From Candidatus Poribacteria bacterium (GTDB taxonomy: Bacteria > Poribacteria > WGA-4E > PCPOR2b): a DNA stretch of 64,000 nucleotides. The stretch covers positions 32,001 to 96,000 of the forward strand of contig OZ220744.1 of NCBI GenBank assembly GCA_965116925.1, in the 5' to 3' direction. Below, piece by piece: positions 1-64,000 of the stretch; the stretch's first letter is position 1; every line of letters begins with the position of its first letter. The notes beneath the pieces were generated by a model, which made no database searches, was not told the DNA's origin, and worked only from the letters and a program-made list of their open reading frames with translations. The position numbers were made by a program, and so were the translations under genes.

Positions 1-468
1 TTCTTCAGTGACCCTGCAACCGGTAAGGTCGCTGTCCATGATGTCGAATCGCTGGATGCCATTCAAAAACAGTTGACCGTAGTGGATCGGAAGTTAGATC
101 TGTGGGTTGTTCTCTACAACCATCAGCTCGAACACCCCGTCGGTCCGCATCTGGAAACTTGCGATGTTGTCACCTTCTGGACGTGGACTGCCGACCAATT
201 GGTGGATCTGGAGAAAAACTTCCAGCGTGCCGAAGAACTTGCTCTATCACCCCGCAAAATACTCGGCTGCTACATGTACGATTACGGTAGTCGCAAACCG
301 ATGCCGGTTGACTTGATGCGACATCAGTGTGAACTCGGTCTGCAATGGCTCTGTGACGGTCGTATTGATGGGATGATCTTTCTCGCCAGTTGTATCTGCG
401 ATTTGGAATTAGAAGCCGTCGAGTGGACGCGAGGATGGATTCAGGAAGTCGGCGATACGCCACTCTGA
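1..468 (+). CDS. Hypothetical protein, 5'-truncated by window edge (possible TIM-barrel/glycoside hydrolase-like C-terminus)
   Basis: Frame 1 is open from base 1 to TGA at 466-468; globular composition (YMYDYG, IDGMIFL); no diagnostic motif. Confidence 0.6.
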   Translation, partial: FFSDPATGKVAVHDVESLDAIQKQLTVVDRKLDLWVVLYNHQLEHPVGPHLETCDVVTFWTWTADQLVDLEKNFQRAEELALSPRKILGCYMYDYGSRKPMPVDLMRHQCELGLQWLCDGRIDGMIFLASCICDLELEAVEWTRGWIQEVGDTPL

Positions 469-516
469 TACATAATACCCCAAGTTGCTAGTCACTCAAA
501 ATCCATTGACTCTCTC

Positions 517-624
517 GTAGGGGCGGGGTTCCCCCGCCCGTCAAGCACCCTACCTTTCGCTCCAGAGGAGCGATATGTCTATAGAACGGTGATAGGATTA
601 ATCCCTGCGCTCCAGAGGAGCGCA
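517..624. repeat. Cluster of REP-like palindromes
   Basis: GTAGGGGCGGGGTTCCCCCGCCCG at 517-540; two copies of CGCTCCAGAGGAGCG at 558-572 and within 606-624. Confidence 0.75.
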
Positions 625-699
625 ATGTGTACAGCAAAAGCCAATCATCATACCTCTAAATCGTGATGGGGCTTGGTACAAAGGATAGATACAGGCATC

Positions 700-1899
700 A
701 TGATAGAAGCCGCTCAGAATGTAACCGATTTTTATGAGAAGAGTTCCTTCACTTCTGGACTGCAAGAGGCGATTGATGCCCTCCCCAAGAGTGGAGGGCT
801 TGTCTGGGTACCACCGGGGGTTTATACCCTACATCGCCATGTACGGCTGCGCTCCAACGTCACTATCCGTGGTGCGGGGCAATCCAGTCGCATCGTCCGT
901 GCGCCGGAGATTTCTTCCCCACTTATGAACGAAGCCCAAGCGGGTGAGACTTCCGTTCACGTTGAAAACGGATCGGAATTTACCGTTGGCATGGAAGTCA
1001 GTGTGTTCGACAAGGCACAACACGGTTGGTACGCCACACACGCTTTCATTGTGGACATCAACGAAAACCGGCTCCATCTGGATCGACCTATCAATCGTCC
1101 CTGCCATCCAGAGCGGAATGGTGGGGTAGCTCACGCTTTTTCGGCATTTGTGGGTTGGGAAGAGCGCGGGTGTGAATTGGAATCACTCTGCATTGATGGG
1201 AGTAATGCAAACGGTCAGAGTGTTTTTGTCGACTTTACCGTGTCTGCCATACATCTAGTGCGGACGGTAGATGCCCGTGTGAGGGGATGCGTCGTACAGC
1301 ATTGGCTCGCGGACGGTGTAAGCGTTCAGGGAGGAGTTGGAGCGATTGTCAGCGACTGCCTCGCCGAAGGCTGTCTGGGACACGGTTTCCACCCCGGCAC
1401 CTCCGTCCAGCACAGTCTCTGGACAAACAACATCGGGCGGGATAATGGTCGCGATGGACTCTATTTCTGTATGAACGTCCGCCATTCCGTTGTCAGCGAA
1501 AGCACCTTTTACGGCAACCACCGGCACGGCATCGGCGGTCTAGCCGACGGCGGCGATCAATACAACATCGTTGCCAACAACACCTGTGTGGACAATGCCC
1601 ATCACGGCATCGAAGCCTCTCGTGGCAGAGATAACACTATCAACAGCAATATCTGCTTGAACAACTCACAGGAGGAACCGGGCAAATATAGTGGAATTGC
1701 CCTGATAGATGTCAGCGAGATGACGGTCACCGGCAATAGATGTCTCGACGATCAGGACACACAAACGCAAGCCTACGGGGTTGAAGAAGGTGGGACAAGC
1801 GATAAGAACCTCATCGTTGCCAACCATTGTCAGGGAAATCTCGTGGGCGGTGTGATCACTGTCGGTGCTGATACAAAATCTGCGGACAACCTTGAATAG
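700..1899 (+). CDS. Right-handed parallel beta-helix (pectate lyase-like) protein
   Basis: N-terminal LQEAIDAL...GGLVWVPPGVY motif and many NNxxxxNxxxGI repeats; ATG at 700 preferred over TTG at 673. Confidence 0.85.
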   Translation: MIEAAQNVTDFYEKSSFTSGLQEAIDALPKSGGLVWVPPGVYTLHRHVRLRSNVTIRGAGQSSRIVRAPEISSPLMNEAQAGETSVHVENGSEFTVGMEVSVFDKAQHGWYATHAFIVDINENRLHLDRPINRPCHPERNGGVAHAFSAFVGWEERGCELESLCIDGSNANGQSVFVDFTVSAIHLVRTVDARVRGCVVQHWLADGVSVQGGVGAIVSDCLAEGCLGHGFHPGTSVQHSLWTNNIGRDNGRDGLYFCMNVRHSVVSESTFYGNHRHGIGGLADGGDQYNIVANNTCVDNAHHGIEASRGRDNTINSNICLNNSQEEPGKYSGIALIDVSEMTVTGNRCLDDQDTQTQAYGVEEGGTSDKNLIVANHCQGNLVGGVITVGADTKSADNLE

Positions 1900-1915
1900 A
1901 ACTGATCTACCTTCC

Positions 1916-1941
1916 GTAGGCGGGGCATCTTGCCCCGCCTA
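1916..1941. repeat. GTAG-type REP palindrome / bidirectional terminator-like hairpin between convergent genes
   Basis: TAGGCGGGGCA-TCT-TGCCCCGCCTA, perfect 11-bp stem. Confidence 0.75.
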
Positions 1942-2012
1942 TTCGCCCTTTGTTAAAACCTCAGCTTCTGTTGCACTGGTACAAAATACCCCCACCATCC
2001 AAAAAAATCCTG

Positions 2013-2666
2013 CTATTCCGGTTCATTCTCCGCCGCCCGCGGTGCGAGTTCATTCCACACTTCGCCAAACTCATAAACCTTCTTGTACATCGTGTAGACC
2101 CCTTCCCACATCGCTTTCCGTGCCTCAACGGCAGCGGGATTATCCCCATTAGCGTGAAGTTCCTTGAGTTTAGCCCCCATCTCTTTTTGTGCACGGGCAC
2201 AGGCTTGCGCTGCCTCCGCAAGGCTTTCAGCAACCTCAACATGGTGGTCAATCAGTTCTTCAATCGGTTTGTTTGGGTCCTCATCTAGGTCGTAGGCGTT
2301 GGGCGATGCGAACCGATGCGGCAGCCGTTCTCCGTCCTCTGTCCGTGGGGTATGGGTCGGATGGATGTGTGGTGTCACCGAGAGGTACATGATCATCGGT
2401 TCATCCCCGATTACGCGTACTCGGTGGACCTCGTCGGCTAGGGCAACGCACATTTGACCGGGCCCCAGTTTCTCAACCCCATCACCAATCTCGAAAATAA
2501 CCCGTCCTTCAAGGATGAGAAAAATTTCATGTCCCAAGTCGTGGCTGTGAATATCGGCGACTGAACCGGGCTCCATCCGCAAAAAACGGGAGCGGATCTG
2601 TGGCGTAACCAATACATTACGAATGTCCTCGTCGTTATGATAATCGTAGATAGCAAAACTCATCAT
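2013..2666 (-). CDS. Cupin domain protein with helical C-terminal extension
   Basis: HSHDLGHEIFLILEG and VH cupin metal motifs; GGAGG RBS upstream. Confidence 0.85.
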   Translation of the reverse strand: MMSFAIYDYHNDEDIRNVLVTPQIRSRFLRMEPGSVADIHSHDLGHEIFLILEGRVIFEIGDGVEKLGPGQMCVALADEVHRVRVIGDEPMIMYLSVTPHIHPTHTPRTEDGERLPHRFASPNAYDLDEDPNKPIEELIDHHVEVAESLAEAAQACARAQKEMGAKLKELHANGDNPAAVEARKAMWEGVYTMYKKVYEFGEVWNELAPRAAENEPE

Positions 2667-2809
2667 TTTCCTCCAATTTTCAATATCGGTTGATAGTAAC
2701 GGGTTTTCTAAATAATCAGAAAAATCCTTTGATCTCGTTCAAGTGTATCAAATTTCGCTGAAAAGTCAAATGCTAAAACGTAGTCTCTATGCTTTGAAGG
2801 TTTTTTGTA

Positions 2810-2838
2810 TTGACCAGCGTTCCTCAATTACGTATAAT
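2810..2838 (+). promoter_or_regulatory. Sigma70-type promoter
   Basis: TTGACC-17 bp-TATAAT upstream of the oxidoreductase gene. Confidence 0.7.
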
Positions 2839-2891
2839 GGATTGACCATTGATTGTTAATGACAATAGGTAATCCAAAAGGAGAATCAGCG

Positions 2892-3944
2892 ATGGCAGAA
2901 AAGAGATACCGAGTCGGCGTAGTGGGGCTATCGGGAATCGGGGCAAATCGTTTGGAAGCGGATTCAGAAGCGGTGCTGAACACCCCGATGCCGGGTTCGC
3001 ATGTCGCATCTTATGCAGCACTCCCACACACAGATCTGGTTGCGGTGTGCGATCTGAAAACAGAGTTGTTTGACCAGTTTAAGGAACGATGGGGTGATGT
3101 GCTTCCTGATGTACAGACCTATACAGACTACCGTGAGATGCTTGAAAAAGAGAGCCTCGACCTCCTCAGCGTTGTCACCTCCGACAACCGCCACACCGAT
3201 ATTGTGGTTGACGCAGCAAACGCGGGAATAAAGGGGATAGCCTGCGAAAAACCGCTTGCCACAACGGTTGACGACTGCAATCGCATGATCGCTGCGTGCG
3301 AAGCGAACGGTGTGCCAATTTCGATTGACCACACCCGAAGATGGTGGCCCGCCTATCATCGCGCCCGCAAGGCGATCCGAGAAGGGGCAATCGGTGGTGT
3401 GCGCCGCATTGTGGCACACATGGGCGGTCCCCGAGCCATGCTGTTCCGCAACGGTACGCACCTGATTGACGGTGTCTGCTTCTTTGCTGAATCTGAACCG
3501 GAGTGGGTGTTTGCAGAATTAGATGAGGGCTTTGAAGACTACTTTTCCTACCGTGGCGATGGCGGACGTAGCCCGGCTGGCGACCCCGGTGGCAGTGGAT
3601 ATGTTCATTTCAAGAATGGTGTCCGGGCACTCGTTAACGCATCGAAGGGGCAAGCGAGCGGTTTCTGTCTTGAGATCATTGGTGAGGAAGGACGTTTGGA
3701 TGTAGAAAATACAGTGACTTTGTCGACCGGTGCCAGTAGATCTGAGCTGCTCGACCTACCGCCACACATGATAACTGGTATCCCCGCCTACATCGAAGAG
3801 CTCATTGGAGTGATAGAGAACGGTGGCGAACTACTCTCTCCTGCGTCGGAAGCGAAGAAAGTGGTCGAGATCATTGTCGGATTCCTCAAGTCGCAAGAGC
3901 GCGGGAATGTGCGTGTAGACCTGCCACTACCGCCGGGAAATTGA
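2892..3944 (+). CDS. Gfo/Idh/MocA family oxidoreductase
   Basis: VGVVGLSGIG Rossmann motif, CEKPLA motif, NGTH(L)ID; AGGAG RBS before ATG 2892. Confidence 0.9.
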   Translation: MAEKRYRVGVVGLSGIGANRLEADSEAVLNTPMPGSHVASYAALPHTDLVAVCDLKTELFDQFKERWGDVLPDVQTYTDYREMLEKESLDLLSVVTSDNRHTDIVVDAANAGIKGIACEKPLATTVDDCNRMIAACEANGVPISIDHTRRWWPAYHRARKAIREGAIGGVRRIVAHMGGPRAMLFRNGTHLIDGVCFFAESEPEWVFAELDEGFEDYFSYRGDGGRSPAGDPGGSGYVHFKNGVRALVNASKGQASGFCLEIIGEEGRLDVENTVTLSTGASRSELLDLPPHMITGIPAYIEELIGVIENGGELLSPASEAKKVVEIIVGFLKSQERGNVRVDLPLPPGN

Positions 3945-3985
3945 TACCGTATCCAATAGTTAGATGATTTGTCAAGAGGTGGAAT

Positions 3986-4744
3986 ATGCACATTCAGTAT
4001 ACAGACCTACCCGAACCAAAATCGCTGCTCGAAGGGACGACCCTTGAATACGCGACACAAGATCAGGACTGTCGTTCTCTTGAGCGGTTCGCTATCCGTA
4101 CCCTCAATGCAGGGATGCGTACTCCAAAGATTATTGATGAATCGCGTGAATCATTTTGGATTATAATCAGTGGGGAAGGGACGATGGCGCGTGGCAACGA
4201 AACCACCCGAATCCGACCACGAGATCTGATCATCACGCCGCCGGGAGTGCCCCATTCGCTTACCGCCGGGGATACACCCGTCAAATGGTTTGACGTTGCG
4301 TTCCATTCCGTCACTTGGGAGATTGCTGCGGAGGCGTTGGGAGATGGTATTGGAGATCCACATGGCGACCATGTTCACGGCAAGCCGTCACTGGTCCGAG
4401 GTGAAGAGCTGCCGCCACAAGAGGGGGATTCTTGCTACCGGTATCCGCACGCTCGACCGCATTCAACGTTAGATCATTGGGATCAGAATAGCAGTGAGCC
4501 CGGAGCGCGTGCCGCCAACCATGTCCACGACAGCCACGAGGAGTTCTGGTATATCCACGAAGGTTCAGGGCATGTCGAACAAAACGGGCAGATCTTTGAG
4601 GTTTCAGCGGGAGATCTTATCGGACATGCGCCGGGCGTCCATCATACGCTCATCGCTGAAAAGGAACCGATCCGTTGGTACTGCTTCTGTATGAATCGCT
4701 GGCTGATGCCGCTTGTCAAAGACGCGCTTGTTGATGAGGCGTAA
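3986..4744 (+). CDS. Bicupin (two cupin domains)
   Basis: ESFWIIISGEG...PPGVPH and HVHDSHEEFWYIHEGSG...PGVHH. Confidence 0.85.
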   Translation: MHIQYTDLPEPKSLLEGTTLEYATQDQDCRSLERFAIRTLNAGMRTPKIIDESRESFWIIISGEGTMARGNETTRIRPRDLIITPPGVPHSLTAGDTPVKWFDVAFHSVTWEIAAEALGDGIGDPHGDHVHGKPSLVRGEELPPQEGDSCYRYPHARPHSTLDHWDQNSSEPGARAANHVHDSHEEFWYIHEGSGHVEQNGQIFEVSAGDLIGHAPGVHHTLIAEKEPIRWYCFCMNRWLMPLVKDALVDEA

Positions 4745-4805
4745 CCGGACTGGATAATCTCTCACAATCCAAGATGAAGCTCCCCTGTATTTGAAAGAAG
4801 GCTAA

Positions 4806-7493
4806 ATGAATGAGCTTACCAAAATTCTAGCAACGATCCAACGTCCGTTTCAGCAGGAAATTCGGAGCGGTTGCAAAGACAGTGTGGTGATTAACGGCTT
4901 AGGTGCCTATGTCCAACTCTGGGTTAGGAATGCCGAAAAGTTGACGCTTAATCCCACTGAAAAGCAGATGTTGGCTTCGCTTGTGAATCTGTTTTCAGAT
5001 TATGGGGCGTTATCGCCGACGAAGCGTCGGGAGGCCGTGGAAACCGCTATCGAACAGATTGAAGGGATAGAATCAGGAAATCAGAAGGCATCGCCGACTA
5101 AAAAACCTGCGGCAACAGCGGGAGCAGACGATCTTCCTCTGTTTCAATCATCGCCTAGCCAATCGTCAAAGGCACCTGCTCCTCCGGTGGAACGCGCCGG
5201 GAAGGGTAAAAGTCAACAAACGCTTTTTCCTGCCACCCCAGAGGGCAGTGGAACGCCAGAGACGATTAAACCGTCCTCTTCAAATTTCACAGTCCAGCCC
5301 GATTCATCGGAATCTCAAATTTCACATGATGATCCACAATCTGCCCCCCCAGCAAAGGTAGAGATTAAAGATGTCCCTATCTCAACCGATCCGGTGTCGC
5401 TGGAATTCTTGGAAACGGAAATCCAATATGCCAGTGGAATCGGACCGCGTCGAGCAGCGAGACTGATAGCAGAACTCAATATCCGTACTATTCGCGATCT
5501 GCTGGAATACTACCCGCGCGACTATCTCGATCGAGGGCATTTCCGGTCAATTTATGACGTAGGACGTACCGGCGAATACGAAACGATTCAAGGCGTAGTG
5601 GTCAATCAAAGTGAATTCACGCCGAATCGCAAGGGAGCAAAGTCCGTCGGCAAGATTGCTGTCTATGACCAAGCCGGCGTGGCGCAGCTGGTCAACTTTG
5701 GACGTCGTGTCGGCTATCTCAAGAACCTACTGAAAGTCGGCACACCTGTTGTCGTGAGCGGCAAATTTACCCGCCGCAACAACGAAATCCAAACCACCGA
5801 TTTTGATTTTGAGGTACTTGAAGCGGAGGACGCAGATCTTATCCATACGGGTAGGATCGTACCTAAGTACGCGCTGACAGCGAAGTTGACCCAACGGATG
5901 CTTCGCCAGTGGACCAAGACAGTCGTAGACGGGTATGCCGAGGGATATCCAGAGATTTTGCCGCTCGACATCCGACAACGAAATCAATTGATAGATCGGT
6001 GCACGGCGATCCAAGAGGTGCACTTCCCCTCATCCGAGGGGTATAAAGATGCAGCGCGAAGGCGGTTGGCGTTCGATGAGTTTTTCCTTCTAGAATTGGG
6101 ACTTGAACTGAAAAAAGAACGCTGGAAAGCGGAGGAGAAAGGAATTGCTTTCCAAGTCGAAGGTGAGCTGTTAGATCGGTTTATTGAGGCGTTGCCCTTC
6201 CAACTGACCGCCGCGCAGAAACGGGTGATTGAAGATATTAAATTGGATATGGCGAACGGTCAGGCGATGAATCGATTGCTTCAAGGAGATGTCGGATCCG
6301 GAAAAACAATCGTTGGAGCAGTCGCGCTGTTGTGCGCGATTCAGAGCGGGTATCAGGGGGCACTGATGGTGCCCACAGAAATCCTTGCCGAACAGCATAC
6401 CTACAACCTGTCGGAATTGCTTGAACCGCTGGGCTTGAAAGTCGTCCTACTCAAAAGCGATCTTTCCAAAACAGAGCGTGACGAAGCCCTCGCTGCTATT
6501 GCTGATGGTTCGGCTCACGTCGTTGTCGGGACGCACGCCCTAATCCAAGAGGGTGTCGAGTTTCATCAGCTTGGGCTCGTAATCATTGATGAGCAACACC
6601 GATTCGGTGTGATGCAACGTGCGACACTCCGTGATAAAGGGACAACTCCGGATGTCTTGGTTATGACGGCGACCCCCATCCCGCGGACCCTCGCCCTGAC
6701 AATTTATGGCGACCTCAATGTGTCCGTGATTGACGAAATGCCGCCGGGGCGTCAGAAGATAACGACAAGATGGGTGAAGGAAAAGGATCGCGAAAAACTG
6801 TACGCGCAGATAGAGAAGGAGGTCCAACGTGGGCGACAGGCGTACATCGTTTATCCACTTGTTGAGGAGTCAGAAAAGTTAGAGGAAATTAAGGCGGCAA
6901 CGGAGATGGCAGACCACTTTCAGACGAATGTGTTTCCGCATCTACGAGTCGGGTTGTTACATGGACGGATGCGATCGGTGGAGAAGCAGGACGTGATGGG
7001 GTGCTTCAAAAATAAGGAGATCGATATTCTGGTGTCTACCACCGTCATCGAAGTTGGGATTGACATACCCAATGCCTCGCTCATGGTAATTGAAAACGCA
7101 GAGCGATTTGGACTGTCGCAAATGCACCAGTTACGGGGCCGTGTCGGACGCGGCAGACATAAATCCTCCTGTCATCTGATTAGTGGACCAATGACCGACG
7201 ATGGGGTGCGCCGAGTCAGGGCGATGACGCGAACTAACGATGGCTTTGAGCTTGCGGAGGCAGATTTGGAAATCCGAGGACCTGGTGAATTTTTTGGAAC
7301 TCGTCAATCCGGGCTTCCAGACTTCAAAATCGCTAATATCCTCAAAGATGCGTCATTGCTTGAGATCGCTAAGTCGGAGGCAAATCGGCTCGCTAAGGCG
7401 GATCCAAGTCTGAGCCAACCCGTGCATCAGGTGTTGAAAGAGGTGTTACAGACACAGTGGCGTGGACATTTGAAAATGGCATCAATCGGTTGA
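4806..7493 (+). CDS. recG: ATP-dependent DNA helicase RecG with N-terminal extension
   Basis: LLQGDVGSGKT, DEQHRFG, MTATPIPRTL, QLRGRVGRG, RGPGEFFGTRQSG. Confidence 0.97.
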   Translation: MNELTKILATIQRPFQQEIRSGCKDSVVINGLGAYVQLWVRNAEKLTLNPTEKQMLASLVNLFSDYGALSPTKRREAVETAIEQIEGIESGNQKASPTKKPAATAGADDLPLFQSSPSQSSKAPAPPVERAGKGKSQQTLFPATPEGSGTPETIKPSSSNFTVQPDSSESQISHDDPQSAPPAKVEIKDVPISTDPVSLEFLETEIQYASGIGPRRAARLIAELNIRTIRDLLEYYPRDYLDRGHFRSIYDVGRTGEYETIQGVVVNQSEFTPNRKGAKSVGKIAVYDQAGVAQLVNFGRRVGYLKNLLKVGTPVVVSGKFTRRNNEIQTTDFDFEVLEAEDADLIHTGRIVPKYALTAKLTQRMLRQWTKTVVDGYAEGYPEILPLDIRQRNQLIDRCTAIQEVHFPSSEGYKDAARRRLAFDEFFLLELGLELKKERWKAEEKGIAFQVEGELLDRFIEALPFQLTAAQKRVIEDIKLDMANGQAMNRLLQGDVGSGKTIVGAVALLCAIQSGYQGALMVPTEILAEQHTYNLSELLEPLGLKVVLLKSDLSKTERDEALAAIADGSAHVVVGTHALIQEGVEFHQLGLVIIDEQHRFGVMQRATLRDKGTTPDVLVMTATPIPRTLALTIYGDLNVSVIDEMPPGRQKITTRWVKEKDREKLYAQIEKEVQRGRQAYIVYPLVEESEKLEEIKAATEMADHFQTNVFPHLRVGLLHGRMRSVEKQDVMGCFKNKEIDILVSTTVIEVGIDIPNASLMVIENAERFGLSQMHQLRGRVGRGRHKSSCHLISGPMTDDGVRRVRAMTRTNDGFELAEADLEIRGPGEFFGTRQSGLPDFKIANILKDASLLEIAKSEANRLAKADPSLSQPVHQVLKEVLQTQWRGHLKMASIG

Positions 7494-7511
7494 TTGAAAG
7501 GAGTCGATAAA

Positions 7512-7697
7512 ATGTTAATGACTTATACTGCAAAATATACAAAAATAGATTCCGGGTATATGGGACAATTAGTCGAATGGCCCGAAGTAATCACCGAAGG
7601 AAGCACTTTGGAAGATTGCCGAGGAATGCTTCAAGATGCACTGCGCGAAATGATAATGGCATATCATCAGCAGAACCAAGAGATCCCGGTTGGATAA
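7512..7697 (+). CDS. HicB-family antitoxin-like small protein
   Basis: YMGQLVEWPEVITEGSTLEDCRGMLQDAL...EIP pattern of short HicB; AGGAG RBS. Confidence 0.75.
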   Translation: MLMTYTAKYTKIDSGYMGQLVEWPEVITEGSTLEDCRGMLQDALREMIMAYHQQNQEIPVG

Positions 7698-7763
7698 CTG
7701 TTAATCAATTGTGCAAACAAGCTGGATTGAAACTGAATTTCTGATATTGAAAGGACTGAATTT

Positions 7764-9158
7764 ATGGCAGAAAACGAAGATACAAATGTAGAGAGGCACT
7801 CTGAAGATCCCTATGCGCTGCGAAGCGAATATATTCAAGAACCTCCCGTCGGTTTTTGGAATACGGTCAAGTTTCTCGGACCGGGGTTAATCTTAGTTGG
7901 TTCCGTGGTTGGGTCAGGCGAAATTATTCTGACGACAACGCTCGGCGCGACGGTCGGTTTTGTAATGCTCTGGTGGATGCTGCTTAGTTGCTGGGGTAAG
8001 AGTATTGTGCAGGCGGAACTCGGACGTTACGCTGTCTCATCGGGCAGTACCGCTCTCGCTGCGTTCAACGACATCCCCGGCAAGTTTCCCTTTTTCCGCA
8101 GCAAAATGTCTTGGTTTATTTTGCTATGGTTTTTGCAACAGATTCCCGGTCTCATGGGCGGTGGTGGAATTTATGGGGGCGCGGGACAGGCGTTGAGCAT
8201 GATGATGCCGTTTATGGATTCCAGATATTGGACAATTATTGTTGCTGTAGTGACGGCAGTGCTAATTCTGAGCGGCACCTATCGTTTCCTCGAAAAGCTG
8301 CTAACCTTTATGGTTGTGACCTTCACTTTTATTACGCTGGTATGTGCGGTCCTGTTGCAATTCACAGAGTATGCTATCACATGGGCGGACGTGGGAGCTG
8401 GACTGAGGTTTGATTTTCCCACCTTCGCAATCGCAGCCGCATTGGCGGCTTATGGAGGCACCGGGGTCAATGCCGGTGAGTCGATGGCGTACACCTACTG
8501 GTGCACTGAAAAGGGCTATGCCCGTTTCACCGGACCGACCGATGACAGCGAAGGTTGGGTAAACCGGGCGCGTGGCTGGATTCGCGTTATGCAGACCGAT
8601 GTGGTTCTGACGCTAATTGTCCTGACTTTTGCGACGATTCCTTTTTACATGCTGGGTGCCGGTGTCCTGAACCGTATGGGGCAGATGCCCGATGGGTTGG
8701 ATACGCTCAGCATTCTGTCTAATATGTACACACAGACGTTAGGTCAATGGGCGTGGTGGCTGTTCATGTTCGGAGGATTCTTTGTCCTCTTTTCAACGGT
8801 GGTTTCAGGGCTTGGCGGTGGCTCACGAATGATCGCCGATGTAATGGGTGTTATCGGTGTGATTGACCCCAACGACTACGAAAAGAGAGTCCGTGTGCGA
8901 CGTATCTGGGCAGTAGCTGCACCAGCCATCCAGTCGTTGTGCTATTTCTTTATTAAGAATCCGGTCTGGATGCTTACTATCAGTGGCACGATTGGGGCGA
9001 TGATGATGCCGCTCGTTGCGGGCAATACAATCTACCTGCGATATTTCCGCACAGACCGCCGCATCGCACCGGGAGGGAAGTCCGACGCAGTGCTTTGGAT
9101 CTGCTTCCTTGCCATGATCGGACTTGCAATCTATGCCATCTATCTTCGATTTGCCTAG
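7764..9158 (+). CDS. NRAMP-family (YcsG-like) secondary transporter
   Basis: LGPGLILVGSVVGSGE motif and about 11 hydrophobic segments. Confidence 0.8.
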   Translation: MAENEDTNVERHSEDPYALRSEYIQEPPVGFWNTVKFLGPGLILVGSVVGSGEIILTTTLGATVGFVMLWWMLLSCWGKSIVQAELGRYAVSSGSTALAAFNDIPGKFPFFRSKMSWFILLWFLQQIPGLMGGGGIYGGAGQALSMMMPFMDSRYWTIIVAVVTAVLILSGTYRFLEKLLTFMVVTFTFITLVCAVLLQFTEYAITWADVGAGLRFDFPTFAIAAALAAYGGTGVNAGESMAYTYWCTEKGYARFTGPTDDSEGWVNRARGWIRVMQTDVVLTLIVLTFATIPFYMLGAGVLNRMGQMPDGLDTLSILSNMYTQTLGQWAWWLFMFGGFFVLFSTVVSGLGGGSRMIADVMGVIGVIDPNDYEKRVRVRRIWAVAAPAIQSLCYFFIKNPVWMLTISGTIGAMMMPLVAGNTIYLRYFRTDRRIAPGGKSDAVLWICFLAMIGLAIYAIYLRFA

Positions 9159-9163
9159 ACTTC

Positions 9164-9191
9164 GTAGGGAACCCAGATCCGCGTTCCCTAC
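9164..9191. repeat. GTAG-type REP palindrome
   Basis: GTAGGGAAC...GTTCCCTAC inverted repeat in a short intergenic space. Confidence 0.65.
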
Positions 9192-9210
9192 TATGAAAGG
9201 AATGAAATTG

Positions 9211-9942
9211 ATGCTCACCCCCGAAGAAAAGCAATCCTACGAGGAGAACGGTTTTATTCTAAAAAAAGCCCTCGCTTCACCTGAAGATATAGAAAAAATC
9301 CGTGAAGAGATCGAAGACATTCACAATCGCATGGCGGAACAACCGGTTGAGGACGTTGGTCTCTCATGGGAAGAGTTCGATGACCCCACCCTGCCCCCAC
9401 GCCTCAAGCAGCTGATGCACAGTGAGGTGATAAGCCCGACCCTGAACAAAATCTTGCGATCAGATACAATGTTGGACATTATTGAACAGATGATTGGTCC
9501 CGATGTTTCACTGTATCACAGCAAGCTGCTCCCCAAAGATGCCAAAGATGGCACGGCGATTCCGTGGCATCAGGATTATGCCTATTGGAATCGGGACGAT
9601 AACCGTCCGCTGATGGTGAATTGCCAACTCGCAATTGATGCCACAACTCGGGAGAACGGCTGCATCCAATTTGTCCCCGGCAGCCATACGTGGGGTTTGC
9701 AGGAACATCAACGACGTCAACAAACATTTGGCGTATTTTTGCCGGGACACTACCATGAACGTGAGGATGCTGTCCAAGTGGAGATGGAACCGGGGGATGG
9801 GGTCTTTTTCAACGCGCTGATTATTCACGGCTCTGCCGCCAACACCTCTGGCCTACCTCGACGAATGAACACCTTCGCTTATAACGTCACAGGCAACGGG
9901 TTGATGCAGTGTCGGCAGGCGTTACGCGGTAAACCGCTGTGA
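9211..9942 (+). CDS. Phytanoyl-CoA dioxygenase (PhyH) family Fe(II)/2OG enzyme
   Basis: WHQD, NGCIQFVPGSH, IIHGSAAN...R. Confidence 0.9.
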   Translation: MLTPEEKQSYEENGFILKKALASPEDIEKIREEIEDIHNRMAEQPVEDVGLSWEEFDDPTLPPRLKQLMHSEVISPTLNKILRSDTMLDIIEQMIGPDVSLYHSKLLPKDAKDGTAIPWHQDYAYWNRDDNRPLMVNCQLAIDATTRENGCIQFVPGSHTWGLQEHQRRQQTFGVFLPGHYHEREDAVQVEMEPGDGVFFNALIIHGSAANTSGLPRRMNTFAYNVTGNGLMQCRQALRGKPL

Positions 9943-9997
9943 TACGTGCAACACGATGGGGCGTTTTTCTGTTTGGATACGAAAGTAGGTACATAAC

Positions 9998-11989
9998 ATG
10001 GCTTCTAAGAAAACTGTTGCTTACAACGAACTGCTAGATTCTAACGATCTCACAATTTACGATCTGGAAACCCATTCATCCGGTCCTGAGGGCAGTCTGC
10101 CACTCACGCCGGAGATGCTGCTCAATTTGCCGAGCGGGGATGTCTTCGCATGGAGTCATAATGCGGGTATGGGATGGGCACCCGGTGAACTCAATCGGAG
10201 AGAGTTCCTCATCCTGAGCACACAAGGAGGTATCCGCGCGCCGGATGGGAGTCCAATCGCGCTTGGCTACCACACCGGGCATTGGGAGGTTGGCTTGTTG
10301 ATGCAGGCTGCCGCCGAGGAATTTAAAGAGCTAGGCATGATCCCGTTTGCCGGATTCTGTTCGGATCCATGTGATGGACGTACACAGGGCACCCCCGGTA
10401 TGATGGACAGCCTCGCCTACCGTAACGACGCCGCAATAGTTTTCCGGCGGCTCATTCGGTCAATGCCGACGCGCAAAGGGGTGATGATGGTTGCGACCTG
10501 TGACAAAGGGTTACCTGCCACGATGATTGCAATCGCTGCGATGCGCGATCTGCCGTGCGTATTAGTCCCCGGTGGGGTGACATTACCGCCGACCGAAGGT
10601 GAGGATGCGGGCATGATTCAGTCCATCGGTGCCCGTTTTGCACACGGGGAGATCTCCTTGGAGGATGCTTCTGACTTCGGGTGCAAAGCGTGTGCAAGTC
10701 CGGGGGGCGGATGCCAATTTCTTGGAACTGCTGGAACATCGCAGGTCGTTGGCGAGGCGCTAGGGATGACGCTGCCGCATTCAGGGCTTGCACCATCCGG
10801 TCAACCAATCTGGTCAGATATGGCAAAGCGGTCCGCCCGTGCCTTGGTCAACCTCGACGCAAAGGGTATCAAGATGAGTGATATTTTGACAGATGAAGCG
10901 GTGCGGAATGCGATGGTTGTCCACGCCGCCTGCGGAGGTTCGACCAACCTACTCCTGCATATCCCTGCCATCGCCCATGCAGCAAAACTCAGTCGTCCAA
11001 CCGTCGAAGATTGGATGGAGATTAATTGGCAAGTGCCTCGCCTTGTTGATGTCTTACCCAATGGGCCTGTCGGTCATCCAACTGTTCAGCTCTTTCTAGC
11101 GGGGGGTGTGCCTGAAGTGATGCTGCATTTGCGGGAGTTAGGTCTGTTGAACGAAGACGTACTCACCGCTTCAGGCGAACCCCTTGGGCGAAACCTCGAT
11201 TGGTGGGAGAAATCGGAACGTCGGCAGCGTGTCCGAGATCTATTGATGGAACGAGATGGAGTTGATCCGGACGATGTGATTATGACCCCAGAAGCCGCAA
11301 AGGCGCGTGGGTTGACTAGCACGGTCACCTTTCCGCGTGGTAATCTCGCGCCGGAGGGTTCCGTCATCAAAAGCACTGCGATCGATCCTAGCGTTGTTGA
11401 TGAAGATGGCGTGTATCGAATGACCGGGCGTGCCCGTGTCTTTGTCCGTGAGCGCGACGCGATTCGGGCACTCAAAAGCAGTGAGGACGACCAGATTAAG
11501 CCGGGCGAGGTCATGGTGCTTTGCTCCCGCGGTCCTATGGGTTCTGGTATGGAGGAAGTCTACCAGATTACTGCCGCGCTCAAACACCTTTCGTTCGGCA
11601 AGCACGTCGCCCTAATCACCGATGCGCGATTCTCCGGTGTCTCTACCGGCGCGTGCATCGGACATGTCGGACCAGAAGCGTTGTCAGGCGGACCTATTGG
11701 CAAGTTGATTGACGGCGATCAGATCCAGATTCGTGTTGATCGGAATCGGCTTGAAGGGAGCATTGATTTGGTCGGTCATGGAGACCGAATTTTCGGTGTT
11801 GAGGCTGGTACGCAGGTCTTAGCCGAGAGGTCGCCACGTCCGGACCTCGCCCCTGATGACCTGCTACCGGACGATACGCGTCTGTGGGCGGCGCTCCAGA
11901 GTGTCGGTGGCGGAACATGGGGCGGCTGCGTCTACGATGTAGATGCAATTATTGAAACACTTGAAGCCGGTATAAAGCGTGAAACGTAA
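9998..11989 (+). CDS. YjhG/YagF-family D-xylonate dehydratase (IlvD/Edd family)
   Basis: [48 protein letters not shown]. Confidence 0.9.
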
Positions 11990-12028
11990 AACGTAAGAGG
12001 AATTCAGACCTTAATTAACAGAAAGGAG

Positions 12029-12071
12029 CCCGCAGATCCTACCTCAACTATTTTTTGGTAGGATCTGCGGG
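12029..12071. repeat. Perfect 15-bp inverted repeat (GTAG-type) between RBS and start codon
   Basis: CCCGCAGATCCTACC-13 nt-GGTAGGATCTGCGGG. Confidence 0.85.
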
Positions 12072-12077
12072 ATTACT

Positions 12078-13184
12078 ATGATAGCACACACGAATCTCGT
12101 CGGTTCTCGTAAGGAAGAACTAGATACGCCGGCGCTCCTGATTGATTTGCCGACAATGGAGCGCAACATTGACCGCATGGCGTCTACCATTATTCACGAA
12201 GCCGGGGTCAATTGGCGCCCCCATACAAAAGGGATGAAAAGCCCCGCACTCGCCCATAAACTCCTTGATGCAGGTGCCATCGGTGTTACCTGCGCCAAAC
12301 TCGGTGAAGCGGAGGTTATGGCTGCTGGTGGTGTGAAGGACATCCTCATTGCTAACCAGATTGTTGGATCGCAGAAGGTTGCTCGTTTGGTCAATTTACG
12401 AAAACATGCGGATGTCATGGTCGCTGTTGACTGCGAAGAGCACGTAGAAGCCATTGACCGCGCAGCCCGTGAGAAGGGGGTGCGTATTCGCCTCGTCATT
12501 GAGATTAATACGGGTATGGATCGAGCTGGCGTAGATCCTGGAGAACCAGCACTCGCTCTGGCTCGTAAGATCCACGGTAGGGAAGGGGTACAGCTTGCGG
12601 GTCTCTTTACATGGGAGTCGATTGCGCTCCGTATTGAAGATCCAGAGGAGAAAAAGCGGATCGTTGACGATGCGCTGACCTCCGTTACGGACACCGCACA
12701 GAAATGCCGAAACGAAGGGATGCCTATCGACGTCATCAGTTGTGGCGGAACGGGAACTTACTGGATCAGTGCTTTTCAGCCGGGTATCACGGAAATTCAG
12801 GCAGGGGGTGGAATCTTCTGTGACGTTATCTACCGCTATCAGTATGGTGTTGAACACCCGTATGCCCTTACAGTTCTCGCCACAGTTACGAGTCGTCCCG
12901 CCCCCACGCGGATTATCTGCGATGCCGGGAGAAAGACTATGAGTGTGGGCGCAGCAGATCCAGATCCCATCGGAATTTCGGACGTAGAATCGGTGGGGAT
13001 GTCAGCGGAACACGGGACGGTGAAACTCACTAAGCCGAGCGAAACGCCGCGTGTCGGAGACAAAATCGAGTTTGTTATCGGCTACTCAGATGTTACCGTC
13101 GCGCTACACGACGAAATCTACGGTATCCGCGAGGGTGTCGTCGAAACAGTTTGGCCCCTTCTCGGACGTGGACGACTGCAATAG
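12078..13184 (+). CDS. DSD1-family PLP-dependent enzyme (D-threonine aldolase/D-serine dehydratase-like)
   Basis: LDTPALLID, RPHTK (PLP lysine), GGTGT, DAGRK, SAEHG. Confidence 0.9.
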   Translation: MIAHTNLVGSRKEELDTPALLIDLPTMERNIDRMASTIIHEAGVNWRPHTKGMKSPALAHKLLDAGAIGVTCAKLGEAEVMAAGGVKDILIANQIVGSQKVARLVNLRKHADVMVAVDCEEHVEAIDRAAREKGVRIRLVIEINTGMDRAGVDPGEPALALARKIHGREGVQLAGLFTWESIALRIEDPEEKKRIVDDALTSVTDTAQKCRNEGMPIDVISCGGTGTYWISAFQPGITEIQAGGGIFCDVIYRYQYGVEHPYALTVLATVTSRPAPTRIICDAGRKTMSVGAADPDPIGISDVESVGMSAEHGTVKLTKPSETPRVGDKIEFVIGYSDVTVALHDEIYGIREGVVETVWPLLGRGRLQ

Positions 13185-13243
13185 GAAAAACGTGAAGGAT
13201 TTGAGGTGCATATTTGTAAGTATTTTACAAAAAAATCGTTTTC

Positions 13244-13843
13244 TCAGGCGTATCTGTCAAACGGCGACTGTTCGTTGATCAGCATGATAGATTGTCCATC
13301 AGCAACGATACGATAGGTGCGACTGAGAAACGGTTGCCCCTCCAAATGAAGGAGTGCCTCCGGCAAATCTTTCGGGCGTTTAAGCCCCCACCACAGCAGA
13401 TCGCGTCGGCTTTCTAAACCGCTGCGCTGCAAGAGCTGTCCCAAACCTTGACCTTTGAGCGTCAAGCCTTCTCTGATGGTTTGTGAGATTCGATCTGGCA
13501 CAATGATTGAGGTCGCGTAAGCGTGGATGATTGGCTGATGCGCGTCCTTTTGCCCCGTTTGCAGCATCACTTGACGAGCAACAATTTCTGTTCCTTTTTC
13601 AGCGTCGAGCCAAATATGATCTGTCGGTAGAGTTTGCATCTCTTGGTGGAGCAGCACAACTTCGACCGGAGAAAATGTATAGGCTTCGATGAACCGTGTC
13701 ACTGTGCCATCGATGACCAATAGTGCCCGCTGAAACGGCGTCAATTGACTCAAGTTCATTTCCTCTAAGTCCGACGGTTTTGCAAACTGGGCGACAAAGA
13801 GATCCTTCATCCGTTTCTTAGAAATGTGAGTTTGCTCTTTCAT
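13244..13843 (-). CDS. Chorismate pyruvate-lyase-like protein (DUF98/Rv2949c-like)
   Basis: QRALLVIDGTVTRFIEA, GLGQLL...LESRR, SRTYRI...MLINE; ATG 13843 immediately after the upstream stop. Confidence 0.75.
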   Translation of the reverse strand: MKEQTHISKKRMKDLFVAQFAKPSDLEEMNLSQLTPFQRALLVIDGTVTRFIEAYTFSPVEVVLLHQEMQTLPTDHIWLDAEKGTEIVARQVMLQTGQKDAHQPIIHAYATSIIVPDRISQTIREGLTLKGQGLGQLLQRSGLESRRDLLWWGLKRPKDLPEALLHLEGQPFLSRTYRIVADGQSIMLINEQSPFDRYA

Positions 13844-13844
13844 C

Positions 13845-14888
13845 TCATTCAACGTCACTGTTTGAATCTCCTCGCTTGATTTGCCCCCACAGTACTGGCA
13901 GCTTTTCTTTTCCTTCGACATGCAAGGTGCCGGTATCAAATTCTTCCATAGCAGGGAGAATGGCTGGGCCTAGCCCTTCTGCAACCCCACCAACGGCATA
14001 GATCTTATTGTCCACAACACCCGCTCCCAAGAACACTCTTGCCGTTGGCATATCCGTTTCCTGCAACCATGTATCACTCGCGGGATCATACCTCTCAACC
14101 GTGGACAGACCCGGACCTTGTATGACGGCAGCACCACCAATCGCGTAGATCTGTTTTCCAACCACGCCGGTTACTAGCGCACTCCTTTTGCTTGGCATAT
14201 TTGCCTTTGGTGTCCAAGTTTCCGTCGTGGGGTCGTATTCTTCAACGGTTGCAAGCACGGGACCTTGCACGTTAGACGTGCCGCCGAACAGATAGATTTT
14301 TCCATTCACAGTTGCCGCAGACATTCCTGACCGAGGATTTGGCATATCAACTTTTTGATCCCACTTGTCAGTCGCTGGATCATATACCTCGACAACCGGT
14401 AGCACAGGACCGAAGTTTGTTGCGATGCCACCGATGGCATAGATTTTTCCGTCCACAACAGCAGTTGCGAAAAACACTCGTGCCGTGGGCATATCCGCTT
14501 TCTGCGTCCACCTATCGGTTGCCGGATCATATTCTTCTACGGTCGAAAGCGCAGGGGCTTGATTATTCCAGCCACCGATGGCATATATCTTTCCATTAAC
14601 AGCCGTAGTCACAACTCCTGCGCGTGCGGCTGGCATATCTGCTTTCTGCGCCCATGTATCAGTCGCTGGCGTGTAGGTATCGACCCTTGCAATCGGTTCG
14701 GCGAGCATACCACCTATAACATAAACCAGTTCACCAGCTGCGCTCACCGAGAAAAAGAGTCTTGGAAAAGGCATGTCGGTCTTTTTTGACCATTCTCCCT
14801 CCGCCGCAAGGCTGACCGAAGGGATTGCCAACAGTCCATTTAGTACTAATCCAAGTCCAAGTGCCCAAAACAAAAAACGTTTCATCAA
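13845..14888 (-). CDS. Secreted Kelch-repeat protein
   Basis: Signal peptide; six GKIYAIGG...VEEYDPATDxW...MPTAR repeats; C-terminal KLPVLWGQIK. Confidence 0.93.
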   Translation of the reverse strand: MMKRFLFWALGLGLVLNGLLAIPSVSLAAEGEWSKKTDMPFPRLFFSVSAAGELVYVIGGMLAEPIARVDTYTPATDTWAQKADMPAARAGVVTTAVNGKIYAIGGWNNQAPALSTVEEYDPATDRWTQKADMPTARVFFATAVVDGKIYAIGGIATNFGPVLPVVEVYDPATDKWDQKVDMPNPRSGMSAATVNGKIYLFGGTSNVQGPVLATVEEYDPTTETWTPKANMPSKRSALVTGVVGKQIYAIGGAAVIQGPGLSTVERYDPASDTWLQETDMPTARVFLGAGVVDNKIYAVGGVAEGLGPAILPAMEEFDTGTLHVEGKEKLPVLWGQIKRGDSNSDVE

Positions 14889-14933
14889 GAAACTCCTTCC
14901 TTCCCTATTCGTTGTTCAGCCCCAGCGGTTGCT

Positions 14934-17243
14934 TTACGGATTCCACCAATACGTCATCTTTCCGACAACTGTTGATTCTGAGAGACCAATACTCCCGCTA
15001 TCCTCATCATAAACTTGGTTAAACACGAAGTAAAAGTCGCTACCTGGCCGGTAGATATAGTTGAGCAGGAAATTGGTTGAAACCACATCGTCTGCGCTAT
15101 TCCACTGTGCGAACAGTTTTGCAAAGAGGCGAGTAGAGAAGGAGTAGACCATCCGGCTTGCCACCAAATTTGCATTGAAAGATCCCGCAGGGAGTTCGAC
15201 TCGCTCAAATTGATACTGCGTTTCTACCACAAACCGTCCGCTCGGTTTGAAGCTGGCGTCAATCTCGAAACCCCGTCGGGTCCCGTCAAAGAAATTACCA
15301 GCATTCACGCCAAACTGTCCGGCAAACATCCCGCTTTGTGCAGTTTCGACCATTACGCGGAACCAATTAAATTCATATTCGTCAACGGGGATAACGATAT
15401 CATCGTATATATCAAAATCTTCGTTGAGATGCTCCGCTGTACGTGTGACTTGAAGCGTAATCCGTTCACCGTTGTCAAGTTCAATCCGACTACCGAGTGT
15501 GAGATCGCGGGTTGCCAATTCATTGTCCTGAGTGAGAACATAGTCTATCTCTGGCCCCACCTGAATTTCGCGAATGCTGAATTTACGAGGTCGAGGTGTG
15601 TACTCCATTTGACTGCGGAATCGACGGCTTCCTTGGTGTCGAACGTACCCAACTTCTGGGTTGAAATTGTCACCGGTATCGGTGTATCCAGCCGACAGGT
15701 CAAAGAGATCATCCTGCCAATTGGAGCCAATATACCACGCATCATTACCTCCGATATCTGCTTCGTCCTCTGAATCCGCTGTTCGTGCCCAGAACCCACG
15801 AATTTCCATTCTGTCCGCTGGACGATACGAGAAATCAAGCCCACCGGCGCGGTTGTAGTTTTCTGAATCCTGCTTGTTAATAGCAATCAACCCAACACGA
15901 GAGCCACTGAAAAGATCTCGCGTCATCCTTAGCACAGCGTAGTTAGTGCGTGGCACATCGACAATTTCATCGGGATCGGTAATTGATTCATCCGTGTGAA
16001 ATTCGTTGGTGAACACATTGAGCAATCCTACGCCGTAGGCCCCCATTTTTCCCGTAATCTTGCCACCTCCCATGATTGGAATAGGGTGTCCATCTTGGAT
16101 ACCGATGCGACGACTGTAGAAAAGGAGTAGCGGCGGTGGACGACGAAAGCTAGGACGCGGAACGCCGAAATCGAAGAGACTTGCCCCCTCCAAGAAGAAC
16201 GGACGCTTCTCAGGAAAGAACAGACTGAAGCGGGTCAGGTTGACCTGTTCTTCGTCCGCTTCAACCTGTGCAAAATCTGTGTTAAACGTCAAATCAGCAA
16301 TGAGATTCGTAGTCAGTCCGTACTTGAGATCTAAACCAACTTCAAATTCCCCATCCGTCTGATCATCCTCTTCGATTCGACTCACACCGGGTAAAACATA
16401 AGGCAAAAACTCAATCTGTCTTTTCGGCTTGATTCCCTCTATGCCTACCAGACTTCCCATGTAGGCGGTGCGATATTTCGCGCGACCACCATACGACGAG
16501 GGGACCGGTGCCCATGTGCCTTCCTCATTGGTTCGGCGGATACCACGCGACAAATTCAGCCCCCACGTCATATCTTCGCTCTCTTTGAAACGGAGTTGAC
16601 CGAAGGGGATAGAAATTTCTGAGGTCCAGCGATCAGAATGAATTTGACTTTGACAATCTACTACCGCGTCCCAATCCCTGTTGAAACTATCGCCGCTATT
16701 GCTTATTGCGGTATCCTGTACCGCTCCCAACGCATTAACGCGGAACGCGACGCCGCTCCGTTTATCGTTATAGGTGTCGAGAATGAGAAAAACGTAGTCG
16801 TTTTCATGCAACTCGCGCGCGTCGCGGCGCATGTCATTGGCAACTATTTTGGAAACGTCTGAATCAAAACAGGTGAAGCCGAAGTAGACGTTCTCTTCAT
16901 CATAGAGAACGCGAACTTCAGTCGGTAGGGTCATCGGATCACCCGCATCCGGTTCGACTTGGCTAAACTGTCCGACAGGTTTGGCTTCTTGCCAGTCCGG
17001 CTCATTGAAATCGCCGTCAATCTCGATGCTACTAAAAGTCCGGTACGCCTCCGCCTGATATTCAGTAGCGTTTTGGGAGGCGCTGACCATAAGGGGCGTT
17101 AAAGCAAGCAAATACGCAAATAAACAGATGAGCCAATAGATTTGGTAAGGTGCTTTTCTCGAAAAGAGGGTACCTCTCTGTGATTCACAATCCATAGACA
17201 TCTTTCCTTTCGTTTTCGGATAGCTCGAATGTGCATCAAACAT
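14934..17243 (-). CDS. CBM9-like/DUF5916 domain outer-membrane protein (start uncertain)
   Basis: IDGDFNEPDW, DFAQVEADEEQVNLTRFSLFFPEKRPFFLEG, YSRRIG; beta-barrel-like C-terminus KMTYWWNP. Confidence 0.85.
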   Translation of the reverse strand: MFDAHSSYPKTKGKMSMDCESQRGTLFSRKAPYQIYWLICLFAYLLALTPLMVSASQNATEYQAEAYRTFSSIEIDGDFNEPDWQEAKPVGQFSQVEPDAGDPMTLPTEVRVLYDEENVYFGFTCFDSDVSKIVANDMRRDARELHENDYVFLILDTYNDKRSGVAFRVNALGAVQDTAISNSGDSFNRDWDAVVDCQSQIHSDRWTSEISIPFGQLRFKESEDMTWGLNLSRGIRRTNEEGTWAPVPSSYGGRAKYRTAYMGSLVGIEGIKPKRQIEFLPYVLPGVSRIEEDDQTDGEFEVGLDLKYGLTTNLIADLTFNTDFAQVEADEEQVNLTRFSLFFPEKRPFFLEGASLFDFGVPRPSFRRPPPLLLFYSRRIGIQDGHPIPIMGGGKITGKMGAYGVGLLNVFTNEFHTDESITDPDEIVDVPRTNYAVLRMTRDLFSGSRVGLIAINKQDSENYNRAGGLDFSYRPADRMEIRGFWARTADSEDEADIGGNDAWYIGSNWQDDLFDLSAGYTDTGDNFNPEVGYVRHQGSRRFRSQMEYTPRPRKFSIREIQVGPEIDYVLTQDNELATRDLTLGSRIELDNGERITLQVTRTAEHLNEDFDIYDDIVIPVDEYEFNWFRVMVETAQSGMFAGQFGVNAGNFFDGTRRGFEIDASFKPSGRFVVETQYQFERVELPAGSFNANLVASRMVYSFSTRLFAKLFAQWNSADDVVSTNFLLNYIYRPGSDFYFVFNQVYDEDSGSIGLSESTVVGKMTYWWNP

Positions 17244-17270
17244 TCGAGAATGATGGTTCTGGTGGCGAAA

Positions 17271-18713
17271 TTACTCCCCTTGTAGATGTTGGATTAACAT
17301 ATTTCGTGTTACTGGTTGGTCAAAGAACATCAGGTAGATTTGGAGGGTGCCGCTCCGGTCAGAGACAAATGCGAGTTTTTGCCCGTCTGGCGAAAAGGCA
17401 GGTTGTACTGAGACACCGATGCCGTTGGTGATGCGTCGTTCATTGGTCCCATCTATATCCATCAGATAGATCTCAATGTCATCCATCCGCCCGGAGACGA
17501 AGGCAATGGTTTTTCCATCAGGGGCAATCACCGGGCTGTAGCAGTCGTAAGGGTTGGGATTCAGATGTTTTTCATCACTGCCATCAACATTGATGGTGTA
17601 GATTTGATGAAGCGGCTTGCTACGACCGGGGGCGACGCGACGCGGGCCGGTGCCTTCTGGTCCCGCAGACACAAATGCGAGCCGTTCTCCATCCGGAAAA
17701 AAGGTTGAGCTGCCTTCGTCTGCCTCACTATCAGTAATGGGGATAGGGACGATTATGCTTCCCCTCATGTTTTCCAGATCAACGTCGTTCAAATCTAGGA
17801 GGTATAGGTCTAAGGTTCTATTCCTACTTGCCTCATAAACCACACGCTTCCACCCCTCCCTTAATCCACCCGCTAGCGGGGGGAAAAGGGGGGTTGATGG
17901 TGCACGGACACCCAATCCAAGTGGTAGCAGTTCGTGTGTTACTTCTCTATCGAGGTGAGTGGCATAAATACCCGCGTAGACCGGCGTTGTTCCATCGCTC
18001 TGGAGGACAATATGGATTTCGCCTGCACTTTTTGGTTCGCGGCTGTGCACTATATACCGTGAATCACCCAAAAATCTCGGAGTATCTTCATTAAAATCCG
18101 GTGTGAACGTTATCTGTCGGAGATTGCTTCCATTCACATCCATCAGATAGATTTCACTGTTACCCAAGCGGGACGATGCAAAGGCGATCTGTTTGCCATC
18201 GAGGGAGAAGTTCGGGGAGTAGTTATCTGGATTGCCCTTTGTGATCTGAGTCACTTGATAAGCATCACTGACCAGTCCTGCGACCTGTTGTATCACCGCG
18301 CTATCCGATGTAGAATGGACAATCGCGCGCAGTTGATTGACCCCCTCCTTGCGAACCCCCAATCTCAGATAAATCTTCGCTAGCTGCAGTCGTGCCATCG
18401 CGCGATCTTCGGGCTGGGCAACGTATAATCGAATTGCAGCTTTGAACTGGGGAATCGCGCGATCGTAGTTTTCCAGTGCTTCATGTGCCTGTGCCATCAA
18501 GATCCGGGCTTTCGGGTTCCGGTCGTCGGCTGCGATGACCTGCGTAAGCAAGGGAACTGCTTCATCATGTCTACCTGAACGGATTAGCTCCTCACTCTGT
18601 CGGAGGGATTCGTCTGTTCCATCGCAGCCGATGACGAATAGGGAGGATAGCAAAGTGCAACATAGTGTGTGAAATATGATGCGTGATGCGTAATGCGTAA
18701 AACGAAAGATCGT
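17271..18713 (-). CDS. TPR plus TolB-like (PD40) beta-propeller lipoprotein; start at non-canonical ACG 18713 or TTG 18653
   Basis: Lipobox FVIG-C, TPR helices, repeated PxFSPDGKxIAFxS...IYxMDxxG. Confidence 0.8.
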   Translation of the reverse strand, partial: TIFRFTHYASRIIFHTLCCTLLSSLFVIGCDGTDESLRQSEELIRSGRHDEAVPLLTQVIAADDRNPKARILMAQAHEALENYDRAIPQFKAAIRLYVAQPEDRAMARLQLAKIYLRLGVRKEGVNQLRAIVHSTSDSAVIQQVAGLVSDAYQVTQITKGNPDNYSPNFSLDGKQIAFASSRLGNSEIYLMDVNGSNLRQITFTPDFNEDTPRFLGDSRYIVHSREPKSAGEIHIVLQSDGTTPVYAGIYATHLDREVTHELLPLGLGVRAPSTPLFPPLAGGLREGWKRVVYEASRNRTLDLYLLDLNDVDLENMRGSIIVPIPITDSEADEGSSTFFPDGERLAFVSAGPEGTGPRRVAPGRSKPLHQIYTINVDGSDEKHLNPNPYDCYSPVIAPDGKTIAFVSGRMDDIEIYLMDIDGTNERRITNGIGVSVQPAFSPDGQKLAFVSDRSGTLQIYLMFFDQPVTRNMLIQHLQGE

Positions 18714-18818
18714 CTGCTTTGCCTCCTTCCTCTGAAGAGGTAGTCAAGGTGAGGTTGAGGATGATATTTAACCCAAACGCCTCCAGATGCTTCTTTGACG
18801 CATTTGTGCTGAATTTGT

Positions 18819-20033
18819 TTATTCGTGTCTGAGGGCTTCAATCGGGGATAACTTCGCTGCTTTCCATGCCGGATACGCCCCAAAGAAAACGCCGATCCAC
18901 GCCGCAACGAAAAACGCTACCGCCGTATACATCGGTGAAATGATCGTCCGCCATCCCCAGATTGATGGCACCATTTTTGACCCGAATATCCCAACGCCAA
19001 TGCCAATCAGCCCCCCAAGAATCGACAACGTCATTGCCTCAATCAGAAATTGGATTAGGATGTCATGACGTTTGGCACCGACCGCCTTCCGCAAACCTAT
19101 CTCCCGCGTCCGTTCCGTCACCGATACCAACATGATATTCATAATCCCAATCCCACCGACGATCAGGGACACAATTGCGATGCCCATAATCATGTAGGTG
19201 AACGTCTGCCCCGATTCTTCCAAAGTCTCAAGGAACTCCGTTTGATTCCGCACGTTAAAATCGAGTTGCTTGTTAGCAGGGAGTTTGTGCTGTTTCCGCA
19301 AGAGATCCTCAATTTCAGCTTGGGCTGGCTCCATTGCCTCACTACTGATCGCTTGTGCGTTGATACTTGATAGATGATCCCTGCCAAAAACTCGTTTCAT
19401 TGCCGTTGATACCGGAATAAAGACTTGGTCATCCGGATTTCGCCAACCGCTCGCCCCTTTTTCCTTCATGATGCCAAGCACCCGGAAGTTAAGTCCCCGA
19501 ATTTTGACCGTCTTGCCAATCGGATCTATCCCCTCGCCGAACAGTTCATCAACGACTGTCTTGCCCAACGTGCATACCCGCCGCCGAGTCCGCACATCGT
19601 TCTCGGTGAAGAACGCGCCTTTCTCGACAGGGAAATTTGCTGTTACCTGATACTCCGGCGTTGTACCGACAATCGTCGTATTGTGGTTTTTGTTCCCGTG
19701 CTTGATCTGTGTGCGTGAGGATACCTCCGGTGTAACTAAGAGAATGTTTTGGGCGCGTTCCCTCAACACCATAGCATCTTCGTACTTCAGGCTCTGGCGA
19801 TCCTGCCCCGAACTGCGTCCACGAAAACGACTCTGACCCGGACGGACGGCGAGGATATTCGCTCCGAGCGTCTGGATGCGCTCCGTGATGTCCGCTTTTG
19901 CCCCCTCACCGATTGAGGTGGTGGTCATAATCGCTCCCACGCCGATAATGACACCAAGCATCGTCAACGCCGATCGAAGTTTGTTTGCTAATAAACTGCG
20001 TAGCGCGTTTGCTAAACTTTCGAGCGTTCCCAT
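18819..20033 (-). CDS. MacB/FtsX-family ABC transporter permease
   Basis: LRSALTMLGVIIGVGA, GGIGIMNIMLVSVTERTREIGLRKAVGA, PIEALRHE. Confidence 0.93.
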   Translation of the reverse strand: MGTLESLANALRSLLANKLRSALTMLGVIIGVGAIMTTTSIGEGAKADITERIQTLGANILAVRPGQSRFRGRSSGQDRQSLKYEDAMVLRERAQNILLVTPEVSSRTQIKHGNKNHNTTIVGTTPEYQVTANFPVEKGAFFTENDVRTRRRVCTLGKTVVDELFGEGIDPIGKTVKIRGLNFRVLGIMKEKGASGWRNPDDQVFIPVSTAMKRVFGRDHLSSINAQAISSEAMEPAQAEIEDLLRKQHKLPANKQLDFNVRNQTEFLETLEESGQTFTYMIMGIAIVSLIVGGIGIMNIMLVSVTERTREIGLRKAVGAKRHDILIQFLIEAMTLSILGGLIGIGVGIFGSKMVPSIWGWRTIISPMYTAVAFFVAAWIGVFFGAYPAWKAAKLSPIEALRHE

Positions 20034-20055
20034 CTATACGATTCCTCCCTTACTG

Positions 20056-22110
20056 TTACCGGCCTCCTCTTCCGCCACCGGCACTTCGCTGCATCCGTCT
20101 CATTGTCGAAGCCGGATTGCCCATCATACGTCTGAATCGTTCCATGTCTCCACCGCCTCTGCGCTCGAAACCACCCACAGCGACTGCCTGTCCTTCGCTT
20201 AAACCAGAGATGATCTCTGTCCTATCAAAACTGCTCACGCCAGCTTCAATAGGTTGTGGACGTCCCGGCTGACCATCCTCGCCGATGACACGGACCATTT
20301 TTCGGTTCCCGAAAGACAAAATCGCTTCATTCGGGAGAACTAGTATATTCCGTTTATTCGTGGCGGCGATTTCGACAGTCGCATTCATCCCCGGCTTCAA
20401 GAACGGGGTATCCGTCTCTTCGGACGGGGTTTCCTCACGCGCAGCTTCTTGCGTCCCTGCGTCACCGAAGAAGCTGTCTGCCATAGCCATCCACGGATCA
20501 GGTGCTTCTGTAGGATCGGCAGCCGCTGCATTCTCGTTGGAGATTTCGGTAGTCTCTGATGGTGTCGCTTCATCCTGTCGCTGCCGACGCATCTGTCGAA
20601 AACGTTCTCGCTGCTCCGGCGTAAATTCGCCCCGACTCTCACCTTGGGGGAAACCGCCACCACCGCGATCCGTGAATCCACCGCCTCTCCCCCAACGCCC
20701 TCGGCCCCTTGGACGCGTATTTGTAATTTCGGTGATAACTTTGAATGTCGTTACGTTTTGAACCACCTGCCCTTGTGGTGCAATGCGAAGTACCTGCCCT
20801 TGCAGCGGCTGGTCCGGGTAGGCTTCGACGGTGATGGTCACAGATTGACCGACTTTCACCTTGCCGATATCGGTTTCGTCAACCTCCGTTGCCACATAAA
20901 CCTTTTCGAGATCCGCCATCGTTGCGAGCACCTGCCCTTCGGACGAGACAGAGCCGCCTCTACCTCCCCCGCCAAAGCTGGAGACTATTACCTGTCCTTC
21001 CTCCACCCTTTTTTCTAGAATCGTTCCGGAGATGGGCGCACGAATAACCGTATCGTCATAGCTTTCTTTTGCAAGTTGCAAAGCACTCTCGCTGCGCATG
21101 AATTGTGCCCGGGAACTTTCAAGATCTTTTTCCTTCAGATCGATCTGCTTTTGGTTGGCAAGTGCCAACTCCAAAGCATCCTTGGCTTGTGTGACACGAA
21201 GCTGCTGAATCTCTATCTCCATATCCCGATACTTCTCTTTCTCAATCTGTTCTTTCGCTGCGCCAATGGCGAACGCGGCTTTCTTAATCTCAGCTTCTGA
21301 GAGTTTTAATTCCGCTTCACTTGCCGGTTGTACCACTAGCTTGGCTTGCTCCACAGCCGAGTCGTATTGCGCTTGTGCTGAGTTACGCTGCGTTTCAGCA
21401 GCGTCGAGATCTGATTTTGAGATATATTTCTCCTCGAAAAGTTTCTGTTTTCGCTCATATTCCTTTTTGGCAAGGTCAAAGTTGGCTTTTGCCTGAGTTA
21501 CGCTAGCCTCTGCACGCTTCTTTTCCTCCTCTCGCACCGTTTTAGATGTTAGAAGATCGTATCGCAACTTTGCCATGTCGTGGCTATTTTCTGCATCTTC
21601 TAATTGGCGTTTATTGGTTATTTTTTCAATCCGTATCTGTTCTCTGAGTTGTTCCAACTGTTTTTCTGCCTCAGCTAACTTTTCTTCCGCTTGTTGGATC
21701 TGAATCTTAGTTTGTTCCTTTTGCAATTCGATATTAATCTCCGATTGGTCAAGGCGTGCTTGAGAGGCGTTAAAGTCCGCTTTTGCCTGCTCCAGATCCG
21801 CTGCAACATAGGTGGTTTCGATACGCGCAATAACGGCGTCTTGTTCCACATAATCCCCTTCTTCAACGGTGATTTCTAAAATTTTACCGCTGGCTTTGGA
21901 GCTTACTTCAACAATGTTAAGCGGCTCAATGGTCCCGGTGGCGTCAATTGTCACCTCAATATTGCCCCGCTCAACCATAGCGGTCTTGATTTCGGGTGCG
22001 CTGTTGGCTTCCTCCCTGGTTGCCTTGGCGCGCTGAATCCACAGCAGCACACCGCCGGATATCAGGACCACGACAGTAAGTGCTATGACAATGATCCATC
22101 TTCTTTGCAT
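20056..22110 (-). CDS. MacA/HlyD-like periplasmic adaptor with long coiled coil
   Basis: ATGTIEP...VEVSSKASG, IRAPISG, VDETDIGKVKVGQ, LKPGMNA. Confidence 0.9.
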   Translation of the reverse strand: MQRRWIIVIALTVVVLISGGVLLWIQRAKATREEANSAPEIKTAMVERGNIEVTIDATGTIEPLNIVEVSSKASGKILEITVEEGDYVEQDAVIARIETTYVAADLEQAKADFNASQARLDQSEINIELQKEQTKIQIQQAEEKLAEAEKQLEQLREQIRIEKITNKRQLEDAENSHDMAKLRYDLLTSKTVREEEKKRAEASVTQAKANFDLAKKEYERKQKLFEEKYISKSDLDAAETQRNSAQAQYDSAVEQAKLVVQPASEAELKLSEAEIKKAAFAIGAAKEQIEKEKYRDMEIEIQQLRVTQAKDALELALANQKQIDLKEKDLESSRAQFMRSESALQLAKESYDDTVIRAPISGTILEKRVEEGQVIVSSFGGGGRGGSVSSEGQVLATMADLEKVYVATEVDETDIGKVKVGQSVTITVEAYPDQPLQGQVLRIAPQGQVVQNVTTFKVITEITNTRPRGRGRWGRGGGFTDRGGGGFPQGESRGEFTPEQRERFRQMRRQRQDEATPSETTEISNENAAAADPTEAPDPWMAMADSFFGDAGTQEAAREETPSEETDTPFLKPGMNATVEIAATNKRNILVLPNEAILSFGNRKMVRVIGEDGQPGRPQPIEAGVSSFDRTEIISGLSEGQAVAVGGFERRGGGDMERFRRMMGNPASTMRRMQRSAGGGRGGR

Positions 22111-22191
22111 CGACTATCCTCCTTTGTTGCCAAGACAGAGATCTGGGGAGAATGGACGAATCCATATCTCCCCTTGTTCCTAGGTTATGAG

Positions 22192-22674
22192 TTAGCGGCC
22201 TCTGCCGCCGCCACCCCCTCTACCACCACCGCGATTCATCATCTGCCCCCTCCGCTTCTGGGCGAGTTCGTCAAGTTTGGTTATCTGCTCTTCGGTCAAA
22301 ACTGTTTTCAAATCTGCCTGAAACCCACTGCCAATCTTCCCGAAGGCTTCGCGTAGTGCGCTGCGATCCTCGGATTCACGAGCTTCTTTGAGAGTTTTCT
22401 GCAGATTATCACGATGTTTCTGATAAACTGGACGGGCTTTGATGAGTGTTTCATCATCGACCTTGAGAGAAAATGTGAGGTCTATCCACGAGTTGTCAAT
22501 AATTGAGGTGGGATTAAAGGCACGCATTCCGCCTCCACCACGTCTTTCGCCTCCACCACCACCGCGCATTCCGCCGCGGTCTGGACGTTGGGCTTGGGTA
22601 ACTTGATTGGTCAGGAAAACGGTAATTGCTGCCATTGCGAGAATCGCTGTGAGTACGAACCATCTGCGTTTCAT
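22192..22674 (-). CDS. Secreted Arg/Gly-rich helical protein (Spy/CpxP-like)
   Basis: Signal peptide, VLTEEQ (LTxxQ-like) motif, RGG-rich termini. Confidence 0.6.
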   Translation of the reverse strand: MKRRWFVLTAILAMAAITVFLTNQVTQAQRPDRGGMRGGGGGERRGGGGMRAFNPTSIIDNSWIDLTFSLKVDDETLIKARPVYQKHRDNLQKTLKEARESEDRSALREAFGKIGSGFQADLKTVLTEEQITKLDELAQKRRGQMMNRGGGRGGGGGRGR

Positions 22675-22943
22675 GGTAAAATCTCCTTCTTTTTTATCAA
22701 ATGAATGTTGGATTAGTGCCGAACCACGGAGTTATTATCAATAATATGTAGGTTTCGGCTATAATCTTGTGTCTCTGCTCCTTTGGGCAGATAAGTTTGG
22801 ATTAAGTTCGCACTTTTTTAAGAAAAATGAATTGGGGTACTATCAACCCAGTTCGGTGAACGAGGAGGGGAGTGAGCGAGGGAGCATGGAGGCGAGTGAA
22901 AACACACGTTCACACGCTTCCTTACATACCCACTACCTCTTGC

Positions 22944-24983
22944 TCATTCTATAGGTCGCCAACGAATTGCTTGGACACGCGGCATATACTGAAAGCCCTC
23001 CGGTGTCGCGGGACCTTCGCTGCCCCAGTTGCGCTCCGATCGCTCACCGACAAGTGTAAGAATCATCCCCGGTTTGCCATCTGCCAGATGGGGTGGTAAA
23101 ACGCAGCTACCAGAGTACCCCGGATACGAAGGCGTTGCGGTCATGAAATACAATTCGTCGCGCCAAGTTCGTCCTTCATCGCAGCTCACCTTCGCTCGCT
23201 CGCCACCGCGATATGTTGGCCCACGGTGCGTATAAAGAAAGACAACCCGCCCGTCCGGCAACTGTACGCCACCGCCGTGCATCTCTTCTAGCAGAAACGT
23301 CGCCGGACGCTGACTATGCCACGTCCGTCCACTATCATCCGACTCAGCCAGCGTGACGCGCTTCGTGTAGGAGGAGAGATTGCGAGCACCTTGAAACCGC
23401 TGCCACAAACGCCACGGACCTTCATTGCGAAACGGACGTTGTAAATCATTAGGCGGTACCCGCGGATTGTTACGGCAGAAGGCGAGTAGTTTTCCTGACT
23501 GTAATTCAAGAATTTGCGGCTCACCCCCCGGACAGATTGGTGAACCAGCCGACCATGTCGTGCCGCCATCGGTTGAGCGGAACGCATGTACGGTAAGTGG
23601 ACCCGCTGCCGTCTGAGAGCTGATAATGCCGACCGGTATAATCAGCGATTCATCGTGTAACTGTTCAATCCCCCCGACCTGCGGATGTTCGGAGGACTCA
23701 ATTTTGCCGAGCGGCTGCCATGTCCTCCCCTGATCGCTTGATCGCGATACTTGCAACATTTCGCCATCGGATTCCACCGCTAGGAACGTCCCGTCGCGCA
23801 ATACAGTGTTGACCGTCTTAGTCGTCTGTAGATTGTCCCAAGCTCGTCCACCATCACCGGTACGCATCACCGTGTGTCCATCGCTCATCTGCGCGTGGAT
23901 TTCGTCGTCGTCGGTAACAATCAACGTCGCTTGCGTGTCAGCGTACCAGTTCCGGTCGTTGGTCCACGGCAGCACACTCCGTTCAGCTGGTATTTCGTGC
24001 ACGGCACTGCGTTTCGTGTACACCACGCCCTGATAGGTTTCCTCGAAAACCGGATAGTTGACGAAGATGTAATCCTCCGGGCTGATCTGCTCTCCGTTTC
24101 CTGCGATAAGTCGAGCGCGGAACTCACCGATTAACGGGAAATCCAACGAGAGTCTACGTTCGATTCGACTAGGTGGGATGGGGTCCGTAAGCGTGTGGGT
24201 AAAGATTACGCGCCCTCCGACAAGCTCTCTGACCTCCAACGTGATCGGTTCGTTGACCGTCTCGGCTGCATGATTATATGTTGTCAGAGATAGTTTGAGC
24301 GGTCCGTCATTGAGGTGAATTAGCGAGCTGTCCCGCCGTCCCTGACGGGGTCGAGCTCCGGGGCATCCAGCAACCGCTGCCTCGACGTTTCGGCGTGTTT
24401 CAAACTCGGTTGCCTGTGGTCCCCGCTCCAACTGTGCGGCATCGAACCAAACGACCTCTCCCGGTTTATCTGCCGTAACCTTGAAGTCGACGACAGCGCG
24501 CTTTTCAAGTTCGTCCGTGCAGCAGGTAAATGAAAAACGCTGCCATTCCGTTGAAAGTGGCATGGCATAACTGAGCGAATCGGGGGACTGTGTAAAGTCT
24601 ACAGGACGCGTCCACAATCCCATCTCAAGTTTTGCCGATGCCTCATCGCTCCGTGCATAAACCGAAATGGTATATGGCCTACAGGGCACGATACCTACCA
24701 TCGGTGAAAGCAGATGCCCTACAGCGGTGCTGCCATTTACCGCCGTTTCATGAGGAGTAACCTCTGTCTCAACCCGCGCTGCACGTTCACCATCAACCGT
24801 CTCGTCCATAGCTACACTACGCGGCGGCACCTGCGGCACCTGAGTTATCCCTATTTCGTCGGGATTCAGATCGAGGTGCAGCTGTAAGGTCAATTCATTT
24901 TGTGTATCTCCCCAATTTGTCGGTACGGTATCACCTAAGTCGAGTTCAAAACTGGCGTTGGGTAGCAGATTTTTCGAGGGCAT
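22944..24983 (-). CDS. Sialidase-like (BNR/Asp-box) protein with N-terminal CBM-like domain
   Basis: NLLPNASFE N-terminus; Asp-boxes TGDGGRAW, SSDQGRTW, STDGGTTW, SDDSGRTW, SCDEGRTW. Confidence 0.82.
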   Translation of the reverse strand: MPSKNLLPNASFELDLGDTVPTNWGDTQNELTLQLHLDLNPDEIGITQVPQVPPRSVAMDETVDGERAARVETEVTPHETAVNGSTAVGHLLSPMVGIVPCRPYTISVYARSDEASAKLEMGLWTRPVDFTQSPDSLSYAMPLSTEWQRFSFTCCTDELEKRAVVDFKVTADKPGEVVWFDAAQLERGPQATEFETRRNVEAAVAGCPGARPRQGRRDSSLIHLNDGPLKLSLTTYNHAAETVNEPITLEVRELVGGRVIFTHTLTDPIPPSRIERRLSLDFPLIGEFRARLIAGNGEQISPEDYIFVNYPVFEETYQGVVYTKRSAVHEIPAERSVLPWTNDRNWYADTQATLIVTDDDEIHAQMSDGHTVMRTGDGGRAWDNLQTTKTVNTVLRDGTFLAVESDGEMLQVSRSSDQGRTWQPLGKIESSEHPQVGGIEQLHDESLIIPVGIISSQTAAGPLTVHAFRSTDGGTTWSAGSPICPGGEPQILELQSGKLLAFCRNNPRVPPNDLQRPFRNEGPWRLWQRFQGARNLSSYTKRVTLAESDDSGRTWHSQRPATFLLEEMHGGGVQLPDGRVVFLYTHRGPTYRGGERAKVSCDEGRTWRDELYFMTATPSYPGYSGSCVLPPHLADGKPGMILTLVGERSERNWGSEGPATPEGFQYMPRVQAIRWRPIE

Positions 24984-25033
24984 ATATAGAGGGCCTCGCG
25001 TTTGGAATGGCAGCGTTTCCGTCTATTGCGTGT

Positions 25034-27646
25034 TTAACCTGCGGCGAGTGCATCTTCCGCAGCCGGATCCGGCACTGTGAATGTGAGTTCATCATTTTTT
25101 GCCGCAATCAGCAAATGATCCCCATCACGTACCTCGTTTTGGATAACCTGCATCGCTAGCGGATCAATGATGCGCTGCTGAATGACTCGTTTAAGGGGGC
25201 GTGCACCGTAGGCAGGGTCATAGCCTTCTTCGATAAGGAGATCCACCGCCGCATCCGTCATCTCAATCGAGATCTTTCGTTTAGCGAGCAACTGACGCAC
25301 GTTACCAAGCTGAATTTCTGCAATTTGACGGATGTGTTCGGTTTCTAGACGATGGAAAAACACCACTTCGTCAATCCGGTTCAGAAACTCCGGACGGAAA
25401 TGCTCACGAAGCGCAAAGGTCACCCGCTCACGCATCACTTGGTCATCCGTGATATTCAGAATCGAGTCGCTGCCGATGTTGCTGGTCATGATGATGACCG
25501 TGTTGCGAAAATCAACGGTGCGACCTTGACCGTCGGTGAGCCGACCATCATCGAGCACCTGCAGGAAGACGTTGAACACCTCCGGGTGTGCTTTCTCAAT
25601 TTCGTCGAGCAGCACAACACTGTAGGGACGGCGTCGGATAGCTTCGGTCAACTGACCGCCCTCGTCGTACCCCACATATCCCGGCGGTGCGCCGATTAAG
25701 CGTGCTACAGTGTGCTGTTCCTGGTACTCGCTCATGTCAATCCGCACCATGTTCTGCTCATCATCGAACAGGAATTCCGCCAACGCACGCGCAAGTTCGG
25801 TTTTCCCCACACCCGTCGGTCCTAAAAAAATAAACGAACCGATCGGACGATTCGGGTCTTGTAAGCCAGAACGACTTCGTCTCACCGCCCGCGCCACCGC
25901 TTCAACGGGACCGTCCTGCCCGACGATTCTGTTATGCAGCCGTTTTTCCATCTGCACCAGTTTTTCGATCTCACCTTCTAGCAGTTTACTCGCCGGAATT
26001 CCTGTCCACTTACTGATAATGGCGGCGATGTCTTCGGAATCTACCTCTTCCTTTAGCAGGGCACCATCGCCCTGAAGTTGTACAAGTGCCGCTTCGGCGT
26101 CAGCAAGATCATTCTCTAACTGACGGAGATGACCATAGCGGAGTTCGGCAGCTCGCTGTAAATCGGTCTGACGCTCTGCTTCCTCAATTTGCAGATTGAC
26201 TTGGTCAATCTGCTCGCGGATACCACGTACCTTCTCGATTGCACTTGTCTCAGCTTGCCAACGGACGGACAACTGCGTGCTTTTCTCTTCAAGATTGGCA
26301 AGTTGCTCTTCAATTTTTGCCAGCCGTTCTTTGCTCCCTGCGTCCTTCTCCTTTTTCAAGGCTTCTCGCTCGATCTGCAGCTGCATGACCTCTCGATCAA
26401 CGGTGTCCAATTCTGCCGGTTTGCTATCAATCTCGGTGCGGAGTCGGCTCGCTGCTTCGTCTACAAGGTCAATTGCCTTGTCCGGCAGAAAACGATCGCT
26501 GATATAGCGGTGGCTCAAGGTTGCAGCGGAGATCACTGCGCTATCGGTGATACGGACGCCGTGATGTACCTCGTACCGCTCTTTGAGACTACGCAGGATG
26601 CTGATGGTATCCTCAACGGAGGGTTCATCAATATAAACCGGTTGGAACCGGCGTTCAAGTGCCGCATCTTTTTCGATATGCTTACGGTATTCGTCGAGCG
26701 TGGTTGCACCGATGGCGTGGAGTTCACCGCGCGCTAGCATCGGCTTGAGCATGTTGGACGCATCCATCGCACCTTCGGCTGCCCCCGCGCCGACGAGGGT
26801 GTGCATTTCGTCAATAAAAAGAAGAATCTGTCCGTCGGCACTCTGAATCTCTTGTAGCACTGCCTTCAGACGTTCCTCAAATTCACCACGATATTTTGCG
26901 CCGGCGACCAACGCGCCGAGGTCAAGCGCAACAAGCCTTTTCTCTTTCAGACCGAGTGGAACATCACCCCGCACGATGCGTTGTGCAAGTCCCTCGACGA
27001 CAGCGGTTTTACCAACACCCGGCTCACCGATGAGTACCGGATTGTTTTTTGTGCGCCGGTTCAGAATCTGGATCGTGCGCCGAATCTCTTCGTCCCGACC
27101 AATCACGGGATCTAGCTTCCCTTTACGGGCTTCCTGCGCCAGGTCACGACCGTATTTGACCAACGCCTCATACTGGTCTTCGGGTGTCGGGCTGCTGACC
27201 CGTTGGGAGCCGCGAATACCCATTAAGGCATCCATGATGCTCTGTTCGTTCACGCCAAAGATGGCTAACAGTTCGCGGACTGTAGATGTCTTCGCCTGTA
27301 CCATCGCTAGCAGAATATGTTCGGTGGACGTGTAGTCGTCCTTCATCTTATCGACGATTGCCTCTGCCGCGTCGAGAATACTAACTATGTCCCGATCCAT
27401 TCCAACTTGAACCGATGCACCTGTGGCGCGTGGCATGCGATCCAACGTCTCATCGATCCGCTGTTCCAGCGTATCGGTATCCACACCAATCCGTTTGAGA
27501 ACAGATGGAACGACACCGCCTTCTTGCTCAACTAGCACCTTGAGCAGATGTTCCGGTTTGACCGCCGGATGGTTGTACTTCTGTGCCAAATTCTGCGCTT
27601 CTAGAAGTGCCTCTTGACCCTTTTGTGTAAATTTGTCAATGCGCAT
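25034..27646 (-). CDS. clpB: ATP-dependent chaperone ClpB
   Basis: GEPGVGKT and GPTGVGKT Walker A motifs, middle coiled coil, GAPPGYVGY. Confidence 0.97.
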
Positions 27647-27697
27647 AATAATTCCTCCTGATGTGTATTGCGTGAAATATCAATCATAACTAAGTCA

Positions 27698-27826
27698 CGC
27701 AAATGACATGCCAAAGCAATTCTACTTCGCTCCAATTACGCTACAAACGCACATCAAGCATCTTTGAGCAAATTTTTCGGTCGATATAAACGAAAGTCTG
27801 CTCATCTGCACTATGTCAAATTGGCA
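27698..27826 (-). promoter_or_regulatory. Sigma54 (-24/-12) promoter of clpB with upstream palindromic activator site
   Basis: Minus strand TTGGCATGTCATTTGCG (GG-N10-GC) at 27698-27714; TGCCAATTTGACA near-palindrome at 27814-27826. Confidence 0.65.
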
Positions 27827-27888
27827 CACTCATAATTTATACTTTGTCAAGACAACACTTTCTGAGTTTCAAAGTCCGACCTAGGATC

Positions 27889-29175
<1,287 letters not shown>

Positions 29176-29257
29176 TTAAGCGACATCAAATTCAGTCGGA
29201 AAAACAGACTTACGTTTGTCCCAACAAAGGTGAGCGTTAAGATGAAATCAAACTGTT

Positions 29258-30043
29258 TTATGATGACAGCACCTGTTTTTCAAGTCGCCAGTTCAAAACT
29301 CCAAAAAGCGTTGCGGATAGAATTAGGTGATAGAGTACCATCCACACCCAAACCGGTACAATGCCAATGGCAATGTAGGTGTCAGACTTTACGATCGCAA
29401 CTAGCACACACAACGGACTCAGCACCTGCAGCAATTCTAGTAAGATAGTCGGGATACCCACCAACGGTGTCAATGCAGGCATGATAAGTGGAATCAAACT
29501 CAATAACAGCACAACGGCATAACTCCGCCCCATTGCGCGATTCGGGTGTCCCAGCAAGGTAAAACATGCGCCAATAAAAAAAAAGGCGGTAAATCCGGCG
29601 ATAAGTACCAATCCACACTGAAGGAGTTGATGAATCCCCAATCCGCCCGTGTAAACTGATACGCCAAAGAGTGGAATCGTCAACCCAATACACCATAATA
29701 ACCCTAAAACCGCTCCCATCAGTTTGCCAAGCAGAAACTTTCGATGACCGAGGGGTGTGAGATTGAGTAAGTCCCAATTCGATCTGTGTCGTTCAATCTG
29801 AAAAGATTCAACGGCTTGCAGTGGGACAACCAAGCCAAGTAAGAGGCAAAAAAAGAGTGGTATGAGGAGAGCGTAAATACTTTCGCCGACCAGAATTTGT
29901 GGTCGCCCACGGCTTAACGCGAATTGCTCAAACGCTGTGGCAAGTAGCGCGAAAGCAAGAGTGCATAGAATAATAAACTGTGTGCGGCGATACTTTGGTT
30001 GATGCGCGTAACAACGCAGCTCTTTAAGGATTAGGGGGTTCAT
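29258..30043 (-). CDS. ABC-2-type permease-like membrane protein
   Basis: MNPLILKELR start, ER...WDLLNLTPL...GKL motif, about 6 TM segments. Confidence 0.75.
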   Translation of the reverse strand: MNPLILKELRCYAHQPKYRRTQFIILCTLAFALLATAFEQFALSRGRPQILVGESIYALLIPLFFCLLLGLVVPLQAVESFQIERHRSNWDLLNLTPLGHRKFLLGKLMGAVLGLLWCIGLTIPLFGVSVYTGGLGIHQLLQCGLVLIAGFTAFFFIGACFTLLGHPNRAMGRSYAVVLLLSLIPLIMPALTPLVGIPTILLELLQVLSPLCVLVAIVKSDTYIAIGIVPVWVWMVLYHLILSATLFGVLNWRLEKQVLSS

Positions 30044-30273
30044 ATCTTTATCGCAGATTCCACGGAGTCTCGAAAGTGCTGTATCCTGGTCACGATTTGA
30101 CTGATGGCAATAATTATAACCGATTCGCATCCCATGAGCAAGGTTAAGCTGTCGGTCTGCCAAAAATGCTTGAACATTACGAGTGGATGTGTTAATCTAT
30201 TGACATATTGTTGCCTTGGCGCAACTTGTTTTCACAACGATTATGCCCAAAAATTGATAGGAGATGAACTCAG

Positions 30274-31236
30274 ATGAAAAAGTGTGTTTCTCGGACACTA
30301 CAGATGCTACCAGTGATACTTGTTCTCATCGTGGTTTTGCTCAGTCCCCTTCATGCGAATTACAACGGCGAATGCTGGGTTGTTAGCGGCGGGGATACAG
30401 TCTATAAACTTAATGCAGATGGTCTGGCGGATCCAACGATTATACCCGGCCTCACTCAGGCACAAGCTGCCGTGGTTAATCCTCAAAACGGTGTTGTTTG
30501 GATCGCTGTCTCTGCTGCGAATGCGGTTTTCCGATTTGATCCGACAACCAACGCATTCGCCCAACTTCCGCCAATAGAGCGTCCACACTCCGTCTCAGTT
30601 AACCCAACCGACGGAACCGTTTGGATTGGTGGAATTAATACGGTCCAGAAGTTTTCAGCCGACGGCAGTCAGGTGCTTGCGACGATTACTGGTGTGCACG
30701 AACCAACAGTTGCAGTCAATAGCACTGACGGTAGCTGCTGGGTCACAGATTCCCGCGGAACGATTGCTCGGTATAGTGCAGCCGGCGCAGCCGCTGCGAC
30801 CTCTCCGGTAAAACTGAAAGAACCCAAGTATGTCAGTGTCAATTCCACATCTGGCAATGCGTGGGTGACAGATCCACACGGCAATGTCATTGTCAAATTG
30901 AGCCCAAGCGGCCAAGAATTGCTGAGAGTTACCGACCTCAAACTGCCTAGCTCCCCGAGTGTCAACCAGCGGGATGGCAATCTGTGGGTTGTTGCCGACG
31001 GCAATACCCTTGTCAAATTGTCTGCGAATGGGCAAAAATTGCTGGAAGTACCTGCCGGGATGGCAGTTCTTTCTATTTGTGCCAGCTCCCAAGATGGCAG
31101 CGTTTGGGTCGCAGATCAGTTTGGATCAACCTTTCAAGGTGGTGTCAGTAAGTTTTCTGCCGATGGGCAGCAGTTGTTTGAAAATCCGATACCACAGCCC
31201 TCTTTTGTCTCCGTTGGAAATTGGGCGGGGCAATAA
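30274..31236 (+). CDS. Secreted beta-propeller protein (NHL/Vgb-like repeats)
   Basis: Signal peptide; about 7 repeats of VSVNxxDGxxWV...VxKxSxxG. Confidence 0.8.
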   Translation: MKKCVSRTLQMLPVILVLIVVLLSPLHANYNGECWVVSGGDTVYKLNADGLADPTIIPGLTQAQAAVVNPQNGVVWIAVSAANAVFRFDPTTNAFAQLPPIERPHSVSVNPTDGTVWIGGINTVQKFSADGSQVLATITGVHEPTVAVNSTDGSCWVTDSRGTIARYSAAGAAAATSPVKLKEPKYVSVNSTSGNAWVTDPHGNVIVKLSPSGQELLRVTDLKLPSSPSVNQRDGNLWVVADGNTLVKLSANGQKLLEVPAGMAVLSICASSQDGSVWVADQFGSTFQGGVSKFSADGQQLFENPIPQPSFVSVGNWAGQ

Positions 31237-31367
31237 CACATGTAGGGAAAATGGGTAATAGCACTGCCTATCTGCTCACTGGCTCGTGTTTTATCCGAAA
31301 TCGTTGATTCTCTCAATTTGTTTCCTAACTAATCCCGATTTATTCGGAATAAAAAAGGGGGGTTCGT

Positions 31368-33845
31368 ATGAACAGATTTCGCTTCCTTCTTGCCCTGATG
31401 CTGTGCTTTATTGCATTTCATACGCAAGCACAACAGGCACCGCTGCCAGACTTTGAGGTGGACAGCACAAGTTTTGTGTTTTCCAACCCATCTCCGCTTG
31501 AGGGGGAGGAGATCACGATTTCTATCATTGTTAAAAACGTGGGGCAGGTCGCTCCGACCATGAATGAAGATCTTATCGTCAATCTTTACGAAGGTGCCCC
31601 GGATACAACGCCCCTACAGATTATGTGTAGAGATGTGATTTTGGGGTTGGGAGTTGGCGAATCGAAAAGCGTTAAAACGCAATGGCGACCACCGCCCGGG
31701 ACAACGGAAGTGTATGCTGTCGTTAATCCAGCGGGGGACGATAAAGAGATTCAGGAAGCCAACCGCAGCAATAACATCGCTCACACTTCGATTACTGCTA
31801 CACGACGCACGTTTCCCAAGGCAACTCCCAACCAGATCCAAAACGCAATACAAAGAGGGGTGGAGTGGGTAAGAGCCCAACAGGGTAAACATAACCGCAC
31901 CTGCTTACAGTGCGGTTCCGAGAATCAACTTATCTCAATCTGTGTCATCTGCGGCGCGACACTCAAAGGGTTGCCTGAAGATCTTATACCCGGTCCAGCG
32001 TGGGACTTGGGGGAAGATAGTAAGCAAGAAACTGCGCTTGCGATGCTCGCTTTGATGTCGGCGGGGGTTCCTTCCTCAGATCCTGCTATACAACAGGGGC
32101 TCGATTTTCTTATGCAGCAGGATTGGAATTCCTTTGATGCCTACGTTCACTCCATCGTTTTGCCCACGCTCGTTGCTGCCGACCTGCCAGAATATCGCAA
32201 GCGTGCCCAGTTTTCAGTGAATCAGCTCGTTAAGCTTCAGTTGCCATTTGGGGGCGAGGAGTTTTCAGATCCAAGAGATTTTGGTGGTTGGGGCTACGGG
32301 GCAACAGCCGATGGGGCGCACTTTAACTGGGTTATTTACGCCCTTTACGCTGCAAAACAGTGGGGACTTGACGTTCCCGCAGAGACTTGGAAACGCGCCG
32401 AAGAATGGATTCGCAGCAATCAGACAGAGACCGGCGGTTGGCTCTATAATCGGGTGGAGCACGGCTCACCTTGGGCGGAAGGCGTCTACGGTAGCATGAC
32501 CGCGACAGGGCTTTGGACGCTCCGCGCGTTTGGCGTGCCTGTTGAGGACCCACAGGTGCAGAAGGGGTTGGAGTGGGTCAAAAAACATTGGTCACTTACT
32601 CGCAATCCCGGCGCGAACTCTTGGCATCACTACTATTTTGTGACATTACAACGTTTCTGCGACATCCCACCGAAACAGGATACGCTGGTTGGACATGATT
32701 GGTATCAGGACATCGCTAGTATGTTCGTTGCCGAGCAGCAACCCGATGGACGCTGGATCGATCACGAGGACTATTTCCCCACAACCTGCTTCGCGCTGAT
32801 GTTTCTGACACGTTCCTTGCCGAAACCGATGCAGCCAGACCTCGGTGCCGTGAACCGTAGCTTGCGCTACTCTCCGCCTTCGCCGCGTGTCGGCGATCCT
32901 GTACGAATCAGCGTAACACTGACAAATACCGGCGCACCAATTGAAGCAACGATTCCTGTAAATTTTTACGATGGACCTCCGGCGCAAGGGGGAAGAAAAA
33001 TCGATTCTCAAGAGGTCCTCTTTAATGAGAATCTTGATGAAACCACTACTGAAATTAATTGGATCCCAAGCGAGGACGGAAATCTTACACTCTATGTCGT
33101 CGTTGACCCAAGTCAGGATATTGCGGACCTGAATCGCGATAACAATACCATATCACAGCAATTAACCATCCGCCCGGAGTCCGCAGATGCGATTGACCCA
33201 GCTTCCGATATTCAGGAGATCGGTGATGGCATCTATCAAATTGGGACTGTCACTGTTGATGCCAATAAACATGAAGTGGTGATGAACGGTGAAATCAACC
33301 TTATCAGTCCGGAGACCATCCTCGAATTTTTTGCTGTCGGTGAATTGGGCAAGACACATGAGAGCCTCATTATGCTCGACGCAGAGCCGATACACATCCA
33401 ACTCGCGCTGCTCCGCTTGAATCTGAATCCGGGTATGAACCTCACTGTGGAAGGCGATCCCCATCTTCCCAAAGGCGATCCGGTCGAGCTATGGGTCGAA
33501 TGGGCACGCGGTGAGCAGATCATTCGGCATCGTGCCGAAGAACTGGTGTGGAATGTGATGACGAAGCAGCCGATGCAACAAACCCACTGGGTTTTCACTG
33601 GTGGACGCTTTCTCCGTAACCAGTTCACCACTCAGCTGTTTCACAATATCATTGCTGTTTACCGCGATCCAGACTCAATCTTTAACCATCCGCTGCCTGG
33701 GGGCACAGACGACCGAACCTACCGCGTCAATACAGATGTTGTGCCGCCCAAGGCAACGCCGGTAAAAATCATTGCCCGACAAATTCAGAGTGAGACGCAG
33801 GGGAACCGACTCGATAGCCCTACCAATCAGCGACTGGGTGAATAG
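31368..33845 (+). CDS. Multidomain secreted protein: CARDB + zinc ribbon + prenyltransferase/squalene-oxidase-repeat barrel + CARDB + YdjY-like domain
   Basis: PDFEV...EANRSNN; CLQC/CVIC; GGWGY, QTETGGWLY, QQPDGRW; C-terminal GKTHESL...GDPVELWVEW...WVFTGG. Confidence 0.72.
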   Translation: MNRFRFLLALMLCFIAFHTQAQQAPLPDFEVDSTSFVFSNPSPLEGEEITISIIVKNVGQVAPTMNEDLIVNLYEGAPDTTPLQIMCRDVILGLGVGESKSVKTQWRPPPGTTEVYAVVNPAGDDKEIQEANRSNNIAHTSITATRRTFPKATPNQIQNAIQRGVEWVRAQQGKHNRTCLQCGSENQLISICVICGATLKGLPEDLIPGPAWDLGEDSKQETALAMLALMSAGVPSSDPAIQQGLDFLMQQDWNSFDAYVHSIVLPTLVAADLPEYRKRAQFSVNQLVKLQLPFGGEEFSDPRDFGGWGYGATADGAHFNWVIYALYAAKQWGLDVPAETWKRAEEWIRSNQTETGGWLYNRVEHGSPWAEGVYGSMTATGLWTLRAFGVPVEDPQVQKGLEWVKKHWSLTRNPGANSWHHYYFVTLQRFCDIPPKQDTLVGHDWYQDIASMFVAEQQPDGRWIDHEDYFPTTCFALMFLTRSLPKPMQPDLGAVNRSLRYSPPSPRVGDPVRISVTLTNTGAPIEATIPVNFYDGPPAQGGRKIDSQEVLFNENLDETTTEINWIPSEDGNLTLYVVVDPSQDIADLNRDNNTISQQLTIRPESADAIDPASDIQEIGDGIYQIGTVTVDANKHEVVMNGEINLISPETILEFFAVGELGKTHESLIMLDAEPIHIQLALLRLNLNPGMNLTVEGDPHLPKGDPVELWVEWARGEQIIRHRAEELVWNVMTKQPMQQTHWVFTGGRFLRNQFTTQLFHNIIAVYRDPDSIFNHPLPGGTDDRTYRVNTDVVPPKATPVKIIARQIQSETQGNRLDSPTNQRLGE

Positions 33846-33913
33846 GCAAATCGTCTGACGTAAGTCCCCCGATGCTTCATTGAGGGTTCAAAGCAACTTG
33901 AGAGGGACTAACG

Positions 33914-34849
33914 GTGAACATTCACGATAGCGGATATAAAAAACTCTTTTCCAATCAAACCATATTTCGACAACTGCTTGAAACCTTTGTCAAACAACAA
34001 TGGATCGATCAACTCGATTTTTCGACTTGTGAAACGCTTGATAAATCATTCATCTCTCAACACTACCAAGAAACCGAGAGCGACTTGATTTACAAAGTCC
34101 AGTTGCGTAACCATGAGGTTTATATTTACATCCTCATTGAGTTTCAATCTACCATTGATCCGTTCATGGCGTTACGGGTCCTCAACTACATCACCAACTT
34201 CTACATGGACTATATTGCCAATCACAGACAGGTCAAAAAACTACCCGCAGTCTTTCCTATCGTGCTATACAATGGAGAAGACCGCTGGACAGCACCAATT
34301 AACCTCTCTGATTTAATTGAACAAACGCCGTCATTGGGCGCATTTGCTTTAGATTTTCAGTATTTCCTGATTGCTGAGAACCAATACAGCCAACAAGCTC
34401 TGTTGAAAATCCGAAATATCGTATCCACGCTGTTTTTAGCTGAATCACATTACGATGTAGATGTACTGGAGACGGAATTGCTGAATCTGTTTTCATCGGA
34501 AGCGGACAAGCGGGCGGTCAGTCTGTTCTTAAACTGGTTCAAGCAATTGGCACTCCACGGACGGATTGCGTCTGAGGATTATGAGTCATTAGAAACCATC
34601 TATCGAAACGAAGAGGAGGTAAGGACCATGTTAATCACTGCACTAGAAAAAGAGAAGCAGCAAATCTATCATAACGGGCACATAGAAGGCAAAAGAGAAG
34701 GACACCTCGAAGGCAAAATTGAAACCGCCCAGGCAATGCTTTCAAGGGGAATGGAGATTAGACTCATCGCTGAAATTACAAATCTTCCAGAGGCACAACT
34801 CTTGCAACTAAAAGTTGAACTTACTGCCAAAAACAGGTCGCATCAATGA
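33914..34849 (+). CDS. Rpn-family (YhgA-like, PD-(D/E)XK) nuclease/putative toxin
   Basis: HDSGYKKLFS, ESDLIY, LIEFQS, PIVLYNG, C-terminal EGKREGHLEGK repeats. Confidence 0.9.
   Translation: MNIHDSGYKKLFSNQTIFRQLLETFVKQQWIDQLDFSTCETLDKSFISQHYQETESDLIYKVQLRNHEVYIYILIEFQSTIDPFMALRVLNYITNFYMDYIANHRQVKKLPAVFPIVLYNGEDRWTAPINLSDLIEQTPSLGAFALDFQYFLIAENQYSQQALLKIRNIVSTLFLAESHYDVDVLETELLNLFSSEADKRAVSLFLNWFKQLALHGRIASEDYESLETIYRNEEEVRTMLITALEKEKQQIYHNGHIEGKREGHLEGKIETAQAMLSRGMEIRLIAEITNLPEAQLLQLKVELTAKNRSHQ
34628..34849 (+). CDS. Putative internal in-frame small protein (RpnS-like antitoxin), 73 aa
   Basis: AGGAGGT at 34614-34620, 7 nt before in-frame ATG 34628, ahead of the repeat/helical C-terminus. 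Confidence 0.6.
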   Translation: MLITALEKEKQQIYHNGHIEGKREGHLEGKIETAQAMLSRGMEIRLIAEITNLPEAQLLQLKVELTAKNRSHQ

Positions 34850-34970
34850 ATCCACGAATCTACGCGAATCTGTGCGAAACCATTTCTGATGGTGAGAGTA
34901 TAATTGAGTATAAATCAGCGCGATTAGCGGAACAATGACAAACCCTGTTAGAAACATAAGGACGAGTTAT

Positions 34971-36026
34971 ATGGCACAACAACTTAATCCCAAAGAACAT
35001 AAAATGGTCATTCTCGCCGAAGGTTCATTCGGCATCCTCGAATCAAAAGCAGCGACGGTGTTGGTACGCTACCATACCGATAACGTCGTCGCTGTTATTG
35101 ACAGCGAACAGGCTGGGAAAGATGTCAGTGAGGTTATTGAGATCGGAGAGGGAATTCCGGTCCTTAGCAGCCTTGCGGAAGCGATGGAATTGAACCCAAC
35201 GATGCTCGCCATTGGAATCGCGCCACCGGGGGGTGAATTGCCCGAACCGTGGATAGCGATTCTGAAAGAAGCTATCGGACATGGGCTGCATGTCATGAGT
35301 GGACTCCACTGGTTCCTGAGTGACGATCCACAACTTGCCGACCTCGCTAAACGTAACAACGTCACGTTGTGGGATGTACGAAAGCCTCCGGCAGACCTTC
35401 CGATTGCAACCTGCAAAGCCGACGAAGTAGATCAAACGGTTATCCTGACCGTTGGATCAGATTGTCGAATTGGCAAGATGGTGACAGCGATTGAACTCGC
35501 AGAGACAGCGAGAAATCGGGGCGTGGACGCCGAATTTTGTGCGACAGGTCAGAATGGTATTATGATCTCCGGCTGGGGAATCGCCATTGACGCGGTGATA
35601 TCCGACTTCACAGCGGGCGCGTCAGAGCAGATTGTCTTGGAAGGGGCAACGAAGGCGCATGACCTCCTGATTGTCGAGGGGCAGGGATCGCTGGTGCACC
35701 CCGGCTATTCGGGTGTTACATTGAGTCTCCTACACGGCTCGATGCCCGATGCCATAATCTTCTGCCATCAGCCTTCACGGAAAATTGTCGCCCGGTACAC
35801 TGTGCCCCTCCCTCCAGTACCAGAATTGATCCGTCAGTATGAGATGCTTGCCAACCCCATTAAACCCGCCAAAGTCATTGGGATCGGTCTCAACTGCTTT
35901 GATCTCACCGAAGAAGAAGCCCATCAAGCTGTTGAGGACACAGAGCGAGAGACAGGACTACCCGCCACGGATGTCATCCGTTTTGGAGCGGATAAGTTGG
36001 TTGATGCGATTGGGAGGATCCGTTGA
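34971..36026 (+). CDS. DUF1611 family protein (DgcN-like N-acetyltransferase/P-loop)
   Basis: GIAPPGG, VGSDCRIGKM, TGQNGI, VEGQGSLVHP, LLHGS. Confidence 0.88.
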   Translation: MAQQLNPKEHKMVILAEGSFGILESKAATVLVRYHTDNVVAVIDSEQAGKDVSEVIEIGEGIPVLSSLAEAMELNPTMLAIGIAPPGGELPEPWIAILKEAIGHGLHVMSGLHWFLSDDPQLADLAKRNNVTLWDVRKPPADLPIATCKADEVDQTVILTVGSDCRIGKMVTAIELAETARNRGVDAEFCATGQNGIMISGWGIAIDAVISDFTAGASEQIVLEGATKAHDLLIVEGQGSLVHPGYSGVTLSLLHGSMPDAIIFCHQPSRKIVARYTVPLPPVPELIRQYEMLANPIKPAKVIGIGLNCFDLTEEEAHQAVEDTERETGLPATDVIRFGADKLVDAIGRIR

Positions 36027-36158
36027 CGCAGCCGATCCAGACTAAGAGTTGCAGTTGGGCTATTAAGGTGAACAGCGTGCAAAGACGTAAACGTAAATAG
36101 TGCAGCGGATCATTCAAGTGAAAAAGGTGACGAGAAGCCGTGGGAAAAGAGGTGCAAC

Positions 36159-36953
36159 TCAGCTTGGAGTCCCCATTCCGATTTTTCCAAGAGGTTCAGA
36201 GGCGAGCTTTTTGATGGTTTCGATGAACGATTCTCTCGACTGATCAAAAATATCGATCTTTAAGCCGTTGATAAGAGCAATATTGTCCGCAATTCCATAG
36301 CGAGCGATAGTGACATGATTAAGCAGATGTTCACGTAGAACAACCATATCGCCAACCTCGGCGATCGCATCATCAACCGCTTGCCGGATCCACTGGAGGC
36401 AGCGAAATCCGTAGGCACAATCCGAGCAAGCAAGATTCCAATACACGTCCACGACCACCTTTCCCGATATCAGTTCAACTTGGGGCGTTCTTTTTGCGAT
36501 TGAAAATACCTGCTGATGTGGTGCAAACGCCTTCAACAGAAGAACGTATTCCCCTTCTCCTTCGATAATCTTATAGCCTCGCTCAAAGAATACTTCTTTC
36601 GATTTCCACGACCACAATGCAATTCCCCGTCCTTGCATTTGAGAATCCCGCTCTACCTCACTAAGCAGTAGCTGTGCGGCATCGCCGAGACGATTGTGGT
36701 TTTGCCAATCGAACACACAAAGAATGACGTTGACGAAAGTGCCCTGAAGGTTATCAAGGGCTTGTTCAACAGGCATCCATTCAATCGAAGCGGCTTTCTC
36801 ACTCGATTCATCGAATGCCACTTTGCGCCGGAACCCCTTGGGTAACATTTTCCGAACCCATGCCCGTCGGATTTCGTGGATTTCTCCGGATTCTGGGTAG
36901 AGTTGCCCCACATTATTTAAAGTCAGATTGATAATCCTGAATCCCATTGCCAT
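36159..36953 (-). CDS. Hypothetical protein (GNAT/YoaP-like with CxxC thioredoxin-like C-terminus)
   Basis: IEWMP...ILCV, FFERGY, CSDC motif. Confidence 0.5.
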   Translation of the reverse strand: MAMGFRIINLTLNNVGQLYPESGEIHEIRRAWVRKMLPKGFRRKVAFDESSEKAASIEWMPVEQALDNLQGTFVNVILCVFDWQNHNRLGDAAQLLLSEVERDSQMQGRGIALWSWKSKEVFFERGYKIIEGEGEYVLLLKAFAPHQQVFSIAKRTPQVELISGKVVVDVYWNLACSDCAYGFRCLQWIRQAVDDAIAEVGDMVVLREHLLNHVTIARYGIADNIALINGLKIDIFDQSRESFIETIKKLASEPLGKIGMGTPS

Positions 36954-37053
36954 ATTAGAGATATATTCCCCGCTTGTTTCCAGTATTAGGAAAACAACGA
37001 CTTAAACTGCTAACTAGCAGCGAAGTGTTAGAACTTGAATCAAGGCAGTGTGC

Positions 37054-37419
37054 TTATCCCCAAGTTCCATCTTTGCGCTGATGAAGCATCAAGCGGTTAC
37101 CAAAAGGATCTTCAAAAAATGTCATGTAACAGACAGCCGTCTCTTTGGGGCCATCAACATAAAACCCTTTGTCGCGCAACTCTTCCGTTGCGACATGTAT
37201 GTTTTCTACAGCAAGTGCAACCATTGTTCCCGGTGGGCCCGCATCCCAAAGTGCCAGCGTTACCGGTTCCGTTGAGAGTTCTGCCCAATGAGGATTAGAT
37301 TGAGGATTGTACGATACCGGCATCCCCAGTATGTCCCGGTAGAATTTGATGGCTTGTTCCAGTTTCTTTCTATCTGCTTGGAATAGATTAACAACAAAGT
37401 CAATGCCTTTTACTTTCAT
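37054..37419 (-). CDS. VOC/glyoxalase family protein
   Basis: AIKFYRDILG, FEDPFGNRLMLHQ. Confidence 0.9.
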   Translation of the reverse strand: MKVKGIDFVVNLFQADRKKLEQAIKFYRDILGMPVSYNPQSNPHWAELSTEPVTLALWDAGPPGTMVALAVENIHVATEELRDKGFYVDGPKETAVCYMTFFEDPFGNRLMLHQRKDGTWG

Positions 37420-37449
37420 ATCTACTTCCTTTTGATCTGTTGCTGGTGC

Positions 37450-38205
37450 TTAATGGGTCGGCGTAAATCGGCAAACCCTATCGAATGAAATCCGCAACCT
37501 CGGCAGTGCTTCGTAGGGCCAAGGATTAAAAGACTGGGGGATATAGTGGCACGCGAAACTGTGGCGGAATGCCCCCGTCTCCAAAATTGGACCGCCGCGA
37601 TGGATAAGCCTACCGTGGAAGAATACCACATCCCCCTTTGAGGCTTCGACAGTGACTTCTGGAAGCCCATTGCGTTCAAATAGAGCCTCGAATGCGTCTT
37701 CGTGCTGCCAACCATACCAAGGTCCCGGTTTGCCGTTTTCGTCGGTTCTAAAATCCTTCTTATCAATGATCGGACCTTTGTGAGAACCAACTTGAACGTG
37801 GATACTTCCATTCCACGCGCCAACCTCCTGCAGGGCAATCCATGCCGACATGCAGCCCGGAAGATGGTATGCGTCCTGATGCCGACGCTGCTCCGAACCG
37901 ACATAGAAATACATACTCTGTACTGCATCCGGCTCATCGCCGAGAAGCGTCCGCAACGGTTGGTACAGTCTGCTATCCAGCATCCACTCTAATCCCACAG
38001 GTTCGTGCAGGGAACGATTGTGCGTCCGCCGCCAGTCGTCTGGCTTCCGTGGGGGATAGCCCTCGACAGTCTTGCGCCCGGCATGTAGATCCATCATATA
38101 TTCGATAAACCGATCGCACTCATCTGAATCAAAAGCACTTTTGGCGATAGTGAAACCATCCTGTTCGTATTCCTCTTTCTGAACCGATGTCAATTGTATA
38201 TCCAT
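37450..38205 (-). CDS. PhyH-family Fe(II)/2OG dioxygenase
   Basis: RHQD, AWIAL...NGSIHVQVGSH, HGRLIHRG. Confidence 0.9.
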   Translation of the reverse strand: MDIQLTSVQKEEYEQDGFTIAKSAFDSDECDRFIEYMMDLHAGRKTVEGYPPRKPDDWRRTHNRSLHEPVGLEWMLDSRLYQPLRTLLGDEPDAVQSMYFYVGSEQRRHQDAYHLPGCMSAWIALQEVGAWNGSIHVQVGSHKGPIIDKKDFRTDENGKPGPWYGWQHEDAFEALFERNGLPEVTVEASKGDVVFFHGRLIHRGGPILETGAFRHSFACHYIPQSFNPWPYEALPRLRISFDRVCRFTPTH

Positions 38206-38241
38206 AAAAACCTCACTGAGCAATCTTGTGAGAGGGATCTT

Positions 38242-39102
38242 CTATACGCCCTCCAACACAACCTCAAGTTCCGCGACACTAGCAACCGCCACCAAAGCAG
38301 TGCTCACACCTTGATTCTCAAGCACCCACGATAACGCCTTCCCGGTCGGCGAAATCTTTTCCTCCGATTCAGCCAATTCACTCCAAGGACCAGCCGTAAA
38401 AGAATAGACAAGCGACAATTCGCTACGCATACTCTCACCGAGGGGCGAAAGTTTCACCAGAGTCTCTTCCGTCGCTTTGGTCCAGTCCGTCCCGGTTTTA
38501 TGTGCCCAACTCAGGTACTGCCCGCCGAGTGCCTTCATTACCAAGACTCCCTTTCCCGCTTTGGAGGATGCCCGAATACCTGCTGCCTGATCGCGGCAGA
38601 CGTAATTGTAGATAACCAAGTCTGCATCCGCCGCCTTTTCTGGACCGCGCGTTACATAGGCATCTTGGTCCTCCTCAAAATGGCGTATTGTACAAAGCGA
38701 TCGCACCTTCCCCATCTGTTTGAGATCGGCGATTCGTTTCCTCAACTGGACATCCTTCATATAAGCGTAATAGTGCACCCGGAGGATGTCAATCGCGTCT
38801 CTACGTATATTCACGAGATGCTTATCAATTATGCCTTCTAAATCTGCTGCTGTGGGTGCGCCTACTTTCAGGGAGAAGTGGTGCTCGTCCGTATTACCCT
38901 TCAACTCTTCCGGGATATGAATTTCATCCCCGTAACCCATGTCAAATAGATTTATCCCGGCTTCGGCTGCTCGCAGATAAATCCGCCGCTTCTCTTCGGG
39001 TGGCGGATGACCGGACTCTCCCTCCCAATAGTGTGCGAGGAGTCCTCCCGTCCCTATAACACTCAACCGCATCCCTGTTCTTCCAAATTCACGATATTCC
39101 AT
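38242..39102 (-). CDS. Aldo/keto reductase family protein
   Basis: MEYREFGRTGMRLSVIG, GINLFD, GKVRS, MKALGG. Confidence 0.82.
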   Translation of the reverse strand: MEYREFGRTGMRLSVIGTGGLLAHYWEGESGHPPPEEKRRIYLRAAEAGINLFDMGYGDEIHIPEELKGNTDEHHFSLKVGAPTAADLEGIIDKHLVNIRRDAIDILRVHYYAYMKDVQLRKRIADLKQMGKVRSLCTIRHFEEDQDAYVTRGPEKAADADLVIYNYVCRDQAAGIRASSKAGKGVLVMKALGGQYLSWAHKTGTDWTKATEETLVKLSPLGESMRSELSLVYSFTAGPWSELAESEEKISPTGKALSWVLENQGVSTALVAVASVAELEVVLEGV

Positions 39103-39160
39103 AATATGCCTTTCTAACGAATTTTCTCGCCATGTAAAGAAATTGGGCGACAACAATCAC

Positions 39161-39378
39161 AGGGGCGGACACTCCCCGCCCGAACATTTTGGGTTTTGGG
39201 CAAACTGTAGGGGCAACCCTTGTGGTTGCTCGTCTTTAGTGTTTCTTTTATTTCTGAAGATTCGTGTTAATTCGCGGAGACTTTAATACTTTGCACCTCT
39301 TTTCAAATTATCCCTGTAAGGTGCCAGGCACCGATAAACTAATGAACCCATGAACAAATGGTTTTCACGTTTCACGTT
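39161..39378. repeat. Intergenic cluster of REP-like palindromes and short tandem repeats
   Basis: AGGGGCGGACACTCCCCGCCC, GTAGGGGCAACCCTTGTGGTTGCTC, GGTGCCAGGCACC, TTTCACG x2. Confidence 0.6.
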
Positions 39379-40188
39379 ACCCATCGTCAGTTTCCGCACT
39401 ACGGAAGTTTAGCGTGAACATCCGTCTGCCCACACGTCCCCCAAACGACGCATGCCAAAGTTGATGGCTGAAAAAGACAACATCGCCCGGCTCAGACTCA
39501 ATGGGGAAACTCGGAATGTCGCACGGTGCTAGTCCGAAGTGATTCACATCGGGATCCGACAGGAATCGTTCCGCACCCTCCTTATTTCCTGTCGCCTGCT
39601 CCCACATTTCAAGGAGTTTTGGGCGCACATTCTCAAACTTATGGGGATCATCTTTCGACGCAGCGGAAGGGACATTCAGGTGAAGCGACCATAACCGATC
39701 GTGGTACGGATTCCGATGCGCGCCCGGAATAACACGCAGGCAGCCCGTGTCCTTGCCGACCGGATCTAGATAAAATGCAATCTTGATGCTCGGATGGTAA
39801 TGATACCGCCACGCCCGACATTTTTGTTGGGGTCGCTTTGACCTTCCGGGATGTGCGGATCCCACCCCATGTCCGGATGCCAGACAGTATCTCCCACGTA
39901 GAAATTGCCATCGTTTCCTTGGTGGAACGTATAACCAGGTCCTAGTAGTTGTTCAATCGGTCCCTCGATACGTTCACTCTTGACCAGCAATTTCGCGCAT
40001 GGTCGTCCAAGGAACCAGTCGTTCACTTGTTGGCGTTTTTTACCATCGAAGGGTTTACCATCTCGATCTTCGAGCATCGCTGCTTCAAAGTCGCGGATAA
40101 TGATAGCCATTTCATTGGGGGAGAACAGTTGCCGAAGTACGACAAATCCGAACACCTCAAAATGTTGTTGTTGTGGTTTGGTGAGCAT
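39377..40188 (-). pseudogene. PhyH-family dioxygenase split by a single frameshift
   Basis: N-half (FEVFGFVVLRQL...WHPD) and C-half (IKIAFYLD...GCLRVIPGAH...LWHASFGG..RR) lie in different frames, switching near 39810-39825. Confidence 0.8.
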
Positions 40189-40226
40189 ATTTTCCTCCAG
40201 ATATGCCTTTCACCGATTCTCCATAA

Positions 40227-41219
40227 TCACAAAGAAATCACCTCTTTTTTGTGATGAGAATCGAGTATGGCGTGTGAGATTTTAAGAGCCGCCAAGCCGT
40301 CGGCACCCGTAACTGACGGGGGCAGATCGTTGGCTATACAATCAATAAAATGACGACTTTCCATCTCGTAGCAATCTGAGGTGGCATAGGAATCATCGAT
40401 CACTTCAATGTGCTCGTGTTCCATCTCACAGGTTTGCCAACGGAAATGTTTTCCAGTCCAGAGTCCCGGACCATCCACAACCGCCGTACCTAGAGTGCCA
40501 ATGATCCCTCGGGCGTTCATGCCGAGGTGAGAGGACCAACTGGCATGAATTACGGCTGTGCCTCCATTGGATAGGGTCAGAACCACATGTGCATTGTCAT
40601 CGAAACCCTTCAGATCTGGATTGGAGACAACAATATTTGCGCGGACATCGACGATTTCTCCCGCTATCCATCGGATAAGATCAATATCGTGTGAAAGGGA
40701 CTCAATACTCATTCCGCACATCAGTTGCGGGTCAGTCCGCCAATTGTACCCTTGAGGAATTCCGGGACCAATCCGTTGACTCCACATATTGACAAGTTTA
40801 CCCAATGTACCGGTGTGAACCATCTCCTTGAGACGATTAAACCCCGTTCTAAACCGATTGTTAAAAGCGATCATCAATTTTACATCAGCTCGTTCGGCGG
40901 CTTGTACCATGGTCACAGCATCAGCTAAGGAGATAGAAATCGGCTTTTCACAGACGACGTGCTTTCCAGCTTCAATCGCCGTCAGTGCCAATTCCCGATG
41001 GGTAGAAGGGGGCGTGAGGATGTATACCACATCAGCGCGATCCACACAATTTTCTAAGTTCTTATAAGCCGTTGCCCCAACCGTACTTGCAAGGATTTCA
41101 GCGCGCTCCTTATTCGGGTCAACGATGCCAACGACATTTGCGCTAGGAATACGCATCAGCGAACTGACGTGTGTTCTGGCAATCCCTCCAGCACCGGCCA
41201 TTATAATATTTATCATCAT
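40227..41219 (-). CDS. Gfo/Idh/MocA family oxidoreductase
   Basis: GAGGIA, CEKPI, HDID. Confidence 0.9.
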   Translation of the reverse strand: MMINIIMAGAGGIARTHVSSLMRIPSANVVGIVDPNKERAEILASTVGATAYKNLENCVDRADVVYILTPPSTHRELALTAIEAGKHVVCEKPISISLADAVTMVQAAERADVKLMIAFNNRFRTGFNRLKEMVHTGTLGKLVNMWSQRIGPGIPQGYNWRTDPQLMCGMSIESLSHDIDLIRWIAGEIVDVRANIVVSNPDLKGFDDNAHVVLTLSNGGTAVIHASWSSHLGMNARGIIGTLGTAVVDGPGLWTGKHFRWQTCEMEHEHIEVIDDSYATSDCYEMESRHFIDCIANDLPPSVTGADGLAALKISHAILDSHHKKEVISL

Positions 41220-41336
41220 CGTATCCTTTTTGATTTGGGTGTAACTGAATTTGTGAGACTTCAGGGAGTTATTCAGACCTTGGATAGATAAGTTTTACGA
41301 ACTCCGGTGCCCGTTATATCGCGCAGCTTTTTCCGC

Positions 41337-41365
41337 TTGACAGCCGACCCCCAAAGTGCTAAACT
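41337..41365 (+). promoter_or_regulatory. Sigma70-type promoter
   Basis: TTGACA-17 bp-TAAACT, about 130 nt before ATG 41498. Confidence 0.6.
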
Positions 41366-41497
41366 GCAACGAGATACTATCATTATCGGTCCGACAGATC
41401 AAGAAAAAGTTCGGTGTTCTAAACCGGTAAAGTCCAGATCTCAATTATTGAATTTTCTCAGAAATCCCTTCGCAGCGTCTGGGAAGGTAGGTTAACC

Positions 41498-42727
41498 ATG
41501 AAGGAAAAAGTATCATCTCCTGATTCCGCCCCCACAATGCCACAAAACCCACTTCTCGTTCCCGAAGTATCCGATCCGACGCTAGCACAACTCCTGCTGC
41601 GTCCGACCGGCGAACTTGCAAGTGCCACTCGCCCTAGCTTTCTCGCTAATAATCACTCCCCTGTGCAGTGGTCTCATGACGATTGGGACCGGTTAGAAGC
41701 AAGTCGCGAGCCTCTATTCAACATGTCAGCAGTTGCTGCACAATTTGACCATGCCAGTTTTTTGAGGGATGGATACGCTGTTCTGAGAGAGGTTATGACA
41801 CCCAAAACCGTCGAGGACTGGACAGCAGCACTGAAATATGGTCAGCAACTCAACGACAGATTGCTGAAATCAGATTGGACACAGATTGACTGGGGCACTC
41901 TTGGTCGCACACTGCCAACAAAATCTCTCACCGTTGAGGAGATTAATAACGCCCTCGGAGGGAGCCAGAAGGCGCCGCAATCAAACGATGAGGCTGGTGT
42001 GAAGACGTTGCGGCAGCACAGCGTGTTTGCAGAGTATTTTCCGGCAGGTCATGTTCCCTACTTAATGAACGTCCTCACGCACCCCCAGATGCTCCAACTG
42101 CAACGGATGAGCCTCGGCAGCGATGACATCTATTTCGATCATAACCAGCTATTGACGAGACCCCCAGGCTATCCCGGTGGCGCGTGGCACAGCCATAAAA
42201 TCGGCGGCGGTGCTGATAACTGCGGTGTAGCGAGCCTGTCGGAGTATCAGGCGCAACCAAATTTCAATCTCACGCTCTGTTACCCTCAAGGTTTTGAAGC
42301 TGAAGACGACGGGGGGCTGAAAATCATTCGGGGCAGCCATCTCTTTCGGGATCCAGGCGGGTGCTGGGCTGACACTGACGAAAAGATGCAGAAGGAATGG
42401 TTGGCAGGACGGGTGCATCCCGTTACTTCTGAGCCTCTTCAAATTGAATATCTCTCAATTCCGCCGGGAACCGTCGTCTGCTGTCTATCGCACGCCGCAC
42501 ATGCGGTGTCACCCAAAGCCTTGGACAGGGATACTCGTTGGTGCTCACTTTTCTGCTACAAGAAACCGAGTGATGTGACCGGTTACGCCCAACCGTCTCA
42601 TTCGATCCCACTGGTATGGGCAATGAAGGCGCAGCGGGGTGAGTTGCCAGTTGTGCTCACTGAGCTGTTTCGACCAAGCTATGACAGGGAGCTGACGGGC
42701 GGACGGACTGTGGATTCACAGGCTTGA
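41498..42727 (+). CDS. Divergent PhyH-fold protein (HxH motif)
   Basis: FLRDGYAVLR, WHSH, GGLKIIRGSH, HAAHAV, TRW. Confidence 0.72.
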   Translation: MKEKVSSPDSAPTMPQNPLLVPEVSDPTLAQLLLRPTGELASATRPSFLANNHSPVQWSHDDWDRLEASREPLFNMSAVAAQFDHASFLRDGYAVLREVMTPKTVEDWTAALKYGQQLNDRLLKSDWTQIDWGTLGRTLPTKSLTVEEINNALGGSQKAPQSNDEAGVKTLRQHSVFAEYFPAGHVPYLMNVLTHPQMLQLQRMSLGSDDIYFDHNQLLTRPPGYPGGAWHSHKIGGGADNCGVASLSEYQAQPNFNLTLCYPQGFEAEDDGGLKIIRGSHLFRDPGGCWADTDEKMQKEWLAGRVHPVTSEPLQIEYLSIPPGTVVCCLSHAAHAVSPKALDRDTRWCSLFCYKKPSDVTGYAQPSHSIPLVWAMKAQRGELPVVLTELFRPSYDRELTGGRTVDSQA

Positions 42728-42731
42728 TAGG

Positions 42732-43856
42732 TCAGTTCAGGGGATTGTCCGCTTCAAACACACGTCTCTCCGCATCGGACAGTTTTCCCGCCGCCGCAGT
42801 ACGTTCTACCCAATGCGTGGGTATGCCGTGTGTCCATTTGGCTGGGGAGGCTTGGGAATCTGGTGTTCGATATGCCATCAACAATCCCCACCGGGTCGGT
42901 GCCCCCGGCGGACGGTGCTGAACGTGATGCGGCATATGGTGAACAAACGAAACCATGCTTCCGGGGGGTAGTGATAGATGTACGATTTCCAACGGCTTGC
43001 CTGTGATGGCGTGCGTCTTTCCCTTCAGCCAATTGGCTTGCATGTCCGCGTCTTCATCGAGGCGTTCCGTGTTCCATTTGAAAGGAATGCGGTAAAGGTG
43101 GGATCCCGGTATAACCCCAAGTTCCGCGCCGTCCCCGCTCTCTGCCCCTTCTGGATAACATAGCGTTCGGATACATTGCTGCTGCAGAAACTCAGGGGTT
43201 AATGCTTTGCCGGTGCCGATAGGGTCTTCGACTTCGTACTGTCCATCTCGATACTGGTGAGCGTGCCAACGTCTCCCTCGCGAGCTAGCTGCCCGGTTAA
43301 GCATCAAACAGTGGTCAAGCACGAAACGGTCGCCGAAGAGTTTCTTGAATAGTTCCATCATCTGTGGATGGGCAGTGGTGACATCCATAATGAAGTCATC
43401 GTATCCCGCTGGAAAATATTCCGGCATCACTCCCTGCGACTCGTATCCGCGTGTGACTAACGCAGGTCCCGGACCGAGGAGTCCGTGCTCGTGCATGTAG
43501 GCACGCACCTCCGATCTGAGAAAGCTGGGCATCTGCTCTGATCCACCACAGCAAGATTCCAAAAACTCTGGGGTAATTTGCTCGGGCGGCGGCGGTGCCA
43601 ACCCACGCGTCTCAAAGTCGATGGCAGTCCAGTCGGTATCCATAAGGATGCAGTCGTTCATGTGCTGCAGTTGCTGTAGACTAGCTGTGAATTGCTTTTG
43701 ACCTTCATTGGTCAGTACGCCCTCCCACACCCAAAATCCTTCCTGCTCGAAGGTCGTACGGTCAAAGGCATCCAACACCCCCGGGCGCAGCAGATTATCC
43801 ACACGCGCTGCTCGCACGGCATCGTCCGTCTGTTTCTGTTCCCTTGAGTTCTTCAT
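42732..43856 (-). CDS. Divergent PhyH-fold protein (HxH motif), paralog of 41498-42727
   Basis: FEQEGFWVW, WHAH, LGVIPGSH, HMPHHV, TRW; shares EYFPAG, HPQM and LCYP blocks with its neighbour. Confidence 0.72.
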   Translation of the reverse strand: MKNSREQKQTDDAVRAARVDNLLRPGVLDAFDRTTFEQEGFWVWEGVLTNEGQKQFTASLQQLQHMNDCILMDTDWTAIDFETRGLAPPPPEQITPEFLESCCGGSEQMPSFLRSEVRAYMHEHGLLGPGPALVTRGYESQGVMPEYFPAGYDDFIMDVTTAHPQMMELFKKLFGDRFVLDHCLMLNRAASSRGRRWHAHQYRDGQYEVEDPIGTGKALTPEFLQQQCIRTLCYPEGAESGDGAELGVIPGSHLYRIPFKWNTERLDEDADMQANWLKGKTHAITGKPLEIVHLSLPPGSMVSFVHHMPHHVQHRPPGAPTRWGLLMAYRTPDSQASPAKWTHGIPTHWVERTAAAGKLSDAERRVFEADNPLN

Positions 43857-44004
43857 TGTTTCTTTTTCCTCAATTTTGTATACTTAACAGGCAGAAAATG
43901 GATAGTTTCTCAAAAAACGTCATCATCATAGCACAGCAATTGACAACATGTCAACGGATTTAACACGACAACCGGTATGTACAATTGACCGAGAGGAACA
44001 CCAC

Positions 44005-45534
44005 ATGGAACTGTATCCGGGAAAGCAGCTATTTATAGACGATTTCTTCATCGAATCGATGGTTGGAGCGCATCGCGTTCTCAATTGTCCAGAGAAGATT
44101 ACTGTTGACGAACCGCTTCACACAGTCAACCCAGATCGGTCGTGGGAGAGCGAACCTGCTCGCGGACCAATCATCTACGATGAGAAAAATCACACCTTTC
44201 GGATGTACTATACAGGTGTGAACTCTTTGATGTGCGTCCTTGAGTCCAGCGATGGGGTGCATTGGGAACGTCCTAATTTGGGGGTTGTCGAGTTTGAAGG
44301 TTCCAAAGCCAACAACATCATCAATTGGCCCAGCGACTGCCCACAACTGGGGACCCTCCTTTACGACCCCCATGAAACAGATGAAACCTATCGGTGGAAG
44401 CGGATAACCACTATGCCCCACGAAGGCGTCTGGCAGGCACTCTACTCGGCGGATGGATACAACTGGTGCCACTATCCCTCCGGTCCCCACAACCATCAGA
44501 AACAGTTTTTCGCATTCGGATCTCCCGCAGAAACCTTCGGTGGCACCGTCGACCCCGACGCGCCTTATATACTCTATAGCCAGCGCGGTTCCAGCCGTCG
44601 AACCCGCGTACTCGGACGGCGTGATAGTCGGGACTGCCTCAATTGGTCGGGCTTACGCACAGTCATTGATCAAGACCTTGATGACCCGCTGGGGACGGAG
44701 TTTTATGCTGCAGGACATGATATGGCAAATCGCACAGACGGTGGATTACATATCATCATGCTTAATGTCTTTTTTACTGATTTGACCGAACCATACGCCA
44801 TTGAACAACCGGATCTCTACTGGGGAACCACCGGAGGATCGCCAGCACTCCCAGCGCGGGTGGATGGGGTCGTTGAGCCGCAACTGGCGGTAAGCCGTGA
44901 TACAGTCTCATGGAAGCGGTATCGCCAGCTATTTTTTCCTCGTGGTAAACCCGGCGCATGGGACTGGGGATCTATGTACGTCTCTGGCCCTATTCATCAC
45001 AATAGGAAGCTTTGGTTCTACTACAACGGGGTCGGTGTAACCCACAACAACCGTACACCACAATTGCACTACGCGCTTAGTCCAAAAGAGCATCAGACAG
45101 GGATCGGGGTGGCGCAACTCCGATCCGGTGGGTATGTCAGTGTGGAAGCGGATTCGTATGCGCCGGGAACCCTGACCACGCATCGCTTCCGTCAGGAATC
45201 AGGGGGAAAAGTGACGGTTAACGTGGACGCCACAGCAGGCGAACTACGATATGAAGTGCTGGAAGATACCGGCGCGTCCATCCCCGGTTTCACCGCCGCC
45301 GATTGTGATCCTATCCGCGGTGATACCCTTGGCACCGTGTTGTCGTGGAATGGCATTCCCCAATGGCCCGGTGTAAGCGAGGAACGCCAATCGAGCTACC
45401 CCAATCTTCCCGAAAGAGAGTTCTACATCAAGTTGCGATTTTATATCTCTCCGGGGACCAAGTTCTACTCCTTGACGCTAGACCCACCGGAGGTTACAAT
45501 GTGGCAGGTTCGCTCACAATCAGTCCCCGAATAG
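44005..45534 (+). CDS. Five-bladed beta-propeller glycoside hydrolase-like protein (GH32/43 clan-like)
   Basis: QLFIDD, SSDGVHWERP, QLAVSRD, LWFYY, GIGVAQLR..GYVS; GAGG RBS. Confidence 0.65.
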   Translation: MELYPGKQLFIDDFFIESMVGAHRVLNCPEKITVDEPLHTVNPDRSWESEPARGPIIYDEKNHTFRMYYTGVNSLMCVLESSDGVHWERPNLGVVEFEGSKANNIINWPSDCPQLGTLLYDPHETDETYRWKRITTMPHEGVWQALYSADGYNWCHYPSGPHNHQKQFFAFGSPAETFGGTVDPDAPYILYSQRGSSRRTRVLGRRDSRDCLNWSGLRTVIDQDLDDPLGTEFYAAGHDMANRTDGGLHIIMLNVFFTDLTEPYAIEQPDLYWGTTGGSPALPARVDGVVEPQLAVSRDTVSWKRYRQLFFPRGKPGAWDWGSMYVSGPIHHNRKLWFYYNGVGVTHNNRTPQLHYALSPKEHQTGIGVAQLRSGGYVSVEADSYAPGTLTTHRFRQESGGKVTVNVDATAGELRYEVLEDTGASIPGFTAADCDPIRGDTLGTVLSWNGIPQWPGVSEERQSSYPNLPEREFYIKLRFYISPGTKFYSLTLDPPEVTMWQVRSQSVPE

Positions 45535-45636
45535 AACTATCCACGCTTGTACGACGGTCAAGTCGCCACTGCGGGTCGTGCTAAGTTTACACAAAATTCG
45601 ATTGGCATCAGTTGGTCTAAAATGGTAGAATTTGAG

Positions 45637-45731
45637 CCATTCGGGTGCGAAATTGGATCGTGTGAAAGGATGGTCGATGTCTAAAATGATGTATCAGCCA
45701 TTTTTACGCTGAATTTTCCTCACCCGAATGG
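45637..45731 (+). other. About 95-nt imperfect long hairpin immediately after a promoter-like sequence
   Basis: CCATTCGGGTG...CACCCGAATGG perfect terminal 11 bp plus inner pairing; extended -10 TGGTAGAAT just upstream. Confidence 0.5.
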
Positions 45732-45756
45732 ATTTTATAGATTTGAGTGAACTGTT

Positions 45757-45945
45757 ACAAGACAGGAGTTTATTATTTGACGTACTCCAAAAGCTGAAGC
45801 ATTTGTCCCGATCTTATCAGGACGCTTTCTAATTGTGGTATCAACGACACCTGCGAGGCGACCCCCGACTTACGATGCCTTCTCCAAGGGACAACGCCCT
45901 GCCCCTATACTGGCGTCTATTCCTGCTTCCCGGTGCCAATAACTA
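45757..45945 (-). ncRNA. Putative TnpB omega/reRNA (scaffold plus about 20-nt flanking guide)
   Basis: Stem-GTAAGT-stem-CA-stem-GYTGA core shared with the tnpB 3' region at about 58070-58120; downstream of a consensus promoter. Confidence 0.55.
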
Positions 45946-46056
45946 CCCATATTATATCATACTTTGTTAAACAAATCAAGAAGATGCCAGAGCATGAACT
46001 GTATCCCAAACCCCGATGGATCGGGACTAAGAAGTCTGAAGATTGGGGTTTTAGCC
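45777..46056 (-). mobile_element. Non-autonomous IS200/IS605 derivative (no ORF): left end, promoter, omega/reRNA scaffold, right end
   Basis: Minus strand: left-end hairpin CCCCAATCTTCAG...TTTGGGAT; TTGATT-17-TATAAT; right end CAAATGCTTCAGCTTTTGGAGTACGTCAA ending in TCAA. Confidence 0.72.
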
Positions 46057-46075
46057 CTAAAGGAGAATTTTGATA

Positions 46076-47104
46076 ATGCAAACCGATAAAAACCGATGTG
46101 TCGTATTTGTTTCCCTCACTGGGGACGAACAGATAAAATGCTACGACATGGACCCCGATTCGGGCGAATTACAGTTACGCTCGACCAGTAACGCCCACGG
46201 ACCTTCAGGTGCTCTCTGTCTGCACCCGTCTGGAGAGATAATGTACGATGGTCATGTGGGATCAACCACATTGGCTAGCTTTCGTCTGGATACCGACTCA
46301 GGTGAACTCACCCTCGTTAACAAGGTGGACACCGGCATCGGTATTCCCGCTCACCTCACCACAGACAGAAATGGTCGCTTCCTGCTCACCGCCTACTACG
46401 GTGGGGGTGGTGTTACCGTTCATCGGCTAGGGAATGATGGCACAATCGGAGAACTAGTGCAATATGTCGATACCGGCGAGAAGGCTCACGCAATCATCGC
46501 AGTGACCGAAGATCAGTTCGTCTTTGTGCCACACGTCTGCCCGAATAACAGGACCTACCAATTCCGTTTTGATAACGAGTCGGGTCAACTCACCCCCAAT
46601 GATCCCGCCGAGCTCACACCACCTGACGATGAAACGGGGCCCCGCCATATCTGTTTTCGACCCGAAGGAGATGTTGCCTATATCGTCAACGAACAAGGCA
46701 ACACAGTGACCGCTCACCGTTACGATTCCGAAAGGGGGACGCTCCAAATCTTCCAGAATATTTCGACTTTACCAGAAGACTACACAGAAGGTGGCGCGAC
46801 TGCTCATGTGGAGGTGCATCCGAATGGAAAGTGGGCGTATGCATCCAATCGGGGGCACGACAGCATTGTCGGATTTAACGTTGACACCGACGGATCGCTC
46901 AGTGTATTTGGGCATTTTCCAATCTCGGCAAGTCCACGCTCATTCAATATTGACCCGACGGGCACCTTTCTATACGGTGCCGGTGAGGCTGCGGACACAA
47001 TGACCTGCTATCGTGTGGACGCAACAACAGGTGAATTACAGCCTCTTCAAGACTACGCCGTTGGAAGCCAACCGTTCTGGGTTATGGTAACGCCACTAGG
47101 CTAG
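46076..47104 (+). CDS. Lactonase family protein (6-phosphogluconolactonase/YbhE-like beta-propeller)
   Basis: GPRHICF, YASNRGHDSI, PRSFNIDPTG. Confidence 0.9.
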   Translation: MQTDKNRCVVFVSLTGDEQIKCYDMDPDSGELQLRSTSNAHGPSGALCLHPSGEIMYDGHVGSTTLASFRLDTDSGELTLVNKVDTGIGIPAHLTTDRNGRFLLTAYYGGGGVTVHRLGNDGTIGELVQYVDTGEKAHAIIAVTEDQFVFVPHVCPNNRTYQFRFDNESGQLTPNDPAELTPPDDETGPRHICFRPEGDVAYIVNEQGNTVTAHRYDSERGTLQIFQNISTLPEDYTEGGATAHVEVHPNGKWAYASNRGHDSIVGFNVDTDGSLSVFGHFPISASPRSFNIDPTGTFLYGAGEAADTMTCYRVDATTGELQPLQDYAVGSQPFWVMVTPLG

Positions 47105-47218
47105 ATTTTATTGGGCTTTTTGCCCTATGTACGCTTTGCATCACGAGAAACGCTTTAATCAACGGTGTTCAATTTTTACACCGCCAAACAACCAACATAT
47201 TATATAAGGAGAATAACG

Positions 47219-47536
47219 ATGGTTTATGAACTTCGCACCTATAGAATTCCTGAAGGCAAGATGCCGAATATCCTTAGCCGATTTGAAAATATCACCTTTG
47301 GTATCTTCAAAAAGTATGGCATAGAGGTCGTCGGATTCTGGACACGGTCAGATGCCAATGAATTGGTGTATATCTGTAGATATGAAAGTGAAGCGGCGAT
47401 GGACGCTGCATGGGAGGCTTTCCGGGCAGATCCCGAATGGCTTAAAGCTCGCGAAGAAACCGAAGCGAATGGACCAATTGTTGAGGAAGTATTCTCGAAT
47501 ACCCTCATTCCGACCTCTTTTTCACCAATACAATAG
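47219..47536 (+). CDS. NIPSNAP family protein
   Basis: YELRTY...GIEVVGFW...AWEAFRADPEW...PTSFSPIQ; AAGGAG RBS. Confidence 0.92.
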   Translation: MVYELRTYRIPEGKMPNILSRFENITFGIFKKYGIEVVGFWTRSDANELVYICRYESEAAMDAAWEAFRADPEWLKAREETEANGPIVEEVFSNTLIPTSFSPIQ

Positions 47537-47589
47537 AGATTAAGTCCGTTGGGTGCTGATTACAGAACAACACAAAGTAGAATACTGCC

Positions 47590-48558
47590 ATGACAAATGT
47601 TGGACTCATCGGTTTTGGTCAATGGGCTCGCCAAGCCTACGCACCCTTGCTTGGCGAGATGCCTCAGGTTCGAGTTGTGGCTGTCTCCGCTCGAAGTCAT
47701 ACCACAAGAACACTCGCAAAGCAAACATTCGGCGTGGGGACAAAGACGTTTGCGGACTACCACGACCTGTTGAACGATTCAACCGTCGACGCGGTCCTGA
47801 TTGCACTCCCCAATTCTCTACACGCCCCGGCCCTTCAAGCAGCGACGAAATCAAATAAACATCTGTTCTTTGAGCCGCCGGTTGCGGTAGACTCGGAGAC
47901 AGCCTCGGAGGTACTGGACACGTTGGCAGCGGGTGGCGGCGTGGTTCAAGCTGATCTGGAACTCCGATACCTGCCGGTGATGGACGCTATAGTGAGGTGC
48001 ATTCAGTCCGGTAGGATAGGCGAGCCGTTGATGGCGAAGATCCGTCTGTGGTGCAACTGGGGGTATGAAGGTGGCGCGTGGTATGACGAAGTTCAGGGGC
48101 AGAGTTTCTTCCTGTGGCTGGGCTGTTGGTATCTCGATGCTCTGGATTGTATCTTCAGACGAGCCGCGGTTCAAGCGTCTGTTGTGGGAGGTCGCCACAG
48201 CAACGGGACGCTGATGGATGCCGGTTGGGCGTCGCTGGTTTATGCCGGTGGAGGAATCGGTCAACTTGAATTCAACTTGGTTATACCACAGGAGACCACC
48301 ATTGAGCTGACTGTTGCCTGTCAATCAGGAGAGATTATCACGGATTTGCAGACGGGACGGTGGCGATGGCGTGCCGAAACAGGCGATTGGCATCCTGAAC
48401 ACGCACCTGCTTCCGCACCCGCTTACGGATTTGTAGGTATGCGTGAAAGCCTACAAGGGTTCTTTGATACCATCCATGTGGGCGGTCGTCCACGTGCAAA
48501 TGTCGATGTGATGCGCCGGGTGCAACACGCTGCACAACTTTGTGCGGGGGCTGAATGA
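47590..48558 (+). CDS. Gfo/Idh/MocA family oxidoreductase (variant EPP motif)
   Basis: GLIGFGQWA, DAVLIALPNSLH, FEPP in place of EKP. Confidence 0.82.
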   Translation: MTNVGLIGFGQWARQAYAPLLGEMPQVRVVAVSARSHTTRTLAKQTFGVGTKTFADYHDLLNDSTVDAVLIALPNSLHAPALQAATKSNKHLFFEPPVAVDSETASEVLDTLAAGGGVVQADLELRYLPVMDAIVRCIQSGRIGEPLMAKIRLWCNWGYEGGAWYDEVQGQSFFLWLGCWYLDALDCIFRRAAVQASVVGGRHSNGTLMDAGWASLVYAGGGIGQLEFNLVIPQETTIELTVACQSGEIITDLQTGRWRWRAETGDWHPEHAPASAPAYGFVGMRESLQGFFDTIHVGGRPRANVDVMRRVQHAAQLCAGAE

Positions 48559-48588
48559 ATGACACCACCCCCCCTTGAAAGGATAGAT

Positions 48589-48840
48589 ATGAGTTGGCTA
48601 GATGTTATCCAAATTGGACACGATCTGAAGGTGTGTCCCGACTGTAACCGCGAATATGAGGTGATGGATGAATTTCTAGCAAAGAAAGATGAACTACTGA
48701 CCGGAGACGATTGGATCGATGAGATGTTCAGTGAAGAGTATTACATCGCACTGAGGTGTCCGCAGTGTCTAGAAACGCGAAATTTACGTCTCAAATCGCT
48801 CACTGAAAAGCAATATCAAACAGCGCGAGAAGAAAATTAA
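48589..48840 (+). CDS. Small hypothetical zinc-ribbon protein
   Basis: CPDC...CPQC; AAAGGA RBS. Confidence 0.6.
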   Translation: MSWLDVIQIGHDLKVCPDCNREYEVMDEFLAKKDELLTGDDWIDEMFSEEYYIALRCPQCLETRNLRLKSLTEKQYQTAREEN

Positions 48841-49069
48841 CGCCGCCAAAAGTACCCAAATGAATCTACCTACCCTTGAACGTTACCAAATACAATCCAA
48901 TTATCTACTCTGAAATAATCGCTTTCCATGGCATAGGCTATCTCTCAACCAAACTGATATTTTTGCGTCTAACACAAATCGAGTCCAATGAATTGATCAG
49001 TTAATCATCATTTGTTAAGACATCTGAAAAATCCTAAAATAATATCCAAGCAATTATAGGGGGAAATGC

Positions 49070-52000
49070 GTGCGAATTATCAAACCTACAAAACGACACC
49101 GTCCGTACCCGAAAAAACAAGCTCTTTCTACGCTATTATCTAAAAACGGGTGCTGTTTATTTATCCTTATCCTTCTGTTCCAATTTTTTCCATCCTTTTT
49201 CTTTATGCAAGGCGAATCGCTCGTTTGGGCGTTACGCTTTCAGACCTCACCGCAGGCGATTGATGATGTTGATGAGGACAATGTTTTTAGCCCAAATGGA
49301 GATGGTGTACAAGATACGCTCCTCATTAGTTTTGTCACCGATGGCGATTTCGGTGATTTCCGGATTATCATTGATACGCATGGTCCGAGTGGGGTTGGTA
49401 AGCCTGATGGGCAATTTCGTGTTGACGAAGATTGGGTAATTACAGGGGAAGTTGGGCCCGGAATTGACCAGTTCGCCCCTCCAACAGCCATCCGTGAAGC
49501 GTGGGACGGGAATGATTTTTCCAGACAGCAAGAGGAGAAAAATCCGCACCCACTCAGCGATGGACGGTATCGGATTCGGATCGAAATTGACGCTGTTCCC
49601 AACGAGGAAGTGAGTCGTGCGGAGTCAGGATACCTTGCGATTCAACTTTCCGCGATAATTGACAATGAACTTCCGCAACTATCAGCCACTGCTCTCCAAC
49701 GGGATTTGTCGCCGAATGGGGATACTATCACAGACGAAATACAAATTGACTACGGACTTTCCGAGAGTTTGGTGGAACTTGAGTTGCAATTTACTGATCC
49801 GTCAGATCGACCGGCAATTCCGTTGACTCGATTTACGGAAGGGAAGAATCACACATTTACTTGGACGGGGGTTGATGGCTTAGATACGAGATTAAGTGAC
49901 GGCACCTACACCGTTCAACTGCATGGGACTGACAGGGGTGGTAACGTGGTGACTTTTGGACTCGGTAGTTTCCAAATTGACACAAAGTCTCCTATCATTG
50001 CCCAGCTAACGCCGAGGCGGAACTCGTTTCAGAATACACCCATTGAACAGATTGAGGCAATATTCGACGTGGGTGATGGAAGCCTTATTGATGTTGACTC
50101 AACCTTTACAGAAATTCTTTTATTGAATGCAAACGGTGCACAAATTAGTGGAGTGGTTAATCATGATGAAGAGGCAGGTCGCATCACGCTGACGCTCGAT
50201 CGGTCTGTTGATTCCAGTGATGAAAACGGTGTTTACACAATCAGTGTTTCTGGTGCAGACAAAGCCGGCAATATTGTCTCAGATGAAGTCAGTTTCACCT
50301 TTGATAATGTTGCCCCGATGGTCACAAGCATTGCAACCGATGTTGGTGAGTTGACTCCCGATACGGTTACCACCACAAAATTCACTTTCGTTGATGTAAC
50401 CTTGGCGGATAACATTGACTCTAGGGTCAATACCGCTTCAACGGTTCGCTTGAGTGGGGCTGAAGGAGCTACAATAGCTGGGATCCAGAGTCAAGTTGGA
50501 GAAAACGGTATCCGTTGGACACCGGGATTTCCTCTGGCGACAGATGGTTCTTACGATGGAAGATACACCATCACAGTGCAGTCTCGAGACCGTGCAGGAA
50601 ATGAGGTTGAGATTCAGATCCCTTTCCTCTACGATACCCAAGTCCCTGAGTTAGTTCTTACATCGGGATCAGGGGTTCAACTGAACACTTCAGAAGGAGT
50701 AGAAGCCTTCCTGACAAGTCCCTTATCTGTATTGACAGCGACCTTTAACGACGGAAACGGCAGTGGCACTGACTTTAGTAAAACATCTGTTGAGATGGCT
50801 CGTTTCGCTCGAGCGGATGGGGCACAAGTTCCGGTCCAAGGGACACTTATCTCTGATGAAGATAATGACGTACTAGGATTTCGACTAAATCAGCCTCTAG
50901 AACGCCGCAATGGAAGTCAGGATGGCACCTATCTTATTCGAGTGAGATCGACCGACAAAGCGGGCAATGCTGAGACAAGAAATATTGAACTCATTTACGA
51001 TACACAAGCACCTGCGATTGTCTCAACAATTCGGACCGCAAATCCGCTGACCACTGAACGGATTGAGGTTGAACTTGAAGTGACTGATACCTTTGCAGGT
51101 GTGGAGGGAAGTGGATTTGACGTTTCTACATCAACCTTTGAGTTATTTGATGTAAATGGTGCTATGGTCGACGGTGCACAAACGAACGATGGTGCCGGTA
51201 AATTTGCGTTTCGCTCTCGTATACTGCCAGAGGGTGGTATGTATACCCTTGTTGTTACGCTGGCGGATCGGGCGGGCAACCGTAGTATTCCATTGCCGCT
51301 TATCTACGATGCCGAAGAGCCTACTATTGAAACAGTCAGCCACATTGAACCGATCGCAACTGTTTCTAACGTAGGTGAATTTCTGAGGCGGGTAGAAGCA
51401 ACTGTTAGTGATGTTGGCACCGGTATTGATTTCGATCAATCGCTGATTCAGTTGCTCAATGCTGCAGGAGAGGTCGTCCCCGGCACACCATATCACGATG
51501 ATGAAGCAACAGTTGGGTGGGAGTTAGCAACTCCGCTCACCCGTGAAGGCAACTTTGATGGGCTATACTCGCTCCGTGTCAGGGCTGTTGATAAAGCCGG
51601 GTACGTTGAAGAAAGAACCTATGCGTTACGCTACGACACGCAGGTACCTATTATCCATACCGCTCTTGTTGCACAAAACGATGGGACCGCTATAGAGTTG
51701 TCCGGTGTAGAAGCTCAACTGATTACGTCTCCAGTCAACCAGATTACCGTGAAATTCTCTGATGGAGAGGGCAGTGGTATGGATGTTTTGCGAACAACCG
51801 TAAGCCTTATCGGACCCGAAGGGACGCCAGTTGGCACGAATCAGAGTGACAATGGAGTAGATACAGTTTATCTTTCGTTCAATCCGTTGCGCGTAGATGG
51901 ATCCGACGATGGATTTTACCGTATTCAGGTAACTCCCACCGATTTAGCAGGTAACATGCTCACAAGCCCGGTTGAATTTCCATTTTTCTACGGTACGCGC

Positions 52001-55000
52001 AAACCAGAGGTTATTGCCACTACACCGACTGAATTTGCAGCCGTCACCCACCTGACCGAAGTCAGCGCGACATTGCAAGACCACAGCGGCAAAGGCATCG
52101 ATTTTGATCTTACGACAATTTTCTTAAAAGCACCGGATCAATCATCAATCCTTGGCTATCAAACGGTAGATGAAGCGCAATCATCGGTTACTTGGGAACT
52201 AAATCAGCTTCTATCACGGGACGGTTCAGTGGATGGCGAATACACCATCCAACTGTCGCTTGTTGATAAGGCGGGAAACAGTACGGATGCCGATCACACA
52301 TTCATCTACGATACACTTATCCCAACCGTCGTTTCTGTGATGGTGAACACAGAAACGCCAACAATCCTCCCATTAAACGGATTAACAGCTATTGAGACTT
52401 CGTTTAATGGATTGACTATCAAGCTTTCTGATGCAAATGGCGCAACAACACCGGTGAGTGGAATAGATCTGGTTGGCACCGGTGTCCAGTTACTCGGTCC
52501 GGGGAAGACACCCCTCAACATCAATATTCGCGATGATGGCGTAGATACCATCATCGTCAGCTTTGCCTCGCTGTATCAGTCGGGGAGTTACACGCTCGCA
52601 GTCACACCGCGGGACATGGCGGGCAATGTCTCAAGCCACGCTGTTGAGTACGAATTCGGTTTGGAACTTGGTCACAGTACTGTTTCTGAGGTAACGATTG
52701 GTGGACGAATGGCACCGGTCGAGTTTGTGAACCGGCTGGAGGAAATCATTGCAACACTTGAAGATGTCAGTGCCACCGGGTTGAATTTGACTTCGGATGG
52801 TTCGACAATTACCGTAACGGGGCCCCATGGTGAGGTTGAGGGGGTTCAAACCGCACGTGGAGGAAACCAGATTGTGTGGAGACCACTACAGCTTGCCACA
52901 GATGGTTCGGTAGATGGGGTTTACTCCGCAACCATCACCCCCATCAATAGTGACGGCCGATTGGGAATACCAGCTCGGCACCAATTCACGCTTGATACAC
53001 AGGAGCCTGAAGTGACTTTGGTAACGCCGATTGATCTGACGCAGCCGTTGTCCTACATCGGTCGGCAGCTTATCCAAATCGCTGCTCAGATTGAAGATGT
53101 AGGACCGGCGGGTTTGGAGGTTGAAGACCAACACCTTCAGCTACTTGATGCCGGAGGGAATGTTGTCCCAGCAGTTCAGACCAACGATGGGGAATCTCAA
53201 ATCTTTCTGACACTTTCGCAGCCGCTTACAGCCGATGGGAGCGACGATGGGATATACACCGTCACTCTAGATTTGATGGACAAGGCCGCTAACCTTAACT
53301 CGATTTCACATCAACTCGTTTATGATACGCAAGCTCCAACACTTGTCAGCACGAATCCAACCGATGGCAGTCTCCGTAGTGACGATATAACGTTGATTAC
53401 AGTGCGTCTGAACGACCTCGGTGGTAGTGGCATTGATTTCGCCGAATCAATGTTGACGCTATTAGATTCAACCGGCACTCCAGTTAGCGGCGTGCAGAGC
53501 AACGATGGGAATCGAAGACTAACATTGCAAATTAGCGGTCTTGTAGCGGATGGCAATTATACAATCCGTGTGGAGGCAATCGATCGCGCGGGCAACGGAT
53601 CAAACGCCCCATTTGAGACACAATTCACCTTTTCGTCCGGTATGCCGGTTGTTATTTCAACCGTTCCCAAAACCGCGCCTGCGGAAGAAGCATTCACAAA
53701 CGAACCGCTCCATCAGGTCTCGGTTGAACTTCAATCGGAGGATGAAGGGGCGGACCGTTCGACAATCGCGCTGCTTGCTCCCGATGGCACAACAGTGCCA
53801 GGACAGCAGGTGCGTCGAGGAAAATTATTAATTTATCGACTCTTGAAAGAACTCGCCACCGATGGCTCCGACGATGGCACCTATACTATTGTAGTAATAC
53901 CCATCAATAGCGCAGGGCGACAGGGACAACCGGAGCAATTTACCTTTGCTTATGATACCATTGCACCCGAGGTGGTCCCAACCTCTATTCAACTAATCGT
54001 TGCCGAACCGGGTGTTAATAATTCGTTGGTTTCGGTCGGGGCACTTATCGCAGATGACGAACCAAGTTCCGGGGTGGATTGGGATAACCTTGATCTGTCA
54101 TGGATTACCCTTAATGATACCAGACGGAACCGCAAGATTGAGGGAACGCTTGCCACCGATGAAGAACAGGCTCTTGTGTTAAACTTAGTTATGCCACTCG
54201 CTAGCGATGGAAGTCAAGACGGTGTATATCTGTTAACAATTGTGCCGAAGGACCGGGCGGGCAACGTCACTGAAGCGGTCAGCTACCCCTTCTTCTACGA
54301 CACACGTCCACCGATGATTGATGCTAACTCGTTGTTTATTGATGGGCAACCGTTGCTTACTGACTCGAATGATCCGTATTACCCTTCAGCGACCAACAAG
54401 AGTGGCAGCATCATCATTGATGCAAAGTTCTCCGATGTCAATCCGGATGGCAGTTACGGCCTTGGACCCGATTTGGTCAACTCATCAGTTACCGTCCGTT
54501 CTCCTGCTGGAGACGTTATCACCGGAACCACGACACAGAACGGCACCGACAGCATCCGCTTCAAATCTGGCCCACTCAATGAGCAGGGACATTATCAGGT
54601 GACTATCACCAGTGTTGGCTTGGATTCTGCAAATCTCGGCTTCCAGCCAACTGATTCGGTCACGACACAGTTCCTCTTTGAAACAACAAAGCCGGTCGTT
54701 GAACTCACCGATTTAGCTGGAGAAACAACCTTTGAAGATGAACCGTTGCCATTGCAAGGCACTGCACGTGATCCGTCTGAGGATGAAATCCCTGCATCTG
54801 AAGTCGCGCTAGTTGAGGTGGTCGGTACTGGCCCTGATGGGCTACTAATTGACCCAGTTGTTGCAAAAGATGACAGTGAGGAAGAGGAAGATCCGTGGAG
54901 TCGCTGGTCAATTGATTTTCTGCCTTCTCAGTCTGGTGAATATAACCTAGATGTTCGCGTTACCGATCGCGCCGGTAATGCTGGTATTTACGATGCCGTG

Positions 55001-55360
55001 ACTGTCAATTTCTCAGTGTCACTTATCTTCAAAGGCCCAACATATGTTTGGCCTAATCCACTGAGCCTCTCAAGACGTTCAAATGGTGAAATTGCTAATT
55101 TCTCCTTTGAAGTCAACGTCCCCGGGGGTGAAGGCGCGCAGATTGTCCTAAGTATCTACGATTTCGCCGGTGACTTGGTGTACGAAAAGGAATACGATGA
55201 TCTCGGCACTGGTAGGAGCGACAATAAAGTGAGGTGGGATCTCACCAATCAGTCCGGCACTGATGTTGCCCGTGGAATCTATATTTTCCGCTTAGAAGCC
55301 GAGGATGTGGTGACGAGTAATCGCACTAATGCGATCGGGAAGATTGTCGTGGTAGAGTAG
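49070..55360 (+). CDS. 2096-aa surface protein: FlgD-like Ig domains, about 15 bacterial Ig-like repeats, C-terminal T9SS-type/FlgD-like sorting domain
   Basis: FSPNGDG motifs; repeated LxxDGSxDGxYxIxVxxxD(K/R)AGN...YDT; C-terminus VWPNP...WDLTNQSG..VARGIYIFRL...GKIVVVE. Confidence 0.85.
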   Translation: MRIIKPTKRHRPYPKKQALSTLLSKNGCCLFILILLFQFFPSFFFMQGESLVWALRFQTSPQAIDDVDEDNVFSPNGDGVQDTLLISFVTDGDFGDFRIIIDTHGPSGVGKPDGQFRVDEDWVITGEVGPGIDQFAPPTAIREAWDGNDFSRQQEEKNPHPLSDGRYRIRIEIDAVPNEEVSRAESGYLAIQLSAIIDNELPQLSATALQRDLSPNGDTITDEIQIDYGLSESLVELELQFTDPSDRPAIPLTRFTEGKNHTFTWTGVDGLDTRLSDGTYTVQLHGTDRGGNVVTFGLGSFQIDTKSPIIAQLTPRRNSFQNTPIEQIEAIFDVGDGSLIDVDSTFTEILLLNANGAQISGVVNHDEEAGRITLTLDRSVDSSDENGVYTISVSGADKAGNIVSDEVSFTFDNVAPMVTSIATDVGELTPDTVTTTKFTFVDVTLADNIDSRVNTASTVRLSGAEGATIAGIQSQVGENGIRWTPGFPLATDGSYDGRYTITVQSRDRAGNEVEIQIPFLYDTQVPELVLTSGSGVQLNTSEGVEAFLTSPLSVLTATFNDGNGSGTDFSKTSVEMARFARADGAQVPVQGTLISDEDNDVLGFRLNQPLERRNGSQDGTYLIRVRSTDKAGNAETRNIELIYDTQAPAIVSTIRTANPLTTERIEVELEVTDTFAGVEGSGFDVSTSTFELFDVNGAMVDGAQTNDGAGKFAFRSRILPEGGMYTLVVTLADRAGNRSIPLPLIYDAEEPTIETVSHIEPIATVSNVGEFLRRVEATVSDVGTGIDFDQSLIQLLNAAGEVVPGTPYHDDEATVGWELATPLTREGNFDGLYSLRVRAVDKAGYVEERTYALRYDTQVPIIHTALVAQNDGTAIELSGVEAQLITSPVNQITVKFSDGEGSGMDVLRTTVSLIGPEGTPVGTNQSDNGVDTVYLSFNPLRVDGSDDGFYRIQVTPTDLAGNMLTSPVEFPFFYGTRKPEVIATTPTEFAAVTHLTEVSATLQDHSGKGIDFDLTTIFLKAPDQSSILGYQTVDEAQSSVTWELNQLLSRDGSVDGEYTIQLSLVDKAGNSTDADHTFIYDTLIPTVVSVMVNTETPTILPLNGLTAIETSFNGLTIKLSDANGATTPVSGIDLVGTGVQLLGPGKTPLNINIRDDGVDTIIVSFASLYQSGSYTLAVTPRDMAGNVSSHAVEYEFGLELGHSTVSEVTIGGRMAPVEFVNRLEEIIATLEDVSATGLNLTSDGSTITVTGPHGEVEGVQTARGGNQIVWRPLQLATDGSVDGVYSATITPINSDGRLGIPARHQFTLDTQEPEVTLVTPIDLTQPLSYIGRQLIQIAAQIEDVGPAGLEVEDQHLQLLDAGGNVVPAVQTNDGESQIFLTLSQPLTADGSDDGIYTVTLDLMDKAANLNSISHQLVYDTQAPTLVSTNPTDGSLRSDDITLITVRLNDLGGSGIDFAESMLTLLDSTGTPVSGVQSNDGNRRLTLQISGLVADGNYTIRVEAIDRAGNGSNAPFETQFTFSSGMPVVISTVPKTAPAEEAFTNEPLHQVSVELQSEDEGADRSTIALLAPDGTTVPGQQVRRGKLLIYRLLKELATDGSDDGTYTIVVIPINSAGRQGQPEQFTFAYDTIAPEVVPTSIQLIVAEPGVNNSLVSVGALIADDEPSSGVDWDNLDLSWITLNDTRRNRKIEGTLATDEEQALVLNLVMPLASDGSQDGVYLLTIVPKDRAGNVTEAVSYPFFYDTRPPMIDANSLFIDGQPLLTDSNDPYYPSATNKSGSIIIDAKFSDVNPDGSYGLGPDLVNSSVTVRSPAGDVITGTTTQNGTDSIRFKSGPLNEQGHYQVTITSVGLDSANLGFQPTDSVTTQFLFETTKPVVELTDLAGETTFEDEPLPLQGTARDPSEDEIPASEVALVEVVGTGPDGLLIDPVVAKDDSEEEEDPWSRWSIDFLPSQSGEYNLDVRVTDRAGNAGIYDAVTVNFSVSLIFKGPTYVWPNPLSLSRRSNGEIANFSFEVNVPGGEGAQIVLSIYDFAGDLVYEKEYDDLGTGRSDNKVRWDLTNQSGTDVARGIYIFRLEAEDVVTSNRTNAIGKIVVVE

Positions 55361-55416
55361 ATGGGAGCGACCCTTATGAATATAGCTCAAACGTTCAGGC
55401 ATTCATTTACGAACCA

Positions 55417-56490
55417 ATGAACCAAATTACAGAATTGGAGAAACAGATGCCCCTAAAACAGGAATTAATCGGGATTAAAGGATTAACAGAATTGATAGGA
55501 TTAAAAGACAGGGATTGCTGCAATCCTAAAATCCTGAAAATCCTGATTCTGACACTATTTTTTGTAATCATTGCTTTCCCCGCCTTTGCTGCGGATATTC
55601 ACGACGATGCCGGCACAACGGGTGCTGCATTCCTTAAAATTGAAGCCGGCAGCCGCCCTGCTGGGATGGGAGGAGCGTTCGCAGGCTTGGCTAACGATGT
55701 CAATACGCTATACTGGAATCCCGCTGGGTTGACAGCGGTGGGTGAACGCCAATTTACTGCCATGCAGAATTTCTCGATTGCAGATATTAGTAACCAATTC
55801 CTCGGTTATGCGCAAAAATTCAGCGACAGAAGCACTTGGGGGGCAAGTTTTCTCGGGGCGTTTACAGAGATCGAACGCCGTCGTAGAGCAACCGAGGAAC
55901 CTGACAGCACCGCCACAGTCGGTGGTTTTGCTGCGGGATTGTCCCTCGCGTATATTTTATCCCCACAGTTGTCGGTTGGAGCAACAGCCAAAACAATTTC
56001 TCAGCAACTTGACGTTGAAGATTCAATTGGTGCTGCTGCCGATGTTGGAATGCTTTTGCGAATCGCGAACAATCGGCTTGGCATAGGAATCGCAGCGCAA
56101 AATCTCGGTGTTCTGGATACAGGGGAAAATCTGCCAATGAATGTGCGAGGTGGATTCGCTTACCAGGTCCGCGCTGAACCTAACCCTGACAGTGGAAGGC
56201 AACCACGAGACCTTTTTGCATTAGCTGCTGATGTCAACTACCCAATTGTTGCTGGGTATCCAACCTTCCATTTGGGGGCAGAGAATTGGTTCTACAATAT
56301 GCTTGCCCTTCGCGCTGGATATAGTTTTAGCCAAGGAGAGAACCCTAAAAATGGGTTGACCGCTGGGTTCGGGCTGCGTCGAATAGGGGAAGCGTCTCTG
56401 CAAAACGTCAACTTCCAATTTGACTACGCCTTCGTTCCAGACCAAGCTGTTGGCAATGCTCACCGAGTTTCTCTCCTCCTGCGATTCTGA
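55417..56490 (+). CDS. PorV/PorQ-family outer-membrane beta-barrel
   Basis: FLKIEAGSRPAGMGGAF...YWNPAGL; LALRAGY; DYAF...GNAHRVSL..RF. Confidence 0.85.
   Translation: MNQITELEKQMPLKQELIGIKGLTELIGLKDRDCCNPKILKILILTLFFVIIAFPAFAADIHDDAGTTGAAFLKIEAGSRPAGMGGAFAGLANDVNTLYWNPAGLTAVGERQFTAMQNFSIADISNQFLGYAQKFSDRSTWGASFLGAFTEIERRRRATEEPDSTATVGGFAAGLSLAYILSPQLSVGATAKTISQQLDVEDSIGAAADVGMLLRIANNRLGIGIAAQNLGVLDTGENLPMNVRGGFAYQVRAEPNPDSGRQPRDLFALAADVNYPIVAGYPTFHLGAENWFYNMLALRAGYSFSQGENPKNGLTAGFGLRRIGEASLQNVNFQFDYAFVPDQAVGNAHRVSLLLRF
55456..55553. repeat. GGATT/AATCC short-repeat palindromic element inside the 5' end of the PorV-like gene
   Basis: GGGATTAAAGGATT...AGGATTAAAAG followed by AATCCTAAAATCCTGAAAATCCTGATTCTGAC. 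Confidence 0.65.
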
Positions 56491-56551
56491 GCTCCATCAG
56501 GTTTGCTAGCTAGACAAACTTAGATGTGCTTGCCCCAATCGGAGCATTTCT

Positions 56552-57586
56552 ATGAACATCATCTGCACAGGAATCAGTTGTTCAGGACGAAAAGAATTGA
56601 TGGGAGAGTTTGAAGCACTCTGCTGCAATAAAGGGCTGCGGGTTGGCTTTTTCAACGTCGGTGATTTTATGCACAGTGCAGCTGCAGCCTCCGGAATTCA
56701 ATTCACAGACAAAGTGCTCGACTCTGATCCCGCTGTCCTGTCGTTGGCACGCCGATCGGCTTTCTATGAGATTGCCAACGCTGCACACGGCTATGACCAC
56801 ACCTTCGTCGGTCTGCACGCTTGCTTTCGCTGGAATGGAAAACTGGTTGAAGGCGTCTCATTCCAAGATGTGCAGGGTTTTCCGGCTGACGTATTTGTCA
56901 ATGTGGTAGACAATCTTGCGGACATCACTCAACGTATGAAAGATAATCCGCAGTGGGGGGGCATGAGACGCGATGAAATTAATGTCTGGCTCGACGAAGA
57001 AGAATTTCTGACCAAACAATTCGCTAACCTCAAAGGAAAAAATCACTATACCGTTGCTCGACAGCACAATCTGGAAAACGTCTACGACCTGCTCTTTTCA
57101 AAAAAGAAGAAATTTTACCTGAGTTATCCGATCACGCTTATCCGCCGAGATGCACCGAATCAGATTGAAAACATCCGTAGGTTTGGTTCAAAGATGCGGA
57201 AAGATTTTATCATATTTGATCCGCTCGACATTGAGGATATGGACCTGATTCATTCTACGGAACCCTCTCAGGAGGAGGCAGCTGACAGTAAGATCACAAC
57301 TGTCAGTGATATAGATCAAAATTTCAGCGTGCAGATTAAAACACGCACCATCTCCAGAGACTATCAGTTCATTCACCAGAGCGATTTTGTTATTGTTATC
57401 TATCCAACGGATAAACTCTCCCCCGGCGTCCTGAGTGAGATGAACTTTGCCTCGCGCTATAACAAACCCGTTTATGCCGTATACTCCCATGCACGTAGCC
57501 CATTTTTCGAGCATCTGTGCGAACGGATCTTCGACACCATTGAGGAACTCGAAGCTTTTCTGGGAGATCAGCAAACGGAGATTTAG
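56552..57586 (+). CDS. Fusion of an NMP-kinase-like P-loop domain and a nucleoside 2-deoxyribosyltransferase-like domain
   Basis: TGISCSGRKE P-loop variant; C-terminal FYLSYPI...DYQFIHQSD...SPGVLSEM..A...KPVY. Confidence 0.65.
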   Translation: MNIICTGISCSGRKELMGEFEALCCNKGLRVGFFNVGDFMHSAAAASGIQFTDKVLDSDPAVLSLARRSAFYEIANAAHGYDHTFVGLHACFRWNGKLVEGVSFQDVQGFPADVFVNVVDNLADITQRMKDNPQWGGMRRDEINVWLDEEEFLTKQFANLKGKNHYTVARQHNLENVYDLLFSKKKKFYLSYPITLIRRDAPNQIENIRRFGSKMRKDFIIFDPLDIEDMDLIHSTEPSQEEAADSKITTVSDIDQNFSVQIKTRTISRDYQFIHQSDFVIVIYPTDKLSPGVLSEMNFASRYNKPVYAVYSHARSPFFEHLCERIFDTIEELEAFLGDQQTEI

Positions 57587-57675
57587 CGGATAGGCTTCGG
57601 TTCTAACAGAACTTAGAGTCAGCGATCCATATAGGCCCCAGTCGGAATGTCGAGGCAATGAAATTAGGATTTGAA

Positions 57676-58199
57676 AATACTGGAAACGATCCCAATGCTT
57701 TAGCGTTGGGTCAGACAGCATAATTTTAGTTGATTTTCTTGGCAAAGTATGGTGTACAAAGAATCACAGACTTGCAAAGCTATTATCAGACGCTTCATTA
57801 TCAAGTCTGCTGGCTATGCTCAAATACAAAGCAGAACGGTTAGGCGTAAAGATTGTGGAAGCCGATACGTTCTACCCGTCCAGTAAGACTTGCTCCGCTT
57901 GTGGATCCAAAAATAGTGACCTGTCACTATCGGATAGGACTTACCATTGCAGCGATTGTGGGCATACACAAGACCGAGACTTAAACGCTGCAATAAATCT
58001 TAGAAACGTCGCCGTGGGACACACGGAGACGTAAAACGCTTGTCCGAAAGGATCCCGATTTATCGGGGTGGAGATTTTGTAAGTCCTCACCTTCAACACG
58101 AGGCAAGAATCGCTGAAGCAAGAAAATAGCATGGAGACAGAAAATGTCTACCAATCAGTCTATTAAGAATCCCAATGTTTCAACTTTGGGAGCAGTCAA
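57676..58199 (+). mobile_element. Internally deleted IS200/IS605 (tnpB-type) element inserted after TTGAA at the rimK start
   Basis: Left-end hairpin GATCCCAATGCTTTAGCGTTGGGTC; tnpB remnant; right end GAATCCCAATGTTTCAACTTTGGGAGCAGTCAA. Confidence 0.8.
57759..58034 (+). pseudogene. tnpB: C-terminal fragment of RNA-guided endonuclease TnpB
   Basis: KNHRLAKLLSDAS...LKYKAE...YPSSKTCSACG...CSDCG...DRDLNAAINL (zinc finger plus RuvC-III). Confidence 0.9.
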
Positions 58200-59088
58200 A
58201 ATTGGCATCATCTCCCTCGGCACGCAAAATCACGCCACTCGACGATTGGTTGAAGCCTCACTCGCAGCCGGGCACATACCGAAAGTTCTTAACCCATTTG
58301 GATTCTATCTGCATATCGGCGGTTCAGGAGCACCTATTTACTACGAAGAAACTCCCGCCACAGATTTCGATGTTGTGCTCCCACGGCTAAGTGCGTCAAC
58401 AGCGCAATACGGTGAGGAGGTAGTGGCACATTTTGAATGGAATGGTACGCCAGTCGTCAATCGATCTTATGCGATTGCAAACGCCCGAAATAAATTCCGT
58501 GCCCTCCGCATCCTTGCCCAGCATGGACTACCTGTCCCGCCTAGTTTTGCCGCGGGTTCAGCCCGTTACGTGGATAGATCTGTCCATCAAACCGGCGAAT
58601 ACCCATTCATAATGAAACCCTTTGAGGGTACTCACGGCAATGCAATCTTACTGCTCGATACCCCGACATCGCTACAGTCGGCGATTGGTGCAATGTGTGA
58701 TCTCCATCAAGACTATGTCATCCAACCTTTTATCGGGGAGTCGGCAGGGAACGATGTGCGAGTGATCATCATTGGCGGAAGGGTTGTTGCTGCCATGAGG
58801 AGAACCGCACAGGAAGGCGAGTTTCGATCGAACGTCCACCGCGGCGGACAGGGACATCCTATTGAACTTCAAAACGAATACATTGACACAGCAATCCGAG
58901 CTGCAGAAGCAATGGAGTTGAATATTGCGGGGGTAGATCTGTTGGAGACGCTAGCAGGTCCAATGGTGTTGGAGGTCAACCCATCGCCGGGATTTGAAGA
59001 AATCGAAACAGTTACAGGAATCAAAGTCGCGGATGCGATGATTGCATTTGCTATCGAATATTCTCAAGCTACGAGAAAAACGGATTAA
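58144..59088 (+). CDS. rimK: RimK-family ATP-grasp alpha-L-glutamate ligase (N-terminal 18 aa derived from IS right end)
   Basis: KIGIISL, ARNKFR, KPFEGTHG, EFRSNVHRGG, AGVDLL...VLEVNPSPG. Confidence 0.82.
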   Translation: MSTNQSIKNPNVSTLGAVKIGIISLGTQNHATRRLVEASLAAGHIPKVLNPFGFYLHIGGSGAPIYYEETPATDFDVVLPRLSASTAQYGEEVVAHFEWNGTPVVNRSYAIANARNKFRALRILAQHGLPVPPSFAAGSARYVDRSVHQTGEYPFIMKPFEGTHGNAILLLDTPTSLQSAIGAMCDLHQDYVIQPFIGESAGNDVRVIIIGGRVVAAMRRTAQEGEFRSNVHRGGQGHPIELQNEYIDTAIRAAEAMELNIAGVDLLETLAGPMVLEVNPSPGFEEIETVTGIKVADAMIAFAIEYSQATRKTD

Positions 59089-59128
59089 TGTCTATAGCGT
59101 TAATGAACCAAAAAAGGTTGGGATGCCC

Positions 59129-59983
59129 ATGATCATTGACTGCCACACCCATTTCTGGCGATATCCAGGGGAACTTACCGAGGAACTCGCCCGCGAAACC
59201 TTCATCATGCGTCGGCAAGAGGTTGACTTAGACATCACACCGGAGATGCACGCTGCGGCTGTAGCGAAAGTAGATCGTGCGATTGTGTTTGGGTTACGTG
59301 CACCGCTCACCGGATTTCTTACGGTCAACGATACTGTTGCTGAATATATTCGCACGGATACGAAGAAACTGATCGGCTTTGCGGCAATTTGCCCGACTGA
59401 TGACAACGCGCTTGTGGAGGTAGACCGGGCTGTCCAAGAGCTGGGGCTTCGTGGACTGAAGATGAGTCCGATCTATGGTGGCTGGGATCCGCTAGACCCC
59501 CGCGCCCTGAAAATCTTCGCGCGAGCGGAACAACTCGGATTGCCGATCATGCTCCATCAGGGCACAACCTATCCTCGGAAGGCACCGCTGAAGTACGCCA
59601 ATCCGGTGCTGCTCGAAGATATCGCACTGCGCTTTCCCGATTTGAAGATGATCGTTGCCCACATGGGACATCCTTGGGAAGCCGAAGCCATTGTTCTCAT
59701 CCGAAAGCAGCCCAATGTTTTTGCCGACATCTCCGCCCTCTTCTACCGTCCCTGGCAATACTACAATTCGTTACGATTGGCGATCGAATACGGTGTTGCC
59801 GACAAACTGCTTTTCGGCACCGATTATCCTATAACCACTTTTGATGAATCCGTCAAGGGGTTACACGATATCGTTAAACTCTCCCAAGAGATGCGGCTGC
59901 CGCCGCTGCCGGAAGATCTGCCCGACCAAATCTTACATCGTGATACGCTAGGGCTTCTGGGGCTTGATGATTCCGCCTCATGA
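59129..59983 (+). CDS. Amidohydrolase family protein (amidohydro_2)
   Basis: IIDCHTH, GLKM, AHMGHPW, LFGTDYP. Confidence 0.9.
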   Translation: MIIDCHTHFWRYPGELTEELARETFIMRRQEVDLDITPEMHAAAVAKVDRAIVFGLRAPLTGFLTVNDTVAEYIRTDTKKLIGFAAICPTDDNALVEVDRAVQELGLRGLKMSPIYGGWDPLDPRALKIFARAEQLGLPIMLHQGTTYPRKAPLKYANPVLLEDIALRFPDLKMIVAHMGHPWEAEAIVLIRKQPNVFADISALFYRPWQYYNSLRLAIEYGVADKLLFGTDYPITTFDESVKGLHDIVKLSQEMRLPPLPEDLPDQILHRDTLGLLGLDDSAS

Positions 59984-59988
59984 GCATA

Positions 59989-61392
59989 CTAAAATCTGCG
60001 CCATGCCCCCTCGGTAGCAGCATTAATGAGTATCCGCTCTTTCTGGCTGCGCCGTACACGTTGCTCTAAATCAACAGGATCCCAATGAGATAGCAGATCC
60101 GCCTGAAGGTTCTCGACGATTGACCGGTATGCGGTATCTCCGGCGAGATCACGAAATTCATTTGGATCGGTTTGAACATCGTAGAGTTGCGGCGCATCGC
60201 CCAAACTGTAGATGAGTTTGTATCTGCCTCGTCGAAGCATAGCGACCGGACGCGCCACACCGTGTGCCAAGTATTCGGAAAAAGCTTCATCCTTCCAGCA
60301 TCCCGCCTCACCTCGCATTAGCGGCAGCAGGCTATCACCGTCTAGGGGGGTGATGGGCGTCGCACCTGCGATCTCAACGACGGTGGCGATAAGGTCAACC
60401 AGCGATACAACCTCATCGACCCAACGACCAGCGGGAAGATGTCCGGGCCAAACAATTTGAAGCGGTACACGAGCGGAGGCTTCATAGAAGTTAGATTTCC
60501 GCCACATGCCGTGCTCTCCATTCATTTCGCCGTGATCGCTTGTATGTACAATCACAGTGTTATCTAACTGTCCGGTTTCTTCAAGGGTTTTGATGAGGCG
60601 GCCAATCTTTTCATCAAGGTAAGTGATTAGACCGTAGTAGCCTGCCCGTCCTCTCCGCACCAGTTCTTCGGGGAAGTCAACACAACCGAACATACGCCGC
60701 ATCCGCTTGAAGACCGGATGCTGGTTTTCCAAATGTCCTTCCGGAATCTCCGGGAGGTCAATTTCATCAAGAGGATACAGATCCCAGAACCGTTGCGGCA
60801 CAACGAGCGGGAAGTGGGGAGCGATGAAAGAGACATTGAGGGCCCAAGGTTGATCTTTGCGCGCCGGATCGCGGAGGTAAGCCAACGCCTGCTCCTCTGC
60901 CAAATCATCTACTTCGATCTCCGTAGTAGTGCCGGGACCTGCCTCCTCAAGACAGGACCAGGGGCGGGCTGCAGCGGGCGTGCCGTTTTCCCAATCAATG
61001 ACGCCATGATCGTTCTCAGCGTGAAGATCACGAGCAAGTTGGGCACGGAATCCATGAAGTTGGTCTAGCCCCTCGAAGTGCTGTTTCCCGGAGAGAACGG
61101 CATCATAGCCAACTCCACGCAACAGATGTGCCCAAGTAACAGTGTCAGAGGGGAGCGGAGTAGCGTTGTCCCAAGCACCGATGTGGTGAATATAGCGACC
61201 CGTCATGAAGGACATCCGCGAAGGCATGCAGAGGGGAGAGTTACAGTAGGCGTTGGCAAACGTGACGCCATCGGCAGCGAGACGGTCCATATGCGGGGTC
61301 TTAACCAAGGGATGCCCATACGTTCCACTGTACATCGGGGCGTGTTCGTCGGACATAATGAACAGGATATTGGGTAGATCTGAGGTATTCAT
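59989..61392 (-). CDS. Sulfatase (choline-sulfatase-like)
   Basis: PNILFIMSDEH, CMPSR FGly motif, SDHGEM.GEHGMW.K. Confidence 0.92.
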   Translation of the reverse strand: MNTSDLPNILFIMSDEHAPMYSGTYGHPLVKTPHMDRLAADGVTFANAYCNSPLCMPSRMSFMTGRYIHHIGAWDNATPLPSDTVTWAHLLRGVGYDAVLSGKQHFEGLDQLHGFRAQLARDLHAENDHGVIDWENGTPAAARPWSCLEEAGPGTTTEIEVDDLAEEQALAYLRDPARKDQPWALNVSFIAPHFPLVVPQRFWDLYPLDEIDLPEIPEGHLENQHPVFKRMRRMFGCVDFPEELVRRGRAGYYGLITYLDEKIGRLIKTLEETGQLDNTVIVHTSDHGEMNGEHGMWRKSNFYEASARVPLQIVWPGHLPAGRWVDEVVSLVDLIATVVEIAGATPITPLDGDSLLPLMRGEAGCWKDEAFSEYLAHGVARPVAMLRRGRYKLIYSLGDAPQLYDVQTDPNEFRDLAGDTAYRSIVENLQADLLSHWDPVDLEQRVRRSQKERILINAATEGAWRRF

Positions 61393-61498
61393 GAAAGTCC
61401 TCCTTTATAATTTGAATTAGGACTGAACACATAGGTTCTTACCTGCTGTGATGTCGATATTGTAACACGGTTTAGTCGGGGGGACAACGGGATTTTAT

Positions 61499-61527
61499 TT
61501 GACCATCTGGGCAAACTAAGGTAAAAT
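61499..61527 (+). promoter_or_regulatory. Sigma70-type promoter
   Basis: TTGACC-17 bp-TAAAAT. Confidence 0.6.
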
Positions 61528-61599
61528 AAAGATGCTCGGTCTTCGCCCATTGATGGGTTGGAGCGAGGCAGTTTTTTTAACACGAGAAAGGAATCTCTC

Positions 61600-62112
61600 A
61601 TGGCAACAAAATCAATAACGATTCGCGAGTACCTTCCACCAGAACACAACTTAGATGTATCAGCTGAAGCACCCGATGACATCGCCTCTTACAAAGTAAT
61701 GGGATTAGCTGATCCCCTGTCAAGTGCGGAGGTACAAATCGCAGTTGATACGTGGCGTCAAATTCAGCGTCAAAAGGCAACGATTCAAATCATTGATATT
61801 GACACTGACCTCATCGCGCTTTCATCAGTTGAGTTACGCCAAATACTGGAACAGCTTATCAGTCAAAACACGATGAAAGTCATTGTAAATCTCAGCAGAA
61901 CGCGCCGAATTGATAGTTCAGGATTAGGCATATTGGTCAGCAAGACAAGTGAATTAAGACAGCGCGGTGGTGACCTCAAAGTTTATGGACTATCGGACAC
62001 GCTAACACGCATTTTCGAGCAGTTGGGTGCAGCAAATCTTGAGAAGTTTATCTACCAAAACGAAAGGGATGCACTCGCAGACTTTGAGTTAAACCGAGAG
62101 ACAGGCGTATAA
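61600..62112 (+). CDS. STAS domain protein (anti-sigma factor antagonist) with N-terminal extension
   Basis: VNLS..RRIDSSGLGILV...GGDLKV. Confidence 0.82.
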   Translation: MATKSITIREYLPPEHNLDVSAEAPDDIASYKVMGLADPLSSAEVQIAVDTWRQIQRQKATIQIIDIDTDLIALSSVELRQILEQLISQNTMKVIVNLSRTRRIDSSGLGILVSKTSELRQRGGDLKVYGLSDTLTRIFEQLGAANLEKFIYQNERDALADFELNRETGV

Positions 62113-62190
62113 CTTGGTTTCGATGGTCATGCTGTTTTTCACCATCGCTTACGAAGCGTATGCAACCTTGTAGGTGTTGAAGATGGTTCT

Positions 62191-62817
62191 ATGGATACCT
62201 CAATCGGGTTGACGCCCACCTTCATTGGATTTTCAGGGGGAAGTGGGTCTGGCAAAACAACGCTCGCCGCAGCGATTCATGAACGACTAGGCAATCATAG
62301 ATCTGTCGTGTTGAGCCTAGACGCCTATTACAAAGATCTCAGTTATCTGTCCCCTGAAGAGCGTGCAGCGGTAAATTTCGATCACCCTGACGCGTTGGAT
62401 GTCCAATTATTAACCGAACAGATACGCCAACTTAGATGTGGGCACGCTGTTGAGGTCCCACGCTACGACTTCACAACACATACACGCTGTCCTGAAACCC
62501 TTACGCTTCAGCCTAAGGCAGTTGTGCTGACCGAAGGAATTCTGCTACTCGCACTTGAATCTATCCGGTCGCTGCTTGATCTAAAAGTATTCGTTGACGC
62601 GCCTGCCGATATCCGTTTCATCCGTCGAATGCTCCGCGACATCCAGGAACGGGGGCGCACAGTGGATTCGTGCATCCAGCAGTATTACGCGACGACTCGC
62701 CCAATGCACTTCGCTTGGGTTGAGCCGAGCAAGGTGTTTGCAGATATGGTTGTTTCGAGTGAAGAGGAGATTGAAACCCTTGCAACACTTCTCGTTGAGC
62801 GTATCGAGAATTTGTAA
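62191..62817 (+). CDS. udk: Uridine kinase
   Basis: GGSGSGKTT, DAYYKD, NFDHPDA, EGIL, RDIQERGR. Confidence 0.93.
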   Translation: MDTSIGLTPTFIGFSGGSGSGKTTLAAAIHERLGNHRSVVLSLDAYYKDLSYLSPEERAAVNFDHPDALDVQLLTEQIRQLRCGHAVEVPRYDFTTHTRCPETLTLQPKAVVLTEGILLLALESIRSLLDLKVFVDAPADIRFIRRMLRDIQERGRTVDSCIQQYYATTRPMHFAWVEPSKVFADMVVSSEEEIETLATLLVERIENL

Positions 62818-62932
62818 GTGTGCCGACTTCTGTTTGCCAACCAATGCAACGTCTCAGCGTTTATCTGGTAGCGGTTTCTGTTCCCAATGATTTGGTATTT
62901 CACTTATATCCAGAGATTTAGGAGAAAAATCC

Positions 62933-63808
62933 ATGGACAGCAATAAATGTGTCATGTCCGACGAAGAAAAATATTATTTTGATCTCACAGGCTATCTTGT
63001 CGTTCGCGGTGCGTTGACGCCAGAAGATATTGACAAATGTAATGCAGCTATTGATCACTATGCCGACAAGATTCGTGCCCGTTCAGTTGATGATGGCGGA
63101 CTAGCACGCGGGTCATCAACGCTTGAAGGGCAAACAGGGCGGTTAGAACTGACGGGGATGTTGGGATGGGAGAAACCCTATCGAGAACCGTTTCGCGAAC
63201 TCCTAGTCCATCCGGTGGTCGTCTCGCGCCTAAACGGGATGTGTGGAAAAGGATTCCGTCTCGACCATGGACCCTTAATGATTGGGGCAACAGCTGGAAC
63301 GGAAGGGCATCAATTACATGGAGCGGGAGAACCCTTCAGCCCGGCGGTTTGGTATCATCAGCAGAATGGAGCTATTTACTGTCGAGGCGTTACTGTGGCA
63401 TGGCAACTCACCGATGTCAATGAAGGTGATGGCGGATTTGCCGTTGTGCCCGGCAGCCACAAAGCCTGCGAACCTACACCTGAAGGCGTTCGGTCTGTGG
63501 AAGACGACATGGGATTGACTGTTCAGCCGGCGATGAAGGCAGGAGACGTCCTCTTCTTTGCAGAGACCGCCACCCACGGTACACTTCCCTGGAAAGGTAA
63601 GGGGGAACGGCGTTCCATCCTTTTCAAATACGCTTCCCGCGGTGTCGCCCGTGCGGTGGGACGATTCTTTACACCTGAAGCACGCTTCGGCGAGTGGACG
63701 AAATCCCTCTCGCCTGAACAACATGCTCTGCTTTACGGTCCAGGTGTTCACACAGGAGGTCTGCCCACTCTTAAATCCGATGGAAAGAAAACTTGGGTGG
63801 CGGAGTAA
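62933..63808 (+). CDS. PhyH-family Fe(II)/2OG enzyme with HxA motif
   Basis: FDLTGYLVV, LHGAG, GGFAVVPGSHK, THGTLPW...RRS. Confidence 0.88.
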   Translation: MDSNKCVMSDEEKYYFDLTGYLVVRGALTPEDIDKCNAAIDHYADKIRARSVDDGGLARGSSTLEGQTGRLELTGMLGWEKPYREPFRELLVHPVVVSRLNGMCGKGFRLDHGPLMIGATAGTEGHQLHGAGEPFSPAVWYHQQNGAIYCRGVTVAWQLTDVNEGDGGFAVVPGSHKACEPTPEGVRSVEDDMGLTVQPAMKAGDVLFFAETATHGTLPWKGKGERRSILFKYASRGVARAVGRFFTPEARFGEWTKSLSPEQHALLYGPGVHTGGLPTLKSDGKKTWVAE

Positions 63809-63865
63809 CACCGAGCCAACATTAACTGTCGTACCGATACAACTTGCGAAACGGAGATATGCAAA

Positions 63866-64000
63866 ATGGACAAACGTGAACGCTACTTCTGGGATCTCAC
63901 CGGATACCTTATCCTTAGAAATGTGCTGACCGCTGATGAAATTGCAGCAGCCAATGAGGCTATCGACCACTGTGCCGACCAAATTCACGTTGGACAACCC
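63866..64000 (+). CDS. PhyH-family protein, 3'-truncated by window edge (paralog of the preceding gene)
   Basis: MDKRERYFWDLTGYLILRNVLTADEIAAANEAIDH, similar to the start of 62933-63808. Confidence 0.8.
   Translation, partial: MDKRERYFWDLTGYLILRNVLTADEIAAANEAIDHCADQIHVGQP

Follow-up and report, generated by a model that had tools for sequence, protein, structure and literature searches.

A tnpB element family of Candidatus Poribacteria whose right end probably serves as a portable translation start

The elements ISDra2, IS608, and ISGst1-5, together with the PATEs, are characterized by subterminal hairpins, a short 5′ motif, tnpB, and a guide derived from the flanking DNA (excerpts of PMC8612924 and PMC10055086), and trans-mobilised derivatives and flexible boundary choice have been described for IS200/IS605 elements (excerpts of PMC10055086). 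In IStrons, group I splicing restores the mRNA, and the 3′ RNA is shared with the omegaRNA function (excerpts of 10.1101/2023.11.20.567912). The dusA-targeting IMEs and the ICE SXT at prfC insert at the 5′ end of a gene and give it a new N-terminus; these are large elements that depend on a site-specific integrase, each has a single target gene, and their promoter has been demonstrated (excerpts of PMC8409611). The Neisseria REP2 and Borrelia IR-A repeats, described as being of unknown origin, carry an RBS and an ATG that are fused to downstream genes (excerpts of PMC3184786).

The rimK locus and its element

The window analysed here is a 64,000-nucleotide stretch of a Candidatus Poribacteria genome (G000), in which a tnpB-derived element is located at the 5′ end of a rimK gene. 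Candidatus Poribacteria are sponge-symbiont bacteria. The features of the locus, in positions of the window, are as follows:

56552..57586, plus strand: upstream co-oriented gene, 344 aa, with weak P-loop and nucleoside-deoxyribosyltransferase-like Pfam hits below cut-off
57671..57675, plus strand: TTGAA left flank and target motif, the upstream member of two native TGAA motifs
57676..58199, plus strand: IS200/IS605 element of the tnpB-only type, internally deleted, 524 bp (full copies 1419-1444 bp)
57676..57757, plus strand: left end of the element, with a subterminal hairpin (57691-57710) and a damaged promoter-like stretch
57730-57735 and 57753-57758, plus strand: −35-like and −10-like parts of the promoter-like stretch in the left end; the deletion junction alters the −10-like part
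57758..58034, plus strand: 3′ remnant of tnpB with zinc finger and RuvC-III (PF07282, E=1.8e-22)
58035..58199, plus strand: predicted omegaRNA/reRNA scaffold and right end, from fold and covariation
58126..58163, plus strand: covarying stem–loop, with the SD GGAG (58133-58136) on the 5′ arm and the ATG (58144-58146) at the edge of loop and 3′ arm
58144..58197, plus strand: element-encoded leader of 18 codons; the junction is spanned by codon 58198-58200
58144..59088, plus strand: RimK-family alpha-L-glutamate ligase gene (TIGR00768), now opened by the element ATG
58171-58190, plus strand: right-end hairpin, followed by the terminal TCAA (58196-58199)
58200..58219, plus strand: predicted guide, which is the rimK 5′ coding sequence, by analogy with excerpts of PMC8612924

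The element has subterminal hairpins at both ends and is without terminal inverted repeats; its ends, its target motif, and its TnpB assign it to the IS200/IS605 group. Its boundaries agree with those of other copies, in which the left ends follow (A/T)TGAA and the right ends terminate in GTCAA, and the insertion is located 3′ of NTGAA without target duplication, the empty G000 orthologs of several sites being joined cleanly. Searches with blast showed that G000 contains three end-intact family copies of 1419-1444 bp and one copy without the left end, and all four encode a full-length TnpB with intact RuvC D-E-D motifs and zinc finger. The initial annotation had called the window copy a TnpB element; the blast comparison with the genome showed that it is not intact, as about 900 bp, with most of tnpB among them, are missing at the junction 57757/57758. 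The 3′ remnant, which is 84-91% identical in nucleotide sequence to four other copies, encodes only the C-terminal part of the protein. TldR proteins are nuclease-dead domesticated TnpBs, which are full-length with an inactivated RuvC; this identity was rejected, because the window copy is truncated and the full copies keep the RuvC motifs. A REP-like short palindrome was observed in the predicted omegaRNA (window 58052-58069) and also in several other copies. In a number of start-site copies (L032, L083, L125, and L126) the left-end hairpin is broken up by related palindromes, so that these copies would be immobile.

The rimK product matched TIGR00768 with 222.9 bits (cut-off 143.4), as a RimK-family ATP-grasp ligase, and the S6-ligase equivalog PRK10446 with 220.5 bits, which is under its cut-off of 331; one match was found in the genome. 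The TTGAA, GGAG, ATG, and TCAA motifs lie where they had been placed initially, and, as had also been proposed, the ATG in the right end, preceded by GGAG with a 7-nt spacer, opens a frame of 314 aa that continues into the ligase. The TTGAA had been regarded both as a target motif and as the source of a native TTG start, with the joined flanks as the empty site. The data showed that the uninserted gene begins with ATG AAA ATY GGY in 18/18 element-free genomes, among 20 genomes of the genus, and that 16 nt located between two TGAA motifs in uninserted relatives, the native ATG included, are missing from the window site. TTGAA stands as the target motif, and the proposed empty site was wrong because the native ATG had been deleted. 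An ATG at 57658 was also considered as the native start and rejected, as it is out of frame. Since the next in-frame ATG inside rimK is codon 140, and the use of an earlier TTG or GTG would trim the conserved N-terminus, the element ATG is the only plausible start of the gene. The N-terminal extension MSTNQS..., whose presence in element-free orthologs would have spoken against its origin from the element, is absent from them.

The same insertion with the same 16-nt loss is present in a second genome, G005, where a different internal deletion has removed the left-end hairpin and the promoter region. The two rimK genes differ at 43/212 synonymous and 14/652 non-synonymous positions (pN/pS 0.11), and the median pN/pS among 33 uninserted pairs is 0.13; judged by these pairwise counts, rimK remains under purifying selection. 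Within the element, the last 165 nt (58035..58199) contain one difference between the genomes, compared with 16/277 in the tnpB remnant (p=0.004), and conversion among copies could add to the similarity of the right ends. In the rimK tree G005 groups with the uninserted G001 (support 94), so that part of the divergence between G000 and G005 may predate the insertion. Recent homing between these two genomes is unsupported, because the synonymous divergence of the tnpB remnant (10/48) equals that of rimK; the flanks beside the site are somewhat closer between G000 and G005. The inserted allele is also carried by contigs of an independent study, and the precise-excision joint (57675 to 58200) was not seen among the contigs of three covered runs. 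No second match to TGAA followed by the rimK guide, of at least 12 nt, was found in the genome.

The element had initially been credited with supplying the promoter of rimK as well, and this part of the proposal found no support. The plus strand of the element contains no sigma70 consensus site, and there is no terminator-like site in 57400-58400. The family left end has a −35/−10-like motif in other copies, the last base of the −10-like box is changed in the window copy, and the G005 allele is without this region. The upstream co-oriented gene, which has no NCBIfam match, ends 85 nt away and precedes rimK at 27/29 relatives' loci, and probable read-through from it into rimK would be a simpler explanation than an element promoter. 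Farther upstream, the window contains a gene for a repetitive, probably secreted protein of 2096 aa (49070-55360), which is followed by a gene for a PorV/UPF0164-like outer-membrane protein with weak Pfam hits (55417-56490).

Start-codon occupancy across the family

To compare the sites of insertion, right ends were classed, blind to SD and ATG, according to the sequence immediately 5′ of the terminal hairpin, which gave 49 records of class M, 37 of class X, and 16 of class B; 59 class O records, with false right-end matches among them, were excluded from all counts. Copies with a common downstream flank were merged into one site, and gene starts were taken from our own crude gene caller (5075 predicted genes). 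The sites come from related genomes, in each of which the true number is at least the number counted. The target motif of class M is NTGAA, and that of class X, which is without an in-frame SD and start, is NTGAC. The sequence ATGAA is the commonest gene start (1070/5075 predicted genes), and starts make up 7.6% of the non-disrupting NTGAA sites and 20% of the ATGAA sites.

The data showed that 25 of the 42 distinct class M sites are at start codons, compared with a null proportion of 0.076 for all NTGAA sites or 0.20 for ATGAA sites only (p=3e-8 against 0.20). This number consists of 22 junctions located exactly 5 nt past a predicted start, as determined by mapping the flanks to empty G000 orthologs, with rimK and two further G000 sites confirmed by uninserted relatives. 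An open frame of 100 or more codons continued from the element in frame 0 at 29/42 class M sites, in frames 1 and 2 at one site each, and in frame 0 at 3/34 class X sites (M versus X, Fisher p=1e-7). None of the 25 mappable class X junctions is at a predicted start, and the same is true of the three X sites with an open frame. A held-out class with TCAG ends was at starts in 6/11 sites, and start-less TGAA-type elements in 0/9, with the motif visible for seven of them. In both cases of an X-like scaffold with its own SD-ATG (21-22 codons), at pyrG and thiO, the element is at a start. On the other hand, class B, the members of which are short and tnpB-less and have an SD-GTG in frame, occupies a start at only 1/8 sites, so that an SD and a start codon alone do not predict the enrichment. 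At a probable start site, L152, the right-end ATG is changed to ATA.

Insertions are also overrepresented within 90 nt 5′ of co-oriented starts (X 14/25, non-start M 8/9, null 0.18), which suggests a general bias toward gene 5′ regions. When a null for the vicinity of starts was used, the class M distribution of 25 sites at starts versus eight near them still deviated from it (null 0.32, p=2e-7). Because intact copies are enriched at starts as well (15/25), retention driven by decay is not the whole cause of the pattern. The left-end hairpin was undetected in 12/33 start-site copies versus 0/11 others (p=0.02); five of the start-site copies counted here are at probable starts, and another five copies, truncated by contig ends, were excluded.

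The arrangement of the right end is well conserved. The ATG 56 nt from the element end is kept in 59/61 copies of classes M and M2, with a stop in the leader in 1/61, and this distance is constant in spite of indels between SD and ATG, so that any insertion after ATG-AA stays in frame. The GGAG spacers of 6, 7, or 8 nt are the three commonest spacings of host genes. In L110 and L120 an M-type right end is paired with an X-like TnpB, and L110 follows an ATGAC start, which indicates that start occupancy tracks the right end and not the TnpB clade. A pN/pS estimate for L110 and L120 was discarded as an artefact of ungapped comparison. The TnpB tree, which was built by a quick method and has a long root, supports the SD-ATG neither as ancestral nor as derived. 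Exact matches to the right end numbered 65 in the GTDB collection, all in Candidatus Poribacteria, and in a sample of 121 genomes of the order the right end was present in at least 14, all in one genus; pattern scans of metagenomes returned 0 loci, and thus no replicate outside the GTDB genomes. In L073 the TnpB frame extends across the right end as far as the boundary of the element. Frame-0 ORFs of 379 and 468 codons follow right ends that belong to other tnpB classes at G000:C1:1489913 (minus strand) and C1:5408075, respectively, and no SD-start was found in these right ends.

The interrupted genes include nadD, an NAD kinase-like gene, ribBA, mnmG, a cysH-like reductase gene, thiO, fmt, pyrG, ubiX, and a class B PBP gene, several of which are usually essential. 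The pyrG of G005 and the fmt of G004 that carry the element are the sole copies above cut-off in genomes that are 97-99% complete, and likewise nadD in the genome of L111; the NAD kinase has a second family member. The native ATG of fmt was lost by a deletion resembling that at rimK, in which the left end is joined to a TGAA 21 nt upstream, and L105 probably has the same kind of deletion. At the start of the class B PBP gene, elements of two subtypes were found in three genomes (L131 at G000:C1:4474365, L181 in G004, and L143 in G019), and the thiO start also carries different subtypes in different genomes, which suggests repeated insertion. The initial proposal that the element gives rimK an RBS, a start codon, and an 18-aa leader, and in this way keeps the gene alive, is supported by the sequences of the whole family.

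Predicted RNA structure and alternative explanations

The fold of 58000-58220 gave z=-2.98. In 46 selected right ends, the SD-bearing arm is paired with the strand that follows the AUG, and both sides of the pairing have changed between classes. In this alignment 96.7% of cells pair, and 0/500 shuffles reach the covariation score, a test that is inflated by relatedness and uses a structure derived from the same sequences. Start-less elements share the conserved stem, and their frame 0 is likewise open across the hairpin; two separate SD-ATG arrangements have arisen through compensatory changes in the stem. In the predicted fold, SD and AUG are in part base-paired, and this pairing could prevent initiation. 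By analogy with the ISDra2 reRNA (excerpts of PMC8612924), the right end would be the omegaRNA scaffold and the 5′ coding sequence of the gene its guide, and it is structurally plausible, given the covarying stem with SD and AUG and the full-length tnpB copies of G000, that the rimK mRNA is also an omegaRNA precursor, as initially proposed. Competition between the ribosome and TnpB for this shared RNA is plausible, as in the splicing conflict of IStrons (excerpts of 10.1101/2023.11.20.567912). As regards the transposase, G000 gave only a partial Y1 TnpA hit (58.4 bits, positions 6-92 of 126), and its other Y1 proteins seem to be RAYT-like. An autonomous tnpA-tnpB element in G014 (L197) has a near-identical left end, a TTGAA flank, a TnpB of about 31% identity, and a different right end; it is likely a helper source of transposase and a sign of module swapping.

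These data make it likely that the window copy is an old, decayed member of a Candidatus Poribacteria IS200/IS605 tnpB family, the right end of which would act as a portable translation start. The sequences show that the insertions lie 3′ of NTGAA, with ATGAA as the commonest gene start, and that the right end contains GGAG, 6-8 nt, and an ATG placed exactly 56 nt (18 codons plus 2 nt) before the terminal TCAA/TCAG, so that a gene interrupted in ATG-AA continues in frame with an 18-aa leader. Ribosomes would restart at the element ATG on a read-through transcript from upstream, and in this way start-codon insertions could be tolerated even in usually essential genes. Decay of the native start, the left end, or tnpB would follow, and the right end would then be needed by the host gene. 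In the case of rimK, the 16-nt deletion to the upstream TGAA, which removed the native ATG, could have arisen through mis-joining by TnpA or through slippage. More speculatively, as SD and AUG lie in the omegaRNA stem, translation and TnpB loading may compete for one RNA. We lean slightly toward a broader interpretation, that a translational analogue of the IStron has arisen at least twice among TnpB elements of the genus, in which the omegaRNA stem doubles as RBS and start, essential gene starts are colonised, loss of the native start locks the right end in, and TnpB binding may tune the host gene.

It could also be that the SD and ATG are by-products of the omegaRNA structure, that insertion near gene 5′ ends has other causes, and that only accidentally rescued copies survive, without any selection having acted on the element. 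The preference of both classes for the region upstream of starts, the conserved stem and open frame of start-less elements, and the lack of enrichment of class B at starts would fit such chance exaptation followed by a survival filter. We nevertheless regard it as unlikely, given the excess of class M at starts over the near-start null, the two separate SD-ATG arrangements obtained through compensatory stem changes, and the constancy of the 56 nt from ATG to end despite indels between SD and ATG; moreover, even this explanation needs the element ATG to be used.

Two further possibilities concern rimK itself. RimK-family ligases are often dispensable, and the predicted partial pairing of SD and AUG could mean that the gene is silenced or decaying in G000 and G005, with the in-frame ATG unused. 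This is rather improbable in view of the intact frame with pN/pS of 0.11, the parallel cases of fmt and pyrG as single-copy genes, and the presence of the inserted allele in the contigs of the independent study. Least probable is an exact insertion behind a native TTG, in which promoter, RBS, and N-terminus would all come from the element, even though the joined flanks give an in-frame TTG and the left end of other copies has a promoter-like motif. The TTG is found in 0/18 uninserted genomes of the genus, all of which have ATG and the 16 extra nt, and AGGA would lie 1 nt from the TTG, a spacing that occurs 15 times in 5075 predicted genes; the G005 allele, which is without the left-end promoter region, speaks against the promoter part.

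Comparison with known systems

No description of start-codon replacement by IS200/IS605-type elements was found in the literature searched, which was mostly open-access. In excerpts of PMC8612924 and PMC10055086 there is no mention of an in-frame SD/ATG in the right end or of a start-codon target, and "start codon" occurs 0 times in those of PMC10055086; the mechanism is also absent from excerpts of PMC7002104 (one anecdote of a hybrid start codon), PMC10691335, and 10.64898/2026.09.24.754181. Selfish elements can reside in genes without harm through splicing or through site-specific 5′ replacement, and a translation start carried by the right end would be a further such strategy, for which the target motif and 70 nt of the element end would suffice. 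The sequences suggest that the interrupted genes, including usually essential ones, are probably still translated and may depend on the element. This predicts a ratchet, by which fmt, pyrG, and similar genes come to depend on the end of a transposon; it also predicts that translation conflicts with the function of the guide RNA, which can be tested. Where the native start is lost, the right end would be irreplaceable for the host gene, and TnpB binding may tune its expression. Many N-termini in these genomes would then carry a shared transposon-derived leader, which annotation would misread.

In its subterminal hairpins, a short 5′ target motif, the lack of target duplication, tnpB with a predicted right-end RNA and a guide from the flank, and non-autonomous derivatives that may be mobilised in trans, the family resembles ISDra2, IS608, and ISGst1-5 as these are described in the excerpts cited above. 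It is different from them in that its target motif NTGAA coincides with start codons and an SD-ATG is present in frame in the right end. It would replace an N-terminus as the dusA IMEs and SXT do; compared with these, it is a 1.4-kb IS with a motif of 4-5 nt and dozens of unrelated targets. For the REP2 and IR-A repeats, in contrast, no transposase motif, TnpB, or guide RNA is given in excerpts of PMC3184786. A match to Rfam in 57400-58500 was at chance level (E=0.39) and outside the element, no group I intron was found in this region, and full copies have no room for one besides tnpB. As judged from the excerpts on IStrons, the two systems would be alike in that a TnpB element becomes tolerable inside genes and one 3′ RNA serves both host expression and the omegaRNA, with a possible conflict between them; the Poribacteria family would rely on translational restart, would add an 18-aa leader, and could do so only at or near a start codon.
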